Shown here one piece after another: positions 1 through 64,000 of a stretch of 64,000 nucleotides of DNA; position 1 is the first letter of the stretch; every line of letters begins with the position of its first letter. The DNA lies in contig JAHLWZ010000676.1 in assembly GCA_020536535.1 (NCBI GenBank), positions 1-64,000 of the forward strand. The letters run 5' to 3'. Position numbers and translations under genes: made by a program. This DNA is from Pelomyxa schiedti (Eukaryota > Protista > Evosea). The notes beneath the pieces are model-generated. The model was given only the letters and a program-made list of their open reading frames with translations. It was not told where the DNA came from and did no database searches.

Positions 1-218
1 TTCACGTTAGACTCGTCAGCGGCACAGTGCTCACTAATGAATTGAAGCGGATAGCCCGAAGTTAAAAGAACGAGCTGATCTGCTGGCTGCGCCGTGGCGT
101 CCTGGATTTGTTGCTGTACCAAGCGAGCCGGCGCGGGCACGTATGTATCCAGGAAGAAGAGAGCATATCCCCTCAACTGGAACGCCATGGTCAGCGTGGT
201 ATGTGGTGGACTTGACAT
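1..218 (-). CDS. 5' end (ubiquitin-like header) of a second copy of the tandem kinase gene; runs off the window start
   Basis: MSSPPHTTLTMAFQLRGYALFFLDTYVPAPARLVQQQ, near-identical to the N-terminus encoded from 55438 (-). Confidence 0.75.
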   Translation of the reverse strand, partial: MSSPPHTTLTMAFQLRGYALFFLDTYVPAPARLVQQQIQDATAQPADQLVLLTSGYPLQFISEHCAADESNV

Positions 219-378
219 TCCTTCTTAACGTTTCGAGCAGGTGGAACGACCACCTGAGGGTCAGCCATGCATTGCTTACTTTGGGGCAGAGAATCTGATG
301 CACCACTCTATTGGTTCTTCTTGGAGAATGAGGGTGCCCATGCAGGAATAATCAGATCCCGGATTCCGACACACGAAA

Positions 379-595
379 ATGAAAGCGAAGGGCTCCTGGG
401 GTGGCAAAGCACCAGCGTCGCAAACCGCTGTTAAATACACACCGCCTACCATGTCATCAACCGCGTCCACACCGACCACCACCACCACGACGTCGACGCA
501 GTCGCACCGTTCCGCGTCGTCGGCCCCTGCCTCCACAGCATCAGCAGCTTCCACCACGGCACCGAGGGGCGGGCGAGGCAGAGGGACCAGGAGCG
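379..595 (+). CDS. 5' end of a second copy of the SPL-like radical SAM gene, truncated by the assembly gap
   Basis: MKAKGSWGGKAPASQ...RGGRGRGTRS matches the N-terminus at 55599 apart from two codon indels. Confidence 0.7.
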
Positions 596-695
596 NNNNN
601 NNNNNNNNNNNNNNNNNNNNNNNNNNNNNNNNNNNNNNNNNNNNNNNNNNNNNNNNNNNNNNNNNNNNNNNNNNNNNNNNNNNNNNNNNNNNNNN
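596..695. other. Assembly gap (100 N)
   Basis: Run of N characters. Confidence 0.99.
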
Positions 696-1023
696 GGAAG
701 CACATTGGTGTGTCTGTTGGCCGTTGGCGTGCTGCAAACTGTGTGCACACTGTTTTCCCAGAAAAACGCTCGTTTTTTGATCGTGTGCACACCGAAAAAG
801 TTTGGGCAGTCCCAATGATTACCACATCGGGCTTCTGCTTTATGCTTACAGTGCCACCGTTGCTGGCCTGCCTATCGGCGCCACTTTGCCCGTTGGGCCC
901 CTGCTTCCCTTTCCGCGACGTGCACAAGTCGATGACCTCACAGCCTCCGGTGCCATCGTCGTCGCCTTCCATTTTCGAATCTCTGGTGGAATTCAATAGA
1001 TCCAGATCTGCAAATTACTACCA

Positions 1024-3645
1024 ATGTCAGGGTCGGCGAGCGCTGCGCGGTCCCCTGCACAATTGGCATATAGCACGCGTGGCAGGGCGCCCTTGCAGCG
1101 AGACACCCACACGCCCGGCGCAGCCCGAGGTAATGTAGGCGGCGGGGCAGAGGCGACCTACCAGTATACCACGGAGCCCCCTGCCGCAGAAGAAACAGGC
1201 TTGGCGCCGGGCGACGGCGGCGATGCCCCCGAGTTTTTCATTGACAAAAGGGGCGCAAGGGGGACGCCGATAACCACGAGGGACGCATACGACGGAGAGT
1301 ACGACGCGGCGGCGGCGGTGGTGGAGGCCGAGATCGAGCCAGGGGCGGAGGAAGCCGAGGCGGTGGAGGACGGGGAGCAGATCCCGCTGGACCCCGAGGT
1401 CGTGATTCTCGCCGGGGAAGACGACGAGGCCGAAGTGGAGGCCGAGGAGGAGGGCTACGAGGCAACAGAGGACAAGGAAATAGAAGAGGAGGAGGAAGAA
1501 GAGGAAAACCAGGCCCAGGGGGAGCCGGACCAGGACCAGGATCAGGAGCCAGGGGAAGATAGCGACGTCGCGGAGGTGGAGGGGGCGCAGGAGGCCGGCG
1601 AGGGAGATGGAGAACAGTACGAGGATCAGGGCGGGACTGCAGAGGCGGCGGAGTACGGGGACGCCCAGGACGAGGTGATAAACCTAGAGGACCCAGAGGC
1701 CGAGGAGAGAGAGGGGGCGGCGGCCGAGGAGCAGGAACAGGAGCAGGACGAGGAAGAAGAAGAGGAGGAGGGGGAGGAAGACGACGCCGGCGAAGGGAAG
1801 CAGCAGCTTCCCATTGCGGAAGACGCGCCACCAGGCAACTCCGGGGCCCTGCCGAAGACTCTCGCCCGCAGGCCCGCGGCGCCCCGTGCTATGCAGGCCC
1901 CACAAGCTCGGCAAGGAAGCAGCACTACCAAACGTGTGGCCACTGCCAGTGTTGAGAGACCCAGCGTTGCCAAGGCAACAGGCAAGGCTGGCTACCCCGT
2001 GGGGCAGGTTCGCGGGGCAATGGCGCAAACCGCAACATCAGGCTCACGGAAGATCACTGCCCCGAGTTACACAGCCGCGGCAACCAGGCCGATCCCGCGA
2101 AAGCCTTTGGAGAATAGCAAGGTGAAGCCACTGGAGCAGAAGCAATCTCGAGTTTGTGAAGCACCTGTGGGTGCTGCAGTTAGGACTCCAGAGACATTTA
2201 CCACAATGGTAGTCTTTGTTCTCGACTCTCTTGTTCATGCAGCAGTGGACCCACGCAACCCATTGGCAGGGAAAAACCTTTACGTCCGGCCAGGAGCCAA
2301 GTACATGCTCACTTCACTGTTTGCAGCTACAAAAGGAACACAGAAATCAATTGGTTCTTCAGTTCGTGCACGTGGATCTGTTGGATTATCTCTTTGCAGT
2401 ATTGACAAAGAAATGACGCCCACAGCACGCAGGATAGGTGCTGTGATTCAAGCGGACTTGCCGTTTGTTAGTTACTACGAGCTTAATGCGCGAAATTGGG
2501 CTGGTGGACTACGTCAGTCCTGGAAATATTTACCTGAGCTTGGAATCCACCCTGACGCAAAGATTGTGTTCGTCACAGAATCTATGCCTCACAACCAGAT
2601 GAGGGATACAAATTTTGAAATCTTCATGTTGGGCCCATTTCGTCCTGAGGCATGTGATGTCCGTAGAGAGGAAGAAAGCATGAAACAGCACACCCAAATG
2701 TTGCTTCAAAAACTATCTTTGAACACAGAATTTGGTCAAGACACGAACCTGATTCCCACAGAATTGGATAAGCCAACACAAGTGAATTTTGTACTTCTAG
2801 CGGCGCTGAGACATCAAGGAAACCCACACTTGTTTCATGAGTTATCTCCCCACTTGTTAGTAATTGTTCAATATTAATTTCACACCAGATATGAAAGAGA
2901 CACCAAGGTTTTTTTTGATTCCGGCTTCTTTAAACGAATGCTACTTGAAAAACATCTTCTCTTGGCCAAAAACTACCTTTCTTCATTTGTTAGGTACGGG
3001 TGTTGTCCTCTCTTGGCAAGACCAATTATATCTCTAGACACACACAAAGAACACATTCACAAATACCACTGAAAGCTGAAGGAAACAAACTAATCCTATT
3101 CCACACAGTCTTCCACCGGCTATACTATCTGCCTTTGATGCATTGGAACACTTGACAGATGATCCCAGTCGGTGCGCTGCTGATCTGAAAAACATACCGG
3201 CACTCTCAGAAGTTGTGGATACTGGTATTCCCCGGTCTTGAACTCATACGACTGTTTTAACATACAAAAAGATCCACAGAGTGCCATTCTTCTGTTCCAC
3301 AAGCACTTGGTTGAGACTGTAATCCAACCCCACCTCCACACCAAGACCACACCACCCGCACTCAACAAATTCGACTTGCTTACCCAAGGTGTTATTACCA
3401 AGCTTCTCAGCCAGCAAACAAAAACCAGCTCTGTTGACACAGACAGTGCCCTGGAGCCACTTCCGAAAAGGAGCCGAGTGGATCCTAAGCAACAACCACA
3501 GCAATCCACAACAAGCCACATTCACCCACCAACAGCTTTGTCAACAGCAACCACCACCCCCACAACAGAACTTGTTCCAACAGAGACAAACATCCCACAT
3601 GTTCAGGAGCATCCCTCTACACCACCACCACACAACAGACACTAA
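1024..3645 (+). CDS. Hypothetical protein with a long Glu/Asp-rich disordered N-terminus and a possible degenerate FCP1/NIF-like HAD domain; multi-exon 3' part
   Basis: 617-aa ORF 1024..2877 plus downstream fragments to 3645; VVFVLDSLVH...LYVRPGAKYML resembles NIF-family LVLDLDETLVH...RPG without the intact DxD. Confidence 0.55.
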
Positions 3646-3810
3646 ACAACAAACACCAAAAACAGGAGGAGCGTGAATAGGAACGTGCCACTTCACCAAG
3701 AAAAGTTTTGTTTTTCGAATAGGTGTCTCGGTTCCACACCTACATCACACCCTGGATTCCCAGTCACGAATTTGTATCTGCTTTCCGTTCACGTCTCTTC
3801 GCATCAGCGA

Positions 3811-5126
3811 TGTCGCAAACGGCCGAGCCTCCATCAACAAAGAGAACAAGGACCGGAACCGCCACAGCATCGTCAGCGCCGCGGTCCCCGTCCATCCTCA
3901 TCACCACCAACGGGCAGCTTTGCGCGGCGGCCACCCAGCCCCCGGGGCAGAGGCGGGGGGTCGTCGCGATGAGAAGGGGGCTGTGCGCCAGGCAGCAGTT
4001 CGTGGCGCTGGCCGCGGGCGCCGCGGTCCCCAGGTGCGGCTCGCGCAGCCCCCTCCGCGTGCTCTCGGGCCACCCCTCGGTCTTGGCCGACCTGGGCCGC
4101 GGCTGGGTCGTCCGCGCCGCCAGCACCGCGGCGTTCACGCTGCAGCGGCTCCACGGCTTCCCGTTCGTCTGCGCGTCTTACGCTCCGCTGTGCCCGCTGG
4201 ATGCCTTGCACCTTTGGGCGGAGGTGTCTCCCACAATGGGGGTTGTCGAATGCGGCTGGATTGAGATGGAGGCCTTGGGTGCCCCGTCGGGGGCGTATGT
4301 TGTCGGGTGCATTGGTGCCAACCGGGTGTTGGTTGTAGGGACAAACCACAGGTGGGCCGCTATAGTGGACCAGAGCGGCGCTGTGGTGAGGCACATATAC
4401 CCTGGCGATGATGGTGATACAGCTTCCTTATTGTGTGCCCACTGCAACTCGCACTGGATCGTTCTGGTTGGCTTCTTCCTGCTCCGCATCTGGAAGGTGG
4501 TGGATGGGATCCCACAGTGCAAGGACAAAAACCAAGTCCCATTCAGCATATTTGGTACAAGAGACTATGGGTTCTCTCCCGATGATGACGGCGTTTTTCT
4601 GCTCCTTGGGGACAAACGCCGCGGCGGCGCCGGCTTCATTCAATACGTCGACTTGGCAAAGTCGTTTGACTCCCAGTCGCTGGTAGTTTCCGAAGAACTC
4701 GACCTCCCTATGGTCCCAATACATGCAGTTCTATCCAGCCCAGTGCACGTACTATTCCAGACTGATGAGGAATTCCGAGTCCACAACACAATCACGGGGG
4801 CCTGTCATATCTTCCAAAAGCCCAGCTCGGTGTTGGGCCTTGGTCCCGACCACCTGTGTTTGACAAACATAAAGCATGACAACCAACACAACGAAACGGC
4901 GGTGCACAAGATATATCACAAGTCGGACCTCACAACACCGTGCAGAACAGTAACAGACTCTGCTCATCAAACGACATGCTTCCCACCACATACCGGTTTG
5001 CAGGTGACTACTCTGCAACAGGAGTCGCAGTTCAAGATCGAACTCGTAGACTGCGGCACCGGCGTAGTTCTTGTTGTATGTTGGGCGAAGAGGCTGATTC
5101 TGTTGTCTTGGCCGGACAACCCGTAA
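3811..5126 (+). CDS. Intronless hypothetical protein: short helical header followed by a beta-rich (propeller-like) region
   Basis: Uninterrupted ORF, first ATG at 3811 (MSQTAEPP); header ARQQFVALAAGAAVPRCGSRSPLRVL; remainder has alternating beta-strand patterns. Confidence 0.7.
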
Positions 5127-5365
5127 GCTATCATCTTTGCCTGACTGCGAAACCGGTGTATTGAGAGTCGTTTTACAGTTTTATTGACCAGTGAACGAAG
5201 AAGTACAAACCTGAGAAGAAACGAAAAAATCAAAACCCCTTCAAAAAGGAGGAAATCAACTCTTCGAAGGAAAAAAAAAAACACAAAAGAATGAAGACGT
5301 TGTTTGTAGGCTGCCTTTTGGTTGCCGTTGTCTTGGCCGGACAACCCGTAAGCTATCATCTTTGC
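5102..5365 (+). repeat. Exact 39-bp direct repeat (5102..5140 and 5327..5365)
   Basis: GTTGTCTTGGCCGGACAACCCGTAAGCTATCATCTTTGC occurs twice. Confidence 0.95.
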
Positions 5366-7668
5366 TTTTCCCAACGACCCTTTTTGGACTCTCACTCCAG
5401 TTTGTTGTATTGCAACACGTAGTACATATGGCCCGCGCCACAGACGTCATCTTATGGTTCTTCCACGCTGCTCCTCTCTCCTACTTTCGTGTTTTACACG
5501 AAGAGTACATCAACGATCCTCAGCAGAGCTATTGCTCGATATCAGGATCTTATTTTTTGCCACGAGCCATGGGAGGCTTCATACTCTGTTGCAAGGGACA
5601 CCATTCCCCTTCCTCAACTCACGATGTAAGTAGTTGTCGTTATCAACCAAGAGTTAACATGGTCTCTTTCCTTCTCACAGTAGCCTGAATACTGACGTCG
5701 AAAATCTGCAATTATACATGGACGAGGCATATTCGCTCACAGTCCCAAATAACGGAAACGTTGCCGTTCTTAAAGCTAATACTGTGTGGGGTGCTTTGAG
5801 AGGACTTGAAACCTTTTCTCAGCTGGTATGCCAGAAAAACACTGTGCTCCCCTTATTTGATTGCAGATTTCCTACGACTTCGCCAATCACGTTTACCTTC
5901 TAAAACTGGCACCCTGGTATATCACCGACGCACCCCAATTCCCACATCGAGGTATTCTTATTGATACTTCTCGTCACTTCCAGGTAATCTTTAACCTCCC
6001 CCAACTACTTTCAATTCCAATATTGTAGCCTGTCTCTGTCTTGAAACAAGTCATTGACAGTCTTGCTTGGGCGAAATTCAACGTCATGCACTGGCACGTT
6101 GTCGACTCACAGTCCTTCCCATTTGAGTCCTACACAGAACCAAATCTGTGGGACGGCTCTTGGTCCATTTATGTACTTGGTCTCTTTAATGAGGAATCCT
6201 TACATTTCATAGGAGCGTTACACACAGCAAGACATCCGCAACATTGTACAGTATGGAAGGGACAACGGCATCCGTGTCATGGTAATGCATTCAACTGTGC
6301 CATTATGGTAAGGCTTTTATAGATTGAGTTTGATCTTCCCGGCCACGCTGGGTCTTGGTGTGCAGGTTACCCAGAGGCAAGTCCCTCTTCCACTTCTGTA
6401 AATCTCACTCAAAATAGATCTGCCCCCGCCCAGATTGCTTGTAACATTTCTTTTGCTGCGTAATATTGCTTACCCTTGCTAGGGAACCTCTCGATCCAAG
6501 CACTGAAGATACCTTTACACTCCTAACCGACCTCTTCACAGAAATCACAGGGGGAGTTCAGGTATCTTTTTTTCCCTGCCATGCTTTCTTACATGATAAT
6601 AGGGAGCAGGCCTCTTCCCTGAAGATCTTTTCCACGTGCGTCCTTCTTCCCACATCTTCCTTGAGTAATTTTTTTTTCCCTAGTTGGGTGGTGATGAAGT
6701 AGACTACACATGTTGGGAAACAACAGACCGTACAGTTTTACCCTTTAACACTTATTCTCACCTCTTTTTCAAGATATCGTGGAATGGATGAATGCACAAG
6801 GCTACGACACGGTATGATTTTTGTGCCCCTGAACTGGAATTTAATCCTGCTTTCACAGGAAGATACATACATGTACTTTGTGAGCCGATCGCATGACATT
6901 GTTGAATCCCTTGGACGAAGCCCTGTAAATTGGCAGGAGGTCTTCAATCACTTCGGGAACGCTCTTGACAACAACACCATTATCCACGTCTGGTTAGACC
7001 ACGCAAAACTTGCTGTAAGTTATTATGTATCGACAGGATTACCTACCCTTGATTTCCTAGGAAGTTGTTGCTGCTGGGTACCGCGGAATTCTTTCCAACA
7101 ACGACGTTTGGTACCTGGACCATCTCTCGACTACGTGGCAACAATTTTACCTCAATGATCTTTATGAGGTGTGCTTAACATCATCCATTTGTTGACTGAA
7201 CCTGCCGAAGGGAATTTCCGATCCCGCCCAGCAGAAGTTGGTCATTGGTGGAGAAGTGTGCATGTGGGGAGAGACTGTAGACGCATCCGATATTTTCAAC
7301 ACCATTTGGCCAAGAGCTGCAGCTGCAGCGGTTTGATGCAATTCTCTTCTGTTTTCCGTTCTGATGTGATAACAGGAAAGGCTTTGGAGCCCGACATCTG
7401 TGACTGATACCACCGATGCACTTGGAAGATTGCAGGTGAGCCTCCAACACACTATTCCCACCCCCGAGTATTAATTCATGCCGCAGTGGTTCCGCTGCTT
7501 CATGAACAGCCGTGGCATCGCCGCAGCACCAGTCAGCAACAGGTCCTTTCTCCCCTCTCTTTCTGTCCTTTCCCCCCCCCGCCCCCCCAGATACATCTCC
7601 TTTCTAACATCTTCCCTAGTGTTGCCAGGTCAGCCCCCTCTGGCCCCTCCGGCTGCTACACAAGCTAA
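5291..7668 (+). CDS. Beta-N-acetylhexosaminidase (GH20, HexA/HexB-like), secreted/lysosomal, many introns
   Basis: Signal peptide [17 protein letters not shown]; IWPAPQ; DEAYSL; [17 protein letters not shown]; [14 protein letters not shown]; [16 protein letters not shown]; EFDLPGHA; GGDEV catalytic motif; GGEVCMWGE; IWPRAAAAA. Confidence 0.95.
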
Positions 7669-7769
7669 AAACCCAAACAACCACTTTTTGGTATCTTCAC
7701 AAGTTGTTGATTTTTTTCGCTTTTCTCAAAAACCGTTGCTTCGGGAAACAAAACCAAAAAAAACCTCCA

Positions 7770-8405
7770 ATGGGCAGATCAGGCGTTGGGGCACTGACAA
7801 CGTCCTCGTCTACTACGTCGTCTTCTACTTCCACAGCAACAACTTCAAGTGTTGCACCTCCGGCACCACCTCCAAATCCAGGTTTATCTCCCTTCGTGGT
7901 GTACGGCAACAGTCACCCATCGTTTGTTTTAAGCTAGGATTGTTCAAGCTGTGAACAAGTCCACGTATTCTCTGTCCAGTTGCAACACTTGGGGGCCATT
8001 CCCCCAGCTCCAAGTCCAATTCGATCTCTCAGCTCCCACGATTGTAACAGTTTCCTACAACATTACAACTTGGTAGGGCCAGTGGTGTCTTTACCGTTCT
8101 TTTGACTCTAGCCTTCCTTAGGTCAGATGACGCCAACCATTTGTGCACTAGACTGAATGTCGATGGGTCAGAGTGCCCAGTGAGCCGCACTATATCAGGG
8201 AACACTTTATTTCACTCGAACACTCTGAGTTTGCCACTATCATTAGGTTGCGTTTACCAAAGAAACCATTATTTGGAAAATCTAACTGCCTACATTAGAG
8301 AGCGGAAATCACACAATTTTTGTTGAGTACCGCACTCCTGGGCAGTTCCATGAAAGAGGCTACCATGACTGGAACATTGCTCAGTTGACAGTATTCATTC
8401 CTTGA
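7770..8405 (+). CDS. Small hypothetical protein: Ser/Thr/Pro N-terminus plus an all-beta domain (about 4 exons)
   Basis: Joining GT-AG introns gives ...WGPFPQLQVQFDLSAPTIVTVSYNITTWSDDANHLCTRLNVDGSECPVSRTISG...ESGNHTIFVEYRTPG...LTVFIP-stop. Confidence 0.6.
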
Positions 8406-8691
8406 AGCAGCTTTGCCTGTTGGATTAGAACAACGGTGTAAAAGTGGCGCTCTTCTTGTTCTCCGAACAACTTTGTCCCTTTCGTTTTTGGTGCCGTTCC
8501 GCGAAACCTAAAGGTTCAAATAACCAAGGAACATGCACCGTAAGCCCAAGATCAGCAAAGAGCAGCGCGCTGCATTCAAACTCGTGCGTGAAAAAGCTAG
8601 CAATTTTCATGGACTTTCTTGTTGATGGCTGTCTTTTCTTTTTGTTTTTTTTTTCGCTCTTGCCATCCGTCCCTCCTTGCTTTTTATTTCC

Positions 8692-11600
8692 ATGTCCAAA
8701 CAGGCGTTGCTGCAAGGGCCCGAATTGGCCACAGCTCTGACATCACCCTCTTCCCTTGTGAGCAAAGAGGCAGTGCAACGAAATTCGGAAGCTGTTACCA
8801 GTGTGTATATGGCCTGTGGTGTAGGTTCTCAGTTAGTAAAGGGGGCCATTATCTCGGAAATTCAATCTTCTGGTATTTCTTTATCTTTTCTGACACGCTA
8901 CAAATCATAATAATAATGTAAAAAAACACCTCTTTTTTCCTTGCCATTCATTGCTGTCTGTAGTGCAAGTTGAAACAATGTTTAGGATTAACTCACTGGC
9001 AACCCGCATAATGAATGTCTACTACAAACGTGTGGGCAAAGAGTACTTGAAGCACTGCTTAGGTCCCTTTTTTTCTGTGGTAACTTCGAAGGATTTCAAT
9101 TTACCGGTATTCACTCCCGTATTGTTTCAACTGAGCTTATGTTGGTGTTATTGTAGCTCTCTGGTCACATCACATCTCTCATTGCTCCTGAGGGAGTTGA
9201 TCTTAATGCCAGTGTGGCTAAGCTTGTGTGCATCATGCAGGATCTCTTCGATAGAATATTTAGTTCAAAAGAGATGTGCCCAATGTTCGTTTTTGCTTGA
9301 TTTCATACAGTATTGGGTTGACTGTTCCACAAGGTTACTAAGGCAAATATTCAACTTTGTTTTCACTGAGGTCGGCAAGAAAGCTCCCCATTTAAAACTT
9401 CTCTCTGTTGGGGGTTTTTTATTCCTGAGATTCATTTGCCCTGCTGTTCTTGGTCCAGAAGTATTTGGAATACTCCCTGGTTGTTTACAACCTTCCTTGC
9501 CTATAATAATGAATAGTTCAGACAAACCCTCGGACTCCGCAAGCAAAGTCATTATTTTGGTATTTTCCTCTGCTAAAACCCTGAAAACCTAATCATGGGA
9601 TAGTGCTCCTCTATTTTGCAAAAAATTGCCAATGCTTGTGAGTTCAGCAATCCCTCTCAAAACGAGCAGCTAGGTATGATCAACAAGCTCATCAGCAGGA
9701 ATTTGCCAACCCTCCTGAGTTTCCTTGAACAGATAGCAACAGTTAGGCATCAATATCTTTACTCGTGAGGAAGGGAGGGTGTTACATATACAATATTCAC
9801 CCTACAGCTAGGTTACCCTGCCTTTACCTGACTCCGGTCCGCCTATAGTGGATCCAGAAGAAAATATTGAAGAAATACTGAACCATCTTTTTCAGCAAAC
9901 AACAAAAAGTCTTGACTTGATTGTTGAATTCCTCAAGCAAAACTTCCCACAGGTTTTACTTGCCCTTATTTTTTCCTCATTAAATGTTTATTAGTACGAC
10001 CCCCAAAATATCAGTAGTATTGTAAGCAGCAGCAGTAGGAAAAGTGAAGCCAAAATAAGCGGGAAGCCAGTCGTGATAGATTTCCAGCCAACTCATTGTG
10101 GTGATGAAGCAACCACCAACCTCGCAGATGACTGCAACATTTCCCTTCTCAAGGCGAACAGCCTGAGGAGAGACTTTTCACGTGGATTTGAGGAATACTG
10201 TGACTTGTTGCATGCCTATGCCGAGCAAGAGTCTGTTGCACGCAGGGCTGCTGAGGCAGAAAATCGATTGCTCAGAATGAAGATAAAACAACTGGAGCAA
10301 CATGCCCTACGTGTGTGGTGTGTCATGTTGCCTGTGGTGCTTTTTTTTTTTTTTTTGTTTTTTGGCCAACACAACTCACTTTCTACACAGTTACATCTTC
10401 CCCCCCAATGGACATTTCTTTGTTCGAGGCTGACCCGACACAGTACATAACAGTTACAATATTTCCCGATTTCTTTTTCTCACTATTCATAGCAAGAGCT
10501 TGATGAAACAAAAAAACGATTTGTGAAGATTATGGACCGGCTTCTACAGCGCATATCTGAAATGCACGTTAAAATTTCTGGTATTAAGTATTACAACCCA
10601 ACAATTAGCTAAAAACCCTCAGAATCAGAGAATATCTCCGAAGTAGTCTTTCTTGGAAAAATCGCCCGAGAAGTATACCCTTTTCCACTGAAGGGAGTAC
10701 TTATTTGTAACAGATGCACACAATGGTGCAAACACCCATCAAATGCGATTCAAAGGTGAAACAGATACCTTTTGTCAACATTCAAAGCAACCCTGACTTG
10801 TGGGATAGAGTTAATGTTTTAAGGTGAGCTAGCTGCCGCCAAACGTGGCAAACCAAATTTGTTACCTGCCTTAAACAGAAAGGCCTCCCTACAAGCTCTT
10901 CATGAAGTAAGGTCGGATATTGAGAAAATCAGTGAGAATATGCCTTTCATTTTTCAGATGTATGACCTGGATAGGAGGCTTGTTGACTTATTCAAGGTTG
11001 TTATTAATTCCGACCAATGGCATACTCTCATACACTCACCATAAGATGGCGAAGCAATCTGATACCATAGCCCAAGCATCCTCGGCGTCCTCTACCTCTC
11101 TAACCCAAACACAACAATTGCAACCACCCCAGGCAATACAGCAGCAACCTCAGCTTCAATCGCAAGTCCACCCTCAACCACAACAACAACAACAACAACT
11201 AGCTCCCCATCCCCACCCACAGCCGCAGACATCCCTCCCCACGTCATTAACACCAACACCTGCATCATCTTCATCTCCCTCACCATCCCCTCCTCTCATT
11301 TCCTCCACATCGTCATCCCCATCATCACCCTCCTCCACTACCCCCTCACACTTCCCTGTGCTTGGCTTATCGCCACCTCCTTCCAGTCCTGCACCCCAGC
11401 CCGCCCTGTCCTCATTGAGTACATCTACCTCCCACCCAAGCCAACAACAGCAGCAACCCAAGACAACACCGGTAGCAGCTTCAACAGCACAGCAGCGCCC
11501 ACAGCCACTTCAGCCCCACTCCTCATTAGCAACATCACCCACGTCCACTTCAACACCAGGTGCCAAACACCCCTACAGTTCCTTCACACTTCCCTCACCA

Positions 11601-11747
11601 CATCCCCCACACCACACCACAGTAAATACAGCAACACCCCACACATCAAATGCACCACCAGTTGCATTGCCTGAAAACACCCCACCTCCTCCACCTCTGG
11701 AATCCTCTTCTTCGTCCTGGACCCGTGGGGCTAGAACCTCCAGTTGA
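8692..11747 (+). CDS. RasGAP domain protein with coiled coil and Pro/Ser/Gln-rich C-terminus (multi-exon; 3' structure approximate)
   Basis: TMFRINSLATR (arginine finger), GGFLFLRFICPAVLGPE (FLR signature), ILQKIAN. Confidence 0.85.
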
Positions 11748-11927
11748 ACAAAAAGTCAAACAAACCCTTGTTATTTTTGTATTCAACCAGCTTTCAAATT
11801 TTGTGGCACCCTACTGTACAGCTGGGATTATGAACTCAGGTGTGAAGGACTTGCTATGCCATCCAGTGCCCCAGAAAGAATCAAGTGGGCAAGAACTTGA
11901 TTCACTCAATTTGGGAACTTATCCATA

Positions 11928-13750
11928 TCACGGGTGCTGTTGGGCATCTGTTGCACTGGGTCCTGCTGTGGGTGGTGATGCTGCATCTGTGGGAGTTTCT
12001 GGTGGTGGAGGTGGAGGCAGTAACAACTGTTCCATGGTTTGGAGGGTGGCTTTTGCCCGGTTGTCATAAGGGGCTGCTGCTTTGAGCCAGAAGAGTGATT
12101 CCTCTAAGTTGACAGGTACACCAGGTCTCCCGGTTCTTAGGATATCAACAAGGTTGATTTGTGCCCCTATGTGGTCCTGGTTTGCAATGCATCGGAAAAG
12201 CTCCACTGCTTTCACAGGGTCTGGTGCCAGAGGGCCGGAACCCTTGTAGTAACTCCAAGCAAGGTTGTAGGTGCCTTGCACACTTCCCAATTTCGCAGAG
12301 AGATCAAAGAAAGAAATAGCCTTGTCCTTATCCTTGGGAAGCTAGGCTCAAGTTAATACAATGGAAGGTGAATCTCGAAAGATACCCCAGAACCAGTAAG
12401 GTAACTGAAACCCAGATTATTCACAGCAGCTGCGTGTATCATTTGTGCAGCTCGGACAAAGAGGATAACTCCCTTCGAAGTGTCCTAGAGTGTCGTGTTA
12501 GTTAGATTATCGGCAAAGAGAAGAACCTTTTCACAGGAATCTCCATCGCAATAGCAATTTCCAAGGCAATTCATGGACATTGGACAAATATCAATTGCTG
12601 TACTCCACAACTTTGGTGCAAGTTCAGGCTCTCCCCTTACAAAATAATGCCAAGAGCCCAGTAGAAAATTTCTGGCTTTCCATAAAAGAATTCCAGGTGT
12701 AAGTGTTTCACAATGTGTGGTCAATCCTTCATTTAAAGGTTTTTCCTCAATGTTGCTCTCAGAGCAAAGATTAGAGGTAGAGGCACCATTTTGCGGGTGG
12801 TCAGTTACATCAGTTTCAGATGAATTGTTTTCAGAAACATGGGTTTCCAAGTTTTGGCATAAACTGGATACAATCTGTTCTACAGTTTTATTCACAATCT
12901 CTGAATAGCCATTTGTGCCAACAATGTTTAGGCAACTATTCGTGCTAGACTTGTTCATAAGAGAATTGTCTATGCTGATGCCAATGTGCCGATCATTTCG
13001 CTCTTCCTCCAAAGTGGAAAAGAAGTAAGAAACCGCCAATGCATGGTGGTATTGACACTGACTGGCTTCTTTAGCACGCCGTATCAAGGAGACAGCTGAA
13101 GGGACTGTTGGTTGCCCGAGGAGAGGTCTGACTTTTTTTTTACTGCTACATAGAAGACGGAAGGGCCTTACAAACCTCCATAAGCGAAATCCACGCAACC
13201 CAACTAAGGCAGGGATATAGTAAGGATCCTCAAGCAATGCCTGCTTGAACAGTCTTAGACCTTCCTCATATCTTCCTCTGTATATAGCTAGCATGGCTCT
13301 ATCAGTCAGAATATCACCTCAGGGAGTGTTGGTAGCCGACAAAGAGAGACAGGAGAAAGGATACAGGGCATGCATAAAGAAGCTATATCCCGTACAATGG
13401 ACTGAGGAAGCAATCCAAAAGTGCCGTTGGGTCCATTCTCTGCATGTGTGGACAGTTGCCAGTGAGATATAGAGACAGAGTGCATAGGGAATAAATGAGT
13501 GACCCAAGAGGAGTTGAATTGTGTGGTTGGGTTTCTTTTCGTTTTCTTACCAATCGCCTTCCACCAGCCGTAAACGAAACACAGACAAGAAGATCTCCAT
13601 TCCTTCGAGTCCACGAAATGTGCATGCGAGCTCAACGAACGTAAAGGGCAAACGCACGTATCGCGTGGAGGAACCGGTCGCAGAACTAGCGGAAATGGAG
13701 ATCCTGACTTGTGTAGTTGAGTGACTAAACACACAGTGCGTACGCGTCAT
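11928..13750 (-). CDS. SEL1/TPR-repeat protein with an F-box-like N-terminal header
   Basis: GTYNLAWSYYKGSGPLAPDPVKAVELFR, AQINLVDILRTGRPGVPVNLEESLFWLKAAA, SMNCLGNCYCDGD; header FGLLPQSIVRDIASLC; 5' exons inferred from GT-AG sites. Confidence 0.75.
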
Positions 13751-13945
13751 TCGAGTTTGTTTTGTTTAAAAAGTGCATGTGTCTACTCTCGAGTCGTCGT
13801 CGGTCATGGCGTGATGGGTTGTCCGGGCAATTAATACGAAAAAAAATAGAAAGATGAAAGAGAGGAGAACTTGGGTTTGTTTTCTTGTTTTTATCCGTTT
13901 GACACATTGACAGCCGCAGTGGTGACAGAAAAGATCGGTTTTACG

Positions 13946-15718
13946 ATGTCGCTGACGGTTGTTGTGCCACCGGAAGATCTGCTCAGTACTTGTCGTTGTA
14001 AGGCCAATTCGGCTGCTGTTAGAATGCACGCTGCCATTCGTTTGTTGGTCGAACGTAAGAGAGAGGAGTTGGAAATTAAAGATCTGCTTGTGGTACCTTC
14101 CTTCCTTCACCTTTGCGCTGGTGCGTTCTCACAGTGGTACAGAAACAACTCGAAGCGGCATCTCCTTATGACTTTATGCCCAAAGTGCTCGGCGATACTC
14201 ACTCAAAGCTGATGGTGCTCTCCCTCAAAGTGACTTTAATCCCTCAGACGAGAATCTCGCCATTGCAACCGCCCTCATGGAGGGTGAATTGAATGAACCT
14301 CTGTTCTGTGATCTGCAGTATTTGTCAGGTCTGTCATTAGAGACAAGCAATTACATTGGCCACTTTATACAAAGCCTTGCAAGAGCATCACTCCAGAGAA
14401 TTTGGAAAAGCTGGAACTTGAACAACCCGCTGGTTGAAAATATTAGACGAGGGAACGTAGGGGTTCTACGGGCAATGCTACATCTTGGAGTGCATCTGTA
14501 CGTTGACCGTGGGGAACCCTTCTCATCACCACTTCATATCGCCACCGAGGTTGGAAATCTGGAGATAGTTCAACTTCTCTTAAAATCTGGTCTGCACAGA
14601 ACCAGGATATGCACTTGCCTAACGGTAAAAAGGGGCCGATATTCACATGAAACCTTGGACATCCGCACCATCCAGTATGAGTGAGCCAGTTTTCGGAGAG
14701 TCTCCCACACCCAACAACACATGCGATACCTTCATTCGGCAGCAGTTATTCAAGGAGAATGTGGAAAAGCAACTTACTTGCAGTGAAATTGTGCCACTTT
14801 TTGTTCTCGCAACAAAAAAGTTGAAAACCCTCGTTTCTCTGTCAGACTTACTTGGCGGTGTACCTGAAATAATGCACAGCCAGGTAAACAGACCCAAAAG
14901 TGAACCTAACACACCTTGTAACAGATAAAGCAAGCTTGGGACAAAGAACCATATACTCTGAAACAGCGTGAGGAGATCCATTTTTCTCTTGCCATGAAAT
15001 ATCTCACTGGAAATGGTGTGGAGAAAAATATCACGGAAGCTACTCGATGGTTCATCGAAGCAGCAAAGATGTACAATAATCTATTGCGAGATATGGGGCC
15101 AGATCAAGAAAACGAGGACAAATACATCCGCTACAAGTATGCATTCCAAGCCTTGGCCGTGATTGGCCCCAAAGAGGTGCAATGTTCCCCAAAGTTGTTA
15201 TGGCTTACTCCTTCTGATGGTAGGCATCAAATTTCATCCCTGCTTTGGAAGAATCTCATTGCCAATATCTTTTACGATGCAAAAAAATTCAAGAGAGGCA
15301 AGAATTCCACAGCAAATCCAAAGAACTTCAGAATTTGATTACGTCCAGTCTTTTGCACCTTACTGTGGAAGCACTGCCAAAATCGCTTTTCTCAGGTGGA
15401 GGATTAGAGAAAGTCCCCCCACAATTACGAGAAAAAGTAAGTCATCATATTTCCTGTCTTGGACAATAACAACAACAGATCTTTAAAATCCGCATCTTCG
15501 AGCGTAAGAGCGTCAAAATTCGGAAGTTGCAGTTATGTGAGGAACTAGCAGACATGTATGCCAAAGGGAAGGGGGTCACAGAAGATCACGCCAAAGCAGC
15601 CAAATTTCTCCTGTGGGCTAGTAAAATATCTCTCCAGCTCTACCCTGATGACTGCGACAAATTGGACACATTCAAATCAAAAATTGAAGACTTATCGAAA
15701 ACATCCCCAGAGGTATAG
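13946..15718 (+). CDS. Ankyrin-repeat plus SEL1-repeat protein (multi-exon)
   Basis: SPLHIATEVGNLEIVQLLLKSG (ankyrin); LAMKYLTGNGVEKNITEATRWFIEAA and LADMYAKGKGVTEDHAKAAKFL (SEL1). Confidence 0.8.
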
Positions 15719-15801
15719 ATATCATTTCCGCTAAAAACTCTGTACAAACATAATGACAAACTACTACAAAAAAAAAGTGTACAGAGTCATACTCTCAGTT
15801 T

Positions 15802-16164
15802 ATGGCGTTGTGGCAGAACTTTGATACGGCCAGAATAAGCAAGGCCGTGGAAGAACTCCAGCGGTCACCAGTTTGTTGGTATTACCAGCACGGCACATGC
15901 CACTTTGGGGGTCGTTGCACGAACTTTCACGTGCCTCCATACGTACCACCCGAAATCGTGGCGCAGTACACCAAGACAACAAAAACCATAGTCCCTCGAG
16001 ACCCGGCTGCGCCACCTGTAAAAGTCACCCACAAAATAGCCCCCCGCACCATCGTAACACAAGGCAATCACCACGTCACCATTGTGCGTCACCCGACCAA
16101 CAATCAGCGTGGCACAAGACACCACACCCCACCAACTATCGACACGTGGACCGAACGGCACTAG
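15802..16164 (+). CDS. Small CCCH zinc-finger protein
   Basis: 120-aa ATG ORF with CWYYQHGTCHFGGRCTNFH (C-x7-C-x5-C-x3-H). Confidence 0.7.
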   Translation: MALWQNFDTARISKAVEELQRSPVCWYYQHGTCHFGGRCTNFHVPPYVPPEIVAQYTKTTKTIVPRDPAAPPVKVTHKIAPRTIVTQGNHHVTIVRHPTNNQRGTRHHTPPTIDTWTERH

Positions 16165-16590
16165 GCAACGACTCCCCATGTTCCCCAAAAAACCGTACCG
16201 TAGGTCGTCGCTTCTCGCCCGTCACTACTAGTAGTTCAAAAAGAAAAAAAAAATTGTTTTTCGTGAAACCAGTAAGGCACAAGGGGGTGTTGCTGGACTC
16301 TTCAGCATCTTGCTGGCTCTTGTAGCTGACATGTCTTCACAAGCTAAGTAAATGTGAAAATCAGTGTTTTCAGTATTTCCCCCAGTGTTGGATTCTAACA
16401 GCACCGATTTTCACATCACAAGCCATGTTGATCATCTAAAGTTCTATTTCTATCCGTTAGGGGGTGTGCCGAACAGAAGCCATACAGAAAAACTTTGTTT
16501 TAATCAACTTACAGGTGGTGTGGTGGTGTGTTACCGCGATGATGCCCCTGTGTGTGGTGTGCTTTGTTGTGTTGCGTCAAGGGTCGTAAG

Positions 16591-19500
16591 TCACAGACCA
16601 CCAACCGAGGACAGAACCGCGCTCCTGGGATATGAAATACCAGTGTGGTGGGGTGTTGCGCCAAAAAACTGGGGTTGTTGTTGTTGTTGTTGTTGTGCAT
16701 GGGCTCGTGTGGAACTACCCCCCACAAGCCAGCTCGGTGCTGTTGTTGATGACACTGTGGTTGTCGACGAAGGTGGTGCCAAAATTGGTGGTGTGGTGGT
16801 TGAAGCAGCTGGCTGCCTCGTTGGGATAGCAGAAGGAACTACCACGGGACGAAAAGATGGGGGCGTAGTAGGAGTTGTTGTGCTTGTTGTGGTTGTTTCC
16901 TGTGGGCTCCAAAATGGAGCCACACGCGGCTTCTTACTGTTGTTGTTGTTCGATTCTATCTGCACAACTGACTGGGGCGGTGGTCTCTTGGCTGTTGTCG
17001 GACTGTGTTCCAGCCAGCTGTGAGAAAAGTGTAAGAAACGAGGAACTTACCACCTGTGTTTGTTTTAGTTGCACACACCTGGGAATTGGTCTTTTGGGTT
17101 TTGCAGTTACACAAGCTGAGGCTGTGGTTGTGGGTGGAGCAGGAGCCAGGGGGAGTGCTGAACACAAAAAGAGAAGAGAAAACACAAAAGTTAGGAACAG
17201 ACAGGGCTGTTGTGAAAGGTATTTGGCAGCTGATGCGTTTGTGCAAAAAAAAAAAACTACTAATATCCTGTAAAAAACCTTGTGGTTTTGTGAAGTTTGA
17301 CAATTGACCAGTAGTATTTGTATTCACACATATCTCAGCTGATTTTGTCACTGGAATGTAGCTATGATGTCCAGCTTGGAGATAATGTTCGAGTTCCATT
17401 TGCAAGCAATTCAGAGCCTCAGTGCGCGCTTGTTGAGATGAATTCACAACTGGATTGCGTTGTTGCAGTTGTGGTTGCGCCGGTGCTTGCGGTTGTTGTT
17501 GCAATTGTGTGTAAGGTGGTTGGGGACGGGTGATTGCCGCTTGGTAAGGGAAGGGCAAAGGAGTAGGTGAGACAGGTGTAACTTGTTGTGGATACGGCAT
17601 GGTGGGAACTGCCACCGGTAACGGCTGATATTGAACAGAGTTGGGAAATGGAGTAGGTTGTAGCGGTGTTTGTGTGGACAGTGGGGTTGCTTGGAAATGT
17701 GACAAAGATGGCTGATCATTTGATAGTGGTTGCCGATTCAAAACAGTTTGAAGCGATATATTTTCTTGCACTGGTATGGATTGTACAGAACTTTCCACCT
17801 TGACAACTACAGGTGTGTTGCTAGGTTGAACTGATGGAGAAGAAACAAGGGGAAGTTGAGTGCCTGTGACAACTGGCAGAACCACAACCTGTGGTGGTGA
17901 TTCGACTTTTGGTTGTTCAGCTGGGGGTTTCACATCTTCAATTTTGACAACTGGAACAGCTATGGTTAACTTCTGTTCAGTTTCTGATTGAGGTGGTGTT
18001 GTTAGTATTTGCACAGGGGACTTGAGCGGCACAGGCTCGGTTGGTGAGTGAGGTGGGGAAGAGTGTGTAACGGGTTGTGCTGTGGGTTGTTGAATTGTGG
18101 GAGACTGTGGTGGGGATTGTGGTGGCGGAGACTGTGAGGGTGGGGATTGAGGAGGTGTTGATTGGGGAGGTGAACGCGGACTCCCACGAGAGGACGCAGG
18201 TGGGGAGGGTTTCTTTTCATCTTCCGCCTTTGTGTCCTCAACGATCGGGTAGGAAGGGATTGCATCTGACAAGTCCTGTCTACGTTTTTCCCGTACTTCA
18301 CGTTCGTGGGTGCGGGCAGCTTCTGCTTCAGATTTGGATGTTTTAACCTTCCTGTCTTCAGCAGCAACATGTTGCTGCACAAGTTTATGCTTTCGTTCAT
18401 CCACAACCTTGCGCATTACTTGATTTGGAACAACTTCATTGGCAGTGATGGCCTTGTGACAAAGTGGGCACTGAAAGTTGGAGTTGATTAAATGGTCCCA
18501 AGCACCTGACTCGAATGTTAATTCCGAAGGAAATAATTGCTGGAAAGTTTTGTTTTAAGGAATTACATTTATCACATAGACTCTCCTGGCAACAAGAAAG
18601 AAGTACAGCATCCTCAAGAAGTTTTTTACACAGGGGACACTTCAGACTTTCTTCTACTTGAACAGCAAGTTCACTGCTGGAGGGAACTAAAGTGCTAACC
18701 ACAGCTTGAAATTTCTGCCTATGTGAAAGCCTTAGTTGCGTTTTTTTTGGTCATTTGGAAGGAAAGTAACTCATTGGGTTTGATAGCAAATTGTCCAGTT
18801 TCGTATTCAACTTGCTAGTATACCATTAAACCCTTTCTCAGAGAGGTTGGGGTAGTTACCTTGACTAGGAGATTAACTGGTATGCCACGGAATGTCAACC
18901 TTTTGGGCTTATCTATAGAATATGTAAGAAGAGAGTTTAAACAGCTGTAACCAACCATATCGGGGGTCACCATTGGTTGCACAATGCTGAATGAAGTGAC
19001 CTGGCATGTGGCATCTATTGCAAACTACAAATATTTAGAAGAAAGAAAAAATAGTAGAAGGCATACTGTAGCCTTCAGGTGGAATGGCACGTTGAAATTT
19101 CCCTCCCCGGACAGGTGCCCTCCTACCACAATTAGTCTTTGGAGAAAGTGGTAATAGTATGACTTACTTCTCAGGAAGTACGGAGTCAATGGGAACGTGG
19201 ATGACTGCATCAATTTTCTGGTCCTCAGAAGAGGACGAAGTGTTAAGAACGTCCAGAGATATCGCGGTGGGGGCTGGAGACACTGTCATAGGTTGCGTAA
19301 CACTACAAATGGTTAAATAAGTATGAATTATGCAAGGCATTAATAAATACCTTTGTGGGGGTCTCCTGTGTCGTTGGCCTGGAGGTAAAGGTACGCGAAC
19401 TACGATTACAGAAGAGTTCTTCGGGATCAATTGGCCGTCCGCGTCGTACTCTAAGCAAGGGTGTGAACAGGGAAAAAAAAAGGGGAAAAAAACCTTCGTT

Positions 19501-19721
19501 CGTCTGCGCATTAAGAACTTTCAAATCGAAGTCACACGAACCATCCGCAGACGTGGACAAGTTCTTTTGTTTCACAATCGCGCTCTTAAGATCGGACACG
19601 GAAATAAAGCATCCCTGAAATCGCACCACCTCGAAGTCTTTCCAACTCTGCAAAGGAATTAACACCGTAACACACTCCTGCGTGCACAAACCTTAAACTT
19701 GAACCGCACGAAGTCCGTCAT
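16591..19721 (-). CDS. RBBP6: RBBP6/Mpe1-like protein (DWNN ubiquitin-like domain, zinc knuckle, RING, Pro-rich tail); 3' end approximate
   Basis: MTDFVRFKFK/SWKDFEVVRFQGCFISVSDLKSAIVKQKNL...FDLKVLNAQTNE/YDADGQLIPKNSSVIVVRVP (DWNN); CNRCHMPGHFIQHC (zinc knuckle); CPLCKKLLEDAVLLSCCQESLCDKC (RING). Confidence 0.9.
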
Positions 19722-20007
19722 CTCTGCCGGTTGTGATGTTTTTTGTTATTACTGTTTGTTGTGTTTTTTTTTTTTTCCTCTTTTAAAAATAGGTCAGGTG
19801 ATTTCCTTTCACGTTTGGCTAAGTCTAACCTGTCACAGATTTTTCCCGCTCGGAATGAATTCCCTGCAACCAATTTGTGTGCCACAAACAGGACGATACA
19901 CGCGAACGGGGTAGTCACAACACCAAAAACGAAACTGAAGGGGAAACTTTCATTGGAATCTGTTAACAGTTACAATTACACAGGCCAGAGGAAGTGTCCA
20001 GAGCTTC

Positions 20008-23000
20008 TCAATGATGGTGGTGGTGCTCCCCCTTGGACTTTTGTGCTTCCAGAGCTTCATGAATAGCCAAGGCTGCAGATTTGTAGTACTCCTCAGGGAC
20101 TTGAGTGGCCTCTATATCTCCTGTTACATCTGACCCGATTTCCTCATAAAACCTTTGGCGGGAATAAGTTTCTTTAGGAATTCGTTAGGGCCGGAACGAT
20201 TACTTGTTCATCTTTGACGTGTTGTCCTGCAACCAGTCATTGAATTTCATCATAAACTCCTCCTTCTTCCCGAATTCCACTCCATTCGCGAGATTCTGCA
20301 GCATTTTGGTTATAATTACAATCTGCCGGCGAATGATCTCAGGTGGCGGCGAAGGCAATAATCCGTAGCTAAGTTGGTGTCAGGGTTTTCAGAAAGCATT
20401 GAATCATGTTACCTTTCTGGAACAGATATTGCAGTGTTATAGAATCTAAGAAATATGAAGGCCCCAAGTGATTGTCTCACGTACGTCGGTGCCTTCCCTT
20501 CTACCTGCACTCAATTATTACAACTTTTGAGAATTGGAAGTTTGAATTACTTCTTTTCGTATATGGTAGCATATTTTTCGCAGTGAAACTGGCAAGCCGC
20601 TTGCTGATCTGGTTATTTGGATGAAAAACTTTGTGCACATCAGTCTGACACCAATGGCATTCAGATCCTCATCAACATCGTCATCCATTTTATTTGGATT
20701 GACCTGGGGACTTTGAGGGTTTCGTTGGATAATACGTACTTATTTACCTCGTACGTTGTGGTGACCAGGGACACAGACCCTGCATTTGTTTCCTGAAACC
20801 AATGAGTTGATAACTTTGCTACTAAGGGCAGAAGAGCTTACGTTTTGATCAGCGGCCTCCTGTAAAATGTTTTCAAACAGTACAGCCAGAGCCTGGAATA
20901 GATACTGAAGTCCCACCATCTTGGAATAGAACTAATTGAAAGTAAGGAAAGGAAAGGAAAGGTAAAAAAAAAAAGCTCCTACTTTGAAAGCTTTGGTTGC
21001 AGCACTATTTGAGCGAAACATGACAGAGGCATCTGTTGCCTCGCACACTTCTTTCGAAATCAAGTGCATAATCTAACTGAATGAGTGAGAGTGAATTGTA
21101 AAAGCCACTCAACCAGTTGAGCCCCAGCTCCATGGCGTTCAAAGAAATACACCAATGCTTTACAAACAGTCTCGGATTCCGTCACATCCATTGATTGAAT
21201 GACTTGGTCAACAGTTGTCCAGGACTGATTATCGACTTCAAGCAACTTTTTTTCGGTAAATAAAATGGGGGAAAAAAAGGAAATTTACTAGGCGCTCTTC
21301 CAGAATCTTTTTGTCTTCCTCCGAGATCGATGAGCCCTGTGTTTTCACATCGGAAAATCTGACCAGGAATATTAAAAAAAAAACTGGGAGAGAAACAGCA
21401 TACTGATGCTTGACAAGCTCAGAGTAATGTAAACGAAGTCTAGCATTTTTGCGTCTCCTAACGACAACAAAAGCTAGCAAAGCGAAAAATGGAATTCCAA
21501 TAAAAGGTACTGCGAGTAGTGCAAGTAGACCAAGAAGGGATGCATGGGTATCATCTGCCACGTTTTAAGTTAGACATTTGTATGGATGGAGGAATTTTGT
21601 CATACTTGATTCACTATCTTCAGTGTCGCATGTAGAACCGTGCCAATGTGCCCAGCAGTTACAAAATGCTATTCCACTGGCATTTGTAGTACAAGTTCCG
21701 TGAGCACAGTACACCAAAAAGCAGGGACTTGAAGAATGTGAGAAATTAGGTTTTTGGTGGGGTGGGACAACTCGTGAGCTGTCTGGAAAAAGCTCATTGC
21801 TGTTTTAACAACTTCCCAGCCATTTGTCATGGATAAAAACCACGAATAATTCGTATCAGATAGGAGCTGTAATGCGGTGGAAGTGGAGTCACTGGTAAGA
21901 GTGACATTTGATACTTCTTTCCAAACTGTGATATTTGTATTGTTACTGGCTTGCTCTTTTTATTTGTTAGAAATCTCAGTTCCAAAGAGAAGGCTAACCC
22001 ACCAGCCAGTAGAATAAACTGGAAGTGATTATCATATGTTTTACTAGGGCACACATGACCCCAGGTGGAGACAGCACCCCATCGAAAGACAACATTTTCT
22101 TTATATGTGACATTGGAAGTATTCAGTGGGAACAACAAATCAGGGGCCACAGGGGACCAGTCATAACAGCATAAAAACCTCAAATAGTCCGTTGTAGACT
22201 GGATTTGATCCTGCGGAGCATTAATAGGAGATCTCAAAAAAAAGGAAATAAATTCTACTTTGTTTGTTACTCGAACTCTCCAGTAGTACCTTCAGTTATA
22301 GTTACCAGAGAAGGCAACAATATAGGGAAGCACTTACGTTTGGTCCAATGTCCAGTCCGATGAATTGAAGGATAATGTTGAATCTTCCCCATCATGTTGA
22401 TTTATAACATCGGTAGGTGTTGAGGGCCACTCATTTGTTTTTGTTGAAAAAAATAAGGAATATGTTCTATCAGCAAGATCTTTGCATTCTGTACCCCAAT
22501 CGTCCAGTGAAGTAATTTGGAGTCGCTCTTCTGGCCGTATTATCATGCCATCAATTGGATACTTTAATGGTGGATATCCGGGTTTGGTGGAAATGCAAAC
22601 TATTGCTGTAAGTTAGCTCACAAGGAGAAAAAAATATATATATACTGGTAAAATTTGAATGGATGGACTCAGAAGATTCCAAGTCGCCATTTGATGAATA
22701 TGCCCACCATTCATAAGTACCCTCATCGAGAGATAGGGCGAGCTGATCAGAGGAGGTTGTAGAGGAAATAGAGGAAGAACTACTTCCCACTTTGATAACC
22801 CAAATTGACACCTCATTACTTTGTTCCTCAAAGCAACTTTGCCCATAACCTGCCATGGTCCAGTTGAACACTACAGATAATTGAGAGAGACTTGCTCCTG
22901 GAGGAGGGTAATCCAGTACAGGTACTGCAGGAGAACTAGCCAGACACAAAGTAAAAGTACGACTAGAAGAGAAGACCTGCACTTGAGGTTATCCTTTTTC

Positions 23001-26000
23001 CCAGGCACGTTTATGATCTTACATTCACTTCGGTGTTATTAACACCTATTTTCCAGTTCCAGACGCCAGGGTAAAGTGGAAGGTCAGTAATACGGTAACT
23101 ATGAACAATTAGTCTCATCTTAGCTATACACAGTGCCAACCTGGTTCCAGTAGTGACCACAGTGAAACTTTGCGTACTGTTCCAAACATAGAGTGATGCT
23201 ATGCAGGTTTTGGCGTAAGGGCAGGTGGTTCCACAATCGATGGGACTCCACTTAACGTAGAGAGGTTTTTTAAAGTCCTCCACTTCGTTATCAGGGGGCT
23301 CCTGGAGCAAAGGTGGAACTGGATCCTTTCTTATACACACAGTGAATGAACTTAGAGCAAATGGGGTGTAAGTGGCGCCATTGAAGTACCGCAATTCCCA
23401 CTGATAGACAATGGGGAGTGGGGGAAAAGCAGTTTCTGGAGAGTAAGAGGAAGTATTTGTATCATTGAACACTTCTTCAATATAATTAAGGCCAGTGGAA
23501 GTGTCAATAACAGAAAACTCAATAAAAGAAGCCGCTTGCGCCTTGCAGTTATCACCCAAAGGGGGAGCACTCCAATGGAAAATGATTTCATCATTTGCAA
23601 CTGTAGATCCAAGAGAAGGTGAAGTCAAAGATGGTGCCACCAGCAAGTCGTCAGGTACACAATATGTAAAAGTAGTCGAGAGGGATTGGGAACACTTGTT
23701 CAATGTACAGGCAGAAACTGAGACTGAGTTCAGAACTCCCTTCACTACGAAGGCAGAGAAACTCGTTTGCGTGACAGGATAGGTATAGGGTTGTGTATTA
23801 AAAATCACAGTGTAGGTCTGAAGTTGGTTGCATGTAGTTCCCCAGGTTACAGGTTCTACCCATTTGACTGGAACTGTTGAAGAGCCTGTTACCTGGCCAG
23901 TTGGGGTAATGTTGCGAGGGACATCTGGTGAAGTTACCAAACAGATGGTAAATGTCCGCTCCTCAGATACAGATCCTAGCAAACCATTCCAGGCTGTAAC
24001 CCTCCACCACCATTGTCCAGGAGTAAAGGTGTCGACCAAAGATTTCGAGGAAGTAATACTTTGGTTCCACGGCAATGAAATGCTACTTCGGACTTCCACT
24101 ATAAACAATCTCAAAGTAGTTCCGTTGCAGACTTTGCCAAAGGATTTGTAATTTTTGCCCCATTCCAGGGTTATCTCAGCGGTGAGAAAGGAACTATTAG
24201 AAGCCGGTGTACTCAGTAAAGGAACGTCAGGATACGTATTGTTGCAGGTGACTGTCGGTGTAGTAGTGTTAACAGTTACAGTCTTATTTACAACTACTGT
24301 CTGGTTAACTGTAATAGTGCTATTCACAGTGACTGTTGTGTTCACTGGTAATGTGGTATTTATCTGTTTGGTAGTATTGACTGACTTCGTAACGTTAACG
24401 GCAAGGGTTGTGTTGATAGTGCAGTTGGCGGAGATAACTTGACCAGAGGCGCAATAAGCATATGTTGTGGCACCATCAGAACAATTGACAGATACAGTGC
24501 CGTTGACAGTACAATTGACAAGAACAGTTTCGTTTACTACAGCTACAGTAATATTTTCCGTTACAGTGATATTTTCTATGACCGTAGTGTTGATAGTGAC
24601 TGTTGTGTTTATGAGCTTTGTGGTATTCACAGAGATAGTTGTATTCACAGAGATAGTAGAGTTGACTGAGACTGTACTATTAACACTAGTGACAGTGGAA
24701 CTTGGTGCATGATATTCTATGCTTCCAATTCCCAGAGTGCTACTTTCTTGATTATCTGCAAGTACGTACCACCATGAGACCCCTTCTGTGAGGTTAAGAG
24801 TGAGATTTCCTTTCATTCCAGCATCGCGTGCCACTATAGTTTCATTGAATACCACAGTAATATTACAGAGTTGTGTCGCCAAGCATGATTCTCCACATGA
24901 TGGGACTTCCCAGTAAATAGTGATTGTGTAATTTTCTGCAAGGTAGGGAGATCCGGTAGGGGTCAGGGAAGGCTCGTCGGGTGCAGCTAATACACACATC
25001 CCCAAGCTCTGAATTTCAGAAACTGGATTGAGCATACTATTGTGTACTTCTAGTGCCCAATAGAGCATTGAAGCAGTTTTATCAACAACTGCTGGTATAA
25101 AGGTGGTGGAATTTAGATCGGGTATTGACTCCCAGTTGACTGCATCCGAAAATGATGTTATATTGTGTGAGTACCAAATCAATAAAGCTGGTTGATCACG
25201 CTCGCAGTTGAAGCCGTAAGATATTTTCTCCCAAGAAAAACTAGTTACTCCGAACACAAACTTTTCTCCTGTGAGTGGTGATAGTAGCACAGGATCGGCC
25301 TCGGGCGCTGAAATGCAGACATCAAATGTGTTCTTTGTTGTGCTATTTTGCTGTTTTGCGGTGTTGTCTGCCACAACGTTCCAATAGTGGTGACCTGCCC
25401 CGACATTGACACTAATCCATGAACTTGGAGTTGTTCCCACTGCTGTACCATCAAGGTATACAGTATAAAAGCCATCTTCCAATTTGTTGTTAGTTATTTT
25501 TTTTTGTTTTCAGTGGAGAAGATGGTTATGTGAGCATTACCTGTGCCAGGGCAGCTTGTCCCCATGCTGGTTGTTTGAGTCCAAGTTAAATTTACCGTAA
25601 GAAGGGACACGTTGAGCAGTGGAAATAGAACCCCAGACAATGGAGATACTAACGGGAATGGCCAAGGTGATGTTGGTGTACAGTATGTGAAGTTCCAATT
25701 GGCTGATTGAGAAGTGTATGCGGTATTACTGGCTACAATATACCAGTTGTAATTTCCATCCCCGAGCGTGACATTGTGATTGTACCAGGGTACCCGAATA
25801 TTTGTGGCTATGCGAGTGGGAGATGCTGGTTGCAAGCCAAGGAACACATCAAACCACTGATCAGCTGGATAATATACATTGAAACCTGGAATTGCCAATT
25901 TGTGAACTTGGTAGTGAACAACATTGCTCCTACCTGACTGTTTGCAGAGGGACCAGTGCGTAGTGGTACAAACATCCGTTGACCATCCTGAAGAAGTTGC

Positions 26001-27881
26001 AACAACACAGTCTTTTGTTTCAGAATTTGTGAGTCCTCCCGACGGTAAGTAGCTCACTTTGGATCCATCCAACCATTCGAATTTTGTTTCGTTTCTTAGG
26101 GGAAAAAGCTCGATGAGTAGTGTAGTGTACCGACAGGGGGAAACGTACTTGTAATCGTTGAGTCCAATCCAAAAAGACGTTCCAGTATAAAGGGAGCTGG
26201 TGACAAAGGTGGCTTCCTCTTGTGATCCAAAGGAAGCAAGTGTCACATCGACACCATAAGTTTGGCAGTTCTTAATAGCGGAACTGTAATCTTTACCTGA
26301 CGGAACAAGTTTGTAGCATGCAACTGGATACGATACATTCGGCCAGAAAAAGGTAAAGCCAGCAGGGCAGCTTTGAGCTTAATTGCCATGTTAACAATCG
26401 TACAAATTGTGAATTCTTACAGGAATACAACCCCCACTTCAATAATGGCGGGTTCTGTGGCTTGTATGCGGTGTTGGATGGAAAATAGTGAATGGGTGTT
26501 GAAGGGTATTTTGCTGAAGTAATTTTGAAAGAGCTTATAGCAGAAGTGTTTCTTGTTTGTAGTGATTGTCCAACTTTAACCACAGCAGTCACATTCTTGT
26601 GCAACTGAGTGAGACACAATAATGAAATCATGTTGGTACCCAAAAACACTGAGAGTCTGAGAGCACAGTAAACTGCAGACTTGTGGTGTTCAAATCTCGT
26701 TCGATTTTATTGTAAATTGGATTTTCTCCAAGACAATTGTACCACACGTCATAATAAGTTTTGGCTCCTGTGCAAAGTGACCCAGTGGGTACACTTTGCC
26801 AACTTAGTGTTACTGTTCTTGACTGTGTAGGGGTTGTAAGAAATGCGAAAAATAGAACTTGGAACAACATAGCCTATCCAGCTTGGTTCAGGGGAGATCA
26901 AGACTGGAGCTGATGGAGCCCCCAATACACAGAAACTTTGTAATGTCTCAGTGGCAGGGGCAATCCGTACCTCAGAACAGCGGAATTGAACGTAAACGAT
27001 TTTCCAGTCTGGGTCATTACATGGAATGCCAGGCACGTGATTGGGAACCTGATATGTACAGGATGTCCAGTTTTTGTTTCCACACTGTGCCTCCATGAGG
27101 CTTGTGATATCCCCACAGTACTCTGGGAAATATCGTTTTAGTGCATAGTTGGTTCCAGAGGCACTCACGAGCATCATGTTTGGCGTTGCACGCTTTATTT
27201 TTGTCCTTGAATCCAAAAGCATTTTCCACGTGAAGTATTTTACGCGAGTCCGGGCAAGTTATAGTAATCACATGCTCATGTGGTTCATGTGAGTCACAAA
27301 TTTCCCTGTCAGGATAGAATGACGTTAGCAGGTGCTAGACCGACGTAGTTGAAATTCATACGCTAGTTGAGGCAGTGGTGCTGCTCTCCAGTAGTACTGA
27401 CCAGGAAAAAACTGAATATCTAAATGCAACAAGTGTAAGAAGAAACCACAACAAACAAAACAAAAGAACTTTCTAAAAGAAAATTACTTGCAATCCTCTC
27501 ACTAGTAGTGGACGAATAGGTCCTCTTGGATCCCACAACTGAGAAACTAGAGGACGAAGTACCCCACTCAACTTGGAACTGCGAAAGCGCGCTCAGCGCC
27601 GAAGTCGACGTGTCAGGCTCACAGTACAAAGTGTATCCAGTGTACGTGACCTTGAGTTGGACCGTAACTGTCAGATTCCCAGGCCCAAGGGCGAAGCTCG
27701 GCGAGGCGCTAGATACGAGTGTGGGCCCCGGACAAGAGCTGCATTCTGTGTTACATGAGGAGGTCTGCGCCTGCACTGCTGGGATTATGGCATGGTGGGC
27801 TCCCATAATCGTGAGGAGGAGGGCCAGACCCAGGGATATGAGTGGGATTGAGGGTGAGGTGGTTACTTTGTGCGTAGGCAT
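20008..27881 (-). CDS. Large single-pass receptor: signal peptide, SUEL-type lectin, C-type lectin, FN3/Ig-like repeats, N-glycosylated hexapeptide stalk, EGF, TM helix and cytoplasmic RasGAP domain
   Basis: Signal ISLGLALLLTIMGA; C-type lectin FWIGLND...FEWLDGS...DCVV...WSTDVC; repeats ending in G-x-W-W-x-V-x-A-x-N; EGF YCAHGTC...CNCWAHWHGSTC; TM LLGLLALLAVPFIGIPFFALLAFVVV-RRRK; RasGAP VMFRSNSAATK, GAFIFLRF, KMLQNLANG; stop after KSKGEHHHHH. Confidence 0.85.
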
Positions 27882-28308
27882 TACGGCGAGAAGGTTTGGT
27901 AGCGAAGAGTGTGGTATAGAGTGGTTTTTACAAGACGGTACGACGTAAGGCAGTACGAAAGGGCGTTTGTTTTGATTTTTTCCTTGTTGTTTTTGGGTGG
28001 AACATTTTTGCATGGCGGTTTGTGAATTTCGCATTTCCGCGATGGGGTTTCGGGCAAGACGAAAATACCACCCTGCGAAAGTAGGCAGTGATAAAGCCAA
28101 AGTGTGGGTTTGTTGAAGAACCTGAGCACCCTTCCCACTTCTTACTGTCTCTAGTTGGACGGAATCTTTCCATTTGAGGATCCATCTGGAGGTCACTCGA
28201 TTGGCTTGGTGTCAGTGAGCCTGCCTCACTGGCCTCAGGGGTTCAGATAACAGGTTTTCCGTTACTTACGGGTTTTGTGTTACTTTTTCCGCGGTGAGGA
28301 GACAACCA

Positions 28309-30548
28309 ATGGCGGCTACGATCACAACGAACCAACGACTGATTGAAGAGCTCCAAGGTTTGTTCTTCCTCCCCTTTCGAGCAACGGAACGGCGACCAGT
28401 TGCACTTGTGGGTTGGTTCATGTTGGGGGTATTTGCCAACCGACGTTGGTGTGTTTCCACCACCAGGACTTGGACACTTGGAGACGAGAGCCATCGTGGA
28501 TGCAATGAGGTCAATCCCCAGAGGAAATTTTGTTCCAGAGGCAGGCAGTTCCCAGGCTTATTTCAACTCACCACTCAGGGTCCCTCCTGTGCACATCTCG
28601 TATGGTCTCTTTTTTCGTATTATTAATTAACTGTTGTTCTCGAGGTTATGGGAATTACTTTTTTTTTTTTGTATTGTTTTTTTGACTACTGTCATAGTTA
28701 TTTATTTATGGGTGTAGAAATAAACTAATGGCAGGGCACCTGGAATATATGCGTTGGTATTGGAGAGATTGGGACTTGAGAGTGGACATTCTTTTCTCAA
28801 TGTAGGAAGTGGCTCTGGTTGGTTATCTACTGTGGCTGCACTTCTTGTGGGTGTGGTATGCAACCCTCTTCTAATTTTCTTTTCCCCCCTTTCTTAGCGA
28901 ATATAGAGGGGCCTATCTCATGGAGTTGAGATTTCATACGAAACATTTCTTTTTGCCAAAGAACGGGTTAGGAATTTTGCTCACACGCATCCTGATCTTC
29001 AACTGGCCCCAATCGAATTTGTACTTGGGTCTGGCTGTAATCTGCCCGCTGATGCTTGTAAGTATGATAGGATATATGTGGGAGCAAGTTGCCGAAGAGA
29101 ACAAATTGAGTTTTTCCTCAATCTCTTGACAACCAATGAAGGAAGATTGATTGTACCTTTTATAATGCAAGTTAAGCTCTACTGACCTCCTTAGGTGCCA
29201 TCTGAGTCATCTTTACTGCTTTTTACAAAAAATGGTTCCAGGGTTACTGAAAATTCCCTTACTAGAACTGCGTTCGCTTCATTGATTGACAGTACAGTCG
29301 CTCCTGTCCCATTCAACATTTCACTGGTTCCTATTGTCTTTAAGGACTTCATATAATTTAATCAAAACTATATAGACTAGCCATCAAGCCCAGAAAGCAA
29401 TGTTCCAAAGTATAATTGGTTTGTGTGACTCATGCTTAAAACTTTCCTAACATTGAAAAGAAAAGGGAATTGATATCCCTACCCACGTGAGAAGAGCTTT
29501 CATTGTTGTTCCTCGTGGGCACTTTGTAAATGAGTCCATGCTGCCCGATGCATACCAGGATAGGCCGATCAGAGATGGCCCCCTGCACCTCTCGTAGTCC
29601 TTGATCTTTTACCACTACTCTATTTACACATGAAGGGCTCCACATCTTTATTGTCGCATATTGGACCTCTTGGAGCTGGGTCCCGGACTCTCGTTTCTAA
29701 ATATAGGGAGTGGGTCTGGGTGGCTTTCGACAGTAGTGGGATATTATACTGGTCCGGTGTGCCTGATGTTACCCGGCAATGTGGTTTCACTTTAAACAAG
29801 ATTTCTCGATCAACTGGAATCGAAGTGGAGACTGCAAATATCACATTCTCTATCCAGCGCATTAAGAGTAATTTCTTGTCACTTTGAATCTTCATAATCT
29901 CGTACAGGCTACAAAGAACTGTACGCCAATACGCCCGCCCTACCGGAAATCGACTTGAAATGTGCGAATGTATTTGACTATCCCCACTTTCAGACCTATG
30001 ACCGGGTATATGTTGGTGCGGCCTGTCCAAGACAACAAATACCTTTTTTCCAGCGGTTCCTTAATCCCAATGGAATCTTAATTGTATGGCAATTCCTCTC
30101 CATAATCCGAAATGACAATGACTCTCAAAAGCTACCATCTGAGGATTCCCTGCTAAAAATCCGGTATCAGCAAGGTTCTTTTATCGAGACCACCATTTTA
30201 AATGTGAGGTTTGCTTCCCTGAAGCCCAGTGCAAACACACCCACATCCTCACCCATAACCACAAACACTCTACCTCCGCCCATTCCCATTAAACATTCAC
30301 CTTCGCCAACAACATCAACAACACCAACCGGCACCACACCAACATCGTCAACATCGCCTGGGGCAGCCCATAATTCCCCCCACGCTGTCCAGCCCGACGA
30401 ATGTGCCGTGTGCATGGAAAACGAGCGCAACGCTGCATTTGCACCCTGTGGGCACATGGTCTGCTGCTATGATTGTGCCACAAGGATGAAGAAATGCCCA
30501 ACATGCCGAGGTACAATTGGGTCTGTTCTCAGGCTCTACAAGAGTTAG
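28309..30548 (+). CDS. Tandem protein-L-isoaspartate O-methyltransferase-like (PCMTD-type) domains fused to a C-terminal C3HC4 RING finger
   Basis: Two copies of SFLN(V/I)GSGSGWLST, each preceded by H(I/L)SAP and followed by YDR(I/V)YVGA; C-terminal [36 protein letters not shown]. Confidence 0.85.
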
Positions 30549-30690
30549 AATGCCACTGGATGGGCTATCCAGTCAAAAGAGATTGTGCATGTATCTCGTA
30601 GCGTGCTTCAGAGAACCACCCCAACCAACCGGGAACCTCCAACTTTTTTTGGAAGTCATGTTGTTACTGTAAAAAAAACTTGCTTCGGAA

Positions 30691-32340
30691 ATGTACCAAA
30701 ACAGCCAAAAGAGCCCAAACCGAAAAACAACAAGAAGACAGCGAGACAAACCGGCATCAAAGAACCAAAGAAATAAATACCTTCAAAATGGAGCTTACCA
30801 GGTAAACAGCAGGGCCAATACCACACCCACTGCAACAACAAGTACTACCACCAGTAGTAGTGCAGGTGGTGGTTCAGCAGTGCAAATGACAGACCTGGCA
30901 ATGGCACGTGGGGCTGGTGAGGAGATGCTTGCCCCCAGGTACAGAGTAGTGGGTGATGCAGGGGCAACACCCAGGGATGCAAGGGAACTGGACAGGAGGT
31001 CAAATGAAGAGAAGCTGGTGTTCAAGGTTATTTCTGTCCTTGGGTTTTTGGAAATTTCTTTTTCTTTTTCTTTGTTATTGCTGAAACTTTGGTAGATTAC
31101 CAGGAAATTGTCCTTGGATACAAAGAAGAAATATGTTGGCAAACTGTTTTCCAAGGCACTGGATATCGCGTTCTTTGTGCTGTTACTTGGACTTGGGATA
31201 TATCTCTGCTTTGTAGAACCTAGATTGAATGACGAAGAAAAGCCAGACTTGTACACTTTGTTGGGTTCCCTGTTCTTCTATGCCTTCATTATCCCGGCCA
31301 CTGTGACGTTATGGAGTGTATGTAATTCTGACAATGTTTATGCAATGTTCATGGAGGTGATGTTGAAATGCAGCTGATTATATTGGGATGGCACGCTTCT
31401 CCAAACCACAGAGTGCGGAATTTTATCAAAGTGATTATTTGTGTATTGATATCAGGGGCTGGAGCCTTGGTCTATTTCTACTATGGTGTAAGTTTTTGCA
31501 GTTTGGGCATTCTTTGAACTGATCGCTGCATAGAATCCTGAAGGAGATAGCATTGAAAAGTTGGGTTATACTTTCTTTGAGACTGGAGTTGTATTCTTGG
31601 TGAGCCGATTTTTCTTACTGAAGGAAGACGCCGAAATCGAGTTGGATGAAACAGAGAAAAAACTTAGGATAGCAGAGAAGTCCGCAGCAACAGGGCTGGC
31701 AGCAGGGTGTGTTCACAAGTTAGTTGCAATATTCTGAGCCGATTTAGATATTTCCACAACTTCCTCCAAAAAATTCATGACATACCAGCTACTGCAAAAA
31801 TTGAGGGCCAGGACTACAAAGTGCTGAACAGAAAGCTGTGGGTTGTCATTCCAAGTGACCTAACAGAAACAACTTCGACTGGGAAAATGGGTGCTGGCCG
31901 GCCATTGGTTGACATTGTACCTTGTTCCAGTACAGAATCGCGGCCAATCCGAGCTCCAGTGGCATACATAAACCGTGATACTCACGAAGTGAACGGATTG
32001 TATGACGTTCCTACAACACTTACTGCACTTGTACATCGAAATATTTTCTTGACTGAGCAAGAGACGCGGATCAAGTATATCTTGTAATAGCAAATCAATT
32101 GACTTGTTAACCTCAAAAAGGTCCTCCTCCGGGTGTTGTGGTCAGAGAGGAAAAAGCTCAGCAGTGCAGATAATTCCAGTTTCACAGGAAGTAACTATTT
32201 TCACCAATACATTGCTGGACCTGCTGGAAATGAGACCAGAACTGAATGACCTCGTTCAGATAGTCAGTGTTCCACCCACTCCCCTTGACCAAGAGCGTCT
32301 TTTGCAAGCAATTGCTGATGTGGCATCAACGTCAGAGTGA
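30691..32340 (+). CDS. STING: STING-family protein: 4 TM helices plus bacterial-like STING cyclic-dinucleotide-binding domain
   Basis: Introns 31027-31095, 31318-31373, 31488-31533, 31707-31747 and 32075-32120 (all GT-AG) keep the frame open; spliced motifs AATGLAAGYFHNFL, KLWVVIPSDL, SRPIR, LYDVPTTLTAL, EVTIFTNTLLDLL. Confidence 0.8.
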
Positions 32341-32719
32341 GTGTGGAATTATTTACATTCCCATTTTTTAACGTTCCTCATTTTTAATACTATCTGGCTT
32401 GGGTCGTGCTGCTTAAACACAGTTACGTTCTGAGTGTCCGCGATTGAGTTACCTTAATACAAAAAATTGTACAGTATTACCTTTGTCAGTTGTTTAGACA
32501 AGCTATCTGTAAATTATGCAAGCAGAAGCAAAAATAGGATTGGGTTGCCTGGCAATAAAATTGCCACGCACAAACCTCCCATAATGCCTCCCAGTTGTTG
32601 TTCGCATGTGCTTGATAACGGTGTCATCACTGGAATCAAGCACTTCCCTACCATAGCCAAAAAAAAAGCCTTTGGATAGTGATACGGAATTCGCCGAAGT
32701 CGATCTTTGCTGAACAAAC

Positions 32720-44613
<11,894 letters not shown>

Positions 44614-44857
44614 TGCCACACTTCTTTGAAAAATCTCACAGTTCCTTTCCCCAACAGCTTTTGGACCTTCTTTAACTTGTACTTTTTGTTTTGAAGTCGA
44701 TGTAATAAAAACACAAGCCTTTTTTGTCAACTGGCCAAAGCCTTTATTTTATTTACAACAAAAAAATGAAGCATGAAGTCAGAACATGTGATTTGGGTCA
44801 ATTCAGTCCCTGTTCTTGTCAAAACGCAGCAAAGTGAGTAATTGTACACTGGGTGTT

Positions 44858-46119
44858 TCAGGTGTTGTTCTCTGCTGGGAAAACACTACGGGTGTAGAGT
44901 GTGTGCTGGCACTGAAGCACAAACAATGCGTCGCTTGTGTCATAGTTGCATTCATGGAGTACAGTGAGTGCATCTTCTATGTTGAAGGGAACATGGGCCG
45001 GTGTTGAAGCACGTGCCTTATGCACATATTCATCAACTGCCAAATAAGGTCAAACAAACAAACAAAAAAAAAAAAACCCAGGAAAGGAGTAGCTATTACT
45101 TTGAGTGTCAGACAAAATATCAGACCTCCAACGGTCAATTCCAGTCAATTCACAAGAAACACCTTGAAATTGATGTCATCCCAGAGGTGTGCAAAGTGTG
45201 GTTGTAGGTGGTGTTTCCTTCTTTTTTTTTTTTGTGTGTGTGTGTGTTGTGTGTTGTGTGTGTGTGTTGTGTGTGTGTGTTGTGTGTGTTGTGTGTGTTG
45301 TGTGTGTGTTGTGTGTGTTGTGTGTGTGTTGTGTGTGTGTGTGTTCAAACCCACAAGAAACATTGAATAGTTACCTCTCGGAATCCCATACACAGCCTGC
45401 TGCATCATCTTTTCCAGAGTGAAATTAGCCGGGTACTCCTCCCTCGAGGAAAGCTTCCAATCACCGACACTCGGGACATCAGCTTGATAAGATGAACCCA
45501 CCCTGGAACTCTTCTTCGGATATGCCGTGCTCTCCTCCTCCGCCGCCGCCGTCGTAGTCCCCGTGGCCCCGCTGGCAGCCGCCGAACTAGCCACGGAGCC
45601 CGATGTGTACAAGAACCCCCCGTCGGCCCCAGGTGACGGGGACCGAGATCGCGTGGAGTTGGCATTCACGCCGCCCCCGCTGCTGCTGTTGTAGCCCGGC
45701 GAGGCGGCCCGCCTCGGGTTCGACTCGGACCCGCCGCCGTTGCCAGTGGGGGCGGCCGAGGCCGAGGAGCCCGGGGAGCTGCTGCCGTAGGCGGAGGACG
45801 ACGAGGAGGAGGGCGAGATCACTCCCGCTACGCGGCCGTATCTGGTGGTGGTCTCGGCGCGGCGCTGCGATGAGGCCGAGGCGTAGGCGTAGGAGGACGA
45901 GGAGGAAGAGGAGGCGGCGGAGCACGAGGCGAGGGCCGCGGCGACCTTGAGGGCCTCGCTGCGGGTGCCGATGCGCTGCCCCTGCGGCCCCACGTACACC
46001 TTCTCTATGCGGTCCTTGGTGGCGCTGGTGCCGCCTCGGGCGTGGCTCTCCACTGTCCAGCCTGGGGGCATCCCGTCGGTGGAATACCGCAGCACAGTGT
46101 CTCGGTCTACTTTGGGCAT
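44858..46119 (-). CDS. MBD (methyl-CpG-binding-like) plus ELM2 domain protein; 3' end approximate
   Basis: MPPGWTVESHARGG...IEKVYVGPQGQRIGTRSEALK (MBD); SRVGSSYQADVP and VDEYV...EDALTVLHECNYDTSDAL (ELM2). Confidence 0.75.
45233..45345 (+). repeat. Imperfect (TG)n microsatellite, probably intronic
   Basis: About 110 bp of TGTGTG interrupted by TT, preceded by a poly-T run. Confidence 0.95.
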
Positions 46120-46230
46120 TTTTCGGGATTCTGATGGAATGGCCCGCTGTAATGTAATTTAATTTAATTTAATTTATCTTTATCGCCAATTTGAGAAGTA
46201 GTACCAGACGATTTAGAGTGTTGAGGTAGT

Positions 46231-47360
46231 TTAGCAGGAGGAGTTGCAACCAAAGGAGGTCACTGTACCCTGAACTGTTACGGTGTTGGCAAACTCAGTG
46301 ATCGTGGAACAGCACAGGGAAGTGAGCCCGTTGAAAATGGCATTGCCCATAATCACGAGATTGGGATTGATGATTGATGTGATATTAGTCAATGCTGTCA
46401 ACCTATTTATTGCGAGGTTAGATAACTACAGGCACTTCTTTTATTTTTATTAATATGACTATGACATATATGTAACTACAAAATACTGGGTGCATTTCTT
46501 TACTAACCCGGTGAGGGATAGACCACCCCAGATGACCTCCAAGTTAGGGAAATCCAATGTAGTGAGGGAGTTCATTTTTGTGAGTTCTATCCACCCATCA
46601 GCGAATTTCAAGTTGGGGTAGCTCAGAACTGTGACTGGGGCTGCTGTCATGTATAGTTGGCCAATAACCATTTTCGGAGCAGTAAGGGATGATATTGTTG
46701 TTCCGTAACTGTAGGGATCGAAATTAAGAGTATCCGCTACGGTGATCAGCTCCGGGAAATCGATAGACTTGAGCCCTGTCCACGCAATCAATAAAGGGAA
46801 TAACATGAGGAAAAAGTGAATTAACCTATTGACCAGACAATGAGCTCATTTAACCATACCATCTTTGGGAAAGAAGCATGCAACAAGGTAGGATTGTCAT
46901 CTGTGAAACACAAAGCATTCCCAACTCCAGTAAGGGATGGGAGGGAAACCGATTCAGCTTGAACATTTGCGCCCAAGTATCTTGATTCCAAATTTACTAC
47001 ACCGTACTATAGGTTTCATTTCTACATACAGATTGTCACTCACAAATTCCAAGCCATGTAAGTATTTCTCTATCTGGTCTTGCGTGCAGCAGTCAATATT
47101 CAAAGCTCCTATGGGTGTTTTTTGGCGTAAGAGCTACTAATGTATTATTATCACTCATTTCAATATTGGCTTTTTCCTAACAAGCTTCCAACGTGACTGT
47201 AGGCACAATACCTACCATCTACAGCAGAGCAGTTGCTGATAGCCATGAGTTCATCAAGTGTCAGTATATCAATGCTTGCCCCCAATGCGCACACGTTGCA
47301 CAGCACAGGGGCACCAAACAGCAACAAAGAAAAAGCCACAAGGGAAATTGAGGAGTTCAT
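46231..47360 (-). CDS. Secreted receptor-L-domain / leucine-rich beta-solenoid protein (Ecm33-like)
   Basis: Signal peptide MNSSISLVAFSLLLFGAPVLC; LMAISNCSAVDG; repeats LKSIDFPELITV, LSYPNLKFADGWIEL, LTTLDFPNLEVIWGGL. Confidence 0.75.
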
Positions 47361-47498
47361 TTTTGTTTTCAGTTCGTTGCGGTTTGTTTCGTGTTGTGAA
47401 ATTTTTCTTTGTTGCTGATATGTTGTTGATTTAACAGCCAAATTTGACTGATCGCGTGAGTTTGTGATGACCGTAGAGTTACACAGAATCTGAAATCA

Positions 47499-49795
47499 TC
47501 AGATGAGGCTGTCGCCGACTGAAGAAAGGGTGGTGCTGTCTGTGGAGGATTCGGTGGTAAGGGATACATCGGGTTCTGTTATCTGAAGGTTGGAAGTGCT
47601 GAGGGATTGTGTTGGGCTGGAGGATGGCTCTGACCCAAAGTCAAGAAGGTCTTGTGTTTGTGTGGGTGGTGCTGAATTCCGGAATTTGGGGCTCTTTTCC
47701 GGTAGTGGTGGGGGTGTCTTTTCCGGGGCTTCAGGTGGTTGTAGCAGTGCCTGTGGTGGCGGGCGCTGCGGGGGCAGTGGTGGTTGGTGTTGAGGTTGTG
47801 GGCACATGGGCAGCGGCTTACTGGGAGCCCTGACTTGCTTGATAGTTGTTGTTGGGGTTGGAAAGGGAATAGAATTTGCTGAAGCCGACAGAGTTGTAGC
47901 AGGAGTAGAGGGAGGTGTAGTCACAGGAGTTGTTGGTGTTGTCACAGGAGATGCTGGAGGGGGTGTTGCCACAGGAGTTGTTGGCGTAGGTGTGGAACTG
48001 TAGAGAGTGGAAAGATTTTTGCTGTTATAGAAAAGATAGATGTGACAAAGAGCATACGAATAATCAGGGCACGGCAACCCAGTCCAAATAACTGAGAAAT
48101 TTGTGAGCAGATCGTCGAAAAAGTCAACTGGGCACTGAAGTGAGGGACTAAAGACGATGCTCAAGTTATGTGCACTCATCAGATTTATGTCAGCGTGTTC
48201 CACCACCTTAAACTCGTTATTCACCCAGGAATGAATTCAATCTTACTTGAGCCAAGAGTTCCATCAAGGCGTGTATCACTTTCAGGTTGTGAGGGCAAAT
48301 TGATCGTAGAGTGGCATATGTTGGAGCAAGTGGTGCAGTTATGTTTGGATTATCTATTGATTTTTAAAATGACAGGGGGAAAAAAAAAAGTATTTACAGG
48401 GGTAGTTATGCCTTTCACCAGATGAGATAAATAGTGGCTCAGGTAGTTCTCTCAACCATAATTTCAATAATCCAGTTATAACGTGTACATCACTTGCTTT
48501 TGACAAGTCTGGAACCTCACCTTGATGGGATTGGTTAACCAATCACTAGACAATGTCGAAACCTCTATTAAAAGCTGCTCTTAACTCCTTAATTTCTCTA
48601 AGGGCCCCCGATTGTCTGAAAACTCCCTCTTCTTGAAGCCCTGGTGTCGATTATTTTGTTTTCAATTAAAATTCAAAAAATGTGAAATGAATTTGAACCT
48701 CTGACTCGAATCATTGTTATGCATCGGTAAACTAACTCGGGGAGGTCAGGGCAAGACTGTGCAGACCTATATGAGAATCAACTGGCTGGGCCAAAACTTC
48801 CATAAAACCTGGAAAGTACAACAGGTAAGGGAACACCAAATACTTTTGTATTCACGATGGCTGCTTCATCTTCAACAACGATACCAGGTGGCCCTGTTGC
48901 CACTGGAGGATCAGGGTGGTCTTCCATATAATTTAGAAAGGATGTCACAAGAGAAGATACCAAACCTTTCCGCTTGGCAGGTAAGCTGTTTGCCATCTGG
49001 TGAACAGAATTAGAGGTTGCTTTCAACCCCTTTCCTATCATGTTGCCTGCTATTGCAGTTCCTCCCTTGAGAGAGTCAAAGGTCTTTTTTGCTCGGTCAC
49101 TTACATGCATGTCTGTGGTATGACGTTAAGAATATGCTCCTTCTTGCAGTTGTACCTTGGAAATTTTTCATGAAACCAAACTTATTTGACTGAGCAGGGA
49201 TATCCGCTTCATTATGCTCCTGTTGCAATAATGGTTGCTGAGTGGGTGACTGAGAGGTGGGTTGGGGAGGTGCATGCTGGGGGTGGTGTGGGAGTGGGGG
49301 TTGGGGCTGAGCCTGTGGAGATTGTGGTGGAGGTGGTAGTTGCATTTGTGCAGATGTTGGTGAAGAATTGGAATTAGGTATGGGAAGTGGTTGTTGATGA
49401 AGAGATATAGGTTGTGTCGTTGGTTGCTCTTCATTTTCCAGGCTTTGCTGTTGCTGCTGCACCAACAGCAAGTACTGCTGATGCAACGAGTGCTGGTGTT
49501 GTTGTATGATAGAATTAATATCCACAGTAACGCCGGCAGCTTTTCTTCTCTGAATGTCTTTGCAAAGTTCCTTGTGCTCAGGCCAATGCTTCAATTGGCA
49601 ATTCTTCAAACACAAAAATTGAGCTCCAAAACCCAGGTGAGAAGGAAACGAGCCCCCATAAAGGAAAAAAAAAAAAAAGGAAAAGAAGCGAAAACTCACT
49701 CGCGAGCAGTAAAACGCACATAGGCACCCCGTGCACACTTGGACCTCCACCTGATGTCCGCACCCGCTGCAGTACAGAGGACGCGAGATGTCCAT
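47499..49795 (-). CDS. MYND zinc finger plus RhoGAP domain protein
   Basis: CSGC...CTGCLCAFYCSR/CQLKHWPEHKELC (MYND); VFGVPL, EEGVFRQSG, DVHVITGLLKLWLRELPEPL, NLMSAHNLSIVFSPSL (RhoGAP). Confidence 0.9.
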
Positions 49796-49998
49796 GTGGC
49801 GTCACTTATCCTCTAGAACGTGGTTTTTTTTAAAATGATTTCCGGCAGACAATCCATCAGACCTGTCAATCTGTCAGGGAACTCACTGAAGTTTTTCCTT
49901 CTTAATTTTAACAAACCCAAACAAAAAAACCTGTCCCACAATCCCACACACGGACCCGTACGGCGGACTACCAGAATGCCAAGAAGGGTTATCTTTCG

Positions 49999-50358
49999 GT
50001 GAGTGGTGGGAAGCTTGTGTTAGGGGTTAAAAGCCCTTGGGAAGGTCTGAGGTTCCGTAAAGCTTCTCTAGGCGGGATGGGGTTTAATGCCTCGACTCTA
50101 GGACCAGAAACAATACCTGGTCTCGGCCAGAACCCGGCCCCTCGTGGGCTGGGTTGGGAAAAAGACTCCGAAATCAATAACGGCCCAGGACACGTCCCGG
50201 TTACCGTCGGAGGATTCCTCGTGGTGTTCCTGCTGGCTGGGATCACAGTTGAGAAAACCTAGATAATGGACAAAGTCCTCGTCAGTTGGATACACAAGGC
50301 AGTGCCTGAGTCCCCTTGGGCACTGTAACTCAATTCAGACTACTCTCTCGCCACTCAC
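49999..50358 (+). ncRNA. RPR1: Nuclear RNase P RNA
   Basis: CR-I GGGAAGGTCTGAG (50039-50051) and CR-V AACTCAATTCAGACTACTC pair to form P4; 5' GTGAGTGGTGGGA pairs with 3' TCTCGCCACTCAC (P1); followed by T8. Confidence 0.93.
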
Positions 50359-50366
50359 TTTTTTTT
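50359..50366 (+). terminator. RNA polymerase III poly-T terminator of the RNase P RNA gene
   Basis: T8 immediately after the 3' strand of P1. Confidence 0.8.
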
Positions 50367-50455
50367 CTTTTTGTTTTGTTGGTTGGTTGTTTGTTTAGTA
50401 TTTGTGGAATGGAAAGCATAGAGGAGGGCAAGGTCCTTTTTGTTTTGTTTGTGGT

Positions 50456-52169
50456 TCAATGAGAACCACTGTCCAGTGTTTGAACAAGACGTAACAGAGG
50501 TACACCAATTCTATCAATGCTATCAGCTGCCCACAAAACCTAAATGAAACCGACAGTGGTGAGTGAGGTAGAAGAACAGTGAGAAAAACCATACATCCAT
50601 GTGGTTATAGTGTTCTAAGTCACACCAATGAACAACGTTGCAGGAAGTGGCAGCTAACTCAGCTTTAAGTGGGTCACAGTCAACAACAGAATCCTCTTGT
50701 GCGGCAAAGATGGCAACTGGGCAATGTATATTTTTGATGGAGAACCTAGATCACATTAGACTATGGAATTGAAAGACCGTCATACTCGGGCACTGTGGAC
50801 GGAAGTGAGGGGAATATTTTCCGCTTATGAAGTGAGAAGAGCCAATCAACTACCAGACGGGCAGAGGTATGCTCCGGTGTGAACTTGAAGAAGGCGGGCA
50901 TATTTTCTTTAGGCCACTGTGTATTCCTCCAGTGGAAAATATGGTATACTCCCAATACACCAATTGCAGCATATAAGCGTTGCGGGAAAATGTATCTCAG
51001 CCAGACAGTTATCGGGGCAAAACCGTGGCTACCGAATATCAGACGCGTTACAGAAGGGAAACGATTGGCGAGGCGAAAGATCCAATGAATGGAGCCACGC
51101 AAATAGTACGCAGGGCACACCCCAACAAAGAGTGACAAGTGCTGAGATAGATCAGAATGAACCTGGAACCCAATTAGTGCCTGTGTACCCCCTTAAAACG
51201 GGTTAGTAAAATGTGGAAAATCCGCATAAGAACATAAGTTCTTAACCTTGTGAGTGACCCACAAAAACGGGTTTTTTGGCTGTACACTTTTCCACATAAA
51301 GTACTATCGCCTCAAAGTCGTATGTCCCAAGGTCAGTCTGCAATTAATTATAAAACAGTGAAGATAGTATGTCACACCAGAGTCCAGTCCCAATACTGTC
51401 GGTTACTTGGTTTTATAGATTCATGAAGGCGATAAACACCACGAGTATTGCCAAGCCAAACGTCGCATCCAAGTGTGGCCAAATACTAAATCGAGAAGGC
51501 AATGTCACCTGAGGCCAAAAAAGAAAAAGAAACAAGCTGTTACCATGGGATAACTTCTAGGACCATTAGCCAACCACACCCCTGCATAACTTCATTGAGT
51601 GTTTTATCTTCGCGTTCCCGATTAGATATAATTATCTACTACTATAACAGTCCCCAAGCAGTATCTTAGAGTGCAAAAACGAACCAGCAGAGTGCATCAA
51701 GCCATGTTGAAATATAATGGGAGTCGAAGGAGCACAAGGCGGCGACGGTGAGGCATTGTGATCGGCATAGTTTCTTGTTCTCACAATCCTGTGGACAATG
51801 AGAATGTGTCCATCACGAGTCTTGACATGGTGGTCCTCAAGGGTGAATCCTTCTGATAAATAATCCCGAGGATTTGTGGTGAATCGTTGTCCAAACAAAA
51901 GAACCATCATTTTATGAGTGAATGACCTCACCAGAGTCCTTCCTTAAAAAAATTTGTTAATTTTAAATAAAGATTTTAATTTAATATAATAATAAAGAAA
52001 GCAAAGGGAAAGTAAAAACGGAAGGAAATGGAAGGTCACCACAATGAAACGGATTCAACAAACAAATAGTAATTGCTGTAAGAACAAAGGAGCAACAAGC
52101 CGAGATCCACCGTACGACACACGACCATGCCGAAAAGAACACCGCAACACCACCCTTAACGACGAGCAT
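50456..52169 (-). CDS. Alpha/beta-hydrolase lipase (lysosomal acid lipase / sterol esterase family)
   Basis: HHVKTRDGHILIVHRI, IIFQHGL, DVWLGNTRG, DLGTYD, VGHSQG nucleophile elbow, EDSVV acid, YNHMD catalytic His. Confidence 0.9.
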
Positions 52170-52337
52170 TGTTTATTGTTTATTCCTTTAAATATTAATT
52201 GCCTATTGGGTTTTCGTTTTTTTAGGCAAAACTGTAGTTCGCGTAACTGATCATCTGTGTATGTCTGACATCAGGGAACTTACACCATCGAGATGGCTCA
52301 AAACAGTTTTGGCGTGGGGCACCGGGCCTTGAATAAG

Positions 52338-55300
52338 TTAGAACTTCAAAAACTTGTTCGCAGTTTGTTGGGCTGTGGCCATGTCAAAGTTCAACAGGTA
52401 GGCATTGCAATAGGGGTCACGTGCCATGTCTGAGGAGCTCAGAACACTGTGCCAGTCTCTGATTTTTGGAGTCAGAACGGTGGGGTGCAGGAATAGGTCC
52501 GCAACCTGGGGACCCCACAACAGAACTCTCCACAGAGTTATGAGTTCATCCCACGAGGGCCTCTCTGTTGCATTGATGCGCAAACATGCTTGTATCACGT
52601 CCCTGGTATCTGGACCGCAACCAGTGATTTTGGGGATGATGATTGGTGTCTGGGAAAAGCAGTCTGCCTTTTGGCCACTGAACATCTCATAGGCAATAAC
52701 ACCGAGGCCCCACAAATCAGCCTTTGAGAGGTCAAGGAAATCATCAGTGAGCTTTGTGACACGAAGCTCTGGTGCTCTGTGTATTGGGTTTCCTCCTCGC
52801 CTATTTGTAATGGTCTCTGGTGCCACCTTTGAAATGTTCCTTACCTGGAAATTGCAGCCAAAGTCACTTATAACAACTCTTGGCCTGGAAGACCTTAAGT
52901 CAACCAAAATGTTGTCAAGCTTGAGGTCTTGGTGTATATAGTTGAGGCCGGTGACATGCTGCAGCCCAAGGCTCAACTGCAAAAGCATGTGGATTTTGCT
53001 GCTTTCATCACAAATCCTGAATTCACTTTGCCCCCGTAGGAAAGTCTTCAGGTTGCAATGGAATGGGGTCATAATGATAAAAGTGGTGCGATCTGCTGCT
53101 GGACCACCTCTGGATGCGGGAACATAGTACGGTGATTGATACCAGCCAGGTAGTAATTCCGGAACCACATTATCGTTGAAGTGATGCAGCACAGAAAGAA
53201 CATTTGGATGGTCAAAAGGCAAGTTAAATTCCTCAGTAAATAATAGTTCCAGTGCCGCACTGTGGTCCGCAGTTTGATCGAAGTTTAGTAAGACTTTCAT
53301 GGCAAAACTGCGTGCTGAGCTGTGGTGGGAAACTAAGTACACCAATGCATTCACTCCGTATTGGCCCCTTCTTTCTTGGCTGATACCAATCTGCAGTTTT
53401 ATGGTGAAGTCAGAAAACTTACTATCCTGAAGAAGACGTTTCAACTGTGCTTGTTCATTTCGGTCTTCTTGTGCCTGCCTTGCTATCTGCACGGTTTTAG
53501 AGTTTAGGTAACGTAAAAACTTTCCTCAGAAAATACCTCTTCTGCCTGAGATAGGAGTTGTGGTTCAGGTACAACAGAGTCTGCATCATTTACGTGTTGG
53601 AGTTCATCCAAAATTTCATCAGCAGTTATGCGAAAGATGCCTCTCTGTCGTAATCTGGCACAGCATTTCAAAACCTGCAATTTTGGGAACTCCATATTCA
53701 CAATATCGTCAATTAAATTCCCTTGATCAAATGAAACTTGGTAGCCCTGTGTGGAGTCAACTCCACCAACGCAGAACTTCGAAAGATGTTGTGCCAGAAG
53801 TCTTTGCTCTACTTTGGGGAAGGTACCAATAGGCAATCCATTCAGTTCTTTCAATAGTAGAAAGCATAATGTGCCGACTTTTCGGTTAATATCTGTACTT
53901 GTGCGGAAATAGGTTTCCAGAAAATGTTGGTCGTCAGAACTCAAGGTCTGAACCATGGAAAACTCGTTTGCCCACAAAAAGTTCTCCAAAAGAGTGACAA
54001 CAGTAGAGGCTGATACCCGCATCAGTGGGTTGGGTTGTAGACAGTATTTTACAAGAGTATTGATCGATGAAAAAGCGGAATTAATTGCCTGTGAGCGGTT
54101 GCAGGGTGAAATTCCCAAAATATCAAAACATAGGCTTCCAAGAGCCCACACATCACACTTACTCCAATCGCGTTCAACATAACCACTAGTTGCCCTGAGT
54201 TCGGGAGGATGGCACATGGGGTTCCCTTCCACCTCGCTAGAAAGTAATTTGGTCGCAGCACAGCCGAAATCCACAACATGAACTGATCCGTCACTATTTA
54301 CCATTACATCTCCCAGCTTCAGGTCTCGGTGTGCAATGCCATTACGGTTCAAATGATCCAGAGCTTTTGCTACCTGAAGAAGTATGAGCAATAACTCACG
54401 CTCTTCCCAGATTGTTTGATGTTGCACAATTTCAAGAAGAGACTGGTCATAGAACTCCATAACGAAGTATGTTGTCTTTCCTGTTCCAAAATTCTTCTCT
54501 TCTGGTGAGGGGTTTAATGTCGCGTCAGTGAAATAATCTAGTACTCTACAAATATTTTCGTGTGGATACTTCAGTGGTATCTTGTACTCTTTGTCAAAGT
54601 CAGTACTGTCCAGACTGGGAATGTCCCAAAGCTTTTTAATGGCAACAGTCATTGAACGAAAGGTAGCTGCATAGACTTCTCCATTGGCGCCAAATGCAAT
54701 AGGTCTTGGCGATATAGTAAAATTGCGCAGACGCAAGTTGCTCAGGCTAGCTGTATGATATGACCTATTTCCTTGCTCGTAGCAACTAAGGCGAGTCATC
54801 ACTTCCTTCAATGGAGGGAACTTCATAGGGTCGATAACCGGTTGTGGTGCCCGGAGCAGCGTATCGCCAGGAACTTCAGCAACAACGCTCGAACTTGAGT
54901 GCACGTCGTCGACCGGAATTCCCGTGAGCACCGCACTGCTGTACTTCTTGATCCTCGGTTCAACGGTAGTGAATACAACTGTGTGCGTGGAAACAAAGTC
55001 AGTCAGGAAGCGCAGCGGCACGTTGTCGCCCAGCTCATCGCCATTTGTATACGCCCTGCAAGCATCTGGGAAGTCGGAGTACATTTGTCTGAGCTTGGCC
55101 TTCAGGCAGGCGACGGTGGCACACCCGGCCCACACAGCCATGTCAACGGTTCTGGTGACATATCTCCAGTTGAGGCGGATGGTGCCTGGTTGCTGGGCGG
55201 GGTCCGGCCTCAGAACCACCTTCACGTTAGACTCGTCAGCGGCACAGTGCTCACTAATGAATTGAAGCGGATAGCCCGAAGTTAAAAGAACGAGCTGATC

Positions 55301-55438
55301 TGCTGGCTGCGCCGTGGCGTCCTGGATTTGTTGCTGTACCATACGAGCCGGCGCGGGCACGTATGTATCCAGGGAGAAGACAGCATATCCCTTCAACTGG
55401 AACGCCATGGTCAGCGTGGTATGTGGTGGACTTGACAT
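52338..55438 (-). CDS. Tandem Ser/Thr kinase: two Ubl-like domains, PINK1-like kinase, UBA-like domain, second PINK1-like kinase
   Basis: ORFs 53504..55438 and 52338..53492 join in frame via GT-AG intron 53487-53536 (SQAEE/IARQ); HRDLKLGD/VVDFGC and HQDLKLDNILVD/VISDFGC/RGGNPIHRAPE/SKADLW/LLWGP. Confidence 0.85.
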
Positions 55439-55821
55439 TCCTTCTTAACGTTTCGAGCAGGTGGAACGACCACCTGAGGGTCAGCCATGCATTGCTTCCT
55501 TTGGGCCAAAGAATCTGCTGCACCACTCTATTGGTTCTTCTTGGAGAATGAGGGTGCCCGTGCAGGAATAATCAGATCCCGGATTCCAACACACGAAAAT
55601 GAAAGCGAAGGGCTCCTGGGGTGGCAAAGCACCAGCGTCGCAAACCGCTGTTAAATACACACCGCCTACCTACATGTCATCAACCGCGTCCACACCGACC
55701 ACCACCACCACCACGACGTCGACGCAGTCGCACCGTTCCGCGTCGTCGGCCCCTGCCTCCACAGCATCAGCAGCTTCCACCACGGCACCGAGGGGCGGGC
55801 GAGGCAGAGGGACCAGGAGCG
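55221..55821 (+). repeat. Copy 2 of the duplication matching 1..595
   Basis: About 98% identity to 1..595. Confidence 0.95.
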
Positions 55822-56771
55822 GGACCTTCACCGGGGCCTTCGAGTGGGCCGCGTGCACGGCGAGCTGCGTCACGGGGTGCAAGCACGAGTGCCGGTACTG
55901 CTACGCGCGGCACGACGCCCTGAGGAGGCAGGGCATCACGGCCGCGCGCTGGCGCGAGCCCGTCGTCAACTGGGAGGAAGTCAACAAGCCCAGGAGACTG
56001 GAGAATGGGTCGGTGATGTTCCCCGCGACTCACGACATCACCCCCGACGTTTTGGAACCTTGCATGATCGTGCTGACGAAGCTCTTGGTGAGCCGGCGTT
56101 GTCTTGTGCATTTGTGAGTTGTGTTTTGATAGTTGGATGCATATGATAGTAAAGACCACACTGTATACAGTTGAACGACTTTCTGACGGCTTTTTTTTTT
56201 TTTTTTTTTTCATCAGCAAGCGGGCAACAAGGTGCTCATTGTTTTGAAGCCTCATATTGAAGTGGTGAAAGTACTCTGTGCTGAACTTGCACAGTACAAA
56301 GAAAACATCCTATTTAGATTCACCATTGGCGCAATGGACAACACCATCCTTCATGTATGTATCAGTATTGATGCTCTTTCCTAATATAACTTTCAGTATT
56401 GGGAACCTGGTGCGCCACCATTCGAGGAGAGGCTCGAGTCACTGGCATATGCATGCAGCTCTGGGTACAACACAAGTGTCAGTGTGGTTCCAATGCTGGA
56501 TACGGCTAACACACCTGCTTTGTACCATGCACTAGCACCTCACGTCACAGATGCCATCTGGATTGGGAAGATGAATAAACTTGATGACCGCATTCGAATA
56601 GAAACAGAGGAGGATCGCGCAAATGTTGAAGCAATACGCTCCTCACAGCAGAACGCCCAAATTGTGAAGCTGTATGCCGCCCTAAAAGACGAACCCAAAG
56701 TGAAGTGGCAGGCGAACATAAAGGAGGTTGTGGGCCTCCCACTCCCAACACAGGCAGGCACAGATGAATAA
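55599..56771 (+). CDS. Radical SAM protein of the prokaryotic spore-photoproduct-lyase-like (SplB/COG1533-type) group, with two introns
   Basis: TGCKHECRYCYAR (CxxxCxxC); introns 56088-56216 and 56355-56396 give NKVLIVLKPH...FRFTIG...YWEPGAPPFEERLESL...TSVSVVPMLD...IWIGKMN. Confidence 0.85.
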
Positions 56772-56862
56772 ATTTGCCAAAATGAAAACACTTGTTTATA
56801 GGAATTTTTTATTATTTTTGGTTTTTAGACCATTGCACTAAGTGGTATGAAAACCCTTTTGT

Positions 56863-57592
56863 TTACATGTCATCATAAAGGTCCTCCTTGTTGCCATCAG
56901 GGAAGGCGTCACACAGAAGTCGGATCCAGTCAACAGTGGACCAAATTCCACAACCACCAAGAGTAAGAAGCTTGAAAACTCCAGCAGCAATGTCTGCATT
57001 TAAGAGTGAGTAAAAAAAACAAGGAACGCTGTTGGCTAAAGAATAGTAAAGGAACAAGAAAACCAAGGTTCATTAAATAAAATAAATAATTAACACCCTA
57101 TTATTACGAGGATGAATTGATAGAAGTTGCAACAACCAAAAAAGAAGAAGAGAAAATAAAAATCAAACACATACAGCCGCCGCTTCCGCGAGCCAAGTAG
57201 AACCAGTCAGCGCCAAAGGAGCCGACGAAGAAAGAGAGCAGGAAGGCGGTGAGCTTGCTCTTGCCCTCGTAGTTGCAGGCCGTGGAGTCTGCGATCCTGT
57301 TGTCGTCGTCGGCGGACAGCGTGATGTAGGGCTCGTTGCACACGCAGTAGTACCCGTTGCAGTACCCCCGCTCTGGGTACCCGCACTCGGCCTCGGCGAG
57401 GTCCATCGTGCACGCGACCATCTCCTCCATGAGCTGGCGGCCGTTGCCTTTGCCGTTTGCGGCGACCGCTGGGGCCTGCGGCGAGTGCTTGGCGTCGTAG
57501 ACCGAGTAGGTAAGGATTACAGCGGTGGCGACGATGCCTACGATGAAGTAGGCCTTCATGAGCAGTTTGAGCTTGAAGCAGCAGCCGGGCAT
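56863..57592 (-). CDS. TM2-domain protein with N-terminal membrane anchor and EGF-like module
   Basis: KSKLTAFLLSFFVGSFGADWFYL and KLLTLGGCGIWSTVDWIRLL (TM2); CGYPERGYCNGYYCVCNEPY (EGF-like). Confidence 0.9.
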
Positions 57593-57978
57593 GGTTGGTT
57601 GTTTATGAAAGGGGTTGGTTGTGGTGTGTTTGGTGCTGTTTGGTTGTGGTTTTATTTTATTTTACTTTGTTGTCCTTTTCCTTTGGTTTTCTCTTGAAGA
57701 TTTGGTTTTACTGGATCGACTTTCCCGGAACTGGAGTTGACACAATTGCAAATGGGAAATGGTTCAGAAACCATAGATGTGGATTTCGCCCTGGTTGCTT
57801 GACACCGAAAGGGGCTTCAGCCCAGAGGGAACGAGCTCCTCAGAAGGAACCTTGTTATTTTCCTTCACCCCATTCTTTAAATCCTTCGTCGAAAGGGGGG
57901 CTTTCCAAGCGGCGTTCTGATGGTGATGAAATTGCGTTTTCTCAACAGGTACAAACAAAAATTAAAACAGCAAACACC

Positions 57979-60900
57979 ATGACAGACTACCAGAGGCTTT
58001 TCAAAGTGTTGTTGTTGGGGGAGGCAGCTGTGGGCAAATCCAGTTTGTTGGATAGCATGGTGAACGAGGGGCCTGGTTTCTCCCCAGAACCCACAATTGG
58101 TGTTGACTTCAAAGTTTTGCTGAGGGATATGCCACCAATTGGTAAAGTAAAGTTCCAGGTTTGTGTATTTTTATCTTGTATCCTTTTATGGATAATGTAC
58201 TATAGATATGGGATACATCTGGTGAGTTCTTTTCTTTCCAGGTTCCAATTTACGCTTTGGGAGCTACTCACACCCATATAAATCAGGACAAGAACGGTTC
58301 AGAACCATAACATCCTCGTATTATCGAGGAGCACATTGTGCCATTCTGTGCTTTGATGTCACTAAAGCTGAATCCTTTCTTCAGATTAAGGATTACTGGC
58401 TTCAGCAGATAGAGAGGTATGCAAGTCAGGATATACCAATGATTTTGTGTGCTCTTAAGGTGAAACTCCCTAACTTTCAAATATGCTGAGTTATTTTTTT
58501 TTTTCTTTTTTGACAGTGTGATCTTGCTTCACAAAGGGTTGTTTCAAGGCAAGAGGCCATTGATTTTGCACGTAGTCATGATTTTCCATATGTTGAAGCT
58601 TCTTCTGCTACTGGCAGAGGTGCAGAATTGGTTCTACCTTCCTTAATGAATGGCCAACAACCTCTCATTGATTTTGACTCTGGGGAGAGTTCCAGGGTCC
58701 CTGTGATCGCTTCTGAAATTTGCATTGTTGGGGACTGCAGCTTACCATTGACCTCAGTGAGTTTTTCGGTACAAGTAGGTAGTTACACCCTTTTAACCTG
58801 GTCCTCATAAAAAATAGGCAAAAGGAAATATTGCATCTGTATCCTCTGTTTTCACCTTTAGAAGTGCAAATGAAATAACCGAGGCGGCATTTCCTATTCC
58901 ATGCAATTCTGTGACTACTTTAACAGCTTTTGTTCTTACCTTAAATGGCCGCGTTATGAATGGAATTCTTCAAGCAAACTCATCAGCCATAACATCCAAT
59001 CAATTACCAACTCTCAAAGAAGGCACTTTAGCCCTTTCACTTGGAGGAATCCCTGCCCGTGTGAGAGGTGAAATAAGTACAACCTGGGTGACAGAGATGC
59101 CCTTCAATGGAATAGGATTCCAATTTGTGTATCCCATTTTATCCCCCAAATCAAGGTATGAGTGACCCTTCTGTTACCAATCATCATTCCCTTCCCGGCA
59201 GCAACTCTGGTTTTCTTGACGGTACAATCACCTACCATCATGAGCTCCCTATTACTATGCACTGTAATCTGCTTAGTTACGATGTGAAGTCTCAATCCCC
59301 CAGTGAAACAGTCTTGACCATCAATCGTGGGCGATGCCCTTCATCTGATCTGGATGTAATAATAAAAACCATACCACCAAATGGTGCCACCCAAATAACC
59401 ACTGAAGGCGACCTAGCTGTTGCTCTTCATGTTGTTCCACAGATTAATTTCGATTACTGTACGACATGTTTTGTGGTATTTTGTTGCTAGAAATCTTACT
59501 TTAAATAACGCAAGCACAGGCAGTACTTGATTGCTCTCAGACAATGTTTGGGAACAAATGGAATCACCTAAAAAGAGCATGTCAAATTTTCCTTGCCAGT
59601 TTACCTCCAGATTGCTACTTCAATGTGATCAAATTTGGGACCACTTGTGAATCAACATTTGGTCTTCCAGTTAGATACACCCAAGAAACTATGAAAAATG
59701 CTATGGGTATTGTATCCAACTGGGAGACATCATCTTCGACGGATCCTAAAAATGTATACGATCCCCTAAAAATGATTGTGGAGTCAAGGACTATGTCTTC
59801 TGCCCCAACAAAATATGCTGTGGTACTTGTTACAGACGGTGGAATAAGCGCCGAACGAACTTCTGTTATAAGCCTGGTACAAGGGAGAGATATGTTCATT
59901 TACACAGTCGGTGTTGGCCCCAATGTAGACACCGAATTTTTGAGTACAATCTCTTCTTGTACTGGTATAGCTCATGTTCCCCACCATTCTGCATTTCACT
60001 AAAAAAAAAGGGGGAAAGACCCAGATTGTTTCTTCTGAAGTTGGTATAGAATCAGCTGTTGTCAACCAGTTGGCCTTCGCCAGTGGGCAGAAGTTTGATG
60101 CAAACCTGTCATGGGGAACTCTCCCCACTTTGTGCGCTAGTCAGTTTCCGTTTATTGCCTCTAAGACTGGCACAGTTACACTCACTTCTGGTAAGCTTAC
60201 CACAGAGTATGCGTTGTGCTGCTTAGGGTCCCCATCACCTGGAGTAAAAATGGCAACAGCAGTTTACACAGCAAACATTTTTGGCCAGAGTTATCAATGG
60301 GATTTGGATATAACTACTCCCACTGAAGAAAATAATTCAACCACAAGCCCTCTTCATCAGATGGCGGCCTTCTGCTTGTCAACAGTGCACCCAGAGCTTT
60401 CCAATGTACACTACTTTTATCTTCATTCTGAGCTAACATACATATACCGTACAGGCTCTTGCTCTGAGATATAATATTATGAGCCACAGCGTATCTTTCG
60501 CCATTCCCGCGCCCAACGACCCCACTCCCGCAACCACAACCACAATTCCCTACCGCACCCTACACCTTATCCGGCCACCCACCAGCAAACTCCTGTCCCT
60601 GCAGCCCTACTCCCCACAACCCTCCGTAATCACCCTCTACTCCCGGGCCAAGCCAAACCCCTCAGCCTCCTCCTCCTCGTCCTCCTCCTGCTGCGGCAGA
60701 GGAGGCGGGCAGACTCCCAGCTGGGAAGTAGTCGAGGCGCCAAAATCCGCCGCGAGCGCCGGCGGCGGGGGCCCCGAAGACCGCCTCGCCGGAATCCTCG
60801 ACGCCCTCGTCAGGTCCCAGCACGCCCATGGGTTCTTTGAGGCGGCCCGGCTGTGCCAGGAGCCCTCTCTGAGCTTCTTTACGAAGAAGAACTTGTTCCC

Positions 60901-61087
60901 CACTTCGGACCCGTCGTCTACAACCTGCCTCGTTCTGGCTGTGCTCACTATTCACCTTCCCTCGCTAGCTGATGAGTGGTTGCTATTCTCTGGTAAGGCA
61001 CGGGCTTGGCTGGGGAAGTTTGGGGTGGCTTTGGAATACTCCTTCACTGGCGCAATGACCACAATACACAGCACGAGCCTTGCTTGA
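57979..61087 (+). CDS. Rab-type small GTPase fused to VIT and vWA domains (VWA5A-like)
   Basis: FKVLLLGEAAVGKSS, TIGVDF, IWDTS/GQERFRTITSSYYRGAH, LK/CD, EASSATG; continues in frame into VIT-like AAFPIP...AFVLTLNGRVMNG and vWA VLDCSQTM, FNVIKFG, VLVTDGG, IYTVGVG. Confidence 0.8.
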
Positions 61088-61158
61088 CACAAAGCCCGAA
61101 ATAAAACACTGAACTTCATTTTGTTTATTTTATTTTTTTTTTGTACATAGGTTTTGTG

Positions 61159-64000
61159 TTAAGGGTCGTCTTTGGCTGCAGTGGTTTCTGTTTCCACAGG
61201 AAGCACAAGGGCATTGGCATCCAATACAAGAGGGGAGGTGGATGAGGCTGGTAGTCTAGGTACGTGCTCTAGAACTCGCCCTTCCACTGGCTCTGTGAGG
61301 AGGTCATCGGTTCTAAAGCTGTGCACAAGGTGACCCAACTGTACTGGGTTCAGTGCCCAAAACGCAGTCTTGACACTTGATGAGTCCATCAAGACCGCTT
61401 TGTCCATGACAAGTAAGTTGCTGGCTTGCTTGATATGTTCTAGGTGGGGCCTACATGGTTTTGTATGAGTGATTTTGTGGAAGATCGAGGAGTAACATCA
61501 CCTTGCTGCAGATAGTGTGCCGTTTCGGAGAAGGAATTCATCTATTTGAGATAAGCCCAGTCTTATCTGTACTCCTTTTCCACAAGTACCTGGAAAAGTA
61601 TAAGAACGTTGATGCAATTTGTTTCTTACAAAGCTCAGGTTGTGATACAAGCTTATTGAATAGTTGTGCATTCAGCCAGAAGCAGATCTGGGCAAAGAAA
61701 TGAAGACAGACAGATGGAGGGATGTTATTCTCCACCATTTTTTCGTAAATATCCGACATCACATGGATAAGAGAACTTAATGTACTCTTCCTTTTTATAA
61801 GTGAGACGGAGGAAAAGTTCTCGAAATCCTACCTTGTGGCACTTGCAGACGTTGGTGTAGCTGTTACATGGACTGCAGGTCGAGAGTAATGTTGCTCTTG
61901 TTGTTCAAAGAAAGACGAGAAGAGTCGTCCTTCGAGTTCCTAAGGAAAGGTTGACAAAAACCCACGCTCCAAGAATACCTTTTCTGTTCGTTTGACCAAC
62001 AGAGTGAATATATCAAATAACGAGGACCGCATCTGAAACATAAACTGCGGAAATAGGCCAGACGATGCTGGCTCTGGTTTAGTAATATATTTCCCCGGTT
62101 CTGAACTATGGGAGTGTTGGTGAGAGCACTTAGAACAAAAGAGAACCTGCTCTCTGGTATGAGATCCTTAAGGATGTTGACAAGACTCCAAGCAATGGAG
62201 AGCATATGAGTACCCATTTGGGGGCTCCCCAGATGCGTCTGGAGGAAGGTTAGGAAAAGAGTATAATAAGACTAGGTTTAACGCACTTTAGTTGCTGCTC
62301 GAAGTTCTTCCGGAAGCTTGTAGAACAACATTGAATCAGGAACTGTGAAGCAGTTCCACTGTTTAAGTTTTCCAACTATAACTTGTGCAGACTGAGGTAC
62401 GCCATGAGCATCAAACTGAGGGGAATCAACATGATAAAGTGCAGATACAAGGACTTCAGTTATTTCAAGTTTATGTGTGGCTTGCTCTGCTTGACACTAA
62501 AAAAAAGAGAATAAAAAAAATATTTAAAATATCTTGGGAGGGATACCGTTATATTTCTCTCCATTTCCTCTCTTTCATGCTTTAAATTCCTTATTTGTTC
62601 CTCGTATTCTCTCTTTGCCTTCTGTAAAGCCTTTTGGGCAGCCATTTTTTCATCCTTCTCCTTCTTGAACTCTTGTTTGGCCGCATTTGCTTTTTGTTTC
62701 ACTGAGTCCAACTCAGAGTCCGTTTGTGTGTGGGAATGGAGTTGTGCCTCCATTTCTTGCTTTGCAACAGAAAGCAGCTCATTTTCGTGTTGAAGGGTTG
62801 CAACAACCCCCTTTAACTCTTCCACAGTTTGTTCCAACTGGGCGGAATGTGTGTTTGCATCATTGTGGATGCGTTCTATTTCCAGTTTTTGAGCTGTTTG
62901 AGTGTAGTCGAGGGTTTGTTTGAGTTCTGTTATTGTCTTTCTGGATGCTGCAAGTTGCTCACGCAGTTCACTAGCACTACTTTTCTTATCCTGGGAGCAA
63001 TTAGACAAAAGATAAAAAAAATGAAACACAAGAGATCACTAAGAAGCAACATTCATAAATTGTCGGGTTGTTACTTGTTTTTGTTGTTCCAGAGCAGACA
63101 ACTTATCAACTTCCCTCTTGATCTTTTTTTTAATTATCCCAATTTTAAAGGAACGAACAAACTTGTGTGGCAGCATCTAGTTTTTTGGAAAGATTTTCAG
63201 CAAGGGAATTCGCCTGAGCTAATTCATCTTTTAATGTTGCCACCTGGCTTTTCGTCAGAGAGTTCAGTTAACTTATTTACACACTTGGGTATTGTGAAGA
63301 AGAAGGTCAGATTTAGAAGAATTAAGTTCTTCTCTTAGCTTGGTCAACTGAAGTTCCCGTTTTCTCAGTTCGGCAGTTGCTAAAGAAGCTTCGTCTCTAG
63401 CCTTGTCCAAATCTTCCTTGAGTTTGGCTGAATTTTGTTCACTCTTTTTTAGTTCAACTTGAAAGGCAGCGAGTTCAGCAGTTGCAGTAGATGTTGAATG
63501 ATGTGAACTTGAATGAAGGTCAGAGAGCTCTTTCTGCAACTGTTTTATTTCATCCTTGAGAGCCTTTTCTTACTTATGTTTAGGGTCAACATGTCATTAA
63601 AATTAGTTGTACAGGAACGAACCATTTAGTTCGTGGCTTGTCTTTGTCTCCGTTAGCTGATTCTGTAGCTCCTCCACCTGTTGTGAAAAAACAGAAGTTG
63701 CATTTGCGTCACCCATTTTTTGTTGCAGTTGCACTAATAAAGAATCACGCTGCCTCTCACATGCCTCAAGAGAACGATTTGCTTGATCAAGCTTATTCGT
63801 AGCCTCATCCAAATCGCGGCGGAGTTGTTCTGCTTCTCTGTGTGCTACAGTAGCATCATGTTGCGTAGCAGCAAGTTTAGTAGACAGCTCCTCTAAAGAT
63901 TGAGTCTGGCAATTTTAGACTGAAAGCACTACATGGAAAACACATACAGCTTTTTCTTGCTGCACTTTTAATTCGCCCTTCAGTTTGGTGCATTTCTCAT
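61159..64000 (-). CDS. Long coiled-coil protein with C-terminal DIL (dilute) domain, myosin-V-like tail; 5' part outside the window
   Basis: Heptad-rich exons at 62.5-64 kb; HFFAQICFWLNAQLFNKLV, HLEHIKQASNLLVMDK, WALNPVQLGHLVHSF. Confidence 0.8.

Follow-up and report, generated by a model that had tools for sequence, protein, structure and literature searches.

A six-exon gene of Pelomyxa schiedti predicted to encode a bacteria-like STING behind a four-helix membrane domain

The window analysed here (the first 64,000 nt of contig JAHLWZ010000676.1 of Pelomyxa schiedti) carries on its + strand a gene that runs from 30691 or 30886 to 32340 and, as read from the sequence, consists of six exons separated by five GT-AG introns of 41–69 nt with compatible phases. 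The flanking genes, for a RING finger protein and a C-type lectin, are eukaryotic in style. Once the five introns are removed, a single frame passes through the six exons to a TGA at 32338-32340, and keeping any one of the introns (all five were checked) gives a stop or a frameshift. The exons, introns and ligand-contact sites are:

30691..31026, + strand: exon 1, Ser/Thr-rich non-membrane N-terminus, assigned from the open reading frame and its phase
31027..31095, + strand: intron 1, 69 nt, GTTATT..TGGTAG, phase 0, ending in an in-frame TAG
31096..31317, + strand: exon 2, basic juxtamembrane stretch, TM1, acidic loop, and TM2 running into exon 3
31318..31373, + strand: intron 2, 56 nt, GTATGT..ATGCAG, containing the ATG (31368) at which the NCBI model starts
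31374..31487, + strand: exon 3, basic loop 'HRVRNFIK' and TM3
31488..31533, + strand: intron 3, 46 nt, GTAAGT..GCATAG, same junction in the deposited protein
31534..31706, + strand: exon 4, acidic loop, TM4, acidic connector helix and start of STING helix alpha1 'KSAATGLAAG'
31707..31747, + strand: intron 4, 41 nt, GTGTGT..ATTTAG, phase 2, same junction in the deposited protein
31748..32074, + strand: exon 5, STING-domain core with F103 (31761-31763), 'VVIPSDL', the lid and 'LYDVPTT'
31941-31952, + strand: lid R163-P-I165-R166 in exon 5, mapped residue by residue to MySTING
32004-32006, + strand: D184 in 'LYDVPTT' of exon 5, mapped to MySTING
32075..32120, + strand: intron 5, 46 nt, GTATAT..AAAAAG, phase 2, same junction in the deposited protein
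32121..32340, + strand: exon 6, loop, helix alpha3 'EVTIFTNTLLDLL', last strand 'VQIVSV', 'PPTPL', C-terminal helix and TGA 32338-32340

Intron 4 interrupts the codon of G98 within helix alpha1 ('GLAAG|YFHNF'), and the spliced 'LAAGYFHNF' aligns without gaps with the bacterial 'LAIGYFENF'. The initial annotation had described five introns, one of them splitting this key helix, and the description holds: GT..AG ends and phases agree throughout, and the peptides that it quoted are present. A seventh exon, reached through a GTGAGT at 32337-32342 that overlaps the stop codon, is rejected, since homologues also terminate there and have a comparable 'SVP.TPL..E.L' tail.

The gene is represented at NCBI by 'hypothetical protein Pelo_8614 [Pelomyxa schiedti]' (P0001), a 279 aa protein from a 177-kb contig with a precomputed PF20300 match, which was recovered at 100% identity when exon 5 was compared by phmmer with 1.84 billion representatives. 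Residue numbers used here are those of this protein. Pelo_8614 begins at ATG 31368, inside intron 2, and from there uses exactly introns 3, 4 and 5, so that an independent gene caller agrees on three of the junctions, including that in the key helix. It lacks exons 1 and 2, and with them two of the four membrane helices. The gene had been called hidden, which is true in part: it was already annotated, but unnamed and N-terminally truncated. Introns 1 and 2 are specific to the present model. The first is based on frame continuity and on the N-terminal architecture of homologues, while the junction at the second is spanned by an order of residues found in homologues, '..LW' followed by '[FH]R..N.IK'. 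Exon 2 contains no Met and cannot stand alone; an upstream exon is needed. In the searches described below the exons were used separately, and Pelo_8614 stood in for exons 3-6.

Candidate start codons in frame are found at 30691 (the first of the open reading frame), 30886, 30901 and 30925. RNA contigs of the upstream RING-finger gene end at 30635-30663, only about 28 nt short of the first of these, and in one DNA run a C is inserted after position 30713. For both reasons the start is uncertain, and ATG 30886 is as likely as ATG 30691.

Four sequencing runs, all from one study, contain the locus: two DNA-like contig sets, which carry it unspliced, and two small single-cell RNA libraries. Within these two RNA runs (53-98 million letters) no read lies over the gene or any of its junctions, and expression and splicing are therefore predicted only. 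A real gene is confirmed at the level of its sequence, with a spliced structure that is a prediction. The same observations could be read as those of a silent or decaying relic, either unexpressed or expressed only as the truncated two-helix NCBI form and without a role in sensing, and this is very unlikely. RNA coverage is zero in two runs in which the neighbouring gene is represented, the NCBI model begins within intron 2, and the Pelomyxa sp. transcriptome in the data set of Culbertson and Levin yielded viperin and no STING; but the RNA libraries are tiny and reach just the last 140-160 nt of the upstream neighbour, all six exons are open, the five introns keep their ends and matching phases, and the motifs of the family are kept over the full length, exon 2 included.

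Four hydrophobic helices ahead of the STING domain, as initially proposed, were found by hydropathy computed exon by exon (19-residue windows), as three strong windows and one weaker helix:

31159-31215, + strand: TM1, exon 2, window 2.49
31255-31311, + strand: TM2, exon 2, window 1.80
31422-31478, + strand: TM3, exon 3, window 2.27, corresponding to a helix at residues 14-39 of the Pelo_8614 model
31561-31620, + strand: TM4, exon 4, the weaker helix 'LGYTFFETGVVFLVSRFFLL', also helical in the Pelo_8614 model

The structure model spans Pelo_8614, and so bears on TM3 and TM4 but not on TM1 and TM2 of exon 2. The charges of the loops alternate (basic, acidic, basic, acidic), which by the positive-inside rule fits a predicted N-in/C-in topology with a cytosolic N-terminus, as in human STING.

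The C-terminal part of the protein resembles bacterial rather than animal STING in sequence. Exon 5 alone scores 31.6 bits against the Pfam family prok_STING (PF20300), above the cut-off of 27.1, and Pelo_8614 scores 43.9 bits (E 2.9e-11, profile positions 1-104), whereas against the animal family STING_LBD (PF15009) it reaches 12.4 bits, below the cut-off of 27. Solved bacterial STINGs (7ebl, E 1.7e-4, and 8hwj) are matched in sequence. Bacterial STINGs were gathered by profile search, by matching a degenerate motif and by scanning 401 Bacteroidota genomes with Pfam; in the resulting 30-row alignment with Pelo_8614, identity to the Pelomyxa protein is 16-28%, and L95, A96, Y99, P133, D184 and P186 are invariant.

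An AlphaFold model of Pelo_8614 has pLDDT values of 80-94 over most of residues 91-279. As the model was built from the bacterial STING alignment it leans to the bacterial fold, and its matches are supportive rather than independent. A Foldseek search of the PDB with this model returned STINGs for all of the best 50 matches, bacterial ones first (E 2e-7), followed by human, anemone and others. By VIA-align the model superposes on SfSTING (7un9) with Z 14.3 (rmsd 3.7 A over 159 residues) and on animal STINGs with Z 12-13. Alignments to animal STINGs reach residue 277-279 and take in the C-terminal helix, while most of those to bacterial STINGs stop at 257-259. Exon 6 contributes two model helices (227-243 and 264-277), aligns with the C-terminal helix of bacterial STING, and ends 23 residues past the last strand. 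Profile scores and the fold of the predicted model (Z 12-14) together support the initial assignment of this region as a bacterial-type STING domain. The Pfam scan found no TIR domain on any exon or on Pelo_8614, whereas a bacterial control protein (L012) gives PF10137 at 97.9 bits, and the sequence contains no animal TBK1/IRF3 tail; the initial annotation was right in both respects.

Four contacts with the ligand have been described for c-di-GMP-specific bacterial STINGs by Ko et al. (PMC8748872): a stacking residue in alpha1 (F171 in PcSTING, L169 in MySTING), an Arg of the lid that recognises guanine O6/N7 (R233/R230), a Tyr or Phe two positions later in the lid, and an Asp that recognises N2 (D252/D251). 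These were mapped through a fetched protein (L011) that has the MySTING residues at exactly those numbers. In the alignment MySTING L169, R230 and D251 correspond to F103, R163 and D184 of Pelo_8614, so that three of the four contacts are kept. The position of the lid aromatic is taken by I165, followed by R166; other bacteria-like STINGs of eukaryotes have Met there. In bacterial class I STINGs this Tyr/Phe stacker confers specificity for c-di-GMP, and because it is replaced by I165 the specificity of the Pelomyxa protein is not readable from its sequence.

Shared with the bacterial CBASS STINGs (Cap12 TIR-STING and the two-helix TM-STING) are the Pfam family, the fold, the stacking position of alpha1 and the Arg and Asp that read guanine; identity over the domain is 20-29%, and the PF20300 score of Pelo_8614 resembles the 41.3 bits of a bacterial TM-STING. 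The Pelomyxa protein differs from them in having no TIR domain, four membrane helices instead of two, an extra C-terminal helix and introns, and no CD-NTase was found adjacent to its gene or in the genome. Its lid lacks the Y/F of bacterial class I and the second R of class II. Cap12 combines an N-terminal TIR NADase with a neighbouring CD-NTase, and neither is found here. With animal STING (TMEM173) the protein shares an order of four membrane helices and then the ligand-binding domain, and a fold similarity that includes the C-terminal helix. It differs in its weak STING_LBD score, its two-stranded, bacterial-like lid and its lack of a tail bearing TBK1/IRF3 motifs, and the genome search recovered no cGAS-like enzyme. 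TMEM173 is distinguished by the STING_LBD family and a C-terminal signalling tail, and the Pelomyxa protein falls outside it on both counts.

A class of proteins in which four predicted helices precede a PF20300-type domain was described by Culbertson and Levin in 2023 (PMC10732462) as 'bacteria-like STINGs' (blSTINGs). Its members come from Amoebozoa, Rhizaria, choanoflagellates, stramenopiles and haptophytes, and most of the species concerned lack a CD-NTase. The trees and sequence files of that study include Armaparvus, Filamoeba, Cavostelium, Trichosphaerium and Stenamoeba but no archamoeba; Pelomyxa is absent from the STING lists, and the only files with Pelomyxa sp. JSP are those for viperin. 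The Pelomyxa exons were compared by eye with the sequences printed in S11, S12 and S31 of the same paper, in place of a computed tree, and the following motifs were common to both:

Exon 2, before and in TM1: 'K.LD[IV]A[FL]FV.L..[IL]G..L', shared with amoebozoan blSTINGs
Across intron 2, end of TM2 and basic loop: 'P..[LV][ST]LW' then '[FH]R..N.IK'
Exon 4, TM4 and connector: 'FE[IT]G[AV][LV]F[FL]..[KR]FF[FL]L.ED.E', also in amoebozoan and choanoflagellate blSTINGs
Across intron 4, STING helix alpha1: 'G[ML]A..YF.NF'
Exon 5, lid: 'RP[MI]'
Exon 5, Asp motif: 'GL[FY]D[IV]PT' ('D[IVF]PT')
Exon 6, tail: 'E[IV]..F.N.L..L....P.....V.IVS[LV]PP'

At the extreme C-terminus, Cavostelium also has 'SVP.TPL..E.L', again by eye. 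This likeness over the full length supports exon 2 and introns 1 and 2, the placement among blSTINGs, and 32340 as the real end of the gene. The gene thus probably belongs to the eukaryotic blSTING group, with which the predicted protein shares the four N-terminal membrane helices and PF20300-type domain, the lack of a TIR domain and of a kinase-recruiting tail, and a host genome without a detectable CD-NTase. It differs from other members in its lineage (Archamoebae; its anaerobic host carries obligate prokaryotes inside the cell) and in some motifs, where blSTINGs have 'SYFYNF' and 'PTI[IV]S' and the Pelomyxa protein the bacterial-style 'GYFHNF' and 'PTTL', and where the lid is 'SRPIR' instead of 'HRPMF'.

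Database searches returned few relatives. With exon 5 as the query, phmmer against the 1.84 billion representatives found only Pelo_8614 and low-complexity noise, and a word-based search of 5.8 billion proteins with Pelo_8614, whole or as residues 85-279, found only the protein itself. The profile search gave only bacterial TIR-STINGs among the best 120 matches listed, no related loci were found in genome and metagenome contigs, and the ESM Atlas gave no usable match. On these sequence comparisons the Pelomyxa protein is divergent.

The gene is nuclear and lies in a eukaryotic genome: it has five GT-AG introns, belongs to the P. schiedti assembly and is flanked by eukaryote-type genes. That assembly is reported to comprise 52.4 Mb in 5337 scaffolds, with 7.4 introns per gene, 98.4% of them GT-AG (PMC8887013). 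A bacterial source for the stretch, whether through contamination by a symbiont or prey or through very recent acquisition of a bacterial TM-STING, is exceedingly improbable. It would account for the bacterial Pfam type of the domain and for a two-helix bacterial TM-STING (L025) that is similar even in the last membrane helix, but the frame is broken by spliceosomal-type introns, the neighbours encode a RING finger and a C-type lectin, and the contig belongs to a scaffold of 177 kb. Moreover, at the level of motifs the nearest matches are blSTINGs of eukaryotes, which have this four-helix domain too, and the word and locus searches found no close bacterial relative. Contamination was rejected on the basis of the introns, the flanking genes and the homologues in eukaryotes.

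P. schiedti has Ca. Syntrophus and Ca. Methanoregula lying free in its cytoplasm and also a clostridial symbiont, which is enclosed in vacuoles (PMC10579272). When the whole assembly (52,367,397 bases, 5337 contigs) was searched exon by exon, the STING gene was found in single copy. In exon-wise Pfam scans the assembly gave no Mab-21, SMODS, DncV-like NTFase, GGDEF, DAC or animal STING_LBD domain, a weak negative given an assembly from seven single cells, short exons, two families without a positive control, and recovery of STING itself only via its largest exon (30.5 bits). The initial observation that the window holds no CD-NTase can, with the same reservation, be extended to the assembly, where no diguanylate cyclase was found either.

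Binding data exist for two acanthoecid choanoflagellate members of the group, from Stephanoeca and Diaphanoeca. According to a 2025 preprint by Li et al. (10.1101/2025.09.04.674280), these two blSTINGs bind 3'3'-c-di-GMP with a Kd of 0.6-1.8 uM and do not bind 2'3'-cGAMP, 3'3'-cGAMP or c-di-AMP; their printed sequences carry the 'RPM' lid and the Asp. These data back a role as a sensor, which for the Pelomyxa protein would follow by analogy. Its ligand is most likely 3'3'-c-di-GMP, and the protein probably senses bacterial c-di-GMP, judging from the contact residues and from these relatives.

A real receptor with another ligand (3'3'-cGAMP, c-di-AMP or one made by a cyclase of the amoeba that the searches missed) is unlikely. 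The lid R-P-I-R is neither the RX(Y/F) nor the RXR of the two bacterial classes, the bacterial STING structure 8hwj is bound to c-di-AMP, the cyclase searches were made exon-wise on a single-cell assembly, two of them without a positive control, and the vacuolar clostridial and cytosolic archaeal symbionts belong to groups that typically make c-di-AMP. The guanine-reading pair R163 and D184 is nevertheless kept, and the blSTINGs with an 'RPM' lid are selective for c-di-GMP among the ligands named above.

The sole STING gene of P. schiedti, then, is probably a nuclear six-exon blSTING that would act as a c-di-GMP receptor and signal via its membrane domain. By analogy with characterised relatives, its STING domain is inferred to form a dimer that binds c-di-GMP: the two-stranded lid would close over a 3'-5'-linked cyclic dinucleotide, most likely 3'3'-c-di-GMP, with F103 stacking on the base and R163 and D184 reading the guanine. 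As the genome scans found no cyclase, bacteria would be the source of the ligand, whether prey or the intracellular symbionts of the amoeba itself. The signal would then pass to the four-helix membrane domain, the least certain step, which the architecture suggests. As output, oligomerisation may cause ion leak, membrane remodelling or autophagy, an idea drawn from animal STING and bacterial TM-STING. It would not involve a TIR enzyme or a kinase-recruiting tail, since both are absent. Sensing of cyclic dinucleotides via the membrane domain is a hypothesis already published for blSTINGs (PMC10732462).

The four-helix and two-helix TM-STING architectures are regarded as convergent in the published view. 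One bacterial two-helix TM-STING, L025, has 42% identity over 53 residues to the last membrane helix, connector and alpha1 of Pelo_8614 (pairwise E 5e-7), and for the helix alone the score was reached by 5 of 2000 shuffles. Two other bacterial TM-STINGs have no such likeness, and no further protein of the L025 type was found in 277 genomes of its order. The likeness is a lead against convergence of the two architectures, and is taken only as that. A bolder proposal, and quite an unlikely one, is that the last membrane helix and connector of blSTINGs are homologous to those of bacterial two-helix TM-STINGs, inherited and extended, and that the Pelomyxa receptor monitors or polices obligate cytoplasmic bacterial partners rather than fighting infection.

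Four-helix membrane proteins with a bacterial-type STING domain have been described in protists since 2023 (PMC10732462), and because these include Amoebozoa the initial annotation overrated the novelty of the gene, which adds a lineage and not a principle. It would be the first archamoebal and the first anaerobic blSTING, and widens the spread of the group in Amoebozoa. The gene model is corrected, the deposited protein having been without two of its four membrane helices. The host permanently harbours cytoplasmic bacteria and archaea, which raises the question of whether such a sensor is kept silent toward these residents or is used to control them, and it is the resident intracellular prokaryotes that make this blSTING worth a bench test.

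The STING gene (plus strand, TGA stop codon at 32338-32340) lies downstream of a gene on the same strand, at window positions 29955-30548, that carries a C3HC4 RING finger at its C-terminal end (PF13920, 57.5 bits). The 3′ end of this neighbour is the sole part of the stretch covered in the two RNA runs, with RNA contigs extending to 30635 and 30663. About 5 kb upstream of the STING gene, an ORF on the opposite strand (25494-26246, minus strand) encodes a C-type lectin domain (PF00059, 34.9 bits), and the 822-aa ORF adjoining it (23011-25482, minus strand) has no match in Pfam.

Within the putative first exon (30691-31026), the C-run after 30713 has an additional C at full depth in one DNA run (X3), which is missing from the second DNA run of the same sample. 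Both DNA runs are fragmented into small contigs at 30690-30990. The extra C in X3 and the contig breaks suggest heterogeneity or low complexity in this exon. At the other end of the gene, a consensus-like donor, GTGAGT (32337-32342), overlaps the stop codon. No convincing further exon was seen 3′ of it, and the homologues, eukaryotic bacteria-like STINGs compared by eye (PMC10732462), terminate at the same point.

Two bacterial loci carrying STING domains are as follows.

L025:1369-2088 (G298:C43), minus strand, bacterial 2-TM STING of 240 aa (PF20300, 41.3 bits)
L022:415-2046 (G349:C1), plus strand, bacterial ORF of 544 aa with the STING domain at residues 363-503

L025 closely resembles the Pelomyxa protein in the last membrane helix ('TGVVFLLS') and the 'GYFHNF' motif, and its type is a singleton within its order (277 genomes). 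In Flavobacterium daejeonense there are two STING genes, located at G003:C13:416-826 and G003:C9:48075-48473. One is a TIR-STING, scoring 134 bits; the other scores 58.5 bits and lies in an open frame of 239 aa. The 360-residue N-terminal part of the L022 ORF has no Pfam match, and this ORF may therefore represent an undescribed STING fusion.
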